DNA of 60,642 bases, the filler included, from Sphacelaria rigidula (Eukaryota): assembly GCA_964200075.2 (NCBI GenBank). It is 8 parts of 8 records of this genome, joined end to end, with 100 filler letters (N's around TTAATTAATTAA, not from the genome) between each part and the next. Parts side by side here need not be neighbours in the genome. Positions count along the whole stretch, not along the records: positions 22,780 to 30,272 come from CAXNAA020014674.1; 7 more parts are not named here. One strand, written 5' to 3'. Under the pieces are notes generated by a model. The model was not told the DNA's origin and ran no database searches. It worked only from the letters and a program-made list of their open reading frames with translations. Positions 1 to 60,642 of this stretch are shown piece by piece. The position numbers and the translations under genes were made by a program. Each line of letters starts with the position of its first letter. Position 1 is the first letter of the stretch.

Positions 1-74
<74 letters not shown>

Positions 75-170
75 GCAAAAGTAAGAAGAAGAAGAAGAAG
101 ATCAAGAACAACAACAGCAACAACAACAGCAACAACAACAACAACGGCAACAGCAGCAGCAGCGGCGGCA
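1..170. repeat. Compound microsatellite (AAT)n followed by AAG, AAC and CAG runs
   Basis: Perfect ATA/AAT repeat over 1-72, then aagaagaag, aacaacaac and cagcagcag tracts. Confidence 0.97.
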
Positions 171-530
171 GTAGCAAGGTGGTCATCATCGTCCCAGTTT
201 TGCGACGGTGACGGTCGCCAACAATTGCTAGTCGTCACGAGACAGCACCGTGCTAAACACCGTCCCATTCAGCATATGGTACATCATGTACGCACAGTGG
301 GCAAGTGACGGGCGCTCCACCACAATCACAGGATTGGTGCACAAATTAGCTCAGACATGAGAAAATCATGGTTAGGTGGATAGACAAATCTCGGTGGTCG
401 ATAACAAACATGAACGAGGGCTGCGCTACTGTAGGGACCAGACCGCCGTATCACCTCCTTTCGCGTCACTATTGTTTCACATATACCCCTCAACTTCCTT
501 TTCATTTTGTTTTGTTCACACGTCACCCAG

Positions 531-3500
531 CGGATTCCGCACCCGAGTCGTGCGGCCCCAAAAGTTGCAACCAGAGCTCAGCTCGAAGCCGTTCTCCTTG
601 GGCCCAGATATCCGAGAAGATCAGAGTCTTCCGCCGGCGCCCAGACGTGTTGGTGGCAAGATGGGATCAGGCAGGCAGCTCGGCCGAGATGGTGGTAACA
701 ATAGTGACGACGGACTACTGAGTGGGAATGGAGAAGGGCAGATTGGCGAGGGTGTCGGTGAACGCGGCATAGAAAACGCAATAAAGGTGGGGAATGTATC
801 CTGGGATACGACAAGAACATTTTTTGCCTATTACTTCCTGTTTCTCCATCTAGTCAGTACAAGGTAAAGTTTGCTGGAGCTCTGCGGAAGTTCCCACGTT
901 ACCAAATATAGTAAACGGATAATTAATACAGGTAGAGTTTTCAATAACGGGTAGTGACTGCTTTGGGGTTTCTCTGATGGTTATTTGGGGGTACAGGAGG
1001 CATTTCCCCCCCCAAAGTACCCATATTTTCTGCTACGAGAGTATACTAAGGGACAGACCCGATCAGCCTTTCATATTTTCGGTCGAAAAATAACTCTCTG
1101 GCTGCATGTAGTCTAAAAGTGATCACAAGCGGAAATAGGTCTGAATGATGTGCATTTTACACCTCCCTGTGGTACGATGAAAAGGACAGTCAGCTTATGA
1201 ATACGTACACCCGCACCAATATATATTTCAGCCATAATCCAAGGTTTGGACGAATCATCGTCGATTCGAGCAACCAAGCCCACGGGTTTTGAGGCCTGCT
1301 CACTCGAAAGGAAAAAAAATATGACCGCTGGTCGAAAAGGTCCCCACGTGATTTTTACGCTATTCCACGTGCATGGGTTGTGCGTACCTTGGATACGACG
1401 CTGACAACAAAACCCGAGGATTTTTTAAGTCGTACGGTACGAATCGATCACACTAAAATTAAGTATTATCCAGTCGAATTATGAAGTCGTCCGACCTTTG
1501 CAAGATTCACTGCACACACCGCCACACACGGCACGGTATACATTTGAACAGCGCCGTGCCATGAAAACCGCAGGACCTCGCCGGTCGCGAATGGACAACA
1601 GACGCGGCCGGGGAGCTGCTCGTCCTAGATCGTCCACAGGGCGACGCCATGCCGGGCACTGTAGTCAGCGCCTCTTACGCCTTTCGAGACGTTCCCGACA
1701 GCCGCTCCAATAAGATAGGAGAAAGACACAGTGACCATGCTGGAGAAAGTCACAGGCGCGATCGGGCGGCGACAGCAACGGTGGAGGGGAGGAAAAGCCC
1801 GGGCAGAGGGACAGGCGGCGGTGGAGCGGGTGCGAACGGTTCCGTCGGTATGGATGAAAGCGTATCTTCTCGCTCTGGAGCGAAGGATAGGTGGGCAGTG
1901 AAGTCAACATAAAACCGTTTCTATCGAAGTATGCAGTCCGAATGGCGTTGGATTTAACTATTACAAGACATCGTAGCGGCGACGTTATTAGTACGTTTAT
2001 TCGTTAGGGTACGTGTTTTTTTTAAGCCACGGGTGGGGACTGCGCTTACCAACATGAAAAAAAGAGGGTTAACGCTTTCCTTTGGTCTTAGAGTACGCTC
2101 GATCCACGATTCGCGGAGATGAAGTCGTGTCGTAGAGGCGTGAACTCCCCTCGCGAACGGAACTCTGGAGGGTTGGATGGAGAGTCCTCGTATCTAACGT
2201 TCCATTCCAGTTGCAAATAGGGCGGCAACTGGTCCTAAAGCAACGACACTTGATGGATAAAAAACGGATACCGCGGCGTACGTTTGAGCCAAGATTTCCG
2301 TACTTTACCTACTGCGTGAACAACTTACGTGATGTATGCTCGTGTGCAGCCAGCCGTGTCTCGGCACACTTTTGATCGGTGCAAGAAACTGTGTGTGCGA
2401 GAACATCTATGCTTAGCATCGTACTATGGCCCCGCCCGTTTGCTGTCTTGCTCTCTTTTCCTGGGATAAATATTTGTTGGTGTTCAACTCAGAGCCTCTC
2501 AACGACGAACCTCCACCCGGCTTCCTGGCGGGGCCTTGAAGAATCGTTTTTTCGCTTTAGAGCCGACCCTGCAGCCAAACCTCACAACCTCGCTGGAGAA
2601 ACCGGGACCCGGGGTTTCCGTTTGCGACGGTAGGTCCATCAAGGAAGGGCCTCAATGGCCGCAGGTGAGCTTTGGTCAATGGCTGTTGCAAAATCGCGAA
2701 AAACACACCATAGAGCCGTCGTCTGATGTAACCACAACGGCTATTTCGCCTACGAGTACTGTGCCGCTGGTATTCTTCGACTATAGAAGGCTGCTTCCAT
2801 CTACGTGTTTTGCTCAAGTTGAGCGTGTGTCTCAGAGCTGATCGTGAGGGCCAGCGCTGACTTCGCTTATGGTGTACTTTTTTCACTGGCCGCAAACCTA
2901 CCTCGAGCATGTGAGGAAAGCATCTTGAGATCAACGAACATGCACGCTACAAAAAGCAGGAGGTGACATCGTTCATCTTGTGACAAGATATCACTGCTAC
3001 GATTGACGGAAAACATCGCAAAGGGGGAACGAAACCGAAAGCATTCATCGCGTATGTGTGTTTTCCGCCCTTCATACTCGCGAAGACGGCCTCATGGCAC
3101 CGCACATCGCATCTGTCACACAGGATCCGAATCACATGAGCAAGGCCGACTACCAACAGCGACAGCGAAAAACCGACAGCATCAGCTCACTGAACGCGTT
3201 GGGGAGGAACAGCAAAAACGACGAGGTGGATTCGTCCACGCTGGGCTTCTCCTTGGGGTCGGTTCAATCGGCACCGGCACTGATTGGACAAGGTTTAGGT
3301 GTAGATCGAAACCAAAACAGCGGCGTTGGCAATGGAGTCGGACGCGGATCGCGAAATGCTCGTGCGGCCACGGCCGGCATCGGATCGTCTGGTACCCGCG
3401 GTCATAGCTTCACAGCATTCGACAACATTGATCCATTGGATGGGGGTGTCAGAGTGCCACGGGCGTCACCACTGAGCATTCCACATGATGAAGGTGTTGG

Positions 3501-5729
3501 AGTACCCGCTGCGCTATCTCCTTTGTCGATGTCGGTGAGTGAGGGCGGAGCGCCTGCCTGGGGAGGCAGCGGAGCTGCACGGCCTGAATATGCGGGGGGA
3601 GATAAGGATGACAACGATCCTCATTTGCGGCTCGTGAAGGTGAGGTGTTACGGAGTGGCGAACTTTAGGCCTTGACCTCAAAGGCATGCCTTACTTTTTG
3701 CCTCAGAGCCCCTTTTCAGAAAGGGGTTGCCTGAGAGGAGGCATGGCGCCTGAGATGCCTTGTTTGGGCGAGGTGAACACATATACTACAACAAAGAATG
3801 AAAGTAAGGCACATGAATGACGACGCCAACTCCAATTAGTCGGTATACCGGGGTTGTACTCTTTGCCTTAGAGCCCCTTTTCGAAAAGGGGTTGCCCGAT
3901 GAGGTGTTTTATGCCTGAGATGCCGAATATAACAAAAACAGGCACATTATACCACAAAAACAGAGACAATAAGTCAAGCTTGTGACAACGCCCACTCCCA
4001 TTATTCGGGTAACCGCAGTGATTGTCGAAGGCAAGTCTAAGGTAAGTCTCAGGCATCCCGAGCTATAGACTGAGGCATTTCAGGCATGAATACGGGGAAA
4101 GGCGTGCCTTAGCAATTGCCTGAGGCCAACTACTTCGCCTGAGACGTGCCTTCAACGGTTCACCTTAGAACCCCTTCGGAATGCCTTAGAAGTCAGGGTC
4201 TAGGATAACTATATAGCGCACAGATACTACATACGTTGGAGGTGCGGGATCATCGAAGCGCTTCCTTCGGGGTACGTAGGTTGTCAGATGGTCATTATGA
4301 GAATTTTGGATACAGCTCTCACCACCATTAAGAACCCATTGCCTGGATCAAACTTTCACGCAAAACGCCAGTGGGAAACTCGAACACTTGGGATGCTGTC
4401 GTCATCACTCACAACTGCAGGATCACTCCACTTGCTCACCGCCCCCGCGATCCCCAACCCCATACGCCGCTATTTTTGCACTTATCAACTGATGAGCTGT
4501 GCCATAATCGTTTCCTGTCTGCATGCTGCTTGAAAAGTTGGTGCACATCACAACAAATAGATCCTGATTGCATCTTTGTCTCTCTTCGGAGAGATATTTT
4601 TCCCTCTGTCGCTGCATGCAGTTTGCTTGAGTACGGACGTACCGTAAGGATTTCCGACAATAGCCCTAATTTCTTCTCGCACTTCGTGGCGCAGGACCCG
4701 GATTGGGGGAGGAATATCGGCGGTCAGGCTCAGCAAGCCGGGGTGCTTCCAAAGGTGCGGACTGTTTTCTTAACATTTCCGCTTGGTAGAGTTAAGGTCA
4801 GGTTCAGTCACTACGTTTGTGCTAGTAAGGGGAACGAAACGAAACGAGACGAAACGAGACGAAACGTCATGAGTCGACTATTTCCCGGCGACAAAAGCAG
4901 TCATATGTACGTAGAACTGTGCTCATCCCATGAGCTACGCGGCATCCACACGATTGTGTAGTTTATCCAAGTTGCTACTCTTGGGCACTGGTGTCAATCC
5001 GTTCGGGCGATTGGATGCCAGCGGCAATGAAAGGAGACGAGAACATATACTTTCAAGATTATAAGGAAGGCTACGGCGTGTGAGGCTGAGTATGTTTCCG
5101 TGGATCCACCTTCATCTTCACGCTGGCAAAATCGGCAGACACAGTTCTGCTCCTACTCGTTCGAGCGCCGGGAAACAAATATCACACGCCGTGGGCAAGA
5201 ACCACGAACCTGAAACTCACCGGCAAAACGAAGTAGACGACGATTCACCCCGAATCCGACAACACACTGTAAAACCCCGCACCCTTGACCTCCGACACCT
5301 GCTCGTTTCCATTTCCCCCTTCCTTCCATCCGTAATCCACCCTACGGAAATAAAAAGGTCAAGAACACGACACGAGAAAGACCTTTGACGCACGAACGTC
5401 CTCACACGCGCAACCCTCGCGACCCGAAACATGTCCCAGCACAAGCACTGGCGCATTCCACCCCCAAGAGCATCGTCACTAGCACTGGCAGCCAGAATCG
5501 GCTTGCTCCGGCCTGGGACAGCCGCCGCACGACCACAACCGCTGACGACGCCAGTAGTTTAGAGGGCTCGACATCTTTTCCGTCGCTACCAATGTCGCTG
5601 ACAGGGTGGGGTGTCGCCAATGGCGGCGGAGCAGTAAGACAAGGGGGGGCAGGAAGGAAGAAGAAAGTTGATGGCACCATTGTTCTGGCGAAGCCGCGAG
5701 AGATACTCGCGGAAGGGTTTCTACGCTGA
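531..5729 (+). CDS. 3' part of an intron-containing gene for an uncharacterised protein. Exons 531-786, 1574-1890, 2493-2664, 3124-3639, 4695-4754 and ~5358-5729 (stop); 5' end not found
   Basis: The first five exons are bounded by (Y)AG/GT with matching phases (0,2,0,0,0). The joined reading is coherent: ...ENAIK|DLAGREWTTDAAGELLVLDRPQ...AKDR|ASQRR...LQPNLTTSLEKPGPGVSVCDGRSIKEGPQWPQ|DPNHMSKADYQQRQ...DPHLRLVK|DPDWGRN...LPK|...AEGFLR*. The last exon's acceptor is uncertain and a small exon may be missed. Confidence 0.75.
3668..4200. mobile_element. Non-autonomous TIR element (MITE) in an intron
   Basis: ~20-bp imperfect TIR (ggccttgacctcaaaggcat ... atgccttagaagtcagggtc) with TA on both flanks. 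Internal direct repeat (3697-3760 vs 3860-3925) and many gcctga/aggca motifs. Confidence 0.7.
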
Positions 5730-6127
5730 TTCCTACGCTAATAGGTATATGTTCTTGCGTGCTACATGTCTGTGAACTCTTTTTTGTCGAAGTTCCCGTA
5801 TGTCGCCCACCCAGGATCGCACGTGGTGCAAGTTGGTAAACGCAATCGGCGAATCGTTCAACGTAACGGGAGGTAGGTATGGTATGACTCTGTGGCAGCT
5901 TCGTGCTACTCTCCTCCGGGAAGACCATTGCGCTCACTATCCACCCAAATTGTGTCACCCGTTGGCGACACGTTGCTAGGAAGGCCCGGCTATCAACCTG
6001 TTAGGTGTATGCCATAGATCGTCATCAGTAAGTGAGAATTGCTGTACCCTGAAGGGTACCCGTAAGTTGAAACCAAGGCACCTGGGGGCCTGAAGTCGAC
6101 ATTTGTTGGTGGTTTGGAGGGAGGGGG

Positions 6128-6178
6128 AGGGTGTACTCATGATCACGCATGCTATAGTCATGAGACCAATGACCTCGG
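6128..6178 (+). repeat. Dispersed repeat fragment, also at ~37780-37838
   Basis: ggggtgtactcatgatc...catgctatagtcatgagaccaatgacctcg matches ggggtgtactcatgatc...catgccatactcataagaccattgacctcg. Confidence 0.7.
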
Positions 6179-6511
6179 GGGGGGAGGGGGGGGGGAGTTG
6201 TGGTACCTAGCGAACGCGTTGTCCATCTAGGTACGTAGAGTTTTCTCCGGTATTGGTGTTCCCTACCTAAAACAAGTTTTCTTCCGTTTCCAGAGCAGAT
6301 TTCTATCCGCAGCGACCACTTGGAGTCTCATCGAAAATATTGTTGTCCAGATCCTAGCTAGACCTGCACAGGTTAAACTATACGGCGTTTTACACAATGT
6401 TATTGCGTTTCAGTCTCTTGTCAGTATTTTCTTTATTTCAGTGTGGCAGAAGTGACTACTTGATTTAAGTACTTAGACTACATGTGGCGACCTACGTGGT
6501 CATGGCTCTTT

Positions 6512-6726
6512 CGTTGTAATGCGTGGGACCGCGCGCTCGGGGGACCGCATCGTAGTTCGAAACACCTCAGGATCGATGTTTTTCACCAATCGGGCCAGTC
6601 CAACCCGGCAAGGACAACGCCCCTGACCCTAACCCCAACATTGATCCTAACCATAACCCTAAACATAGGGATGTTTCAATTCCGATGAGATCCCCTAAGC
6701 ACGCGGTCCTCGCACGCATTACATCG
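6512..6726. mobile_element. Small foldback MITE with ~55-bp TIRs and internal degenerate CCCTAA repeats
   Basis: Left arm tgtaatgcgtgggaccgcgcgctcggggga...gaaacacctc pairs with right arm gggatgtttc...tcccctaagcacgcggtcctcgcacgcattaca. Interior contains ccctgaccctaaccccaac...cctaaccataaccctaa. Confidence 0.75.
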
Positions 6727-7493
6727 TGTCAAGATCTCTTCGAGCTCGGTGTGGTTTCAAGAACAACTTAATTTCAACTTGGCCTCAACAAGCCCTTGTC
6801 AAAAGCGTCAGCTCTCCTACTGTACTGCGTCAGAGGGCGAGCAGTACAGGGGTGTTGTTCGACAGGGCTCCTCGCACAATCTCTTGTGACTCCATCGTAA
6901 GCTCCTTTTGCATGAGACAGCAATTTGCACACGGTTCATATCTTAAAAGAAAACGCTGTGATAATACCTTACTCCCGACCTGCATGCGGTATTGGAATGA
7001 CTTTTTTTGCCGACGTCTTCGAAGCCTCTTCGTATATTTCGCGTTGCCCCTCCAGATGGGCAACTGCCATCGCGCTTCATTCGCGGTTTTCGCTCTTGAC
7101 ACAAAGTGACGCGAATCGTGCACATACGACATTTAAGTAAAAACGCGGTGCGGCACGTTGTGTTATTGCATCATGCTCCACAGCAGGGCGTCTCAAAGTG
7201 CCTGCGGCGCTGCGGCAGTGCAGGTATTTAGGAAAATCTGCGCGCAGCGCGGAGTCCCGACGGGCTTATGTGCGGCTTGCCGCAGGGAAAAAAATGGCGG
7301 CGCGGGCATTTCGTCGGAGGCGAAATAAACATCTGCGGCCTCTTTCTCGCCGAAGGCGACAAATAATATTGGGGGGATCTTTTTATGTGCAGCATGAGCA
7401 ATGCTACGGTAGGGGTGCACTTTTTTCGCGAAATAACAACAAATTGTGAGAATTGAGGTTTAACTTCGAGATGAGGCTCAAGCCTAAAACAGT

Positions 7494-7593
7494 NNNNNNN
7501 NNNNNNNNNNNNNNNNNNNNNNNNNNNNNNNNNNNNNTTAATTAATTAANNNNNNNNNNNNNNNNNNNNNNNNNNNNNNNNNNNNNNNNNNNN
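7494..7593. other. Artificial 100-bp linker (N44-TTAATTAATTAA-N44). Identical linkers at 15087-15186, 22680-22779, 30273-30372, 37866-37965, 45459-45558, 53051-53150
   Basis: Identical N-flanked all-frame stop cassette at a 7593/7592-bp period. Confidence 0.98.
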
Positions 7594-8710
7594 TCTCGCT
7601 GCTTCTTTAACGCAGATTCTCGACGGCTTCCTCGCCGAGATCAACCCGGACCGTGCCAAGGGGAAGACAGGTCCGGTATTACTATCTGATTTGGAGAGGC
7701 GTCTGATCAGTTACTTCGATACAAGTGACCAGGCCAGTGCCATCCAGAGGCTGAGTTATTTTGTCGTCGCCACTGATGTCCCCTTCGCGGATTATCTCCG
7801 CGAATTTAAGCTTTTGGTTTCGGGTACGACGGGTGTCGGACGCCAGAATGGACCGAGCGACGCAATGTGTCAGACTTACGTTCGCAATAGCGTTGCCCAA
7901 CAGTATCCGGCTCTGATGCAGTCGTTGTTTCCGGGTGTCTTGGCGCATCGCGAGGTGCCTTACGCCTCCGTTGATACTATGTGGTCTGCTTTTGTACACC
8001 AAGAGAGTAATCTAACGCCTGCCATACGTGGCAAACCTTCAACGTCTGTGCGTTCACAACCTACGGTTGTACCCTCCGCTCATGCCCAAGGGGCTCGTGG
8101 CAGGAATTCGAACTCGTCTCGCGCTTCATGGACCCCCGACTCAGTCGCCGGTTCAGTCATGCATGTTCAGGGTACCAGGGATGCATTCAGCGCGAGTTTT
8201 GATGGTTGACCGCTTTCCGAGGAAACTTGGAATGATGTTTATTTTACTTCAACAACGGCACACATAACCGATGACCCCCATTTGTGGAACCCACTTCTTT
8301 CGCCTTCCGCTAGACGCAATGCCTTCAGCAGTCATGCCAACAGTTGCATCAACTGTAGTGTTCAAGGCCACAGCATGCGCGACTGCGACAGTCCATGCAT
8401 CAATGCCTTTGATCTCATGAACCCTGAATTGCAGGACGATGAACCCGCGTGGCGCCGATGGCAAAATCGCATGCGCGACTATCGTCCACCAAATCGAAAT
8501 TACCGCAACAATTCGAACTAACGTGGCAACAAAAGCTCTGATCGCGGTCGCCGACACAACAACAATCACGGAAGCCCTCGCCAGAACGATCAAAATTCTC
8601 GCGACAACAAACGTTCCGCTGATGGACACCAACGGACGGGACCGACACGAAGTTCTAATCCCAACACCAGAAACCCTGGTACCTTCACTACGGATCGCTT
8701 AGATCCATGA
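7594..8710 (+). pseudogene. gag: gag, C-terminal part with CCHC zinc knuckle
   Basis: CINCSVQGHSMRDC (CX2CX4HX4C) at ~8345-8387, followed by an R/N-rich tail. Premature stops at 8207 and 8519 correspond to TGG/CAA in copy B. Confidence 0.85.
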
Positions 8711-9852
8711 CGTGCCGACACCGGCGTTCTTCGGCCTTTCACGCCATCGATAGCACGAGCGAAGACTTTCTCAACACAGCCCGCGGAGTCCGTGTCTAAA
8801 GTTGCTCACTCAAGTCCCTGGCACTATCCAGGAGCGTAACTGACGGCCGTTCCTATCGACCCCCGTGTCCAACCTCCACACAATTTTCAACACAGCCCGC
8901 AGAGCCCGCGACTAAGATTGCCCACCCGGCTCCCCCAGCACTACGCAGGAGTGCAACTGACGGCCCTTCATATCGACCCCCATCTTCATTCACCCCTCCA
9001 CACACCGCGTAACAGTTGTGTCACCCCGCGACTCAGCCCTACACCCGGCTTTGAACTTGGTCCTTCAGTACTGAGTATAAGTCTGAGGTGTGGGAAGACC
9101 AACCGCCAGTCCCTGAGGCAAATGCTTCCCTCAGCGACCGCACGCACAGGTAGCAGCAAGCCTTGTTCAGCTGATACAAGTGTTGCTGATTTGAACCTGG
9201 CCACATCCGATCATGTAATTCCCAATCAGTTGGATCGAGCTCCTTCCCCGCGATTTTCAAGACGCACGGACCTACCTTCGGCCGGTTTTAATAACAACCG
9301 CCCCAACATATCTTCGGCTATGCCCCAACAGCCAAGCTTGCCTACGGAAAGCAGCCCAGAAGTTTCGCTCCGTCATGCCCCGATGCTGACCCCATCCACG
9401 CAACTGGACGCAGTTGTGGTTCCATCCCAAAATATTTTGGAAGTTCCCCGACCTTTGTCACGGCGAAAGAAAAAGCCCCGTAAGCATGCCCCCAAAGATG
9501 CGCGCGCATCATTACGTACACCTCTTTCGAGCGGAAATCCTCGACCTCAATCTCTCCAAAATGCGACGACTTTGAGCTCGACGGCTCTATCAAGTATCCC
9601 GGAAAAAATAAAATCACATTATTCTAACGGCACTATTTCTTCAATCGACCATTCCAGCCCCGCATATCTGGATCCCCCTTTGATGGTGGTCCCTGTCAAC
9701 CAAACACGATCTTTGACGAAATCGCCAATGACCGTGCCACACCTAGAAATAATATACCGTCCACCCCCTTCTCTGGTGAGATACCTGATCCACCGGCGGA
9801 TCACCCGCCGTGCGTTTTTGCTGTCAGCCCCGCTGATCCTGACCAGTTTATC

Positions 9853-10449
9853 TTGCCGGAACACGATCCGGATCTTGTCGGCGGTAAAGTGTCTGTAGAT
9901 CCGACCACTTTCACTACAAGCGTTGCGATCCATGCCGGTCCAGACGCTATCACGCCTATGAAATGCGTATCCTTGTTGGACAGCGGCAGCCCGCAAACAT
10001 TTATTCGAGAATCAACATGGAAACACATGAAACAGACTGGCGCTGCTTCTGCAGCTTGCGAAACCACCACCAAACCTCGCGTGTGGGGCGGTTTCGGTGA
10101 TTCTGCCGCACCACTGACGACACGTAAATCCGTACGTCTCAGTATACAATTCTTTCACAACACCACTCGATCTGCCAGCCTGGCAGTCTGGGTATACATT
10201 GTCCCCGACAGCACAATGCATCACGCCATATTATTGGGCAGAGATAGCTATATGCGGTTTAACAAACGCACCTACCGCACGCTTCCACCACTAACGCCAC
10301 ATTCCACGCCGCGTGGAGAACTTAATTTCGAGCACTTCGGTACTCTGAACGGCGCCCTGGCTTATCAGAAGAATCCTCAAGCAACCGGAGCTGCTTACCA
10401 CCTACGATACAACGGTAGCGTGGGTATAACACTCTCTGACGACCACTAA
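9853..10449 (+). pseudogene. pol: Retropepsin-like aspartic protease
   Basis: LLDSGS active-site motif, GGFG flap and ILLGRD C-terminal motif. Confidence 0.9.
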
Positions 10450-10999
10450 CTTCTTGAAGTTGCACTAGTTCCCCGTCATGGTATGCCAGCACTTACGGGC
10501 CATTATCTTGCCGAAATGTTACCCCGTATTGGCGCACCAGCTGACACAGAACATTCTGTGTCGACGGGACAACAACTCCTCCCTCTTACGGGACATGCTA
10601 ACTTGGAACCCGGCGATGTTTTAGGAATCGCCACTGCTCCCGTGATGCACATCCCACTCGAGACGTGCGTCACAGAGCCTGCCGCGCCAAACGCCACATC
10701 TCCGGCGGAGTCAGTCCTTTGTGTCGAGGAGCCCTATTTCGACCTCGCCTCTGCGACCCCACCCCAGGTCCACACCGTGGATCCTGCCCAGTCAAATTCC
10801 GATCCTCCTGCTGAAGGGCTTCAACGCTTATCACCAGATTCTCGGAAAAGTTTCTTGCACATGTGGAACCAACTGCCGCCACACATGCGCGACATCAACT
10901 TTGACCTTCATGGGCCCGGCTGGGAACCGGCAGTCATCCAAGAACTCAGTGATATCCTGCTACAGTGCCAAGACCGATTTTCCCGATCCAAGACGGATC

Positions 11000-11510
11000 T
11001 TGGGCATTGCAAAAAACTGCCCTTTGAGGTTACCCTCCAACCCGGTGTCTCGCCTATTTTTTGTCGGCCATACCGTACCAATCCAATCCTTCAAGAAAGT
11101 TAACGCCATCTTGGATGCGTATGTGGGAGCGGGACTAATACAACATTCCTCCTCTCCTTGGGCCTCGCCCCTTTTGGTCGTCCCCAAAAAAGAGGGAAAC
11201 ATACGCATAACCGTGAATTGTCAACGGTTGAACCGCGTCACTGTAGTCGGTAAACTTTCAATCCCCCGCATTGATGAAGTCTTCGACTCCTTAGGCGAAG
11301 GTAAAATATTCAGCACCTTCGACCTCGCTTCTGGATTTTTCCAGAATGCTATACATCCCGACACAGTCCCACTGACGGCTTTTTGTACCCCGTCCGGACT
11401 TTATGAGTGGCTTCGAATGCCACAAGGCGCCGCCACTGCCCGAGGATGCTTTCAACTCTCAATGCAATGCGTTACCGAGGGCCTCGAGCACATCATCATG
11501 TACTTGGATC
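11000..11510 (+). pseudogene. pol: Reverse transcriptase, frameshifted and internally deleted
   Basis: PIFCRPYR, SSSPWASPLLVVPKKEG, IPRIDEVFDSL, FSTFDLASGFFQ, TAFCTPSGLYEWLRMPQG. The YLDD motif is cut after YLD and joined to the connection region (IRPLTELIKKG). Confidence 0.93.
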
Positions 11511-12075
11511 CGCCCCCTTACTGAGCTAATCAAGAAAGGGGCCGTATTTTCCTTCACAACCGAAATGGAGAATATCACCCACCAACTACTCAAGACGCTT
11601 ACCGAAAAACCCGTACTTTGCTTTCCTGATTGGGAGGCAGTACAAGATGGCTCCCGTCTTTTCCAACTCCACACTGACGCCAGCACAAATGGATTTGGAG
11701 GAGTTTTGAATCAACCTCAGGCTGATGGCTTTGTCCGACCCATCCCTTATACTTTATATCAGCCACGCTACCCTGCCCAACGAGGCCAATTGGGGCCCGC
11801 TAGAACTGGAAGGCGGAGTAATCACTTGGGCCATTAGGCGCCTTTGACAATATCTGTTTCACGTGCCCTTCGCGATATATACGGATCACGGAGCACTTGA
11901 ACAACTCGCCAAGGTTGGTGAACACAACTCTCGTGTACAACGATGGTTGGAGTTTCTGACAGCAAACCAGGATACCATTAAGCACCGTCCAGGCAAAACC
12001 AACGGGAACGCGGATCTTCTTCCCCGCCTACCTCTGCCGCCTACGGCCGCAGATTCCACCCCGTCTGCCGTTTAA
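11511..12075 (+). pseudogene. pol: Connection domain and RNase H
   Basis: PVLCFPD, FQLHTDASTNGFGGVL, ELE..VITWAIR, IYTDHGAL, RVQRWLEFL, HRPGKTNGNADLL. Confidence 0.92.
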
Positions 12076-12949
12076 CGGAACCCGATGAACCCGGAATTTA
12101 CGCGATTAGACGTTTTTCAACGCCCGTTTACGCCCTCGACCTCCAGTGCCCGGAAACCGGTATGCATATGGGAGGACCTCGCCCTCTACCATATGACGCC
12201 GTCTTGGATGGGTTAAAGCCAACTACCTCCGATTTTTTCGATGTTCGCACTTTCGGTACTCGCGCGAAACTCTTCGCGGAGACACCTCCAGTCACCCACC
12301 TTATCTCCGACAACACGCGCTCCCGGTCTGCCGCCCGCACCACACCGAGTGCCTCGCCGCCACCGACAACACCTGCAACCTCTATGAGCCACCCAGCACA
12401 AGTTCCACGGATCAACACACAAAGCTCCGCGAAAACTTCTGCACCGTGCGCCACGCGCCGCGGACAATCTTCGCCGCGCACTGATACAACCCCGCCGCCA
12501 ATAACGGCGCCGCAAACATCTCCTGCCCCCGAGCACGGAACTGACGACTCGTCTTCTGCTCCCGGGACAGATATTGTCGTCGGTATCTCTGCCCCGTCGC
12601 CTATTCCCCCGCCGCCTGCTCTACCATGTTTGGTCGGCTTGCCAGCGGAAGGTCAACTACGCGAGTTTCTCGCCAGCTACTCCCATCGCGATTGGGCTCG
12701 CGAACAAAACGCAGAACCGCTATGTCGCGCAGCCATCCGGTACTTACAACTCGACTGTCCAGTCCCTTTTCCGTCCACACTTCTGGCCCCGGTTGGGACA
12801 CTGCCACCACCAGTTATTTCTGACGTATACGTGCGTAAAGGCACCCTTTTTACTACGGATGAAGGCGTGCAACTACTCGTACGTCGGCCCACGCCTTTGA
12901 CAATCGCAATTGCCGCCTCAATTACGGGACGCACCGCACGACTACTCAA

Positions 12950-14875
12950 TGACGAACCAACACGCATATATGTGCCATTATTAATGCGCCCCTGGGTCAT
13001 GAAAGGCTGCCACATAGACTTGTCATGTCACCTTGGCGTCACCCGCACCCTCGCGCTCTTGGAATGCTTCTACTGGTGGGTTGGCATGGAAGTTTCAACC
13101 CGCTTCTGGATTCGGCGATGTTTAAATGCCAAGCCCGAAAAACTTCACGACAGACAGTACGCTGGCCCGCCATCTCCGTGGGACTCCCCAATGAGCCCGG
13201 CCACCTTGTGCCCTTTGACTACTTTGGCCCTCTACCGACCACAGGTCGCGGCAACACCCACATCTTACTCTTCACTGACCGCTTTAGCCGCCACGCGTCC
13301 ATGTACGCGGTAACCGCCGCAGATTTCACTGCCGCCGGAACGGCCGACATACTGGTTCACGATTACATTAAGCACTACGGTTGTCCAAAGCGACTACTTT
13401 CAGACAATGGTGAGCACTTTTGCTCAGACCTCTCTGATGAGCTTTACAAGCTCCTGGACATCCGCAAAATTGCCACTAGCGCCTACCACCCAAACGGTAG
13501 CGTTGGTACCGAAAGAGTTAATCACACCATGGCCCAGATGCTCTCTATGGTTGTCAATGACCGCCAAAATGACTGGGATCTACATCTCTCGTACATCATG
13601 TTGTCCTACAATAACTCGGTTGATGCCGCCACAGGCCTTTCTCCGAACGAACTCCATCTTGGACGTTACCCTCGGCTGCCTATCACCGTGTTTGAGCGCC
13701 ACACGTTCGACGGCCACCAAGGATTGGATCAGGATCAGATGCCCTACCACGAGCTAGCGCATGCACAACAATGCAAAGCGTTCACCCTCGTGGGCGAACA
13801 ACACGCTATCAACGCCTCGCGCGCAGAGAGATCTAACACTGCTCTCTACAACCTCATGCACAAACGCCCTAAGTGGAAAGTTGGCGATTGGGTGTGGATG
13901 TACAATAGTTCGTCGACCACCCGCCAAGGCACCAGCAAGGCAGCCAACGAAACAATTTTGGAGACAAAATTGTCCCTCAATTGGACAGGACCCGTCAAGA
14001 TCCTAACAGCCGGACCATCGTCATCATCACCGGATGAACAAGCCGTTTTAGACAAACTGCTCTATCTCGACTTGCCTCGCGACTTCCAGGGTAAAGACAA
14101 CAAGCCCCGCGTCTCCGTGCACAGATGCAAACCCTGCACGAACCCGCATGATACAAGTGACATGCCCAAGTACCTGTCTGCCGGACTCACAGAGTGTGTT
14201 CTCAACAGCTACTCGATCAAGTCCCTGCCCTACCACGTTACAACCGACGACGTGGCGGAACAGCCCCTTCGATTGACCGTGTCCACCATCTCCGGCCACC
14301 AAATCACCCGTGGTCGAGGAGGCAAGATCGCTGTCATGTGTAAGACACACTGGCACGGTCTCCGGAGAGCGCCTTGGGAACTCGAATCCGACCTTCAATT
14401 GCACCGGCGTGCAATCCTCCTGAACTGCATGCAATCCCAACATCATCATCTTGCTTACAACAAGAAATATCGTAACATGCGTCGTGGCGAAGCAGCCTGC
14501 GAACTTCACCGCGATCAGGGACTACGCTTCGTCGCCGATGGTTACGAACTTGTACCCACCAAGACTTGTAAGACGAAGTTCTTCGCGAACCAGCGACTCC
14601 TGCCCAAGGGCAGCTACCTTTGGTTTAAAGGCAACGACAACCTCTGGTGGTTGGGTCAGACCCACTCCGCTACCCTGGTTTCGGCCGACACGTACATCGT
14701 GCGCTTCATCGATGACCCTGGACCCATACAGCTCAAGCTTCGGCCAGCACTATACACCACCAGCCCATCTGCACCGCGCGGATCCTGGTGTCTCCAGCGC
14801 CTCAAGTCCAAAGGACTTCGCCGCGGTCTCCAGCGCAACATCGACCACACCCACGACGTCCACGCCCCGCTTTGA
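12950..14875 (+). pseudogene. pol: Integrase: HHCC, DDE core, GPY/F, chromo-like and additional C-terminal domain
   Basis: CH...HLGVTRT...C.KC (frameshift near 13122), DYFGPLP, FTDRFSR, LSDNG, AYHPNG...ERVNHT, WTGPVKI. Confidence 0.93.
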
Positions 14876-15762
14876 ACCGCGCTTCCTTGTCGCAACTGTT
14901 GCCCCACCCCCATTTTTTTCCGTCAGCAGTGTCTGCCCTCACCTCTCCACCAGGACCCTCTTCTACGACACCACAACAGCGCGGCCTACATCGGACGACG
15001 ATCAAGAATAACTGAGACGACCACTACCTACGACTGCTGGAGCTAGAGTATCCCCTTCAACTGACGCTCGATCTCGTTGGATCACCNNNNNNNNNNNNNN
15101 NNNNNNNNNNNNNNNNNNNNNNNNNNNNNNTTAATTAATTAANNNNNNNNNNNNNNNNNNNNNNNNNNNNNNNNNNNNNNNNNNNNTTCACCAAAACACT
15201 ACCACATGACTGTGCAGGGCTTTGCCGACGTGCCTACACAGGGCTGCAAATCCAACCCTGGGGAAAACCCTATCAAAACGCTGCCACGGGTACAGATTTT
15301 GCATTTCACTGTCGGGTTTTTTTCACAAAGACTGTGGAGGGCCCTGTACGGACCCTGCACAGGGCGCCCCACAGGGTGCTATCTGTCCACGTGTGCCGGT
15401 CGTTCAGTACAGCAAGGTCACACGCCGAGCCATTCCTGACTGGCTTACTTGGCCTTGTTGCCCCCCTCTTTTCTGACAGGACAAGTTTTCTACTACAGGT
15501 TTGTTGCAGAACAACGCTGCGCAGGGTGCATCGTTGCTCACAGTCAACTGCTGTTTCTGACTCGAGCCTTTGCCAAGCCAGCAACCTGCCACTTTCACAC
15601 TTCAGTATCGATTGTACACGACCTATTGCATCCTTTTGTTCACGGGTCGTTGCGTAACACAACCCGCGCTTCCCCAACGGGTGACCGCGAACATCTGTAC
15701 ACGAGATTTGTACCCGTTCTGGCATTTTCGCTGTGTTGCGATATACGTCACTCGTAGTTAAT

Positions 15763-15810
15763 TTGTTGTTGTTGCTGTTGCTGTTGTTGTTGTTGTTGTT
15801 GTTGTTGTCT
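15763..15810. repeat. (GTT)n microsatellite
   Basis: ttgttgttgttgctgttgctgttgttgttg... tract. Confidence 0.9.
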
Positions 15811-16795
15811 TCTAGTGTGCTTCGCACATCTGGAGAGCGACGCCGTACATCACCGCGATAATTAACAATACACAGCCTAACCGACTGTGAGATTTTATCA
15901 TTGAACCCATCTCGGCCAAAAACAATTAATTATTCCGAGACACGTTCCACTCGCGATAATACGCGCCTGTGACATTCCAACCTACCAGTCGCTAGTTGCT
16001 CTTCCTCATAACCCAGTTGTTGTGGCGATTTTCAAAGCTACGCTTTAGTTGGCACGCCGCATTGATAAATTTCAGACCTACGTTACCTGCTCACTTGGAG
16101 CACACGGCACTCAAAACCAGTGCCCCTTTGGTGTGTAACTCTTTTTCGGGACACGCCCTCAGGGTTGCCCCTGCTGCGCACTACTTCATCTTTGTTACCA
16201 CGCCGTTGTGTGACACCCCTCGTGCTGCACTACGCCGCCCGATCGTACGGTCTCCATTTCGAGCTTTTGCTGAAGCTTTTGTGCTGCCCTACGCCGCACG
16301 ACCCTTCGGTGCTCATTCACTTTTTTCTAAGCACCGCCAGTCGTTCCCCAGTTTGAGCCGGGGTAATACAGTCGTGGTCGGCCCCTGACACCGACACTGT
16401 AAACACGTGTGAGTTGTACTACTTTCAGGTACCAACGCCGACATAGTCAACTGGATTTGTGCATTTTTTACGCCTGCCTGTTCTGTGCGCGATCCCAGAC
16501 TCCCGTTGCTAGCTTTTACCACCGCACCTTCGATAGTTGTATTGGAAAGAGTTCCGACGTTGTTGTTACATACAGCAACCAGCTTGAATAACAATACCCG
16601 AAGTTCATCAGGTCCTAAACGAAGGCCTCTCAAGGTACTATTAAGCTTCGCTATCTAGTATTTCTGGATTCACGCTTTGAATATTGATAAGCGAGTTCAT
16701 CTCCTTCCAAGCGAAGGTCCTTCCAGGCGCTGCTAGGCTTAATTGCTCCGTATTTCTGGGTACAAGCTTCGACCGTTGTACCTAGCGCTTCTGGT

Positions 16796-19700
16796 TTGAA
16801 ATCTTTTGATATCAGTAGCGAGTCACCTTCGACTACTCGACGAACATACGCGAGCGCTACTCGATCTTCGGGATTTGAAGATCAACTTTCGAGCGCTGCT
16901 CATCCTTCGGGACTTGAAGAGATTGTGACACCGCGACCTGCTCTCTCCAGTACCGATTCGGACTCAGAGAACAGGACTGTGCCACCGGCTGAGTCATTGG
17001 CCCCTGACAGACATGTCAGCCAATGCATAACGGTAGATTCCGTAGCACCCCCCTCGCTGCGGCCTGTTCTTCCGGATCCCGATATGGATCCCGATATGGA
17101 ATCCGAAGACAGGAATGTGCCCCCCGCTAAGTCGTTGTCCCTGACCACACGTGTCCAGCATGGCCCTGTAACGTTGCTTCATCCGTGGCACCCCGTCGCA
17201 CAACGGTTGACAAATCTCGAGGCGACTCAGTCCCGACGAAGCGTATCGCTTCTGGAGCAAGAGATATTGTCACGCAGGTTGCTTTTGTTACGGACCCCAA
17301 TCGCACAACTCTCGGCAATCCAATGCGCCCTTCTTTGCAATCCAGTGTCGGACCCGCAGTCGCGGCCATTCATTCTGCCCTGCAGAATCTACCTCGCCCT
17401 TCTTCGGCGTCAGCGGACACGCCAGTCCCACCTCTAATTGAGTCATTTACAACTTTTTTCCACGCCGCGTTCCAAGACCAACTGACCTCCGCTCACGTGC
17501 ATTCAATGATGACTCTGCACCTACCGCGCCCAAAATCATACGTTTGGCGCCCCAATCGGCGACACCGTGTCCTCCGTTTGTCTCTCATGAGAGTTTCAAC
17601 GAACACGAGTCCAGCCACTCCTCCACTTTACACCAAAGTCTTGCTCGCGGTTCTGGTCGAGCCCGCACACAGACAGTTGGTCACGAACACGTCACCCGTG
17701 CTGGCAGCCCCAAGGACAACTCCTGGCACAGCTCCGATTCCTCGCGCGTTTTCACACGCCCGAAGAATGTCGCTCATGGCCGCACATACGAAGGTAGTTC
17801 ACGGCACAGCTCTAATTCATCGCGCGCCGCCACGCGCCCGATGGATGCCAACCATGACCGTACTCACGAGGATAGTTCGCGGCACAGATCGAATTTACTG
17901 CGCGCCCAATGCGCTCCAAGAATGCCGATCATGCAACCGCGCGCACCCCTCCTGCTCCGCCTCGGTCACGCCGCCGTCATTTACGCAATGATTATACCGT
18001 ACATGCTGCCGACATTCAGGATATATTCTCGGACATGTCACCAGCTCTTGAATCCTCAATGGAGGGATCCAGCTGTAATTTATCGCACAACCGACGACCC
18101 AGCACTGACCACAAACCCCCGTCCCATTCTGATGCTGCGACCATTTGCTTTCTGCAACAACAACTCGCAGATATCAAGCGAAGATTCGCCAAGACAAATA
18201 TGGACAACAAAGGAGTACCCGCCGCGCCTGCCGTCACGGCTGCTACTATCACGGCTCCCACCACAGTTGCCGCCCCGTCTGCCGTCGACACCGACGCTGA
18301 CAGTGGGCCCACAACTGATCCCGTCACGGATGTCCCCATGCCCCCGACTCCGTCTGTGGAAGCTCACCCTCCGCTCGGTGACGAGCAATGTCCGACTGGC
18401 CTCATCTTGAGGCTTTTCAGGAACCGTTCCCACGCGGAACAATCGGCGCTGATCAACGATTACGCCTCGGAAGTGCCAGCGCTCGCCAGAGATATCCTCG
18501 ATCAACAACGCGCGGCTGACGCTGCCGCTGCACGCCTCCTCACGGCGGAACATGCTGACAGGCAACGGGACCTTCAGCGGCAGGCCTCACACGCTCATAC
18601 GACGAACATGGCTGCGCAACGCGCCCTTCAGGAAGGTCGCACGGCTGCCATGGCGGCCCAGAAGCGGGTGCGGGACCTGGAAGACCATGTCCGACGGACC
18701 GCTCACGACGCGGCTACATCGGTTGCCCGCCTGACCAACCATCAGGCCTCTCCGCCGTCCGCCGGCAACCTGCTCAGTGGTCGCCCTCCTCCCCCGCCTT
18801 CGGTCCACACGGCCCAGTCCAAGACCGGCCAGTCGACTTACAAAATCCCACGCAAGTCCGACCAACTCTTTTATGCTGCGGCCACCACCGTCCCCAAGAC
18901 GGCCCCAACACCCCCGCTTCGAGCAGCTATCTCGGCTGCCAATGCCGGCCCAACACCAGGCCTGCAACTCACTCACCACGAACGACTGTGGCTTACTCGT
19001 TCCGCGGCCGACTTCACCAGCCCGTTTTACAAGACAAACCACTTACACTGCTCCCGCCAGGCTTGGAACTTGGTGTCCCAACGCTTACACCGCGCTGTTG
19101 GCCTTTACGGGGACCAGGGCGGATTCTTCCCCGACGACGGATGCCATCCCCCACCCTGGGCCAACTGGTACTTCATGTGACCATTGGCGTCGGCTCTGAT
19201 CACTCTTATTACGTGGAAACTGTCACAGGTCTCTTTACGGCGCTATGTGCCGCTCATAACTCTGACCCCGACGCCACCGTTGCCGACGATGACGAGGATG
19301 ACGATGGTTGGACTCCCACGAGTGCCAACTGCAGGGGAAAGAAGCCGGCGGGATGACGACGACAACAATGGAGGAGGCTCACGCCGCCGCCATGGCGGCG
19401 GAGGATCCTCCTCGGGCGGCTCCGGACCGAACCGCTCAATCCACAATAACCGCGGCCCGACCCGCAAGAAAACAGGAGGCAATTCTTCCGGACCTTTCGC
19501 GACAGGCTGGAATCGGTCTAGCACAGACCTGCCTCCCTCAGGTTCGGCGACACCCAGGCAAGTGATATCTAAGTTGGCCAATGCTTCGGGTTGCATTTTG
19601 GGTTTATCTGATTTGGACACACCAGACCGTCCATCGTCTTCTACTTCAGCCCGCGCCTTAGCAACCGCTGCGGCCGACAAAGAACGTTCCGAAGCTAGTG

Positions 19701-22610
19701 AAAAAGTAGCTCCCGATTAAGTCGAGTGTGCCCGAGTAGCTGTAATACAGAGACAGTATATTCAGATGGACGTGAAAAAGCTTTGGCATATCAAAAACGT
19801 GCCTGCTGCGGATAACGAAGATTCGGGACAGTTTACTGCTGCCCTCTTCACATCCATTCGTCGTACAGTTTGCAACATCCTTCACTTGGCGGATGCAACT
19901 GGCGTCCAACGCTTTGAAGATCCCCGTTGGGTAGACGGCTGGCAGACCCCATTGCATAAAGCATTGCATCGATCCATCAGCCGCCGCTCTCCCGACATCG
20001 TTGCTTCCTGAACACAGATTTTCGACGGCTTCCTCGCCGAAATGGATCCATATCGTGCCAAGGGGAAGACAGGCCCGGTATTGCTCTCTGATATGGAAAG
20101 GCATCTGATAGGTTTTTTAGACACAAGTGACCAAGCAAGTGCTATCCAGAGGCTGCATTCTTTTGCTGTCGCATCGGATGTCCCCGTCACGGATTATCGC
20201 GAACATAAGCTTTTAGTATCCGGTACTACGGGTGTCGGACGCCAAAACGGGCCGAGCGACGCAATGTGTCAGACTCAAATTCGCAATAGCGTTGCTCAAT
20301 AGTATTCGGCCCTGATGCCGTCGTTGTTTCCGGGTGTCTTGGCGCATCGCGAGGTGCCTTACGCCTCCGTTGGTGCTATGTGATCTGCTGCCGTACACTA
20401 AGAGGGTAATCTAACGCCCGTCATTCGTGACAAGCCTTCTACGTCTCTGCGTTCACAACCTACGGTTGTGTCCTCCGCTAATGCCTAACCAAGGGTCTCG
20501 CGGTAGGAACTCGAGTTCATCTCGCGCTTCATGGACCCCCGACTCGGTCGCCGGTTCAGTTATGCATGTTCAGAGTAACAGAGATGTATTCAGTGCGAGT
20601 TTTGATGGTTGGCCGTTCTCCGAAGAAACTTGGGGTGATGTATATTTGACTTCAACAACGGTATTCATTAAAAATTATCCCCATTTATGGAACCAACTTC
20701 TTTCGTCCCCTGCTAGACGCCATGCCTTCAGCAGTCATACCAACAGTTGCATCAACTGTAGTATTCAAGTCCATAGTACGCACGACTGCGACAGTCCATG
20801 CATCAATACCTTTAATCTCATGAACCCTGAATTACAAGACAATGAGCCCGCGTGGCGCCGATGGCAGAAACGCATGCGCGACTATCGCCCACCAAATCGA
20901 AATTATCGTAATAATTCGAATCAACGTGGCAAAAAATACTCTTATCGCGGTCGCCGACAAAACAACAATAATGCAAGCCTTCGCCAGAACGATCAAAATT
21001 CTCTCGACAACAAACGGTCCGCTGATAGACACCAGCGGACGGGACCGACACAGAACTCGAATCCCAACACAAGAAACCCTGGTACCTTCACTACGGATTG
21101 CATAGACCCATGACGTGCCAACGCTGGCGTTCCAAAATCTTCCTCGCCGCCGAGAGCACCAGCGAATATTTTTTCAACACAGCCCGCGGAGTCCATGACT
21201 AAAATTTCTCACCCGACGCCCCCGGCGTTATCCAGGAGCGCATCTGAAGGCCGTTCAAATCGACCCCCGTCTGTAACCTCCACACACTTTCCGACACAGT
21301 CCGCAGAGCCCGCGACTACGATTGTTCGCCCGGCTCCCCCGGCACTATGCAGGAGCGCAACTGATGGCCGTTCATATCGACCCCCGTCTTCACCCCTCCA
21401 CACACCGCGTAAGAGTTGTGTCACCCCGCGACTCCGACTTACACCCGGCCCTGAACTTGGTCCTTCAGTGCCGAGTATAAGTCTGAGGTGTGAGAGGACC
21501 AACCGCCAGTCCCTCAGGCAAAGGCTTCCCTCAGCGAGGGCACGCACATGTAGTAGCAAGCCTTTTTCAGCTGACCCAAGTGTTGCTGATTCGAACTTGA
21601 CCACATCGGATCATGTAATTCCTAATCAGCTGGATCGAGCTCCTTCCCCGCATATTTCAACACGCACGGACCTACCTTCGGCCGGTTCTAATAACAACCG
21701 CCCCAAAATACCTTCGGCTATGACCTTCCAGCCAAGCTTGCCGACGGAAAGCAGCCCACAAATTTCGCTCGATCATGCCCCGACGCTGACCCCATCCACG
21801 CTACTGGACTCAGTTGTGGTTTCATACCAAAATGTTTTGGAAGTTCCCCGACCTTTCTCACGGCGAAAGAGAAAGCTCCGTAAGCATGCCCCCAAGGACG
21901 CGCGCGCATCATCACGTACACCTCTTTCGAGCGGGAATCCTCGACCTTAATCTCTCCAAAATGCGACGAGTTTGAGCTCGACGGCTCTATTAAGTATCAC
22001 GGAAGAAACAAAATCACATGTTTTTGACGGCACAACTTCTTCAATCGACGACTCCAGCCCCGCACATTCTGGATCCCCCTTGGACGGAATCCTTTCAACC
22101 AAAGACTGTTGCCGAGATAGCCCCCCCCGAACCGGCCGAAAACGTGCACGGAGGCGCTGATCGTAAATGCCGTTAGCGCTGGTTTCGTGCTTCACGACGC
22201 GACTCATGTGGGCGTTATAGCTGATTTCGGACTGCTACGACCCGGTCATGTGAGCGGAATCGCTGCGAATGAGCCCAATAGTGGGATCGCAGCCGGTTTG
22301 TCGCACGGTCTCCCGTGCACTTTTTGTGGGGGAGGCTATCTCGGCATTAGTCCAAAGACGATCATTTACGAAATCGCTCATGGTCACTCTGACCGTGCCA
22401 CACCTGGAAATAATATGCCGTCGACCCCCTTCTCTGGTGAGAAATCTGACCCACCCGCGGATCACCCGCCGTGCGTTTTTGCTGTCAGCCCGGCTGATCC
22501 TGACCAATTTCCCCTGACGGAACACGGTCCGGATCTTGTCGGCGGTACAGTGTCTGTGGATCCGGCCAATTTCATCACACGCGTTGCGATCCATTCTAGT
22601 CCAAACGCTA
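16796..22610 (+). mobile_element. Degenerate Ty3/Gypsy element, copy B (same family as copy A): long gag, spacer and protease N-terminus; 5' boundary uncertain
   Basis: 20000-22610 aligns nearly throughout with 7594-9950 (shared DTSDQASAIQRL, CINCS.Q.H...DC, PDLVGG.VSVDP). Interrupted at 22610 by a TA-flanked insertion. Confidence 0.92.
17909..21113 (+). pseudogene. gag: Very long gag-like ORF broken by stops and frameshifts
   Basis: ORFs 17909, 19184, 19766 and 20042 share one frame. Contains an Ala/Arg-rich helical segment, a Gly-rich linker, a gag core and CINCSIQVHSTHDC, ending at TGA 21111-21113. Confidence 0.75.
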
Positions 22611-22679
22611 CGAGCTGGGCCAGCCTAGAGGCGGATTTGAAGTTTGCAGGCCCATGCTCTTTTATACATTTAGAGTTGG
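22611..22679 (+). mobile_element. End of a TA-targeting DNA element inserted into Gypsy copy B; second copy starts at 51733
   Basis: TA|cgagctgggccagcctagaggcggatttgaagtttgcagg here and TA|cgagctgggccagcctagaagcggatttgaagcttgcagg at 51731. Homology to copy A stops exactly at the TA. Confidence 0.75.
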
Positions 22680-22779
22680 NNNNNNNNNNNNNNNNNNNNN
22701 NNNNNNNNNNNNNNNNNNNNNNNTTAATTAATTAANNNNNNNNNNNNNNNNNNNNNNNNNNNNNNNNNNNNNNNNNNNN

Positions 22780-22990
22780 ACACCTTCAACATTCCGGCGC
22801 TCATTACGTTTCTTCCATACATTACACAAAAACCTTTTACATATCTTATTCCCGTGGAGGAGGGGGGGTAGGGGTAAGGGACGTACCCCGGAGGTGAGTA
22901 TTTTTTGGGGGGGGGAGGGTATATGGAGTATCAGGCCCTCCAGGGTACACACCCTGGGCTTCTCTCGGCTCCTGAAAATACTCAGCATTC
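22780..22990 (-). repeat. Dispersed repeat, possibly a LINE 3'-end remnant; opposite-orientation copy at 30373-30435
   Basis: gctcattacgtttcttccatacattacacaaaaaccttttacatatctta is the reverse complement of taagatatgtaagaggttcttgtgtaatgtatggaaaaaacgtaatgagc. Translates ICKRFLCNVWKKRNER, similar to the W..RN motif of LINE ORF2 C-termini. Confidence 0.55.
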
Positions 22991-23009
22991 ATAGTACGCC
23001 TGCCGAAAA

Positions 23010-23372
23010 TGTGTTGTGTTGTGTGTGCTGTCATCCCATCTATTCTGGACGCCAGTCTGCACCTTTCGGTATGTGTGAGCGCATCAGCCGGGGTCATAAG
23101 GAAGAAGGCTAACACGGGATTTTTTTTTTTTTCAACACTCCACCATCCTTCTGCGGTACGTACTTCCATTCATTTTGTTTAATCGCGAGAGGGGTTCAGG
23201 AGTCCCTGTCCCTCGTCGACCGTCGAGTCGAATTTTGTGTACCCATGGCATCGTCGCTCTCCACTGTTAAGTCCTGTGTGAGAAAAAACGCGTGACGGCA
23301 ACGAGATTCGAACCCACAATCCAACCGCCAGAAGGTTTCGAGGTCACCAACTCAGCTGCCGGGGTGACCGGC
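23010..23372 (-). mobile_element. tRNA-headed SINE, copy 1
   Basis: Minus strand reads gccggtcaccccggcagctgagttggt (A box) ... gggttcgaatctcg (B box), with a conserved body and (CAACA)n tail. Homologous to 32348-32700 and 48960-49300. Confidence 0.85.
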
Positions 23373-23670
23373 TTCTCCATATACCTGGTAATACCACAGG
23401 GTACCCAGGATATCGTCTGTTGAAAACATTCAGTGTTTCAGGGTAGTACCCAGGATATCGATAGCTCAATATACTCTGTATCCGAAAAATATCCAGGGTA
23501 TATCGATATCACCCCAAAATACCCTCTTGTGTACCCTATACTTGACCCTCTCACCAATCTACTAATAGTCGATACCCCAAAATACCCTCCTTTGTACCCT
23601 CCACTCAACCCTCTGGCCCACCTCTAAGCACCTACTTTACCCTCCAACCATTTCAGTCGACACCTCTTGA

Positions 23671-25452
23671 CCCTTTTGGAACCGTTGATGGACAATTGAC
23701 GATTTACATTTGACGTTTTTTCGGCCAAGAAACGGTTGTTTTTCTACAGCTTTTGAGCAAACGACTCGTCCCAAGTGTGTTCTTCAGACCCGTGCGAATG
23801 GAACGTGGAAGAAAAGAAGGTTCGAAGGTTCTCTATTTTACGGGTATGACGAATTGTTCGACCCGTCGGTGTTTTGTAACCCCGGCCAGAGTGCACGGCT
23901 GACTCTCCGTGAAGCAACCTTCACGCCACACCTGCAGTAGATGCTTTGCACCGCATTACAGCAAGCTTGCGCCTAAGTTGAAATAACGAAGGCGAAACCG
24001 ACGGCACATTTATCTCACTTACGCCCCCGTCTACTGTCTGTATTCGCAGACAGTCACCGTCAGGCCCTGTGGGGATGTGTTCACCTACTCCTCTATACTG
24101 CGTGTGATCATGATATTTTCAGCTTATGTCGAGGGTAAACTCATGCCGCGCACGCTACTGTACCCTGTCGTACGCGTTTATACGGCACCAAACTGCGGTT
24201 TGATCATTCCATACCGGCGACGAGGACGTCATGTACCCCGCCGTTATACGTACTCCTGGTGCAGCGTAGGCGGGGGCCGTTACTTTGACTTATCCGATAC
24301 AGGCTGTCACTTTGTAGGCTGTGATCTTACGGCATATCTCATCCTGCGCATTGTGCTGTACGTTTCCACGACACCACCTCTATACTGGAGGTTGGTCATG
24401 TCTGAACGTTGCACAACCGTACCTTGTGCTGCGTGAGGTGTATCACTCCGGCTGGCGCTATCGCCTTTGGACTGTCTGTCCTCGTGGATGGCGTTGGGGT
24501 TTCATGCAATGATATCGCATACAGGTACCTCCTGTCTTTTGGCATGGAAGACAGTTACATCGTTATTCAGTTATACTGGACTGTAGCGAGGTGTAGTTAC
24601 TGACTGTAGTTGTAGTTGGGTTAGGCTGGTTGCGAAAGGCTGCCCCGGTCGTTTGTCGACCGTTTTGCTAGTATATCGCCTGTCTGGAAGCTTGCAGTCA
24701 CGTCCGCCTGGTGTCTCCTACATAATCCTGTGTGCCTCGCTGCGTTTTCTCTTGCTGGGGTTACTGTGCTGACGCTCGGTAAGCGAGCGGGGGGGGGGCG
24801 GTGTGAACCGCGGGGGGCAATGGGCTGCCCCAACTGTTCTTGCAGCTTTTTCAGCGAAACGCCTGGCAGCGTCCTGACCGTGCTTCTCAGCTACCTCTTC
24901 CAGCTGAACGTGAATTGCATATGGGTCGCTCTTCAGCGCTTCCACATGTGGCGACGGGATTTCCACGTGCTCCGCCATATCGTTGTCGCCGGCCGTGTAG
25001 TGTGGCTTCCTACGCTCGCCAACTCTTGATGATTCAACCCACCAGAACGGTGCACTAGTCTAATTTCAAGTATACTAGCGCGCCACTCTAACTTCAAGTA
25101 TACGAATGTGACGGGTTCGTGCACCGAACTCGTATTGACGTATTTCACACATTCTCCTGACAAAAATCCCAAGTATACCTGTAGGAGTTTGTACTGTTTT
25201 GCGAGAGTTTCGTCGATGCGCACAATTGGACACACTTCGCCCGTCGCGTGACATCATTGGACAAACGCAACCCGACCGCTTCGGGGTTCCGTTTTCGGTA
25301 CATCCATGACATGTGCGTCTGGAGTCTTCTTTGATCTTCCACAGTAAAAATGGTTGCTGTCGGTCTTTTCTGTTTCCATATTTTCTTCTTTATCAGGGCT
25401 TCTCATGATGAGGCGTCTGGCCCGGGGACGGGAGGGGAGAGTTCCAAAAGGG
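23671..25452 (-). mobile_element. piggyBac-like TTAA element (1.78 kb) carrying an unknown spliced gene; no transposase recognised
   Basis: 12-bp perfect TIR CCCTTTTGGAAC (23671) / GTTCCAAAAGGG (25441-25452), flanked by TTGA (variant) and TTAA. Confidence 0.8.
23830..24978 (-). pseudogene. Cargo gene of the TTAA element, copy 1 (degenerate, probably multi-exon)
   Basis: MAEHVEIPSPHVEALKSDPYAIHVQLEEVAEKHGQDAARRFAEKAARTVGAAHCPP..., with a frameshift in the G-run near 24790. Homologous to 54523-54948. Confidence 0.65.
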
Positions 25453-26891
25453 TTAAATACCTTCCAGTCAACCCTCTAACCCCACCTCCACGCATCCTCT
25501 CATTGGAAACACGTGAAATTCCCTCTTTCAGAGCACTCCCTCTTTTATTTTTGGCAAGGTAATCAGTCCATCCGGCCGCTCACTGTCTTTACTTTTTTTT
25601 TTGTCAAAATGTCACCGCAACCACTGAGCCACCATTGAGTTAGCATTGACTGACTGACTGACTGGCTCTGGTCATGTACTGTAAAATCTCGAAATCTCAA
25701 CAAAAAAAAACAGCACCCGCTCCGCACCCTCGAGGATTGAGAGAAAACACCACACCCTGGATAATGACAATACATCATTTTGTAAAAAAAAATGTACTGC
25801 ATGCAGTATGGAATGTATTGACTGTTGCAATAGGCGCAATAGGCGATACTGTACGCAGTGCACTATTTGACCGTGCACTCTTTTGTCCAGGGTGTGTTCT
25901 CCATAAACACACGAGATGAAAAATGCCGGTTTCGGGAATCGAACCACAAAACCTCACACGCATGGGGCGAGCCTGGATGGAATTCCTGATTGGTGCACAA
26001 GAAAACTACGATCGCAGCTGCGTCGATGGGGGTAACGTTTTGTCATCATACAGGTACAAGTAGGTTTCCTGTAGCTCAATCGGTCTCATACGAATGTTTC
26101 GTACTGTAAGCGCCTTTTTTTCGTGTAGATGTTTTGTTTCTTGTCTTCTTCTGTAGGCTGTTTGGGTTATGAGTATGGGTGGTATGGTCCTTGCACTCTG
26201 TGACCAGGGGTTCGAGAGATCAAGCTAATAATGAAGACAGGTGCTCCGAAAATACCTTTGAAAAGCACAAGGAAATAAAGTGTTCCTAAATCACCATCAT
26301 CACTAGGCACGACTACTTCAATCAGGATATTTTGGATTTGGGTCTCACTAGGATTATCTAATGACACATACATGATATGCCAAAAGCGGTCCCTGGCTAC
26401 CAATGTGCACGTATCAACTCATCGACGACGCGGGGGGAAGATGACGACACATGCACACTTCACGCACACATTAGATGATGGCGACACATATAAAAGGGAA
26501 GGACGTTCGTCGCACATCATTCCTATTCGTCGCATCCACTCTCAGGGGGCGGGGGGAGGAGGAGGCAGGGGTTTGCTCGCGGATCGACGTCGAGTATTTC
26601 ACACGAACGTCAGATGAACAAGTTCGGATGGTCCATTTTGACAAACAGCAACAAACAAGAACAAACAGAAAAAACACGAGAGGTGGTAGAGCCACCGCCG
26701 ACACGTGGACAACGACACGCGCCACGTCACACCGCCACACTATGATTTGTTGTGGCTGCATCTACGCCGCAAAGCGCTCTTCTCATTCCAAAGTGCACTG
26801 CCAAAAGCCGAGGCACAACAACAACGACGACGACGACGACGATGACACGAAGAGGACCCGCCAACAAAGCCACAAAAAAAAATACACTCAC

Positions 26892-27858
26892 CCCTGAACA
26901 CCGCGCAGGGTCCGTGCTGACACCAGTACTCTTGTCATCAGTCTTCGCCTGTTGTTGCTGACACCGATGCTGCGCCTCCAACCCACCAAACACACGCATC
27001 CCTTCTCCCCCCCCTGTACCATGCCCAAATGGACAAGCCATCCCCTCAAACCCAGCACGAGGGGGCCCCTTCCCGACCGCCGACGCCGATCTCGGCCTGT
27101 CACACGTGGTGACCGTATGAAATCGCGGCTGCTGCGGACGGCTCCCCAGCCCACCCTGCAACGGAGTCGGCGCCGGAGTTCGCGCCTCATCATTGCCATC
27201 GGCGCCGTGAACATGGCCGCCGCCGCCGCCTGACATGTCGATCGAAACGCGCGCAAGATCGTCGGTGTTACCGCCGACAGTTCGATTGTCGTCACCATCG
27301 CCACCGTTACTGACAACTTCGGCGTACGTGGGTAAAGAATCTTCTCGTCCGGCGGCCGTCGCGGCACCGAGCTTGTTCCGGGTGTTCGCCTGCTGCGCCA
27401 CAATAGTCGGCACCGCCGGCACCGCAGATGCGTCGCCGCCGCCGCTGCTCCTGCCACCGCTGGCGGCAGCAGCTGGCCTCACCGCAGTAGCAGCAGCATC
27501 TGATATAGTCGGCAGCACCGGATTCGCGACGGGAGCACTGGACTCCGCCCCCGGTGGCGGCGTTATCGCGCCACTGGTGACACTAGCTCCATCAAATGTA
27601 ACCTCCGTCCCCGTCCCCGTCCCCGCTCCCGCCCCCGCTGCCTCAGCCGTGATGGAAGGGGTTAACGTGGCGGCGGCCGAGCTCGTAGTGTCCCAGGAGC
27701 TCGAGCCCGAGATGCTTGAGCGGCGGCGGCCGGACGTGTTCGGGGCTGCTGCGGTCGACGGGGAGCTTGGTTGGTGCTGGTGCAGCTGGTGCTGTAGCTG
27801 AGTCTTGTTGCGGTACGTGGCCTCTGCTGCCGCCGACAGCTCTTTGCACCACACGTTC
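26892..27858 (-). CDS. Large internal exon of an unidentified gene (Ser/Ala/Gly-rich); may begin with the C-terminal helix of a PH domain
   Basis: Long open GC-rich frame. Acceptor aacgtag| at 27859, candidate donor |gtgagt at 26891. Starts NVWCKELSAAAE. Flanking exons not identified. Confidence 0.55.
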
Positions 27859-29100
27859 CTACGTTGTTTTTCGTTGTTAGGTAGAAGGGCAGGGTCACGA
27901 GTCAGTCAGTCACCCGGGGGCGAAGAAGGGTGTGCCCTCGGCAGTAGGAGCGGGGGATGGGGACGGGGGGCGACGAGCCCTCCATGTAGTAGGCATCATC
28001 TACAACATTTTTTTTATTACGAAATCCTGTAACATGAAAAATGGAGCCCAATACGGCAACAGGTATCGTCGGTGAAAGCGGAAATGCTTCCAAGGTGAAG
28101 TGATGCAGAGCAAGGATAGGATGCGGGCCAGTAGATATGTCCTCCCTGAGCAACTTTCAGCTGTCGTGGGTACATGCCTGATATGGTTCCCAAGTGGCGT
28201 ACGCTGGCAACCGCCACCGCTGCGACATATGCGAACAGCACAAATGCTCTCCTCCTATCGATACTTTCGCAGCAGTCCTGATACTTCCGGGGCCGGGTTG
28301 GCACAACTTGAGCGTGTGTTGATCTTCCACGCATGTCGCATCGTCCAAACTGAACTTCTTTCTTGAAAACATTTGTCGCTTATGTCTACACTACTGATAC
28401 TGTACCGTACATGCACCATGCGGACTTTTTTTCACCGTCTGTGGCTGGACAGAACTGTAAGAAAGAGCCAGGGTGCCATCGCTCTCCACTGAACACAGTG
28501 TACTTACTGCCGGAGCAAGGCTAGATAGTATATCTCGGGCGTGTTTAGATCTTGCACGCATGTCGCATCATTTCAATTATGTTTCTTATTACGGTCTCTC
28601 TTGTGTACTGCTGCAGCAGCTGGTACCACTACTGTACCAGATGTGCGAAATTATTTCATCATCAGCGGCTGGATACAACGGCAAGGAACACTCAGCGTAC
28701 CATCGCTGTCCACTGACCGCAGTCTACTGCATGCTGCTGATGTCTCTGCTTAGCGTTCCACAATAACACTTCAGACAGTGTGGAGCTACGGTCGCAATAC
28801 AATGAATGAGGATCATGGAGGCGGCAAAGACTACGAGCAGAGTGAAAACCACGTCGTTTTCTTTACCATCTTATCTATGGTTGGAAAGTCGCGACGAAAA
28901 TGGGAAATGCGGCCATTATGGAGCACGAGGTAGTCAATCTCGGTTCGTCTCAGATGAATATCCTGACCAACCACAGCTCTCGACATGATCCGTGCCTTCC
29001 TCTCCGGCCTTGTTCCTGGCTTAGAATTTTCCATGGGAGACACCACACACACATGGTCGTGAAATCTTTTACTTGCTTTGCGAACAGGCACCCCCCCCAC

Positions 29101-29203
29101 CTTGCCTTAGTCGTGTGACCATTTACCACGCATCCCTTAGGAGTAGGAACGATGCTCCGTCTCGAAAGGGATGCGTGGTCAATGGTCACCCAACTAAGGC
29201 AAG
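29101..29203. repeat. Hairpin with 38-bp arms, part of a dispersed repeat (inverted partial copy at ~33795-33880)
   Basis: cttgccttagtcgtgtgaccatttaccacgcatccctt ... aagggatgcgtggtcaatggtcacccaactaaggcaag. Confidence 0.85.
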
Positions 29204-29327
29204 CAACGAATAAGTACGCCCCCCTCCCCCACCCCCACCCTTACAACGCCCCCCTCCCCCCCCAGCCCCTTTGGAAACCCCCGAGTGTCCTTGGACTGTC
29301 AGCCGGTAGGACTCTTCCGAGTCGACG

Positions 29328-29579
29328 CTCGCGGTCGAAGGGTTAAATCATACAGAGACAATCGAATAAAACGGACTATCATACCCATCCACATAAAAAC
29401 GCGTTGCCCGTGAGATGAGGAATGTCTGCGAACTATTTTTTTTGGTAATGCCTCTTCCGTTTGCGACGCGAGGCTCGCAGCGGAAAATGCTTCGTCGAGG
29501 TAGCAGCTGAGCTAACTCTTCTCTCACTTCCAACTTCTCCCACTCCTACTAGGGGCATCATTAACCCGTAGACCGCGAG
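29328..29579. mobile_element. Two outward-facing piggyBac-type termini (end of one element, start of another)
   Basis: ctcgcggtcgaaggg|TTAA (29328-29346) and TTAA|cccgtagaccgcgag (29561-29579). Confidence 0.55.
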
Positions 29580-29976
29580 GACAGGTCACCTGCTGAATCG
29601 GCATCAATTTTCACCTGGAAAAAGTATGCGTGATCCAGATGGACTACCCGCACCGCGGTCTGAGGGTCAACCCTTTTGGGACCGATCCCCCACGAACACA
29701 GAATTGACCCCGTGTTGGTGAAATAATTGGAAATAAGTCTTCGAGCGACCTGCCCAATCACGGCGAGACGAAATTTATCGACCAGACCCGAACGACCAGC
29801 GCGGGGATTGCTGTCGAGTGTGATGCCACTACAGAGATCGCGTGGGGGGTCCTATCCCTGGCCCAGATAAGCTTTCCCAGGTTTCCAAATGCAGGGTGGT
29901 CGCAGCTTGGTTTTATGGTACTACTTGCATTCAGTATATAGGCTGGATCACGCTCATCACCCAAAAAACACTCATC

Positions 29977-30248
29977 GGCAAAACTTCACGCTGTTTTAAG
30001 GAGTTAGACCCTGAAATATTGCACGAATATTCTTTGGGTCATTACGCAATTTTGCAGGAATGTTTTTTTTTACTTTTCACCGTTTTGCGGGGGTCCCAGA
30101 TTTTTGGGGGGAAACCTCGACCCAATCGGACCCCCGTAAAACGGTGAAAAGTATTAAAAAACACTCCTGCAAAGTTGCGTAATGACCCAAAGAATATTCG
30201 TGCAAAATTTCAGGGTCTAACTCCTTAAAGCGGCGTGAGGTTTTGGCC
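29977..30248. mobile_element. Foldback MITE with ~120-bp arms and ~30-bp loop
   Basis: ttaaggagttagaccctgaaat...cttttcaccgttttgcgggggtcc is the reverse complement of ggacccccgtaaaacggtgaaaag...atttcagggtctaactccttaa. Confidence 0.88.
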
Positions 30249-32347
30249 TTTGTGCGATGAAGTTTGCCGTACNNNNNNNNNNNNNNNNNNNNNNNNNNNN
30301 NNNNNNNNNNNNNNNNTTAATTAATTAANNNNNNNNNNNNNNNNNNNNNNNNNNNNNNNNNNNNNNNNNNNNAGGACGTGGATAAGATATGTAAGAGGTT
30401 CTTGTGTAATGTATGGAAAAAACGTAATGAGCTACGGAAGGAAAGTACCCGTTCGGGAAAGACCTTATCGAAAAGCCATTGTTGATCAGCGATTTTTTTC
30501 AGATGGAATTGCGCACTTAGTCGTCATCATTCGAGTCGCCATCATTCGAGTCGCTGTCATCGGACAGCAGTAGTAACAGGCCACCTTGCGGAAGAAGCAC
30601 TTGCAACAGGGCGATACAGTTTTTACTAATGCCCCTCTCTTGCGTATTCCGCTGCAAAGCGGTGGTGGAGAGATGACGTTGTGGGTAAGCGATTCATGGA
30701 TGGTCAAGTTATCACCATCACCGCGTTTGTCTGCTTGTGCATTAGCATGATCCCTCTCAGAATGCCCCACGTCCAGCTATATGACTAAACCACAGCCTTC
30801 CCGTCGTGTGTTTCTAGCGTTCCGTATCGAAGAAAAGGGTGGTCCTGCTGTGGTCGAAACCCTTACCTGGCAGGTTCCGTCAATATCCACGCAAACGCCT
30901 CGCACTGTCTCGGCATCGATGCTCTTGACATTGAGTGTGATGAGCTCCAGGCTAAGATAGTCGCAGCGTTCTGGCGGAGTACGTGCGGGAGGTCGGACGT
31001 GATCGCGGCAGCGGCAAGGGAGGAAGGGTTGGGTAAGGACTCGAGACGTTTTCCAGCGAATAATTCAGGCGACATGTGGGCCGTTGGGATATGTTCCATT
31101 TCTATGCCCTTCACGAGGCGAACAGCGAAAGTATGGCGCCATGTTTGCTGGTATTTGAAGCAATACAAGCAGCAGGCCACATACGAGGTATAACGGAAAG
31201 GTTATGCTCCATGAGGACTATCTTCCTGCAGCCTTGCTGAAAAGAAAATGCGACACTTCGGGAACCTCGGAGGGTGGAGGGGCTGCAAATGACGTCGTTT
31301 GGCGGGTGAAAATGGTGTGAGATCACAGTGCCTCAGCCGCTACGCGATGCGATTGCAATGGGTTGATCCTCGATCCGACGGTTTCGCTTAAACAAAGAAA
31401 CTGCACCAGGTTTGAATGTCGGCGGTTGCTCATAGGTTTAAGCAACTAGGTTCCGTGCAAAGCGTACATTTAAGGTGAAACGCAGGATTTTGTCGTACAC
31501 CTTGGATGGGCAGTACAGTAGTAGCAGGCGTTTCACGAACATTGGTAGCCATAAATGGATCGGCCGTGAGTACGAAACTCAGCATGTTTCATGAGCGGGC
31601 ACAGAACGTCTACGGGAATGTTCGTCCATACAAAGGGTACGGACGGGCTATTCATGTCGGGATTATTTTCTTTCTACCGGTGAATATGCCACTTTTTCTG
31701 TACTCTGTACTACCCACTTGTTTCCCTCGTGCCCTTTATGACGCAGCATTTCAATTATGGCGCGACATACGACAAAAGTCCCATGGGAGATCGTTTATAA
31801 CCCGACTTCTCGGGAACAAGGCTATCCTTTACATAGACCCCGGTGATCGAAATAACTGATTCGCATGAATCGGGCGAGGAACTGTCGGGGTCACTTTGCC
31901 ACTATGTCTATCGCCATACAACAAAAACAGAGCACTCGAGGGCGCTACTCATGAATTATCGAACTAACTTATCAATAAAAACATGCCCCCCCCCCCCCTC
32001 CCACACACACACATGTCGTGTATTTTTTCTACGTCACACTTTCGAATTCCTCCCGTTTCTTGGAATGGGTTCGTGGTCTCAAGGGATCACACCCATCTCT
32101 CCCCGGTACACGCCTCTCCCTGTTGCCTCGCGGATTGGATCATAACGAACACTCCCGCATTGCGCCAGCTTTCCTCGAACAATCTCAGTCGAACTCGCTT
32201 CAGTGTCCTCACGTCCTCACGCTTGACACGGTAGAAACCAGACACTTTGAAGTAAAATTCCAAATACATCTGGCGGAAATGGAATTCGCGTTCTTCCCAA
32301 CCTAATGGTGTCAGTTGTACCATTTTAATTCACACCACCGCCACCAA

Positions 32348-32700
32348 GCCGGTCGCACCGGTGGCTCAGTTGGTAACCTCGAAACCTCCTGACGGCTGAG
32401 TCGCGGGTTCGAATCTCGGTGCAGTCACACGATCCGGGATTTTTTCTCACACATTACCCAACAGTGGAGAGCGACTTTGTCGTAGCTACATAAACTACGA
32501 CTTCACAGTCGACGAGGGAAAAGGACTGCTGAACCCCTCTCGCGACAAAATAAACCAGTCAAGCACCGCAAAAGGAAGTATGAAAAAAAAAATCCTGTGT
32601 TGCCATTTCTCCTGAGTGACTTCGGCTGATGCGCCCACATACACCGAAAGGTGTAGACTGCCGTGCAGAATAAAGGGGATAGGCACATGACACACACAAC
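32348..32700 (+). mobile_element. tRNA-headed SINE, copy 2 (full length)
   Basis: gccggtcgcaccggTGGCTCAGTTGGt...GGTTCGAATC, conserved body (ggactgctgaacccctctcgcga) and CA-rich tail. Confidence 0.88.
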
Positions 32701-35261
32701 ACCACCGCGCCGCGGCGCATTCATCGAACATTGCAAGTAATACTATTCCATTTGATTCTTACCGCCCAGCGCTTGCTTGCAGATTCAAGGCGACATACCA
32801 ACTGACGTACGCATGTGCTCAATTGTCCACCACTTCGCGTAAAAAAATGGATTTTACGTTTGGCTCTGGTTGTGTTGTACTGTTAAGCTGTTGAGCGCAC
32901 CAAGGGCACATGTCAGTGTCGAGCCGTACGGGGGGGTTCTTAACAATGCTTGGTGAAAATACCCTGTGAATCGAAGAGCGAACCGCGGCTTCGCCGTCGT
33001 TCCAGCATGAAAGTCATGCTCTATCGATCGCCGCACCGACAAAGCTGCACATCCCGGTACTGTAGGCTGCAGATAAAATGACTGTATTTTTGTACAGCGG
33101 GGAGAACAAAACGCCTACTTTTCGCAGTGAGAGTTGACCCCCATAATACTGCGATCGCCTACAGTATGATTACTCTGAAATGTTGCATGCTGGCGACCCA
33201 TAGAATGAAGGGAGAAACACTATGGTGAAATGATTTAGGCAAACATATTTGTTCGGTCGAGGGCGGCGCGTTCATAAGCACAAAAAAAAGGGTCAAAATA
33301 TATTGCTCCCAATATTCGAGAACACAGCACTCCCCTCGCCGGACTGACTTCTTTTCGGAAACGTGGGTGCTTTCTGCTCCGTAACCCCTCGTGCCGAAGG
33401 AGAAAGGCCTGAAAAAGTCCCAGGTCGCATGCAATCATGTCAGCCGACCCATACTCCGCCGGTACCCCCGCAATGAGATTTCATGCCTGTGTAATTCCAC
33501 AGCTTGCGCCATTTATGTTTCAAAAGTGACAAATCTCTGGGTGTCCGCGGTAATGTTCTACGTACCATGGTTTATATACCACAACAGCGATTCTTCACCT
33601 TAAGGTGCCTCCACAAGTTGCGATGTTTGTTACAGCTCTCACCCCAGGGGTGGTATACTCCGTACCGGTTTCCACTCACCGACGAACCAACGCTGGAAAG
33701 AGCAGCCTCCGATAACCATGCGCGAGTCATTTGGGCCTGAGATTACTGCCACCATGGACGGCGGTGTCACGATGAAGTTACCTGGGACGACCGCGGGGGG
33801 TGGGGGGGGGGCGTAACTCATTTGTTGCCTGATTTAAGGCATTTTACTATTGATCACGCATCCCTTGTAAGACGGAGCGCCAGGGGAGGAAAAGAGCAGT
33901 TCATCGGTGCTTATATTAACATGTACAAGCCTGGTTCTACCGAGAAACTCTACGGCACTTTACCTTCCCTTTTGGAAAATAGTTACAACGACGACCGAAG
34001 CTTTGAGGTCGTCCACTTGATGCTGAGATCAAGACATAACAAAGTGCCGTGCCGTGGCCCAGGCTATGGGCTGCCGTGTACCGCTCTGTGGCCCACAAGA
34101 AGAAACACAGCGTTTGAGTCAAAGCGCAGCTGTCTGTGGCTTCGGTACATGCAAAAGTGTGCATTTCCGATGCAGTAGATAATTGTTCAGTTCATCAAAC
34201 ATACATACTCGCTTCTACGCCCTAGACGATTACAAACATCATGGCATTATTCGTGGTATGTACCAATCTCCCTCGCACGCAGACTAAACCCCCATGTGAA
34301 AATGGAAAAATTTCAAGGTTATATTCTGTTGGGCATCCCGGCTGAAATTCGGGTATATACAGAAGTATAATAGAGGTATTTTATCGGTGAATATCCTTCC
34401 AAGACTCTCAGCTCCGCTTGTCCAAAAACAACACACCCGTGACCACAGGATCAGAGAAGTCAGAGCGCAACCTTTGCATAACTCCGCGTGCTCGACGTCC
34501 GGCGCTTGCAGTGATAAAATATGAAAACAGGGGGCCAAACGAGCTATTGGAGCTCGTGATCCGGATTACTACAAAGTACACCAATGAGACGTAATGTTCA
34601 GGTAGCTCATGACCTGTCCGACGTGTGTAACGTTTCGGTCGAGGTTCTCTCGATAGGTACACAAACTGGGGAAAAGCACAGCTCGGTGGAAACTTTTTTT
34701 CCACCATCCCGATCTGTATAGACGGGATGTATGCATTGTAACCAACAGTTTTGTGGCAGGGGGGGGGGAGGTGATTTATTTAAAACCAAACCAGCGGACA
34801 GTCTCATGCGAGCGCAGAACGTACCTGTGCTTGCAGGAGCTTCGTCGTGCAGGTCGTTCACAACTTTCACGGGGTGTGACGGAGTGTGAAAAACAAGTGA
34901 CGCCATGCTCGCTGACGATGGCTGCCAACATGAATAATACGAGCTGGACCAGCTCAGGGTGTTTTTCGTCGGTAATCGGGTGGCGCGGTGCTCAATTTGA
35001 GGAGCTAGGCGCTGAAAGTTTGACACGTCATTTCCATCATCGAAACGTACAACATATCCGGGGATGTCAAGGAAAATATTAACGTTGCAGTGATTTGACA
35101 TTTCAGCAAAAACTGGAAAATGCCACAACCGTGGAAAAAACGGCAACTACGGGGTCCCCCGTCACGAAGTTTGTACTTGCGCGCAGGAGGTCCTGGTAAA
35201 AGTTCAGCTAAAAATTCCCAGAGTTGGGCCCAGCGTGGAACGTTTCGTGTGACACCGCTGC

Positions 35262-35325
35262 GCCCCTGTAATCCGAGTGGTACAGGAGACTCCAGTTGTG
35301 GAGGTCACGAGTTCGAATCCCGACA
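35262..35325 (+). repeat. tRNA-like Pol III head (SINE remnant or tRNA pseudogene)
   Basis: A-box-like taatccgagtgg and B-box-like agttcgaatcc at tRNA spacing; no complete cloverleaf. Confidence 0.45.
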
Positions 35326-35789
35326 ACCTCCTTTTCTTCACAGAATCTGGTTCCATGGTCGAGGTCATATATCATACAGTGCACACTTTTCTTGACTTTA
35401 TTTGTTTTGTTAGCCGCAGAGCATGCATGACCAGGTTGACCTGCAGTTCACAGCGATATGGTTATATCGAGCTGATTCGCGAAACATGAAAAGCTGTTGA
35501 GTGCTGTGCGTTTGTAAGTTTTACGGATGGCCCAGGTCGTACTACACTGAGTTACCGCACGCTACCACCGTACGGGGTTGTACTTATTATTTAGCACGAT
35601 GCACGATACTTAATTCGTCATGTACTTGCACGGTACACACAGTGCTGTGTTGCGTCGCCGCACAGAACTGTGGTGTACTGTACCGTCGTCGTATACTGCA
35701 CTATACAACCGCACGGAAATACGTAATTACGGTGCGTTACGGTACTGTACTGTACTGTAGCTGAAGGATGACAGTCTCTCTTCTTAGGC

Positions 35790-37232
35790 GATGCCAATTA
35801 ACTCGGGATTTTACAATTTGAGGATGGATTTCGTTTTGAGCATGAACCTTGGGCACCTTCAAAAACATCGAAATTCTCTCGAAGACAAAATGCAAATACA
35901 CGATACGGCCGTGAGGTGTGGTTAGGCCAACTCTAATGGCAGCAGTTCGAAATTTTTATTTTATCAAGATTTCAAACGTGTTTCTTCTCTGCCACGGTTA
36001 TGAACGGGGACCAAAACACACTATATTATGGCATAAAGTTGGAGTCGCACATACATATTGAAGTTGGCGTGACCTAGGAGTTGTGGACCTGTACAACAGC
36101 ACCCAAAGAAGACGTGACGGCTGCACAGCCATCACGGGACTTTTCCAACTTGTATCAACAGCATTTTGTTCCCACCCATTTGTACAGACCGGACCAGCGG
36201 CGGTTCAGCATCTCCGGCAATCTCCAGCTTAGATCAAACTGTTTTCGTAGGATTCAAACAACTACAGCATGGAAATGATGGACGGGCACAAATTGCATTG
36301 TTGGTTTTACAAACGACACAACGCATGCTACACACCATGATGGTGGTGCTTTCGGCAATGTCTAGACTTGTGTACCAATCGGGACACAACAACAGTACTA
36401 TAGTACAGGCAATCCTCGGTGCAGATCAAACCGTCGTTACAGGGCACCACACTACCTGTCAGCTTCAGGACAGGAATGCTGGCTCTGCGCACCAAAAACC
36501 TTGTTCGTTGCGAAATACACCGCCCAACAAACACATACTGTAGAGCATTTTCAACCTCGACAAGTCAGTACTTGCCTGCCGACAGCAGTTGTTTGTAACA
36601 CAATAGCAGCACGGCAGCTCAGGTAATTCCAGCAGAGACCAGACAGTTTTGACAAGGTCTAAACACACGATTATGCGGTGACAGATGCAGCACACGAGAG
36701 AGCCAGTCTGCGTGTGCTATAGTACAGTAAAACATGACATATCCCATTTTTACTTCTTGTGACAACTTCTGGACAGATCCTTGAGCATTTAGAATCGTCC
36801 CACAATTTCGAGCGCTCGACCGGATTCAAGCAATTTTTTGGGTCCGTTCAGATCTTGGGGGTCTAAGGCCAACTCTTATGGGAGCGTTTGAAATTTTATT
36901 TTGCAACAATTTCAGAGGAGTTTTTATTTTCTTCTTTGTCATCATAGTGAACGGGCACAAAATACACAACTACGGCAAAGAAGGGAAAAAAAATTCGGTT
37001 AAAATTATTGTAAAATAAAATTCTAAACGCTCCCACAAGAGTTGGCCTGAATCCTGACAATTTTGTTCCACAAAAATCGTTTTTGTGACCACCCGTTCAA
37101 AGTTGTTGAAAAATAAAATCTGAATGGCCTCCATTAGAGTCGGTCTTCGACGCGATAATACTCGTATGCAAAATAAAGTCGTTCCGATATTGAATGTTGT
37201 CGCTCATCTCGATTTCCCCCCGAGTTGGCACT
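35790..37232. mobile_element. Degenerate TIR element with repeated ~50-bp subterminal motifs
   Basis: The motif ggccaactctWatgg...gaaattttatttt occurs direct at ~35925 and ~36867 and inverted at ~37005-37047 and ~37097-37145. Ends read tgccaa..actcggg / cccgagttggca. Confidence 0.5.
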
Positions 37233-39189
37233 GTAGGCTCGGCCTGGAAATGCATGAATTAGAAAAGTTTAACTGAACCAAGTAATCGATCTGAGTATCA
37301 AGATCTAAGTTCGCCATCAGGATGTACAGGACTCGGGGTACGACCAGTTTCGCCAGATTCAGAGATCACCTGAAACTCAAGAATTTGATTTCGGAGTAGA
37401 CGGTTCAGTCAAAGTTTGCCATCACCTGTTCGAACATGTGCACAAACGCTCAGGCTAGAGGTTGAGAACGCTAACCCGGGGTATTTAGGTTTGTGGTGCT
37501 GTCATGATCATTCTGAACAAGCTTGCACCACGACGGGAGATATATACTGAGAAAAGTAATGCATCAGCGACAACGTGGCGCCTGACAAGGCGGTATTTCA
37601 GTAGCGATAGAACCGGTGTTTTCAGCTACAATAAGGTGTATCCAGCAAAGGGAAGAGTGACGTGCCTTGACAATGTGCCGCCTTCTGCGGGTCCACTACG
37701 TACTGTACTGAACAGTACAACAGTACAGTTAAGTGCATGCCCGATAGTGGAAGTGCATTTGCGACAATATGGGGCGTGGGGGGTGTACTCATGATCTTAC
37801 GATCATGCATGCCATACTCATAAGACCATTGACCTCGCAGCCCTACAATGCTGGGACGGAGCACGNNNNNNNNNNNNNNNNNNNNNNNNNNNNNNNNNNN
37901 NNNNNNNNNTTAATTAATTAANNNNNNNNNNNNNNNNNNNNNNNNNNNNNNNNNNNNNNNNNNNNTCAGCTCTACAGCCCCCTCCGCCCTCTCGCCTCCA
38001 ACCAACCCCCACCACCTTTTGCGGCCCTCGTCTGTGCGGGGGGGGGGGGGGGGGGGGGGGTATCGCGGGATATGCTGTTCGTTTCGTATCCTAATTTGTG
38101 CTGCACGTATGGATGCTTGTAGTAGTTGCAGTGGAAGAGCAGGAGGCAGTGCGTTGAGTGCGGTATACCTCACTATGTGCTTCTTTGGAGGTTGCCGAAT
38201 TTGTACGAGTAAGGTGTGGGTTAGTTTTGCTCTTCCTAGGCGCTATTCGGGCCCCATGTTGTGGTTTGTTCACGTCTCTCATATTTATTCGCTTTCTTTA
38301 GTGTGGCAAGAGAGGAAGATAGTTAGTTTGTGGGGCTGCATAACTTTTAGCTCCCGTTTCAGGACGGAGGCCTTGTTTTCGCCAGATGACTATGGTACGC
38401 GTCCAACGGGTCTCTTCATGGCGTTTGTTTGGGTTTTCGCTCGCTTCCGAAGGCCGATTCTGGGCCAGCATAATTAATGGGCGACGTGAAAAAAGGGAGG
38501 TCAATCAACGCATGTTCTATGTGGTCATCGTCGCTTGTGAATTCATACATTCCAAGGGTCGGACAAATCAATAATTCGTCTGGAAGTTACTTGGGTTTTA
38601 GTGTAAGTGATTCGAATTGTACGAATCAATCCATAGGCTTCGTTTTCAGCGTTGCAACCTAGGTACACGCAGCCCAGGCACACGTTGAATGGCGCAAAAG
38701 TTGCGCGGATACCCCTTGGACCAGCGGCCAATTTTTTTATCCCTTTTGGGCAATCAGGCCGAAGAAATCGTGAATTTGGCGATTCGAACCCGTGATGATT
38801 CGTCCTAACCGCGATACATTCAGTTCATGAAGAAGTGGCAAGACGAGGACCCTATGTTTTTCTTACCTTACTCGTCGGTCTCGTCCATTTGTCCATTTGT
38901 GCAAGGGGAGGATGATGGTGCATCGAAGCACCTTTTCCACCGTTGGAAAAAAAAGAGGGTTTCGACCCGGTCCTGGTTGTCGACCGTTTTGTTTTGTCTC
39001 GAGCGGGTTGGACTCCGGCTTCCATACTGACTGATCTATCAAGCTCCTCACTCTCACCAACAGCTTGTAAGGGGCCATAATAAAGTCGGCAAGAGAAGAA
39101 ACCCAGACAAAAACGGCCTTCATTTATACACAAGACTTACGGGACTAAATTCGTACAGGCTGGGTCGCCTGAGACGCGGACAGGGATGT

Positions 39190-39785
39190 GAACACGCGAT
39201 TTAACAGCTGAGCTTCAGGTTTTCTATGAATTTTGACACGATGTACAGGATGTATGTGCGAAGACGCCACCTTCTAGTTATTCACGATTTTGTTCCGAAA
39301 AACTGTTCTGAAATATTTGGTCGCCGATAACTCACGAGGAAGAACAAAAAACGCAGAGGGGAAAAGGTGGCGTCTTCGCATATACATCATGTACATCGTG
39401 TCAAAATTTCATGGAAAACGACCTGAAACTCAGCTGTTAAATTGCGTGTTCGTGTCCAAAACTGGTTCCTACGTGGAGATGAACCAGCCACCAAAAAATG
39501 AAACGCGGTTATGCTGTTGAATTTTGAGTACTTTTTCACGAAATTTCGACACGATGCGCATGAGGTATGTTGTGAAGTCCCCTTGACATTTTTTTTTCTT
39601 CCAATGAGTGGTCGACGCTTTTGCACCAGAAAAAGTTGTTTCGAAATGTAGATTATCCCTAACATACGAGGAAAAATAAAATAAGAGAGGGGGCAAACGG
39701 TGGGGGATTCACATATATCCCATGTATACCGTGTCAAAATTTCATGGAAAACGACTTCAAATTGAGCAGTGAAATCGCGTTTTTC
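39190..39785. repeat. Two tandem, related foldback units
   Basis: 39190-39272 pairs with 39364-39451 (gaacacgcgatttaacagctgag...cgaagacgccacctt / aaggtggcgtcttcg...ctcagctgttaaattgcgtgttc). A diverged second unit spans ~39500-39785. Confidence 0.75.
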
Positions 39786-41337
39786 TGCCGAGATCAGGTT
39801 CACTTGCTTTTAGAGTACAATAACCTCAGCCGGAACTTTGACGTTTTCTACAAGCGCGGCGCCTTGGCGCGCTGGAGGTCTCGTCTGCATGCCATCTCAG
39901 ACACTGCGCGCCTACAGTACGACATGCCTTGTTGCACAACCACAACTAGTACAGCACCATCACTTTGCGGCCGCGGCAGAACTGACGGTAACCGTAAATG
40001 CGATTTCAGCCGTTTTCCCCCCCTAATTCCGCCGCACATACCACTCTCAACTCTCTACACTTCGCAGCTGACTGCAGAATGGTATTTCGTTTGATGGGAA
40101 CTTGTTAGATCGCAGTGCTACGTGAAGTGAAAGACGCGCGTTGATTTGCAGAATACCACGATGTGTCATGGTAGGCACAACTCGCGACAGATCATCAGTT
40201 AGAACCGGCTGAAGGAAAGTCCGCCTCTTCAGCGGCCCACCCTGTACGAGGAAGCTCGCACGCATACCCCTTTTTTTTCGCTCGTGTTGCGGCATGGAGG
40301 GGCCCTGTCAGTCCGCGCTTCTGTATGTTCCCCCATGCCACGGCAGCATGCCGCATCAGAGCGCGCTTTTGGATTCTGGAAGACACTTGAAGTATTTAAC
40401 GATATATGGGAGGGAGGCCTGGGGGGGGGGTATTTTACCGCGTCGTCCCCCCTGGCCTAGTCTTCCATTAGTTTAACGCCTACATTCGAGGTCCTGTGGT
40501 TGCTCTGTAGAACAAGCTAGTATAAGCGTGATAAACGCCATACTCCCCACACCTTGTAATATATACACAATAATCGATTCGTTATTGCCCCCTCTGTCGT
40601 TGAACGAATCTTGTACTGCTGTAGGATTGTACACAGCACCGCAGCGCAGTACAGCAGTGCAACACACGTACGAGACAAAGCGCCCAGTTCGTGGTTCATG
40701 ACGTTTTGCTACTACTGTATGTATGTGCTTGAAGTAGTTGGTATTCTTGAGCAATGAAACAAACCATCAAATATATTCATTGAGAAGACATGGGATGGCA
40801 TCCACACAACATTGCATTCATGGAGTGTTCTCGAGGCGATACTCTCCTAGAACAGGATGTTTGATGGCGCGACCATCGCAGGTTTCGAGGGATCCAGACT
40901 TGCGACGTCGGATGCGGTATCAGCCTGGTCCCTGTATCTGCGCCACAGATGAAAGGAAGTAATCATGCTCGATTTGTGTTCTTCCGAGAGACGGTCACCT
41001 TTCACATCAAACCAGCGCCACTATCGGCTTATACGCACCGCCTAGTTCTCAGCTTTCCAGAGGTGGGTGTAACACTTACACAACAAATAGCCTCCAATTG
41101 AGAAAAGAGTTTGTGGCTCGAGGAAGGAAATATTATGGATAATGTCACCTGTATGTTGCGCGTACATAAAAATAGTATATAGAAAAGGCTGAAAATTTAG
41201 TTATCATCGACGGGAGCTCGCCGGACGGGTGCAGCTCTGTTTCGGTTCAATAGTATAGCAGAGTACAGTGCTGTCGTGGGCACCTGCTGCTTTCGAGGTA
41301 GATACGCAGGAATCTATACGAGGAGGTAGGGCTAGGT

Positions 41338-44300
41338 ATGGATTTGGTCGCGGGCTATGGAAGCGGCAGCGATGGCGACGATGGTGACAAGTCCCCAATA
41401 TCAGATGACGGTGCACACAAGAAGCCTTCGGGTATCAGTCAACAACGGCCGAAGCCAACATTCCAAGCACCAAGGGTCAACGCCGCCCCCAACGTGATGG
41501 TTTCCAATGAGGTGGCCAAAGCCTCTGATGCGCTTATGGCCTCCCCCCTGGGCATGCTGGGATTAAAAAAAACCTCGAAAACAGGCGGCCAAATTATGAT
41601 CCACAACCCAAGGGCGGAGCACTTCTTAGCCCCCGTGAACGGCCCCGCACACCCGCACCGACGAGACCTCTCAGTACCCGCTGGTGGCCGCGCCACTGGC
41701 ACTGGTGGCGTGATTGAGCAGACCTCCGTGGAGGATTGGTCCTTCCACGAGCAGTATCATACGTTCCACCAGTTCGGCTACGCCGTGGATGCGCAGGGAC
41801 AGACAGTGGGCAACGTCGCAGAGCACTCCAAACGGCAAGGCGACACCGTGAACTCGGCGGTGCCCAGCAGCAGCGACATGCCTCGCCGCAAGCGGAAAAA
41901 ATCATCGCCGTCGGTAGGAGGAGGGGAAGGAAGTGGGGCGGGAGCAGCAGCAAGCAGTTCTGGAGGTAATAGCGGCGAAGGCGGTGATGTTGGCGACCCG
42001 GAATCGGACGGTATTTGGGCGCCAGAGGCGGAGGGGCCCAAGACCGATTTCGAGGCCGGTACTATGACGGAGGAGCAGACCAAGTTCCGCGAGGAATGGC
42101 AGGCGGAGCAGGCCAAGAAGCATCGCGAGTATAATATGGAGGAGGATCACGATCGGAGAGACGAGCGCAAGATTTCCCACCTATTACCGCCAAGGCACAA
42201 CCGCGACACGGAGTCCAAAACGGCGCGATCGACCTTCCACGGGAAGAAGCAGAGCGACTACCAGGGGCGGTCATGGATGGCTCCCCCCGCGGGGGTGCGC
42301 GTCGAGGCGGAGGGTGAGGAGCACAAGTGTTTCACGCCCAAGAAATGCATACATCGGTACACGGGACACACCAAGGGCGTGCAGGCTATCGCATTCTTCC
42401 CAGGGTATGGACACCTTTTATTGTCCGCGAGCATGGACAGTTCGGTCAAGATCTGGGACGTGAACGGCGGCAGGGGCCAGCGGCGCACGTATATGGGGCA
42501 CTCCGCCGCAGTGCGAGATGTGCAGTTCAGCAACGACGGAAAGCAGTTCCTCAGTGCGGGTTATGATCGATTTATCCGGCAGTGGGATACGGAAACGGGC
42601 CAGTGCATCGCCACCTTTACCAACCGTAAGATGCCGTACTGCGCCAGGTACTACCCGGTAGACAACAATATGTTTCTGTGCGGATGCTCGGACAACCGAG
42701 TGGTGCAGTACGACGCTCGACAGGGCAGCGAGATCGTACAGGAATACAACCACCACCTCGGCCCGGTCAACACCGTACTCTTTGTCGACGACAATCAGCG
42801 TTTCGTCAGCACGTCCGACGACAAGAAGGTGCGAAACGAGCGAGCGCGTGCTTAGAGCACGTTTGCACTGTACGGAGTCCCCCCCCCCCTATTTTGTCTT
42901 TTTTCTCTCGCTCGAATCGCCGAGAATAAACAGTACGCTGTATGCGTATTTTTTTCATGTGCTGCGCCGTTCTGCGGCCTGCGACGTCAATCCCTTGGGC
43001 GCCGCTTCCCTCAGATGGACCCCATGTGGGCCACTGGAAATGTGTCGAAAACGGCTGCTTTGTCATAGCAAACACGTAAGAACGGGACTGGGAACCACAG
43101 TATACACATGATGCTGTCATCGAACAATGCTGGCAACTTGAACGGACCTGCCCAGCTACGATGTCGAGGTTGCCGTTGTTGGAAGGTCAGTCAGTGATGT
43201 TGTTCCGAAAAGAGGTTTGACGTCGAAGGAATCAAGAAGTTTACTATGGCGAGCGATTCAAGCAAACGAGAGGAGAGCGCCGTGTCACGCTCCTTACCCG
43301 TAATTCCAACCGTCCGTCTGCACTGTTGGTTCTGGTTGGCGCGCTTGTATCATCCAAGACCTGGCCGCGATCGCGATCAATAATGATATTTCGTTTTCTT
43401 CTCTCGAAATATGCACACGTGGGTGATATGAAAATATTGCAGATAGCCAGTACGCGTGAACACTCTGAATGACACTACTCCGAAAGCGAGCTTGCAATGC
43501 TGTACAAGCCAAACACCACTCTTGTCGTTTAGCATTTGTCCCCCATTAGGTTCGTCTGTAGTTGCGACACCCGCCTCCTACCTCCTGTTTTCCACCGCGC
43601 CGCCGCTACCCCACCCCAGGTGTTGATATGGGAATACAATATTCCCGTACCCATCAAGTATATCGCGGAGCCGGACATGCACTCGATGCCGGCCACAACG
43701 CTACACCCGACGGGGGGATTCTTCGTGGGACAGTCATTGGACAACAAAATAGTCACGTGGACGGCGCGAGATAAGTTCAGGCAAATGAGGAAGAAGGAAT
43801 TCAAGGGACACGTAAACGCCGGGTACGCGTGCCGCATGGCGTTCAGTCCCAACGGAAAGTTTTTAGCGTCCGGAGACGGCCAGGGGAAGATGTACATCTG
43901 GGACTGGGGAAGCACCAAGGTCTACCGAAAGCTACAGGTACCTTTTTGTACTTTTTTTTTCGTGCGCAATTTTACTCGTTCTCCTTTCCTTTTCCGTTGT
44001 TTAGTCTTTTTCTTTTCTTGTTCCAACCTTGCTTTTCTTGGGTACGTCCATCATGCGACCACGGCTCGACCCTGGGTGGTCATTTAAAGTGCGGCGGCAA
44101 CTAATCAAATCAATCGTTTCTCCATCTGCGTGTTCGTGTTTCGGTGTTCACCTGTGTCTGTCTTCGGCCTGCGTATTTTTCTGCCGTGTCTGTATACCTC
44201 TCTCGCCTTTTGTGGTAGTGATAAGCTCTCGTTTTGATGGTGCTTTGAAAGTCTCATGAGGCCGACAAGTGAAAAGCGGTCTAATTATTTAGCACACACC

Positions 44301-44583
44301 GGCACGCGCGTACACACGTGAAAGATATCTGATCCCACGATTGAGGTCTCTGGTGTTCACCGCAGCTTCAATGCCATGGTAGATACCTTACTTCGTATGT
44401 GCCTACCTCTTGTTTTTGCTCACCGGTATGTGTCTGTCGGTGTGTATTGGTCCCCCTGCTGGCCCCTTTCTATCTTAACAGTGCCATGATGACGGCCCCT
44501 GCATCGACGTTGCGTGGCATCCACTGGAGCCAAGTTGGGTAGCTACTGCAGGCTGGGACGGGATTATCAAGCTGTGGGACTGA
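41338..44583 (+). CDS. CDC40: Pre-mRNA-processing factor 17 (CDC40/PRP17), WD40 splicing factor. Exons 41338-42828, 43620-43937, 44482-44583; 636 aa
   Basis: MDLVAGYGS start; [121 protein letters not shown]. Both introns are GT-AG, phase 0. Confidence 0.96.
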
Positions 44584-47537
44584 CCTACTGTCTAGTTGGT
44601 GGTGGAGACCTCTTTTATTATGGGGGGAAGGGCGGATAGAGACGGAGAAATGGGAGGGATTCAACGTTCATCACACATTATTGCACTAGCAGCAGCTCAA
44701 CCATCCACGAGGCGCTCTTGAGAGAACAAGACATCGTTGTCACCTGACGCGATCGACAGATGATCAATCGCTACTTGATGTTTCCCCAACGGTGGTTTGG
44801 GAAGTCACGAGGCGGGCGCGGTTGTATTCATGAAATGGCGGGCAGTGTACGCGTGCTCGTCGGGGGAAGGGAGGGTGCGGTCATTTGTGGGTCTCCCTAG
44901 GAGAGATGGTTTGATTATGTTGCTTACAAGCTGAGGCGGACGATTGACGGGGATTCAGGTTGCGTGTTGTAGTTCTGACCTGGTGTAATTTTTGGTCAGA
45001 CCGTTCAGCGAACCATTTATCTTGAATCATGTTGATATCACTTTTTCTTCTGTTTATTTTGGTGGGTAGTGGCGAGGAAGCACGGCTTCATCAGATTGAC
45101 GATGCTCATCCCACTTGGGATAAGGGGTACCTAAGAGATCAGTGTAACGAAGCAGGGTTCGAATTACAGTCTGGTGGGAGAGGAGGTTGGCAAAGTCATC
45201 GTTGGAATTGTTGGGAAAGCTGACGTGTGCGTAGAATGCCATTTTTCCCCACTGAACTCGCTCCCCTTGTTTTCGTGTTGACAGAATCTGTTGTACAAAT
45301 AATATAGTGGCAGCTCTTGTACCGAGGTCTGCAATCGATGTTGTGTCAGTCACATTGGCACAACAGTCGATACATGATAACAAGAACGAGGCTAATGCCC
45401 CCCCCCCTCTTCATGTGCGGACCCCCGATGGGGTTGGCGTCGCTTGGCGATGACGCTANNNNNNNNNNNNNNNNNNNNNNNNNNNNNNNNNNNNNNNNNN
45501 NNTTAATTAATTAANNNNNNNNNNNNNNNNNNNNNNNNNNNNNNNNNNNNNNNNNNNNAGCGAATGATCAAAGCCACTCTCAATCGTATCATCTACTCTC
45601 AATCTCACGAAAACACTGTTAGTTACTGTTCGATGCCAAAAAATGGGCATCCTAAGATATTTGAATTCTCTTGACAAATATTGAAAAAAAATGACCGATC
45701 GATCATGAGTGATCTACGGGCCTATCCGATCTTCGGGGGTCCTGCGAAAATACGACCCCAGGCTCTAGCTTTTCGGTGTCTTCGGTGGACCGACTCGATC
45801 CGGATTATATAAGTAAAGAGTAAAAAAGGATTGTTTTTTTTAATTCCACCTAGTCACTGCGCTAAAGCAGGAAAACTATGTTTCTTTGACCATTTACGGT
45901 CAATAACACCCTCGTGATAAACGGGGTCTTTTCCCGGTATCGCCCCCACAACACCAACCTGGGCGATTGTGATTTGAGCCCGGTACATATCGTACAGAAC
46001 ATACCTGTACCTTACAGAACGCAACTTGAATTATTCTGCATCCGCAATTGTGGTGGTGTCAAGGTACGATCTATGCAGGGACTAGGTGAAGTTTTGAAAC
46101 CGAGGAACGCCTATACAGACAACCTGCCTGCTTTGCTCGTGCTGCATTAGGCGGCGCCGGTCATGTATCGTACCGAGGACGATTTTGCACTGTCTGTACC
46201 GTCCTACGCAGTCACTGGTGAGTTGTGCTGGATATTGTGCTGGTACACTGAGTAGCCGCCGCGCCCCGTTGGTGTGATGACCCAACTGTCGCCATTCAGT
46301 CTTAGGCCAAAAAAAATAAAGCAAGTCAACTGCCAAGATTCCCGCATGCAAAAATCATAGCACCTCATGTATCTTTCGACGGGTCAACAGGGTTTAGTGC
46401 TGTACTTCTAGCAAAATACAAATCAAGGGTTATTTTGCTTGTGGATTTCTCCGCCGTGTCTGTTCTATCAAGACTGAAACTTGGCACAGAGGTAGACCAC
46501 AACACAGACAGCATATTCCCGGAGCGGCGGCACGTTTTACGTGGTGCGCTAGACGCACGACGCAAAATACGGATTTTGGGCAATGTCATCGATACGCCCT
46601 CAAAACGCAGTCCCCTTGGTCAAGACTGCGTGAGACGTCAGTAGATGCATGTATTGACACGTAGATACGCTCACTTCCTGCTGGGTAGCTCCTGCCCCGG
46701 CAAACGAAGACATCGATTCGTATTGCGCACACTCTGGATGATGTCATTCTACGCGGTACCTGACTTGGTATTGAAGGGGTGTTGAATAACGTGACACTAA
46801 ATTGTAAGTCGCTCTGATCAACAGCTGTACCGGAGGTGCACAGGGACAAGTGAATGCTGATACGCTGGACAACACACTACAGCCGCGAGCGAGGTAGCCT
46901 TTAAAAGTGAGAAATTTTCATCAGCACCCCAGCTAGAAGGGCTAAAAAGGTGAGAGCCACTGAAGTTCCCGAGGCTTCTCCTTCGTGTGGTGATCAAATA
47001 GGTGGCAAGGAGTAACATCCACGATCAGTTGTACAGTCTTTCTTGTCTCGAGTGCACCGAACAAGACGTGGGAATTTGAAACGGGGCAGCACTTGGCTGA
47101 TCTCATACGATGAACTGTGTACGTAGTGAATGAATGTAAGACCCGTCTCCCCAATGAAGCCGGTGGAGGAAAACCCATCACCTGAAGGGTAGAGTGTTCT
47201 TCACCTTCACGTTGTGGGGCTATCTTTGTGCTTTTCCTGTGATGCTTGGTATATTCGTACGCATAGCTGTCCCTCTAGAGGCACATGGTTAGAACCCTGC
47301 GACTCCTATCTCTTTGGCTAGTTATCGTGGCTCTCGATTTTTCTCCCTTCCTGTTTGGCCTCTCATGTTGAGTGGACCAATGGGCGCTGCCTCCAGTAGC
47401 CCGATTGGTCGCATATGGCATCGGCAATTCGAGGGCTACGAGCTGGGCCTGCCACGCACTCTGTTGCAACAGTCCGCAGGTCACGCCCCACTCAATTTTC
47501 CGAATTTCGGAGTGAAAATTTGACATTACAGGAAATA

Positions 47538-49300
47538 GCCGGTCGCCCCGGTGGCTCAATTGGTGAAAAAGGCCGGATGTTGTGGTACCAGAATCTTGGC
47601 TCACAGATTTTTTATTCCTGGCGAAATAAATCCGCGGCAAATTTGGACTCGGGAACCATATCGCAGCAGACAGATTTTCATACCATATTGTTCTGATATG
47701 TATACAGTTGGGGGCTCTCAGCAGTGCTGGTACGTGCCCACCACGGACACCGGCACTACTCAGAGGGCCTGGCACTACTCTGAAAAGTGCCAAAACCGGT
47801 GCAATGGAGGGCTCTGAATACTTCAGTAGTGCCACTTGCTGCAGATGCGGTGCATTTCGTTGTCGCCAAACATGCTGCCGCAAATATCGTGGAGCCTCCC
47901 GCCACATGTCCCCTGGCAACCGTGGCCATGACGGCCTTCTGGCGTCGTGGCCTGCACCAGGCACGGTTCACCTTCCGCACAAGCCATGTTTTGTCCCTAC
48001 GTTGCAAGGTCTTCACCAGCACGTACCCTCCTGTACCCCTACTGGTGCTTGGTTGGTGGGGTGTAAGGCGTGCGTGAGTGTGTCCGGCACCGACACTGTT
48101 GTAGGTACAAAACCGTTCGAATCGGCACTACTGAGGGTCATCTGTTAGTAGTGCCGGGCGGCACTACTGCGAGCTCTGGCTGTGCCCGGAGATTTTACCG
48201 GCATTATATAGGTCGTTGGCACTATTCAACCGGCACTACTGAGAGCCCCCCCACTGTACCTCCGCCAGGGTTTCGAGGTTTATGCGTAGCGCGTTCCAAT
48301 AGCTCACAGTCCCGTAGATGTCTTGTGTGTCGTGGTGTGCTGTAGTGATGCAGCGTCACTGCCGCAGAGATATCATCGCCACCCCACTAACACCAGTGCC
48401 GGTTTCTTCGAGCACATTAGTAAGCGACCATGCCCCCCCTGTTGCTGTTAAAGTTAAATCCTTTATCGAAGGATCGCAGAACCACCCGCCAGACAGCGAC
48501 AGTGCGCATCACATGTCTCCTCTCTCGACGTATCTGCAATGCTTTCGCCAGGAGACCGACGAGCAAGACATGTCGTTTTTTGTCTCGTACGCGCCAAGCG
48601 AGCTCCATCGCGCGTTGGTTGCAGCGTGTGGTTACTTCGTGTGTTGTTGGTTGTGGTCGACAGGATCACCCACAAAGGTGCAGGCAGCCAGCACGCCGGT
48701 ACATGAAAGAAAAACGCGGCGTGACCCCATTATGACGGTCTGCCTGCGAAAACGCAAAAATCTGTGTGCAATAATCTGTGCTTGCCGACCCCGGCAGTTT
48801 GCCCGAAAAATTGTGAGACTCGGGCCCCGAATCTTGGCCGTGAATTGTTTCGCCCATAATTTCGAATAGTCTGTACCCATAAGATGGGGGTACTGTACCA
48901 CGAATGTTTTCGAAATCTGAAGATCGGCGGCCAAAAATCTGTTGCCATAACATCCGGTCTAACCTCGAAACCTTCTGACGATTGGAGCGTCGGTTCGAAT
49001 CTCGGAGCGACCTAGGATTATTTCTCACACAATATCCAATAATGGAGAGCGACTATGTCGTGGGTACACAAAATTCGACTCGACGGTCGACAAGGGAAAG
49101 GGACTAAGGGACTGCTGAACCCCTCTCGCGATAAAAACTAAAGACAAGCCCCGCAGAAGGAAGGTGGAAAACTAAATCGAATAAAAAGAAAAAACTCCTG
49201 TGTGGACCTTCCTCCTGTGTGACCCCGGCTGGTGCGCCCACATATACCGGAAGGTGTAGACCGACGTCCAGGACAAATAGGATGACAACACAACACACAG
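47538..49300 (+). mobile_element. tRNA-headed SINE, copy 3, split into 47538-47565 and 48960-49300
   Basis: The A-box half gccggtcgccccggtggctcaattggt is at 47538. The remainder taacctcgaaacc...ggttcgaatctc and the body resume at 48960. Confidence 0.82.
47571..48959. mobile_element. 1.39-kb non-autonomous TIR element (PIF/Harbinger-like) inserted in the SINE head
   Basis: TIR ggccggatgttgtgg...acagattttt / aaaaatctgttgccataacatccggtc. Right flank TAA. Internal ggcactact repeats. Confidence 0.72.
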
Positions 49301-49806
49301 AAACAGAAGTTAGGCGGACCGCGTGACTGACTTGGCTTTTTGTTTTTACCCGCGATTCAAGTTTTTTTTTATTTTGGGGAGCCATGTTGAAATCGCTTCA
49401 AGTAATTTGGAGAAAAAAAAGGCAAAGGAGGTAAATGATAGGCCTGAGTGCAGTTACTGTGGTGTCAAAATTTCACCCCGAAACTCGAAAAATTGAGTGG
49501 GTTGTCGTTATTCAGCACTTCCGCGTCAAAAAAAGTGCCCCGATGGTCCGACGGCCAGACTGTCAACGTCAGGGTGGAGATAGCATGGGTTTGATTCCCG
49601 CCCGACGCACTTTTTTTGTCTTTTGGGAATATGGTCTTCATCGTTTGAAGCATTTGGACGTTGGGAGAGATGGGTTGATTCCTCGAAACCACGGACTCAT
49701 CCCGAGGAAAGAGATGGGTTTCGAGTGCAACGAAAAAAAAAGTTCGTGTGTCGATAGAGTATGAAAACAAAAAATCGTGCGCAGAAAATGTAGTAAGTTG
49801 GAGATC

Positions 49807-49875
49807 GCGACCCGGTGGTGTAATGGCCCGACTGTCGCCATTGGGGTGGAGAGAACGAGGGTTCGATTTCCGTTG
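49807..49875 (+). repeat. tRNA-like Pol III head (different SINE-like remnant)
   Basis: tggtgtaatgg (A box) and ggttcgatttc (B box); no full cloverleaf. Confidence 0.4.
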
Positions 49876-50375
49876 CGTTGGGTTTTTTATTCGTAGTGTA
49901 TGATCTCCGCCGTGGAAAGTGTGAGAACGTGAGTAAACGAAGGAGTCGACTGGATTTGTGTGACGTCAGTTGACGCGGTGCGGGAGTGTTGACCCAATCC
50001 GCGGCACCAAAGTGTAAGGCGCGTATCCGGGGAGAGATGGGTGGATCCCTTGAGACCGCTGACTCATCCCGAGGCAGGGAAGGGGTTCAAAGTGCGAGGG
50101 AAAAAAAAGAAGTAAGTGTCAGAATATTCGGCCGGGAGAGAGTGCCGGCGATTCTGCGTGGATGGGACGATGAATAATATTGATGCTTGCGCACCATGAG
50201 GCTACCGGCTGGATCCGCGGCATCGACATGCACGAGTCCCACACCACCATTAGGTGTGTTATACTTCGTGCACCACACGTTGCGCATCCTAGCTTTCCAG
50301 GCCTCTCTTCCGAATAATTTTATTGCGAGACTTTCTTGGCCCGATACAGCACAGACCCAACTCTCAAACAATACG

Positions 50376-50570
50376 ATAGAGTAGAGTACCGTACAGCACA
50401 GGATAGTTCAGTTCAGTACGGTGCAGTGCAATACGCATACAGTACGGTGCAGTACATAACAGTACACAACAGTACATAACCGCACAGTACAGTTCAGTAC
50501 AGTACAGTCCAATATAGCATAGCACAGCACAGTCCACCCTAGGCCAAGCAGAGTACAATACACTACTGTA
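50376..50570. repeat. Degenerate (CAGTA)n pentanucleotide satellite
   Basis: cagtacagttcagtacagtacagtcc... ; a complementary tactg tract occurs at ~35740-35760. Confidence 0.85.
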
Positions 50571-51732
50571 CCGATCCCGCTATTTTACTGTTCCGAAAAG
50601 AGGCCTGGCAGCCAATGCGATGCTGCCTTCAGTACAGGCACCTGCCTGGAGTGTGGGATCCCATGTGCTTGCAGACGCCGCCGACCCACGCCCTTCTGCT
50701 TGCTTGGCAGCTTGAAACCCTTTAGTCTCCATGGGCTTCCCGAGATGTCCTTGTTTCCAGCTCGGACGCCACGAATGCAAGCACCTTCTTTGATATTTGT
50801 GTACCATAGCCTTAACGTCCACGACTTATTTTCACTAATATAGAACAAAGATCATCTCCCATCACAGAGTTCCCGGCGAGCTTGACGCCATGACGGGGAG
50901 CATGCGCAATATGAAAGCGTGTGGTGTGCAAACAGCACTCCTGAGCACAAAAGATCACACAGCAGGTTCAAACACTAGCTCGGCCACAATTTTGTACAGT
51001 CTTACCCTGTACTTGACGCGGTTTGTTCTCGGCACACGATCCTTTCTTCTGTACTTGAAGCCCGTCATGCACCTTTGGGCACATTGAGAGTTGTAGGTGC
51101 ATACGCGTGACGATCTCCCCATCACCGGGATATGTTTACAGTGCGATACTTGAAATATGTTCCGTGGAAGGAATTCCAGTTTTGCGGCCGGCCCAGCTCG
51201 TCACGGTACTGTGGTCCTTTTTTCTTTTTCCTTGTTCCTTCCTCTTCTTTTTTTTTTTCCCAGTATTTTTCTTCTTTCATTCTTTTGTAGTATTTTCATT
51301 TCATCTGCTTCTGTTTCTCATGTGACGCGTCTGTGTGAATTGCTTCTGGGTACGATATGATGTTCTGCTTTTTATTGTATCCTAGCTTGGGGTAGTTAGC
51401 CTGCGACCACAGAAGGCGTTCGCATCAGATGCCCAGTGCAGGGTACTGCGCAGATATTGAAACGTTTTTTCCCGTGAAAACGACAACAACTAGGGCTGTG
51501 AACTTGCCCAGCTTTTACTTGCGATTAACCTGGAACTTGCGATTAACCTGGAACTGGTGATGAGGACTCCAGTTTATCCAGTCTATTTGAAATTTGCTGT
51601 TACCGGCCGTGTTGAAACCAGTTTTAGTATAGGGAATTTAAAACAAAGATGCTTAGATTATTACAAACAAAATGGCAGTAGAATTGGGGCCTGCACCTGA
51701 CAGCAAAACAAATACAGACAGTACTCGTGGTA

Positions 51733-52130
51733 CGAGCTGGGCCAGCCTAGAAGCGGATTTGAAGCTTGCAGGTCCATTCGCAAATGACCACTTGGGGTTG
51801 GACTCTAAAATTTGGTATGGACAATCAATGGGGTATAGTAAACAAAATTACGCTTGGACCATTTTTTTTTCATGACTTCACGGCATTTTACTGAGAACTG
51901 AAAACTACTTGTTGCCTTGAACTCATAAAAACAAAAATAGAGTCCACGCACAATTTTCCTATCATGCCCTTTTGATTGTCCACACCAAAATTCAGGGTCC
52001 AACTCCAAAAGTATTGAATTGCGAATGGGCCGTTAAAAATCCGGGTCGGTGAAAATTCGAAACAATATTTTTCAGGCCGCTTATCGGCCCACGTTTGTTG
52101 TTTGTGTATTGAAATTTTGGGTGGAACCTG
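51733..52130 (+). mobile_element. TA-flanked DNA element fragment (same family as 22611); 3' end unresolved
   Basis: Shares ~70 bp of terminal sequence with 22611-22679 and is preceded by TA. Confidence 0.55.
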
Positions 52131-52643
52131 GCCAGAGCACAACGAATAAAAAAAGGCGGGTCATTCAAAAACAATTTCACCCGTTTAGGGCGTTTTCGTA
52201 TGTTGACGACCATGTTTCTACGAGAACGCCCGAACCTCTTTCCCCCCCAAAACAAAATTCAGGCCTACATATTTTTTTATTCAGCATACCTTATCCCTCC
52301 GTGCTGCCCGCCTCTCCTTGTCTGCAGACTCTCCTCACGGAGAGTCTGCTGCTGCATATCAAAGATGAACAATATTTTAGTCGCCCACCGCTTTGAATGG
52401 GATTCGAATCTTATGTCCAAGACTAGTAGCACGTCAATGGGAGGGGTCACATTTCATACGATTTTCAACATTTTGAAGTTGAAACAATCCAAATAATAAC
52501 GTAACTCTTCTCACCTCCGGCGGCGCTCCCGCGGGGCGCCCTTACCAGCCGGGGGGGGGGCGTCTGCGGGCCGCTCGACGCCGATGTTTTTCCAGGTCAT
52601 CGCCGCTGTCAGTTCAAACTTAACTGGCCAAAGCAGCCACTTC

Positions 52644-52710
52644 ACAACCCTAACAACAACAGCAACAACAACCCTAACAACAGCAACAACAACCCTAACA
52701 ACAACAACAG
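52644..52710. repeat. AAC-based minisatellite with three embedded AACCCTAA units
   Basis: acaaccctaacaacaacagcaacaacaaccctaacaacagcaacaacaaccctaacaac. Confidence 0.85.
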
Positions 52711-53799
52711 TGCACGAGTACAGCATCCGAAACAATATCGTCCTCAGTACGAAACATGACTGGCGCCGCCTAGTGCAGCACGGGCAAAGCAAACAGGGTC
52801 GTCTGTATGGGCCACTCCTCAGTTTCGTGAGTAAACGGTGTGCCCGCACACATGCTAGCTTGACACCACCGCAATTACGTGTCCAAATAATCAACCGCCC
52901 GCTTCCCACGTATTCATACTGTAATTTGAAGTTCGTTGTTCAGTTGGTCTGATACTCCCACGATAGTTTTTTTTTTTTGCATTGGTCACTTCAGTGCCCC
53001 CCCACACCTGCCCCTCTCTACCTTCCTCGCTCCGACCCCTCTGTTTCGTTNNNNNNNNNNNNNNNNNNNNNNNNNNNNNNNNNNNNNNNNNNNNTTAATT
53101 AATTAANNNNNNNNNNNNNNNNNNNNNNNNNNNNNNNNNNNNNNNNNNNNGTCTTACACACTTATGAGCCTCTTTTTTCGTGCAACCAAATCCCCCCCCC
53201 CCCTATCGTAGGATGACTCAAACACGAAAAATAGTGTAGAGTTTGTGCGCTCACTGCATGTTTCGATGCAAGGTGGAAAGTGCTTGAAACAATGAACACA
53301 ACAAGGCTGCACCGTCAGATGACACGCCCAGTGGCATCACGCCATGAATTACTTCATTGTGATGTGCTCTTCGTGTTGAACATGTAGCATTAGTGACTCC
53401 CGTCTCCTCACCACCATATCCATACCGTACACTCACACACTTGAACAACATATATATGCTTCCTGTCCCCACCTACCGCCCGTCCTCCCTCGCCTACCCG
53501 TCACCTACGTTCGCCTTCATGGGCCTCATATCTTCAGCCACTCGCTCCACCAGTGGTGGCCTTCACCGACAATCTCATCCCAAATCATGCAGTAAATCCA
53601 GCATATAAACCCTGCCCGCCGTGAAACACTGCAGGCTTTGTCTCCTTTCCTGCGCGCATTTTCCTGCTCAAAACTCCACTAATGCGCTAGGAAACAAAGA
53701 CACGAAGACACTCTAAATTCTAACGCTGCTGTGGTCTCTCACCAACGGCAATTGCAGTGGTGCTCATTCTCAATTCCAGACTTCTCCGTTAGCCGCCGC

Positions 53800-55364
53800 A
53801 GTGACTAGAATTTTCCTACATAAACGCGTGCTGAATGACGGCGCTCATAGGCTCGCCCCCGGGCTAGAGCGCACGGCAAGCCTGCGTGAAGCCTTTCTCT
53901 CGCCGCACTTGAACTCCCCTTCCTTTGCAGTTGATGCCTTTGGCCGCATCGTAGCATGCCTGTGCAATAGTTACAACAACAACGGCGACACGCACGGTGT
54001 GTTCCCCCCGCTCATGCACTGTCAGTGTATCTGCCGGTGTGTTCCAGCAAAAGGCGACCACTCGGGGGAGCCCCTGGGATGCTATGGTATTGCGCTGTAC
54101 CCGGGGTGTGCATCATATCTTCCACCTGTCTCCCCTATACATTTCGGCAGCACTAACGTATACTGCAGATTGATCGTTCCACAAGATCGACCCATTCGGC
54201 ATATCCACTATATTTATGCACCGTCGGTGTGCGGCACACAAAGGTGGTCACTTTTACGCCGGGCCAGGGGTGCTGCTCTTCTGCTCTTTAGTGGTTCTGT
54301 GCACGAGATTAGCTTCTTGACTGATGTCCCATGGCATGTGTATTACTGTTTGTACAAACTTCCTGCATCATTTGTGTATAGTACGGATCCATCATTCATC
54401 ATGATTACAAATGCATGCTCCGTGCTGCGTATGATCGATCAACCTGGTCGGCGCCATCGTGTGTGCACCGTGTGTTCTTATGGGCTAAGGTCGTCTGCAA
54501 TATGAGGGTGTTACACCACGGGTTAGACTGAAGCCACAGCGCGACGCTGTACTCTACCTAACTGCATGCACCGACCATGGTGAAGTACGATTCTCCGCAC
54601 CTGGTTGCGGTAGGCTGTTCCGGTGGGTTCCTTTCCGTTTTTCTCGATGTCCTCCGTTCGAACAGCCGCAGTTATGGACGCCTGGTGTTTTCCACACAGG
54701 CCCGAGTGTCCTGAGGCATTTTCCTTAGCGGCATCCAAGTTGATGACATCCGGGAGCCGTGCGGGGGGTAATGTATGCGTCGGGGGGCAATGCGCTGCCC
54801 CGACGGCTCTTGCTGCCTTCTCTGCAAAAACCCTTGCTGCCACCTTCCCTTGCGTTTCCGCAACCGCTTCCACCTGGCGGTGAATTGCGTAAACGTCGTA
54901 GCTCAATCCTTTCACGTCTGGTGACGGAATCTCTGTATGCTCGGCCATACTGCGTTGTTTCTGTGATGTACCTTAGCACGCTTGACAAGTGTTGGGCGGG
55001 TGCGAACTCCAGATTGCATCAAAACAGCACTGCGGTTGGTGCGTCACCATTATAATTTTGTGCCCAAGTAGCACACGGGACGAAATGACTAGAAAATAGA
55101 CTGGAGGTGCTGGTTTTTGTAATCTGCGATTTAGAGGGCCGCGGTGCTGGTTTTGGCTGCGTCCCCTGATTGGGTTGAAAATAACCCGACCGCACCGGGG
55201 CGACATTGTTTATGCAAACATGACGTATGTCGGTGGATTCTTCTGTGGCCTTCCGGCATAACAATGGTTGTCGTCGGTATTGTTTTTTCAAATTTTCTTC
55301 TTTGTCAGCACTTGAAATAATGAGGCGTCTGGACCGGGGACGGAAGGGGAGGGTTTCCGAAGGG
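53800..55364 (-). mobile_element. piggyBac-like TTAA element, diverged copy 2 (only one terminus found)
   Basis: Terminal 45 bp (55320-55364) match 25408-25452 at 39/45 positions and are followed by TTAA (55365-55368). Same cargo gene in the same orientation. Confidence 0.72.
53830..54948 (-). pseudogene. Cargo gene of the TTAA element, copy 2
   Basis: MAEHTEIPSPDVKGLSYDVYAIHRQVEAVAETQGKVAARVFAEKAARAVGAAHCPP...AYRNQ|gtgcgg. Candidate acceptors ttgcag (~54495) and atgcag (~54363). Stops occur downstream. Confidence 0.65.
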
Positions 55365-57004
55365 TTAACAGACATCCCGACTCGAGTTAGCTGCAGGTGT
55401 TCGATGTGTCATACAGTCCCCACGTTGGTTTCAGGCAATGGCGACCAAACCATGAGGCGCTTCAGGTACGAACGCACACGTAAGCCCTCTTTTGCTGCAA
55501 AAGCATATTCCCCGCAACCTGCAGGTCATATCGACGGTACAAGCCAACCCACTGTGGTGGATGCGCTCTCTCTGGTAACGTTATACACTGCACAGAGAAC
55601 GCATAGCGTTTTCATGCACACTCGATCTGATGTGCTGTGTCCTTTTTCACCCACGGGCGGTTCTCGGATAATAAAGCCGCTCACACGTTCCTTGTTTAGA
55701 TACGCCCCTCACGCGCCCGTAGCTTTTTCAACGCCCCCCCCGACCACCTGCCCCCGCAAGCGCCCCTGCTCACAGTCCGTCGATTCTGTATCAACCGAAT
55801 CGACCGACATGTGTCCCAACACACGCCGATTCATGCTTGCAGGTAACGAGTACGCGAGGTATTTCAATCGCCGCCCGATGCGCAGACAATTTTTCTTCCA
55901 AACACGGAACGTTGATCCACCATGCGCACCGAATTATATCGATGCGACATGATGGACTCGGACACGAGCATGATTGAACACGTCGAGGCGCGAGGCTCAT
56001 GTTACTTGTACACAAGCTCTCGACTCTGTACTCTTTTCACTTTCACACGGCACCAGGGCACACTAAAGTTTGATTGCCGCCCCACCCAGACGCACTACAG
56101 TACATACTTGATCGTCCAGAAGGCCGCGTACCTTTCGCGTTGAAATGTTGTTCCGAATTGAAGTACTGCCCACAGTACAGTACCGTCTGAGTTCCAAATG
56201 GTCTCGGCGGGCAATATGTTGCGGACGGCGAGGTACCGTGGTGTACATACGTTGTTACTACTGCTGCACTATCTGAACGAAATAATCTATATTGCATTGT
56301 CGATATGAACACGGCGCGGATATAGCGGGTGTCGGGTGTTCTTCGTGTAATACGAACGAATTGACGTCGGTACAGCACCATTGACCCGATCCTCCGCTAC
56401 CCCACGCGAAGATCACATGTACTGTAGTGTGCCACCGTGCATTTTGCTGTCTGGTGCTTTGTATGCTGCTGTTGTACTGCACTACATATTTGTATTACGG
56501 TTGCGCTTGTACATTTATTGACTGTTTACGTGCACGATGATTGGTCATCAACCCCCAACTCGGCTATTTTCGGCGAACTACGCGGTACTGTAATAAGTAT
56601 CGCCAGCTGCGCTGGTATTGCCTCTGGAAACACGGCATCCGGTAGTTATTTATTTTCTCAGCCTCAACGTGTTCTCAAAATAGATGGAGCGGTTTGACGT
56701 TGCTGTTCGCTGCATCCCACACGTCCATTCCTGCGTGGCATGCAGGTTTGTTAATGCGCTGTTGCGCTGGTGACAGACACTGTATGTCTGTTGGTTGTGA
56801 CAACCTTCGCTTTCTTGTCTCTTGCTGTTACAATTTATTCCAACACACACACACACATACGGTTTGTTGTGTGCCTTCGACATTTTTTTTTTCCTTTCGT
56901 CTGCGCCTGATTGAAAAGGTGGTAGGCCTCATGCATGTGCGGAGTGCGCGGAACTACATGTCGATCGACTGTCGACAGTATCCTACCACTCTATTCCTTT
57001 TATT

Positions 57005-60000
57005 TTGTTCACTTCGCCTCAGTCCTCAACAACTATGCTGTCTCCCACGACGAAACGTTCACTTTTTAACCCCCGCATCCCTACGTTGACAATCTGGCGC
57101 AATTGCGTAGGTGTACAAGTCATGTCTGATATCAACCGCCCTTCGACTTCATCGGAGCACGATGTCACGAAGGACGGGTCGCTCCATACAAACAAACGTG
57201 AACAACCGTACAAACCCACCACGCGTAGTGAGACGAGTGACAAAAACGAACCAGAACGTTTTGACGTTGATGATAGTGTCGTTTCAGGACGTATTTTCAG
57301 GGACATGAGTGTGGATGAAGACAGTCCTCCTCCACATGCTCACCCTGACCCCGTCGGTGCCCACTCCCCTGTACACCGACCAGTCACTCAAAGCGCTGAC
57401 GGTGTTTCCACTCTTCTTTCTCAGATAGCATCACTCCACGTAGACCCTGATGCTACGAAAACCTTCCCTGACGATGACCTCCGTACCCAAACCGGTGCTG
57501 AACCCTCTGATCGCCCCACTCTGACTTTTGATACGTCGCCCAAATTGGAACAATACCTGCCCACGCGTGACGAAACACACGACCGGCTTCGGCAAAAACG
57601 TCCAGCCTTCATTCCCCCGCGCCATTGGTACAACTTTTCAGAGGCTGAACAGACAACGTGCTGGAATCAGATCCGCAGCAACGATCTAGCACACATTGAA
57701 CTTGAGCACAGAGAGTTGGAGTTTGCCCGCCTACAGGTATCTACAAGTGTCCAGGAGCCCGATCAGGCCTCCCATAATGTAGATGTCCAACCCGAGAAGA
57801 AACCAACGGAACATAATGAACTAGAACGCGCGATACGCGAATCCACGAAGGCTCTGGAAATTGTGGAGAAAGAATATAAGCTGTTGGCAAAAAGATACTC
57901 AGTAGCTTCGCGTCATTTTGGACTATGTCGGCAACCCTGGCAATCACAACTGCGTTCGTACCGTCGCCTGCTTCGCCCCTGAAGCGACAACTGATTCACC
58001 GCCTGACCCACCTGACCTGGCACACTTTCGACCACATGCACCGACACATTCACAACACGGCATACGTTTACACATGAGTGAATCTAGTGCCGCGGCTGAA
58101 CCCCGCCACAGCGGTACCCACACAGCACTGATGCTCACCTCACAACTTGACAACCTTTTGGGAACGTTCTACAAGTTGCGGAGATTCCAAATAGCATACA
58201 GCGGGGTAACCCAGGACGCGTTGCTTAGCCAAAAAGCGAAGCCCCGCCACCTGCATGTTTATTTTTCTACTTCTGTAAGTCATTTCTCATTGGTTGGTAC
58301 AATCCCACAGTTAGAAATGAACAATGACCGGTAATTCACTGCAGAAGTACCCAACAATTTTATGTCAACCATTTTTCTTTCGCTCGGCCAGGTCACAAAC
58401 ATCACACCCATGAATCAAGGGCGGCCACCGCGGGTTCAACCATGTGGTGTGGGTTCCCTGGATATGCTAACACTACCTTGAAGGGCTCCAAGACAATCGA
58501 AGCCCGTGCACCGTTGCATGGCTATCATTTGAGCAGTGACCAAACCCAACGGTTTAACCCTGGAGTTGATCCCCCTGTTTTACATTCACCAGTTACTAAT
58601 CATATTCGATCGAATCCCCTCCCTTCGAAGGAGAGGAAGTCATGTAGTGCATTTTCTCACGCATCAGGAGTCGAAATATCTTCTGGTACGATGGACACTG
58701 CTGCTCCGACCGTTCATCGAAGAACACGAAATTCAAAGTCACACACTCAAGCACCCCGCAACTGCCCAAGTGCCCGGCTAACCACCCTACCGAGTTTCGC
58801 AAAAACTACGGTACCCGGTTCCCTTTTATTTAATGAGCATATTCATTCCTTGAAGGGTGGCAACCGCAAAGAACCCATGCTTTCCGTCGCTCAGCGGGTT
58901 GGAATGGAACCCCAAGTGACAGCGACTCAGGTGGTGCGCCAAGAGCGTGACCTAGGTTCGACCGTCCAAGAACTCATTTTAATAGCTCCTGGAGCCGCCG
59001 ACCCTTTCGTGCGCTATACTCGTCACCAAAGACGGGCTCCTCCAGATAATCATGTAGATAACCCTGATGTAGCAAGCGCACGTGAACTCCAAGGAGGAGA
59101 TTGCGTGTGGGCTCAGACAGATGAAAACCTTACAGTGGAACAGGCCGGTACTCCCCAGATTTCAAACAGATCGTTACTGCTCCCTGACCACTCCGCGTGC
59201 ACTACGTTAGAACCCATTTCGGATGAAGCGTTGCCGTCTGTAGGGACAGAGACTTCGCCGCCTCATGGACGTTCGCATCCTAGCCATGAAGGCGCCTCAA
59301 TCGTGTGCTCGTCACCAGGCAAACAAAGTGGTACGCAAGACGACTCGTCTCCTAACTCGCCCACGTTGGCCCCTTTAATAGACACCGGGTTGAACAGTAC
59401 AGCTTACCAACCCCGCGTCCTTACGAATCGTCTCCAAAACCTCCCATGTTGGCTCTAACTGGTGATGTTATTGAGTTGATTGGCGAATCAAACTCAACAC
59501 CGCGCCCCGATGAATCGTCCCCTGTTCCGACCAAGCTGGATAATGTAATTGATCCCGCTTTGCACAATGACGATTCGCCCCCTCTGTTGGCCAATAAGGG
59601 TGAAACACCACGCACAGACCAGTTGTCGGATCCAACCACGGCAACTTCCCTTCCCCGGCATCGCCCCTCCGTTGCAGTATATGAGATTCAACCCTCGACT
59701 GATGAGACAAATAGTTCAGGCATAAACACTGACACTTCCTGCACGCACCATCCTTCCGACGAAACGCTTGTCCCACAGGATCATCAACGGGTGTATTTTA
59801 GCACCTTCGTTCAAAACGCAAAGCAGGATGTGTCAGATGTCTTACCCGAATTCGGGCCCGAACTCGTCAGTGGTACTGTAACTATGGATGATGCTTCTTT
59901 TACGACCAAGATAGGGTAACATAGTGGAGCGCGTGCAAACTATCATTTGATAGCTCTTGCACTACCAGACTCTGGTTCACCTCAAACGTTCATTACAGCC

Positions 60001-60642
60001 AGCTGCTGGCAATAGATGAACAACGCGGGCGCAGCAGACGAGCATTGTCTGTCCACCGTGCACCCCCGTGTTATCGGTGGCTTTGGTTTCTCCACATGTC
60101 GTACGGTCAATCAATCGGTGAGACTAAGTGTACAATCTACCACGATACTACTCCCACTGCTCGGTTGTCCGTATGGGCACTCATTGTGTCCGACGGTTCC
60201 ATGTATTTTGATGTTTTGTTGGGTCGAGATAGTTGGCGTCGTTTTTCCACACATACGTATACGACGGATACACCTGTCGCGAACCGTCCAGTGACAGGCA
60301 AACTGTCACTGGGTCACTTCGACACTGATTCGGGAGCTCATGCTTGTGAGGATGACACACGAAAATAGGTAATGCTTTCCGTCTGTACTATGTCGGTGAA
60401 CCGGTAATCTCGCTTTCTCGTGAACCCCAACTGATTCAAGTGAACCTCGTGAGACGCCATGGATCGCCCGCCCTCACAGGACATTATTTGGTCGAGTTGC
60501 TTAAACCTGACCAAGCACAGGTTGGTCCGTTTGAACAGACCGAAGTCTTTGTCCACGAAGGTAGGCAGGCCATTTACCTCACGTCCCCTGCATGTTTCGA
60601 TATACTCAACGGTCAGTTGTTGGGTTATGCTCAAGCGCCTCT
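57005..60642 (+). mobile_element. Degenerate Ty3/Gypsy element C, a divergent relative of A/B; truncated by the window end
   Basis: LPEFGPELVSGTV, LPDSGSPQTFI, PRVIGGFG, DVLLGRDSW and RRHGSPALTGHYL all align to the copy A protease region. Upstream lie long broken S/T/P-rich ORFs (57005-57982, 58442-59919). Confidence 0.85.

Follow-up and report, generated by a model that had tools for sequence, protein, structure and literature searches.

A 1.78-kb TTAA-bounded repeat of Sphacelaria rigidula as a probable internal-deletion derivative of a large multi-gene piggyBac element

The window analysed here, 60,642 nucleotides of Sphacelaria rigidula (assembly GCA_964200075.2) composed of eight contigs and spacers, contains a 1.78-kb unit with terminal inverted repeats (TIRs) in which a first-pass annotation had read a conserved gene, here gene A, in place of a transposase. 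The question raised by this locus is whether gene A is a selected passenger maintained by a non-autonomous family, or the second gene of a larger piggyBac-like element, both of which had been proposed. The unit is very probably an internal-deletion derivative of a large brown-algal three-gene piggyBac, the parent of which would carry a spliced gene A, a convergent DDD transposase and an OTU-like ORF. What was observed are the ends, the copy family, the lesions of the short family (F1), a splice junction, selection between families and linkage to a transposase.

The perfect 12-bp TIRs and the TTGA and TTAA flanks read earlier were found as described (Table 1), and the unit belongs to a true repeat family, for which a nucleotide search of the same genome gave at least 45 matches, from 40 scored candidates out of 1304. 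Both ends were present in 22 of the 30 fetched F1 loci, i.e. in at least 22 full copies, and when the eight loci without both ends were excluded from the target-site count, both flanks were within one mismatch of TTAA in 19 of the 22, with exact TTAA at 12 left and 9 right flanks. The identity of the copies to their consensus had a median of 92.6% (range 87.5–94.9%, 30 copies). From a left end homologous to that of long copies, F1 runs through gene A and then into ca. 200 bp homologous to their right end.

Table 1. Features of the two gene A-bearing copies in the window, with positions along the whole stretch.
Feature	Position	Strand	Basis or remark
Complete non-autonomous piggyBac derivative, family F1	23671..25452	-	Own-genome copies; consensus 1765 bp
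Degenerate target-site duplication TTGA	23667..23670	.	Sequence reading
Target-site duplication TTAA	25453..25456	.	Sequence reading
12-bp TIR, end downstream of gene A	23671..23682	+	Perfect match to other TIR
Conserved 184-bp subterminal region, including TIR 25441-25452	25269..25452	-	Common to four families
Far-end segment, homologous to far end of long elements	23671..23879	-	Abuts exon 2 WPG codons, as internal-deletion junction
Gene A exon 1 remnant	24626..24978	-	353 bp, frameshifted in copy 1; consensus 116 codons
Gene A intron remnant	23967..24625	-	GT donor absent; contains WNDQ.AV block
Gene A exon 2 remnant	23880..23966	-	Acceptor AG to AA in copy 1; -16/+1 lesion vs long family; last ~13 codons deleted
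Left 2.2 kb of long (10-12.5 kb) element, cut by contig end	53151..55364	-	TTAA at 55365-55368
Gene A exon 1, copy 2	54601..54948	-	Open, 116 codons, then GT donor
Gene A intron, copy 2	53960..54600	-	641 bp, GT..AG, phase 0
Gene A exon 2, copy 2	53816..53959	-	Premature TAG 53864-53866; lower bound counted from translation

The flanks of F1 and of a 665-bp family (L001-L060) were often TCAA or TTGA, independently on each side, which suggests either that TA often mutates to CA/TG or that target choice is relaxed.

The second copy, previously delimited to about 53800-55364, has its end on the TTAA side as stated; its other end does not lie near 53800, since the copy runs on to the end of the contig and its relatives are 10-12.5 kb long. 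Between the two copies 39 of 45 terminal bases and 40 of 56 N-terminal residues were identical upon recounting, and the distance from the end common to both copies is 475 bp for the ATG at 24978 (copy 1) and 417 bp for that at 54948 (copy 2), in line with the ca. 420-470 bp noted before. The DNA between terminus and ATG had been called unalignable, which holds for its poorly aligning middle and fails for the first 184 bp, where F1 and the long-family consensus share 82% identity.

Two complete long copies bounded by TTAA (C4531, C2853) were 10.1 and 10.4 kb in length, and their opposite strand contained the first transposase exons and a further ORF, with no DDD catalytic core. The left TIR and gene A are connected with the last transposase exon on contig C6124 (90% identity to copy 2 of the window), and overlaps of 85-95% identity run from this contig via the remaining exons and a third gene (gene C) to the right TIR, in total ca. 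12.5 kb. Longer elements with the same TIR and a transposase, the search for which had been suggested, were thus found by tiling; the continuous three-gene master of ~12.5 kb would be a composite of different copies, no single contig spanning the whole. Window copy 2 may belong to either type of long element, core-less or core-bearing. A satellite-like repeat of very high depth fills one transposase intron (L165:2400-2930, L061:4480-4961), and several contigs break there.

Further families share this architecture in part. A 665-bp short family with the same ends retains only the first ~25 codons of gene A, and in a short family of ~1.5 kb, also with the same ends, most of exon 1 is deleted; the latter is abundant, has the same TIR and likewise no GT donor (L177-L192, e.g. 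G000:C7416). In a distant family, contig C8075 carries pieces of gene A together with convergent transposase exons (41% identity in the D2 exon), and on C8760 a gene A of 34% identity begins ~460 bp inside a TCAA-CCCTTTTGG end. Close to the far end of the family of C8075 and C18715 there is a common ORF-like stretch (L196:8374-8793, L195:753-1148), which did not match gene C and is possibly a different third gene.

One transposase exon matched PF13843 (DDE_Tnp_1_7) over the cut-off (E=1.8e-10) and a second with E=0.0026, whereas three other transposase fragments gave no PF13843 match. The exons contain FDEQ, DNFF and GVD, which we take to be the motifs of the three transposase aspartates, and after the last exon, which was covered in three probable RNA runs, a Cys-rich stretch continues across a frameshift, with no relevant Pfam match. 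The gene is split by introns and convergent (tail-to-tail) with gene A, and this linkage was seen in two distantly related families of the genome, as the two-gene proposal of the first-pass annotation had implied. The assignment to piggyBac was likewise borne out, by TTAA target-site duplications, short TIRs with CCC..GGG termini and the PF13843 DDD transposase of the autonomous partner. As had been noted, the 1.78-kb unit lacks a transposase: no transposase exon matched F1 or the window. On the same ground gene A was rejected as a part or antisense reading of the transposase, which in addition ends far downstream on the other strand.

Gene C, a single ORF, is 430-460 codons long and contains a CCCH-like finger besides the motifs GNCAY and HNHF; it is 51% identical to its counterpart in a sister family (pS 0.63, pN 0.31). 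Both motifs are kept across the gene C copies and in a 49%-identical homologue, one homologue having been found outside. A match to PF02338 stayed under the cut-off (E=0.019, one of three copies), PDB gave no significant sequence match, and C8075 contained no match to gene C. To judge by its motifs, gene C is probably an OTU-like protease.

The structure of gene A was derived from a 652-nt GT..AG joint that connects the 3' end of exon 1 with the ACY block. This joint occurred in all three probable RNA runs aligned to C6124 and was absent from the comparison run X1; no run containing the sequence is recorded as RNA, and the RNA status is a guess (four so guessed, three used, all from one study). 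With this joint, gene A consists of two exons, 116 and about 47 codons, ~163 aa in total, and WNDQ.AV is intronic. This block, formerly taken for protein, is located within the intron at 24210 and 54180 of the window, and together with other mid-region blocks it was rejected as exonic, as none of the RNA joints listed uses these blocks and full homologues are without them. Each of the three probable RNA runs, in contrast to X1, also showed two non-canonical joints (L061:195-398, 496-598), which possibly stem from transcription of a related family whose middle parts do not align.

The intron position RNQ|A recurs in three distant loci of this genome and in gene models named from Ectocarpus, Pylaiella and Undaria. 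A profile search with exon 1 found 48 proteins, two of which (P0016 and P0023, repetitive) were treated as false hits, and three others (P0001, P0096, P0043) reproduce loci of the present genome almost exactly and thus do not count as independent. The named homologues are from Ectocarpus sp., Pylaiella littoralis, Undaria pinnatifida and S. rigidula. Residues C58, H60, H82 and C86 were kept in 34, 33, 36 and 38 of 38 rows, respectively, and R115 was invariant; this conservation suggests that the C-x-H...H-x3-C set forms one probable zinc site. The predicted fold of the Pylaiella homologue is compact and helical (pLDDT 92.6, pTM 0.88); neither PDB nor BFVD yielded a significant match to it. Exon 1 had no Pfam match, the gene A profile found nothing significant in PDB, a word-index search among longer proteins returned no gene A, and no gene A locus was confirmed in JGI metagenomes or viral contigs. 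In the ESM Atlas, exon 1 and P0043 gave no usable match by features, and the structure rows, obtained from a poor model, had TM <0.5.

Inside F1, gene A is dead, and the 1.78-kb unit is an ordinary non-autonomous derivative. The GT donor was found in 0 of 30 F1 copies as against 5 of 5 long-family copies, the AG acceptor was kept in 15 of 30, and exon 2 has a -16/+1 lesion against the long family besides the loss of its last codons. Window copy 1 combines a frameshift in exon 1, a missing donor and a changed acceptor, and of the claim that both copies encode a homologous protein, the homology stands and an intact protein in copy 1 does not. The synonymous share of F1 alleles was 0.32 against a neutral 0.28 expected from the non-coding parts (all alleles together, p=0.073); singleton alleles fit neutrality (p=0.59), alleles common to at least four copies leaned synonymous (13 S, 17 N, p=0.067), and the NG86 ratio within F1 was 0.60, uncorrected. 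The lean of the shared alleles and this ratio leave room for weak selection, which may have acted early in the spread of F1; gene A inside F1 is drifting near-neutrally. Between the F1 and long-family consensus sequences, exon 1 gave pS 0.74, pN 0.20 and dN/dS 0.07 (bootstrap upper bound 0.18) with dS saturated; between families gene A was under purifying selection. The dN/dS check set by the first-pass annotation is therefore positive between families and negative within F1, and the view of F1 as a family maintaining a selected passenger is unsupported, because selection lies between families while F1, with the donor lost from all 30 copies, drifts near-neutrally. The search did not recover the parent from which F1 itself derives, and the known long family is dS-saturated with respect to F1. 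The intron of gene A is alignable between families (score 180, where shuffled sequences reached at most 55) despite the saturated synonymous sites, and one ~90-bp intron block with codon-like periodicity (window 24402-24526 region; copy 2 intron 53960-54600) may be a lost exon or a regulatory element.

We consider it very improbable that F1 instead kept a functional, shortened exon-1 product of ~135 aa, reading on into the intron, under selection during amplification. The consensus exon 1 of F1 is indeed open with the conserved residues kept, the shared alleles lean synonymous, and F1-like transcripts could account for the two non-canonical joints of the RNA contigs; yet exon 1 is open in only 7 of the 30 copies and broken in 23, the singletons are neutral, the exon 2 that every full homologue conserves is damaged and cannot be reached by splicing, and the sister families spread with gene A largely deleted. 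Capture of a host gene as Pack-type cargo, without a role in transposition, would fit a gene explained by no Pfam family or solved fold. This is quite improbable in view of the position of gene A, ~420-475 bp from the CCC terminus in several families including the 34%-identical locus, its co-divergence with the transposase, the several similar models in each of Ectocarpus, Pylaiella and Undaria, and a piggyBac of the same layout in Ectocarpus. Under the preferred reading, the internal deletion of a three-gene parent, F1 would have spread by cut-and-paste into TTAA sites with transposase supplied in trans; only its ends would matter, and its gene A would be a fossil of the parent.

The C-terminal part of gene A resembles the ballast domain of P2X7 and KolX, for which the published motif positions are R546, A549, C572, R578, F/Y581 and P582 (PMC7016195). 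The gene A spacing R, A(+3), C(+25), R(+6), W, P agrees with these positions, and a ballast-spaced motif was found in 8 of 16 spliced gene A homologues against 9 of 320,000 shuffles, with a pattern that allows W at 581 and a linker of +/-1 and that was partly tuned post hoc, after the alignment had been seen. The eight matches are six Ectocarpus and two Undaria models, i.e. two genera. Judged from the motif, and not from Pfam or fold matches, homology of this part to the KolX/P2X7 ballast is somewhat probable. PF20478 matched neither the gene A homologues nor the gene A loci, and the seven-cysteine dinuclear zinc cluster is absent, C58 and C86 being the sole conserved cysteines of exon 1. The product of gene A may alternatively be a true accessory protein of piggyBac that has a separate fold, unrelated to KolX or ballast, a reading that is compatible with the anatomy of the element and which we hold possible, if rather doubtful. 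It has to contend with the agreement of the R/A/C/R/W/P spacing with the published positions, with the known KolX-like ORFs of piggyBac elements, also without most of the cysteines, and with the chance that a match of ~50 residues within a 595-residue chain escapes the searches used. The sole PF20478 match in the genome was weak (E=2.8, L198, G000:C7673:3836-3928), at a locus unrelated to gene A.

Several parts of this arrangement have been described. PiggyBac-1_Ec32 of Ectocarpus is 9969 bp long, with CCCTT-AAGGG ends, TTAA and a tail-to-tail pair of a spliced transposase and an Ectocarpus-specific protein (PMC12477816); the two-gene tail-to-tail layout is therefore already known, and the word 'undescribed', used in the first-pass annotation, goes too far. 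The likeness extends to the CCCTT-AAGGG termini, TIRs of 12-13 bp, TTAA, a length of ~10 kb, the tail-to-tail pair and non-autonomous partners, whereas no third gene is mentioned in that listing. From the Ectocarpus homologues, its second protein would seem to be gene A. KolX-like second ORFs occur in piggyBac-2_GrCh and piggyBac-14_PI, and lack most cysteines of the zinc cluster (PMC9587614). They show by eye the same R-x2-A ... C-x5-R-x-L-W-P spacing, while gene A differs in an additional helical N-terminal part of ~85 residues with its own C-x-H/H-x3-C set, a linker one residue shorter and a conserved intron. Kolobok Kol0, composed of transposase and KolX, is similar in its TTAA target and in a small accessory protein with ballast-like spacing, but Kolobok ends are RR..YY; the termini found here are CCC..GGG, which places the element outside Kolobok, and the transposase belongs to PF13843. 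Helentrons also carry an OTU-like cysteine protease (PMC6431247); there a rolling-circle element contains the protease domain as a fusion with RepHel, in contrast to the separate ORF in a DDD TIR element seen here. What is new is the likely KolX link of the brown-algal protein, the OTU-like third gene and the evidence for splicing, as no KolX link in brown algae, splice evidence or OTU-like gene in a piggyBac was found in the literature searched, with Repbase and most subscription journals outside its scope.

Among the tools for gene delivery piggyBac is a major one, commonly regarded as having a single gene. The most likely role of gene A, for and against which we see the balance as about equal, is that of a trans-acting helper of transposition that touches a nucleotide or nucleic acid via its two conserved arginines, and that it counters silencing is rather unlikely; gene C would most likely strip ubiquitin from transposase or chromatin. 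A bolder reading, which we hold rather less likely than not, is that a three-gene piggyBac lineage is expressed in brown algae and that its transposase has two dedicated cofactors, namely a zinc protein derived from KolX/ballast and an OTU deubiquitinase. If so, the KolX family would extend to brown algae, and gene A would offer a small, soluble, well-folding stand-alone relative of ballast with which to probe the role of KolX in TTAA-targeting transposons. An accessory protein conserved and tied to piggyBac across brown algae could affect activity or targeting and, if the ballast resemblance holds, the unrelated TTAA-targeting superfamilies Kolobok and piggyBac would use a related helper.

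Other repeats were observed in the window. Five more TTAA-CCC ends are located at 2072, 27665, 29346, 57066 and 58554, the one at 29346 resembling short-element ends in L160 and L166. Positions 7596-9949 and 19998-22610, on different contigs, are two diverged copies (82-90%) of a multi-kb repeat, located in long-ORF, C-rich regions; the repeat is probably a retroelement. Another repeat is present in three copies of ~80% identity (23174-23374, 32346-32699, 48962-49302), one of them just upstream of the F1 insertion, and a 118-bp inverted repeat with a 31-nt loop lies at a contig end (29979-30245).
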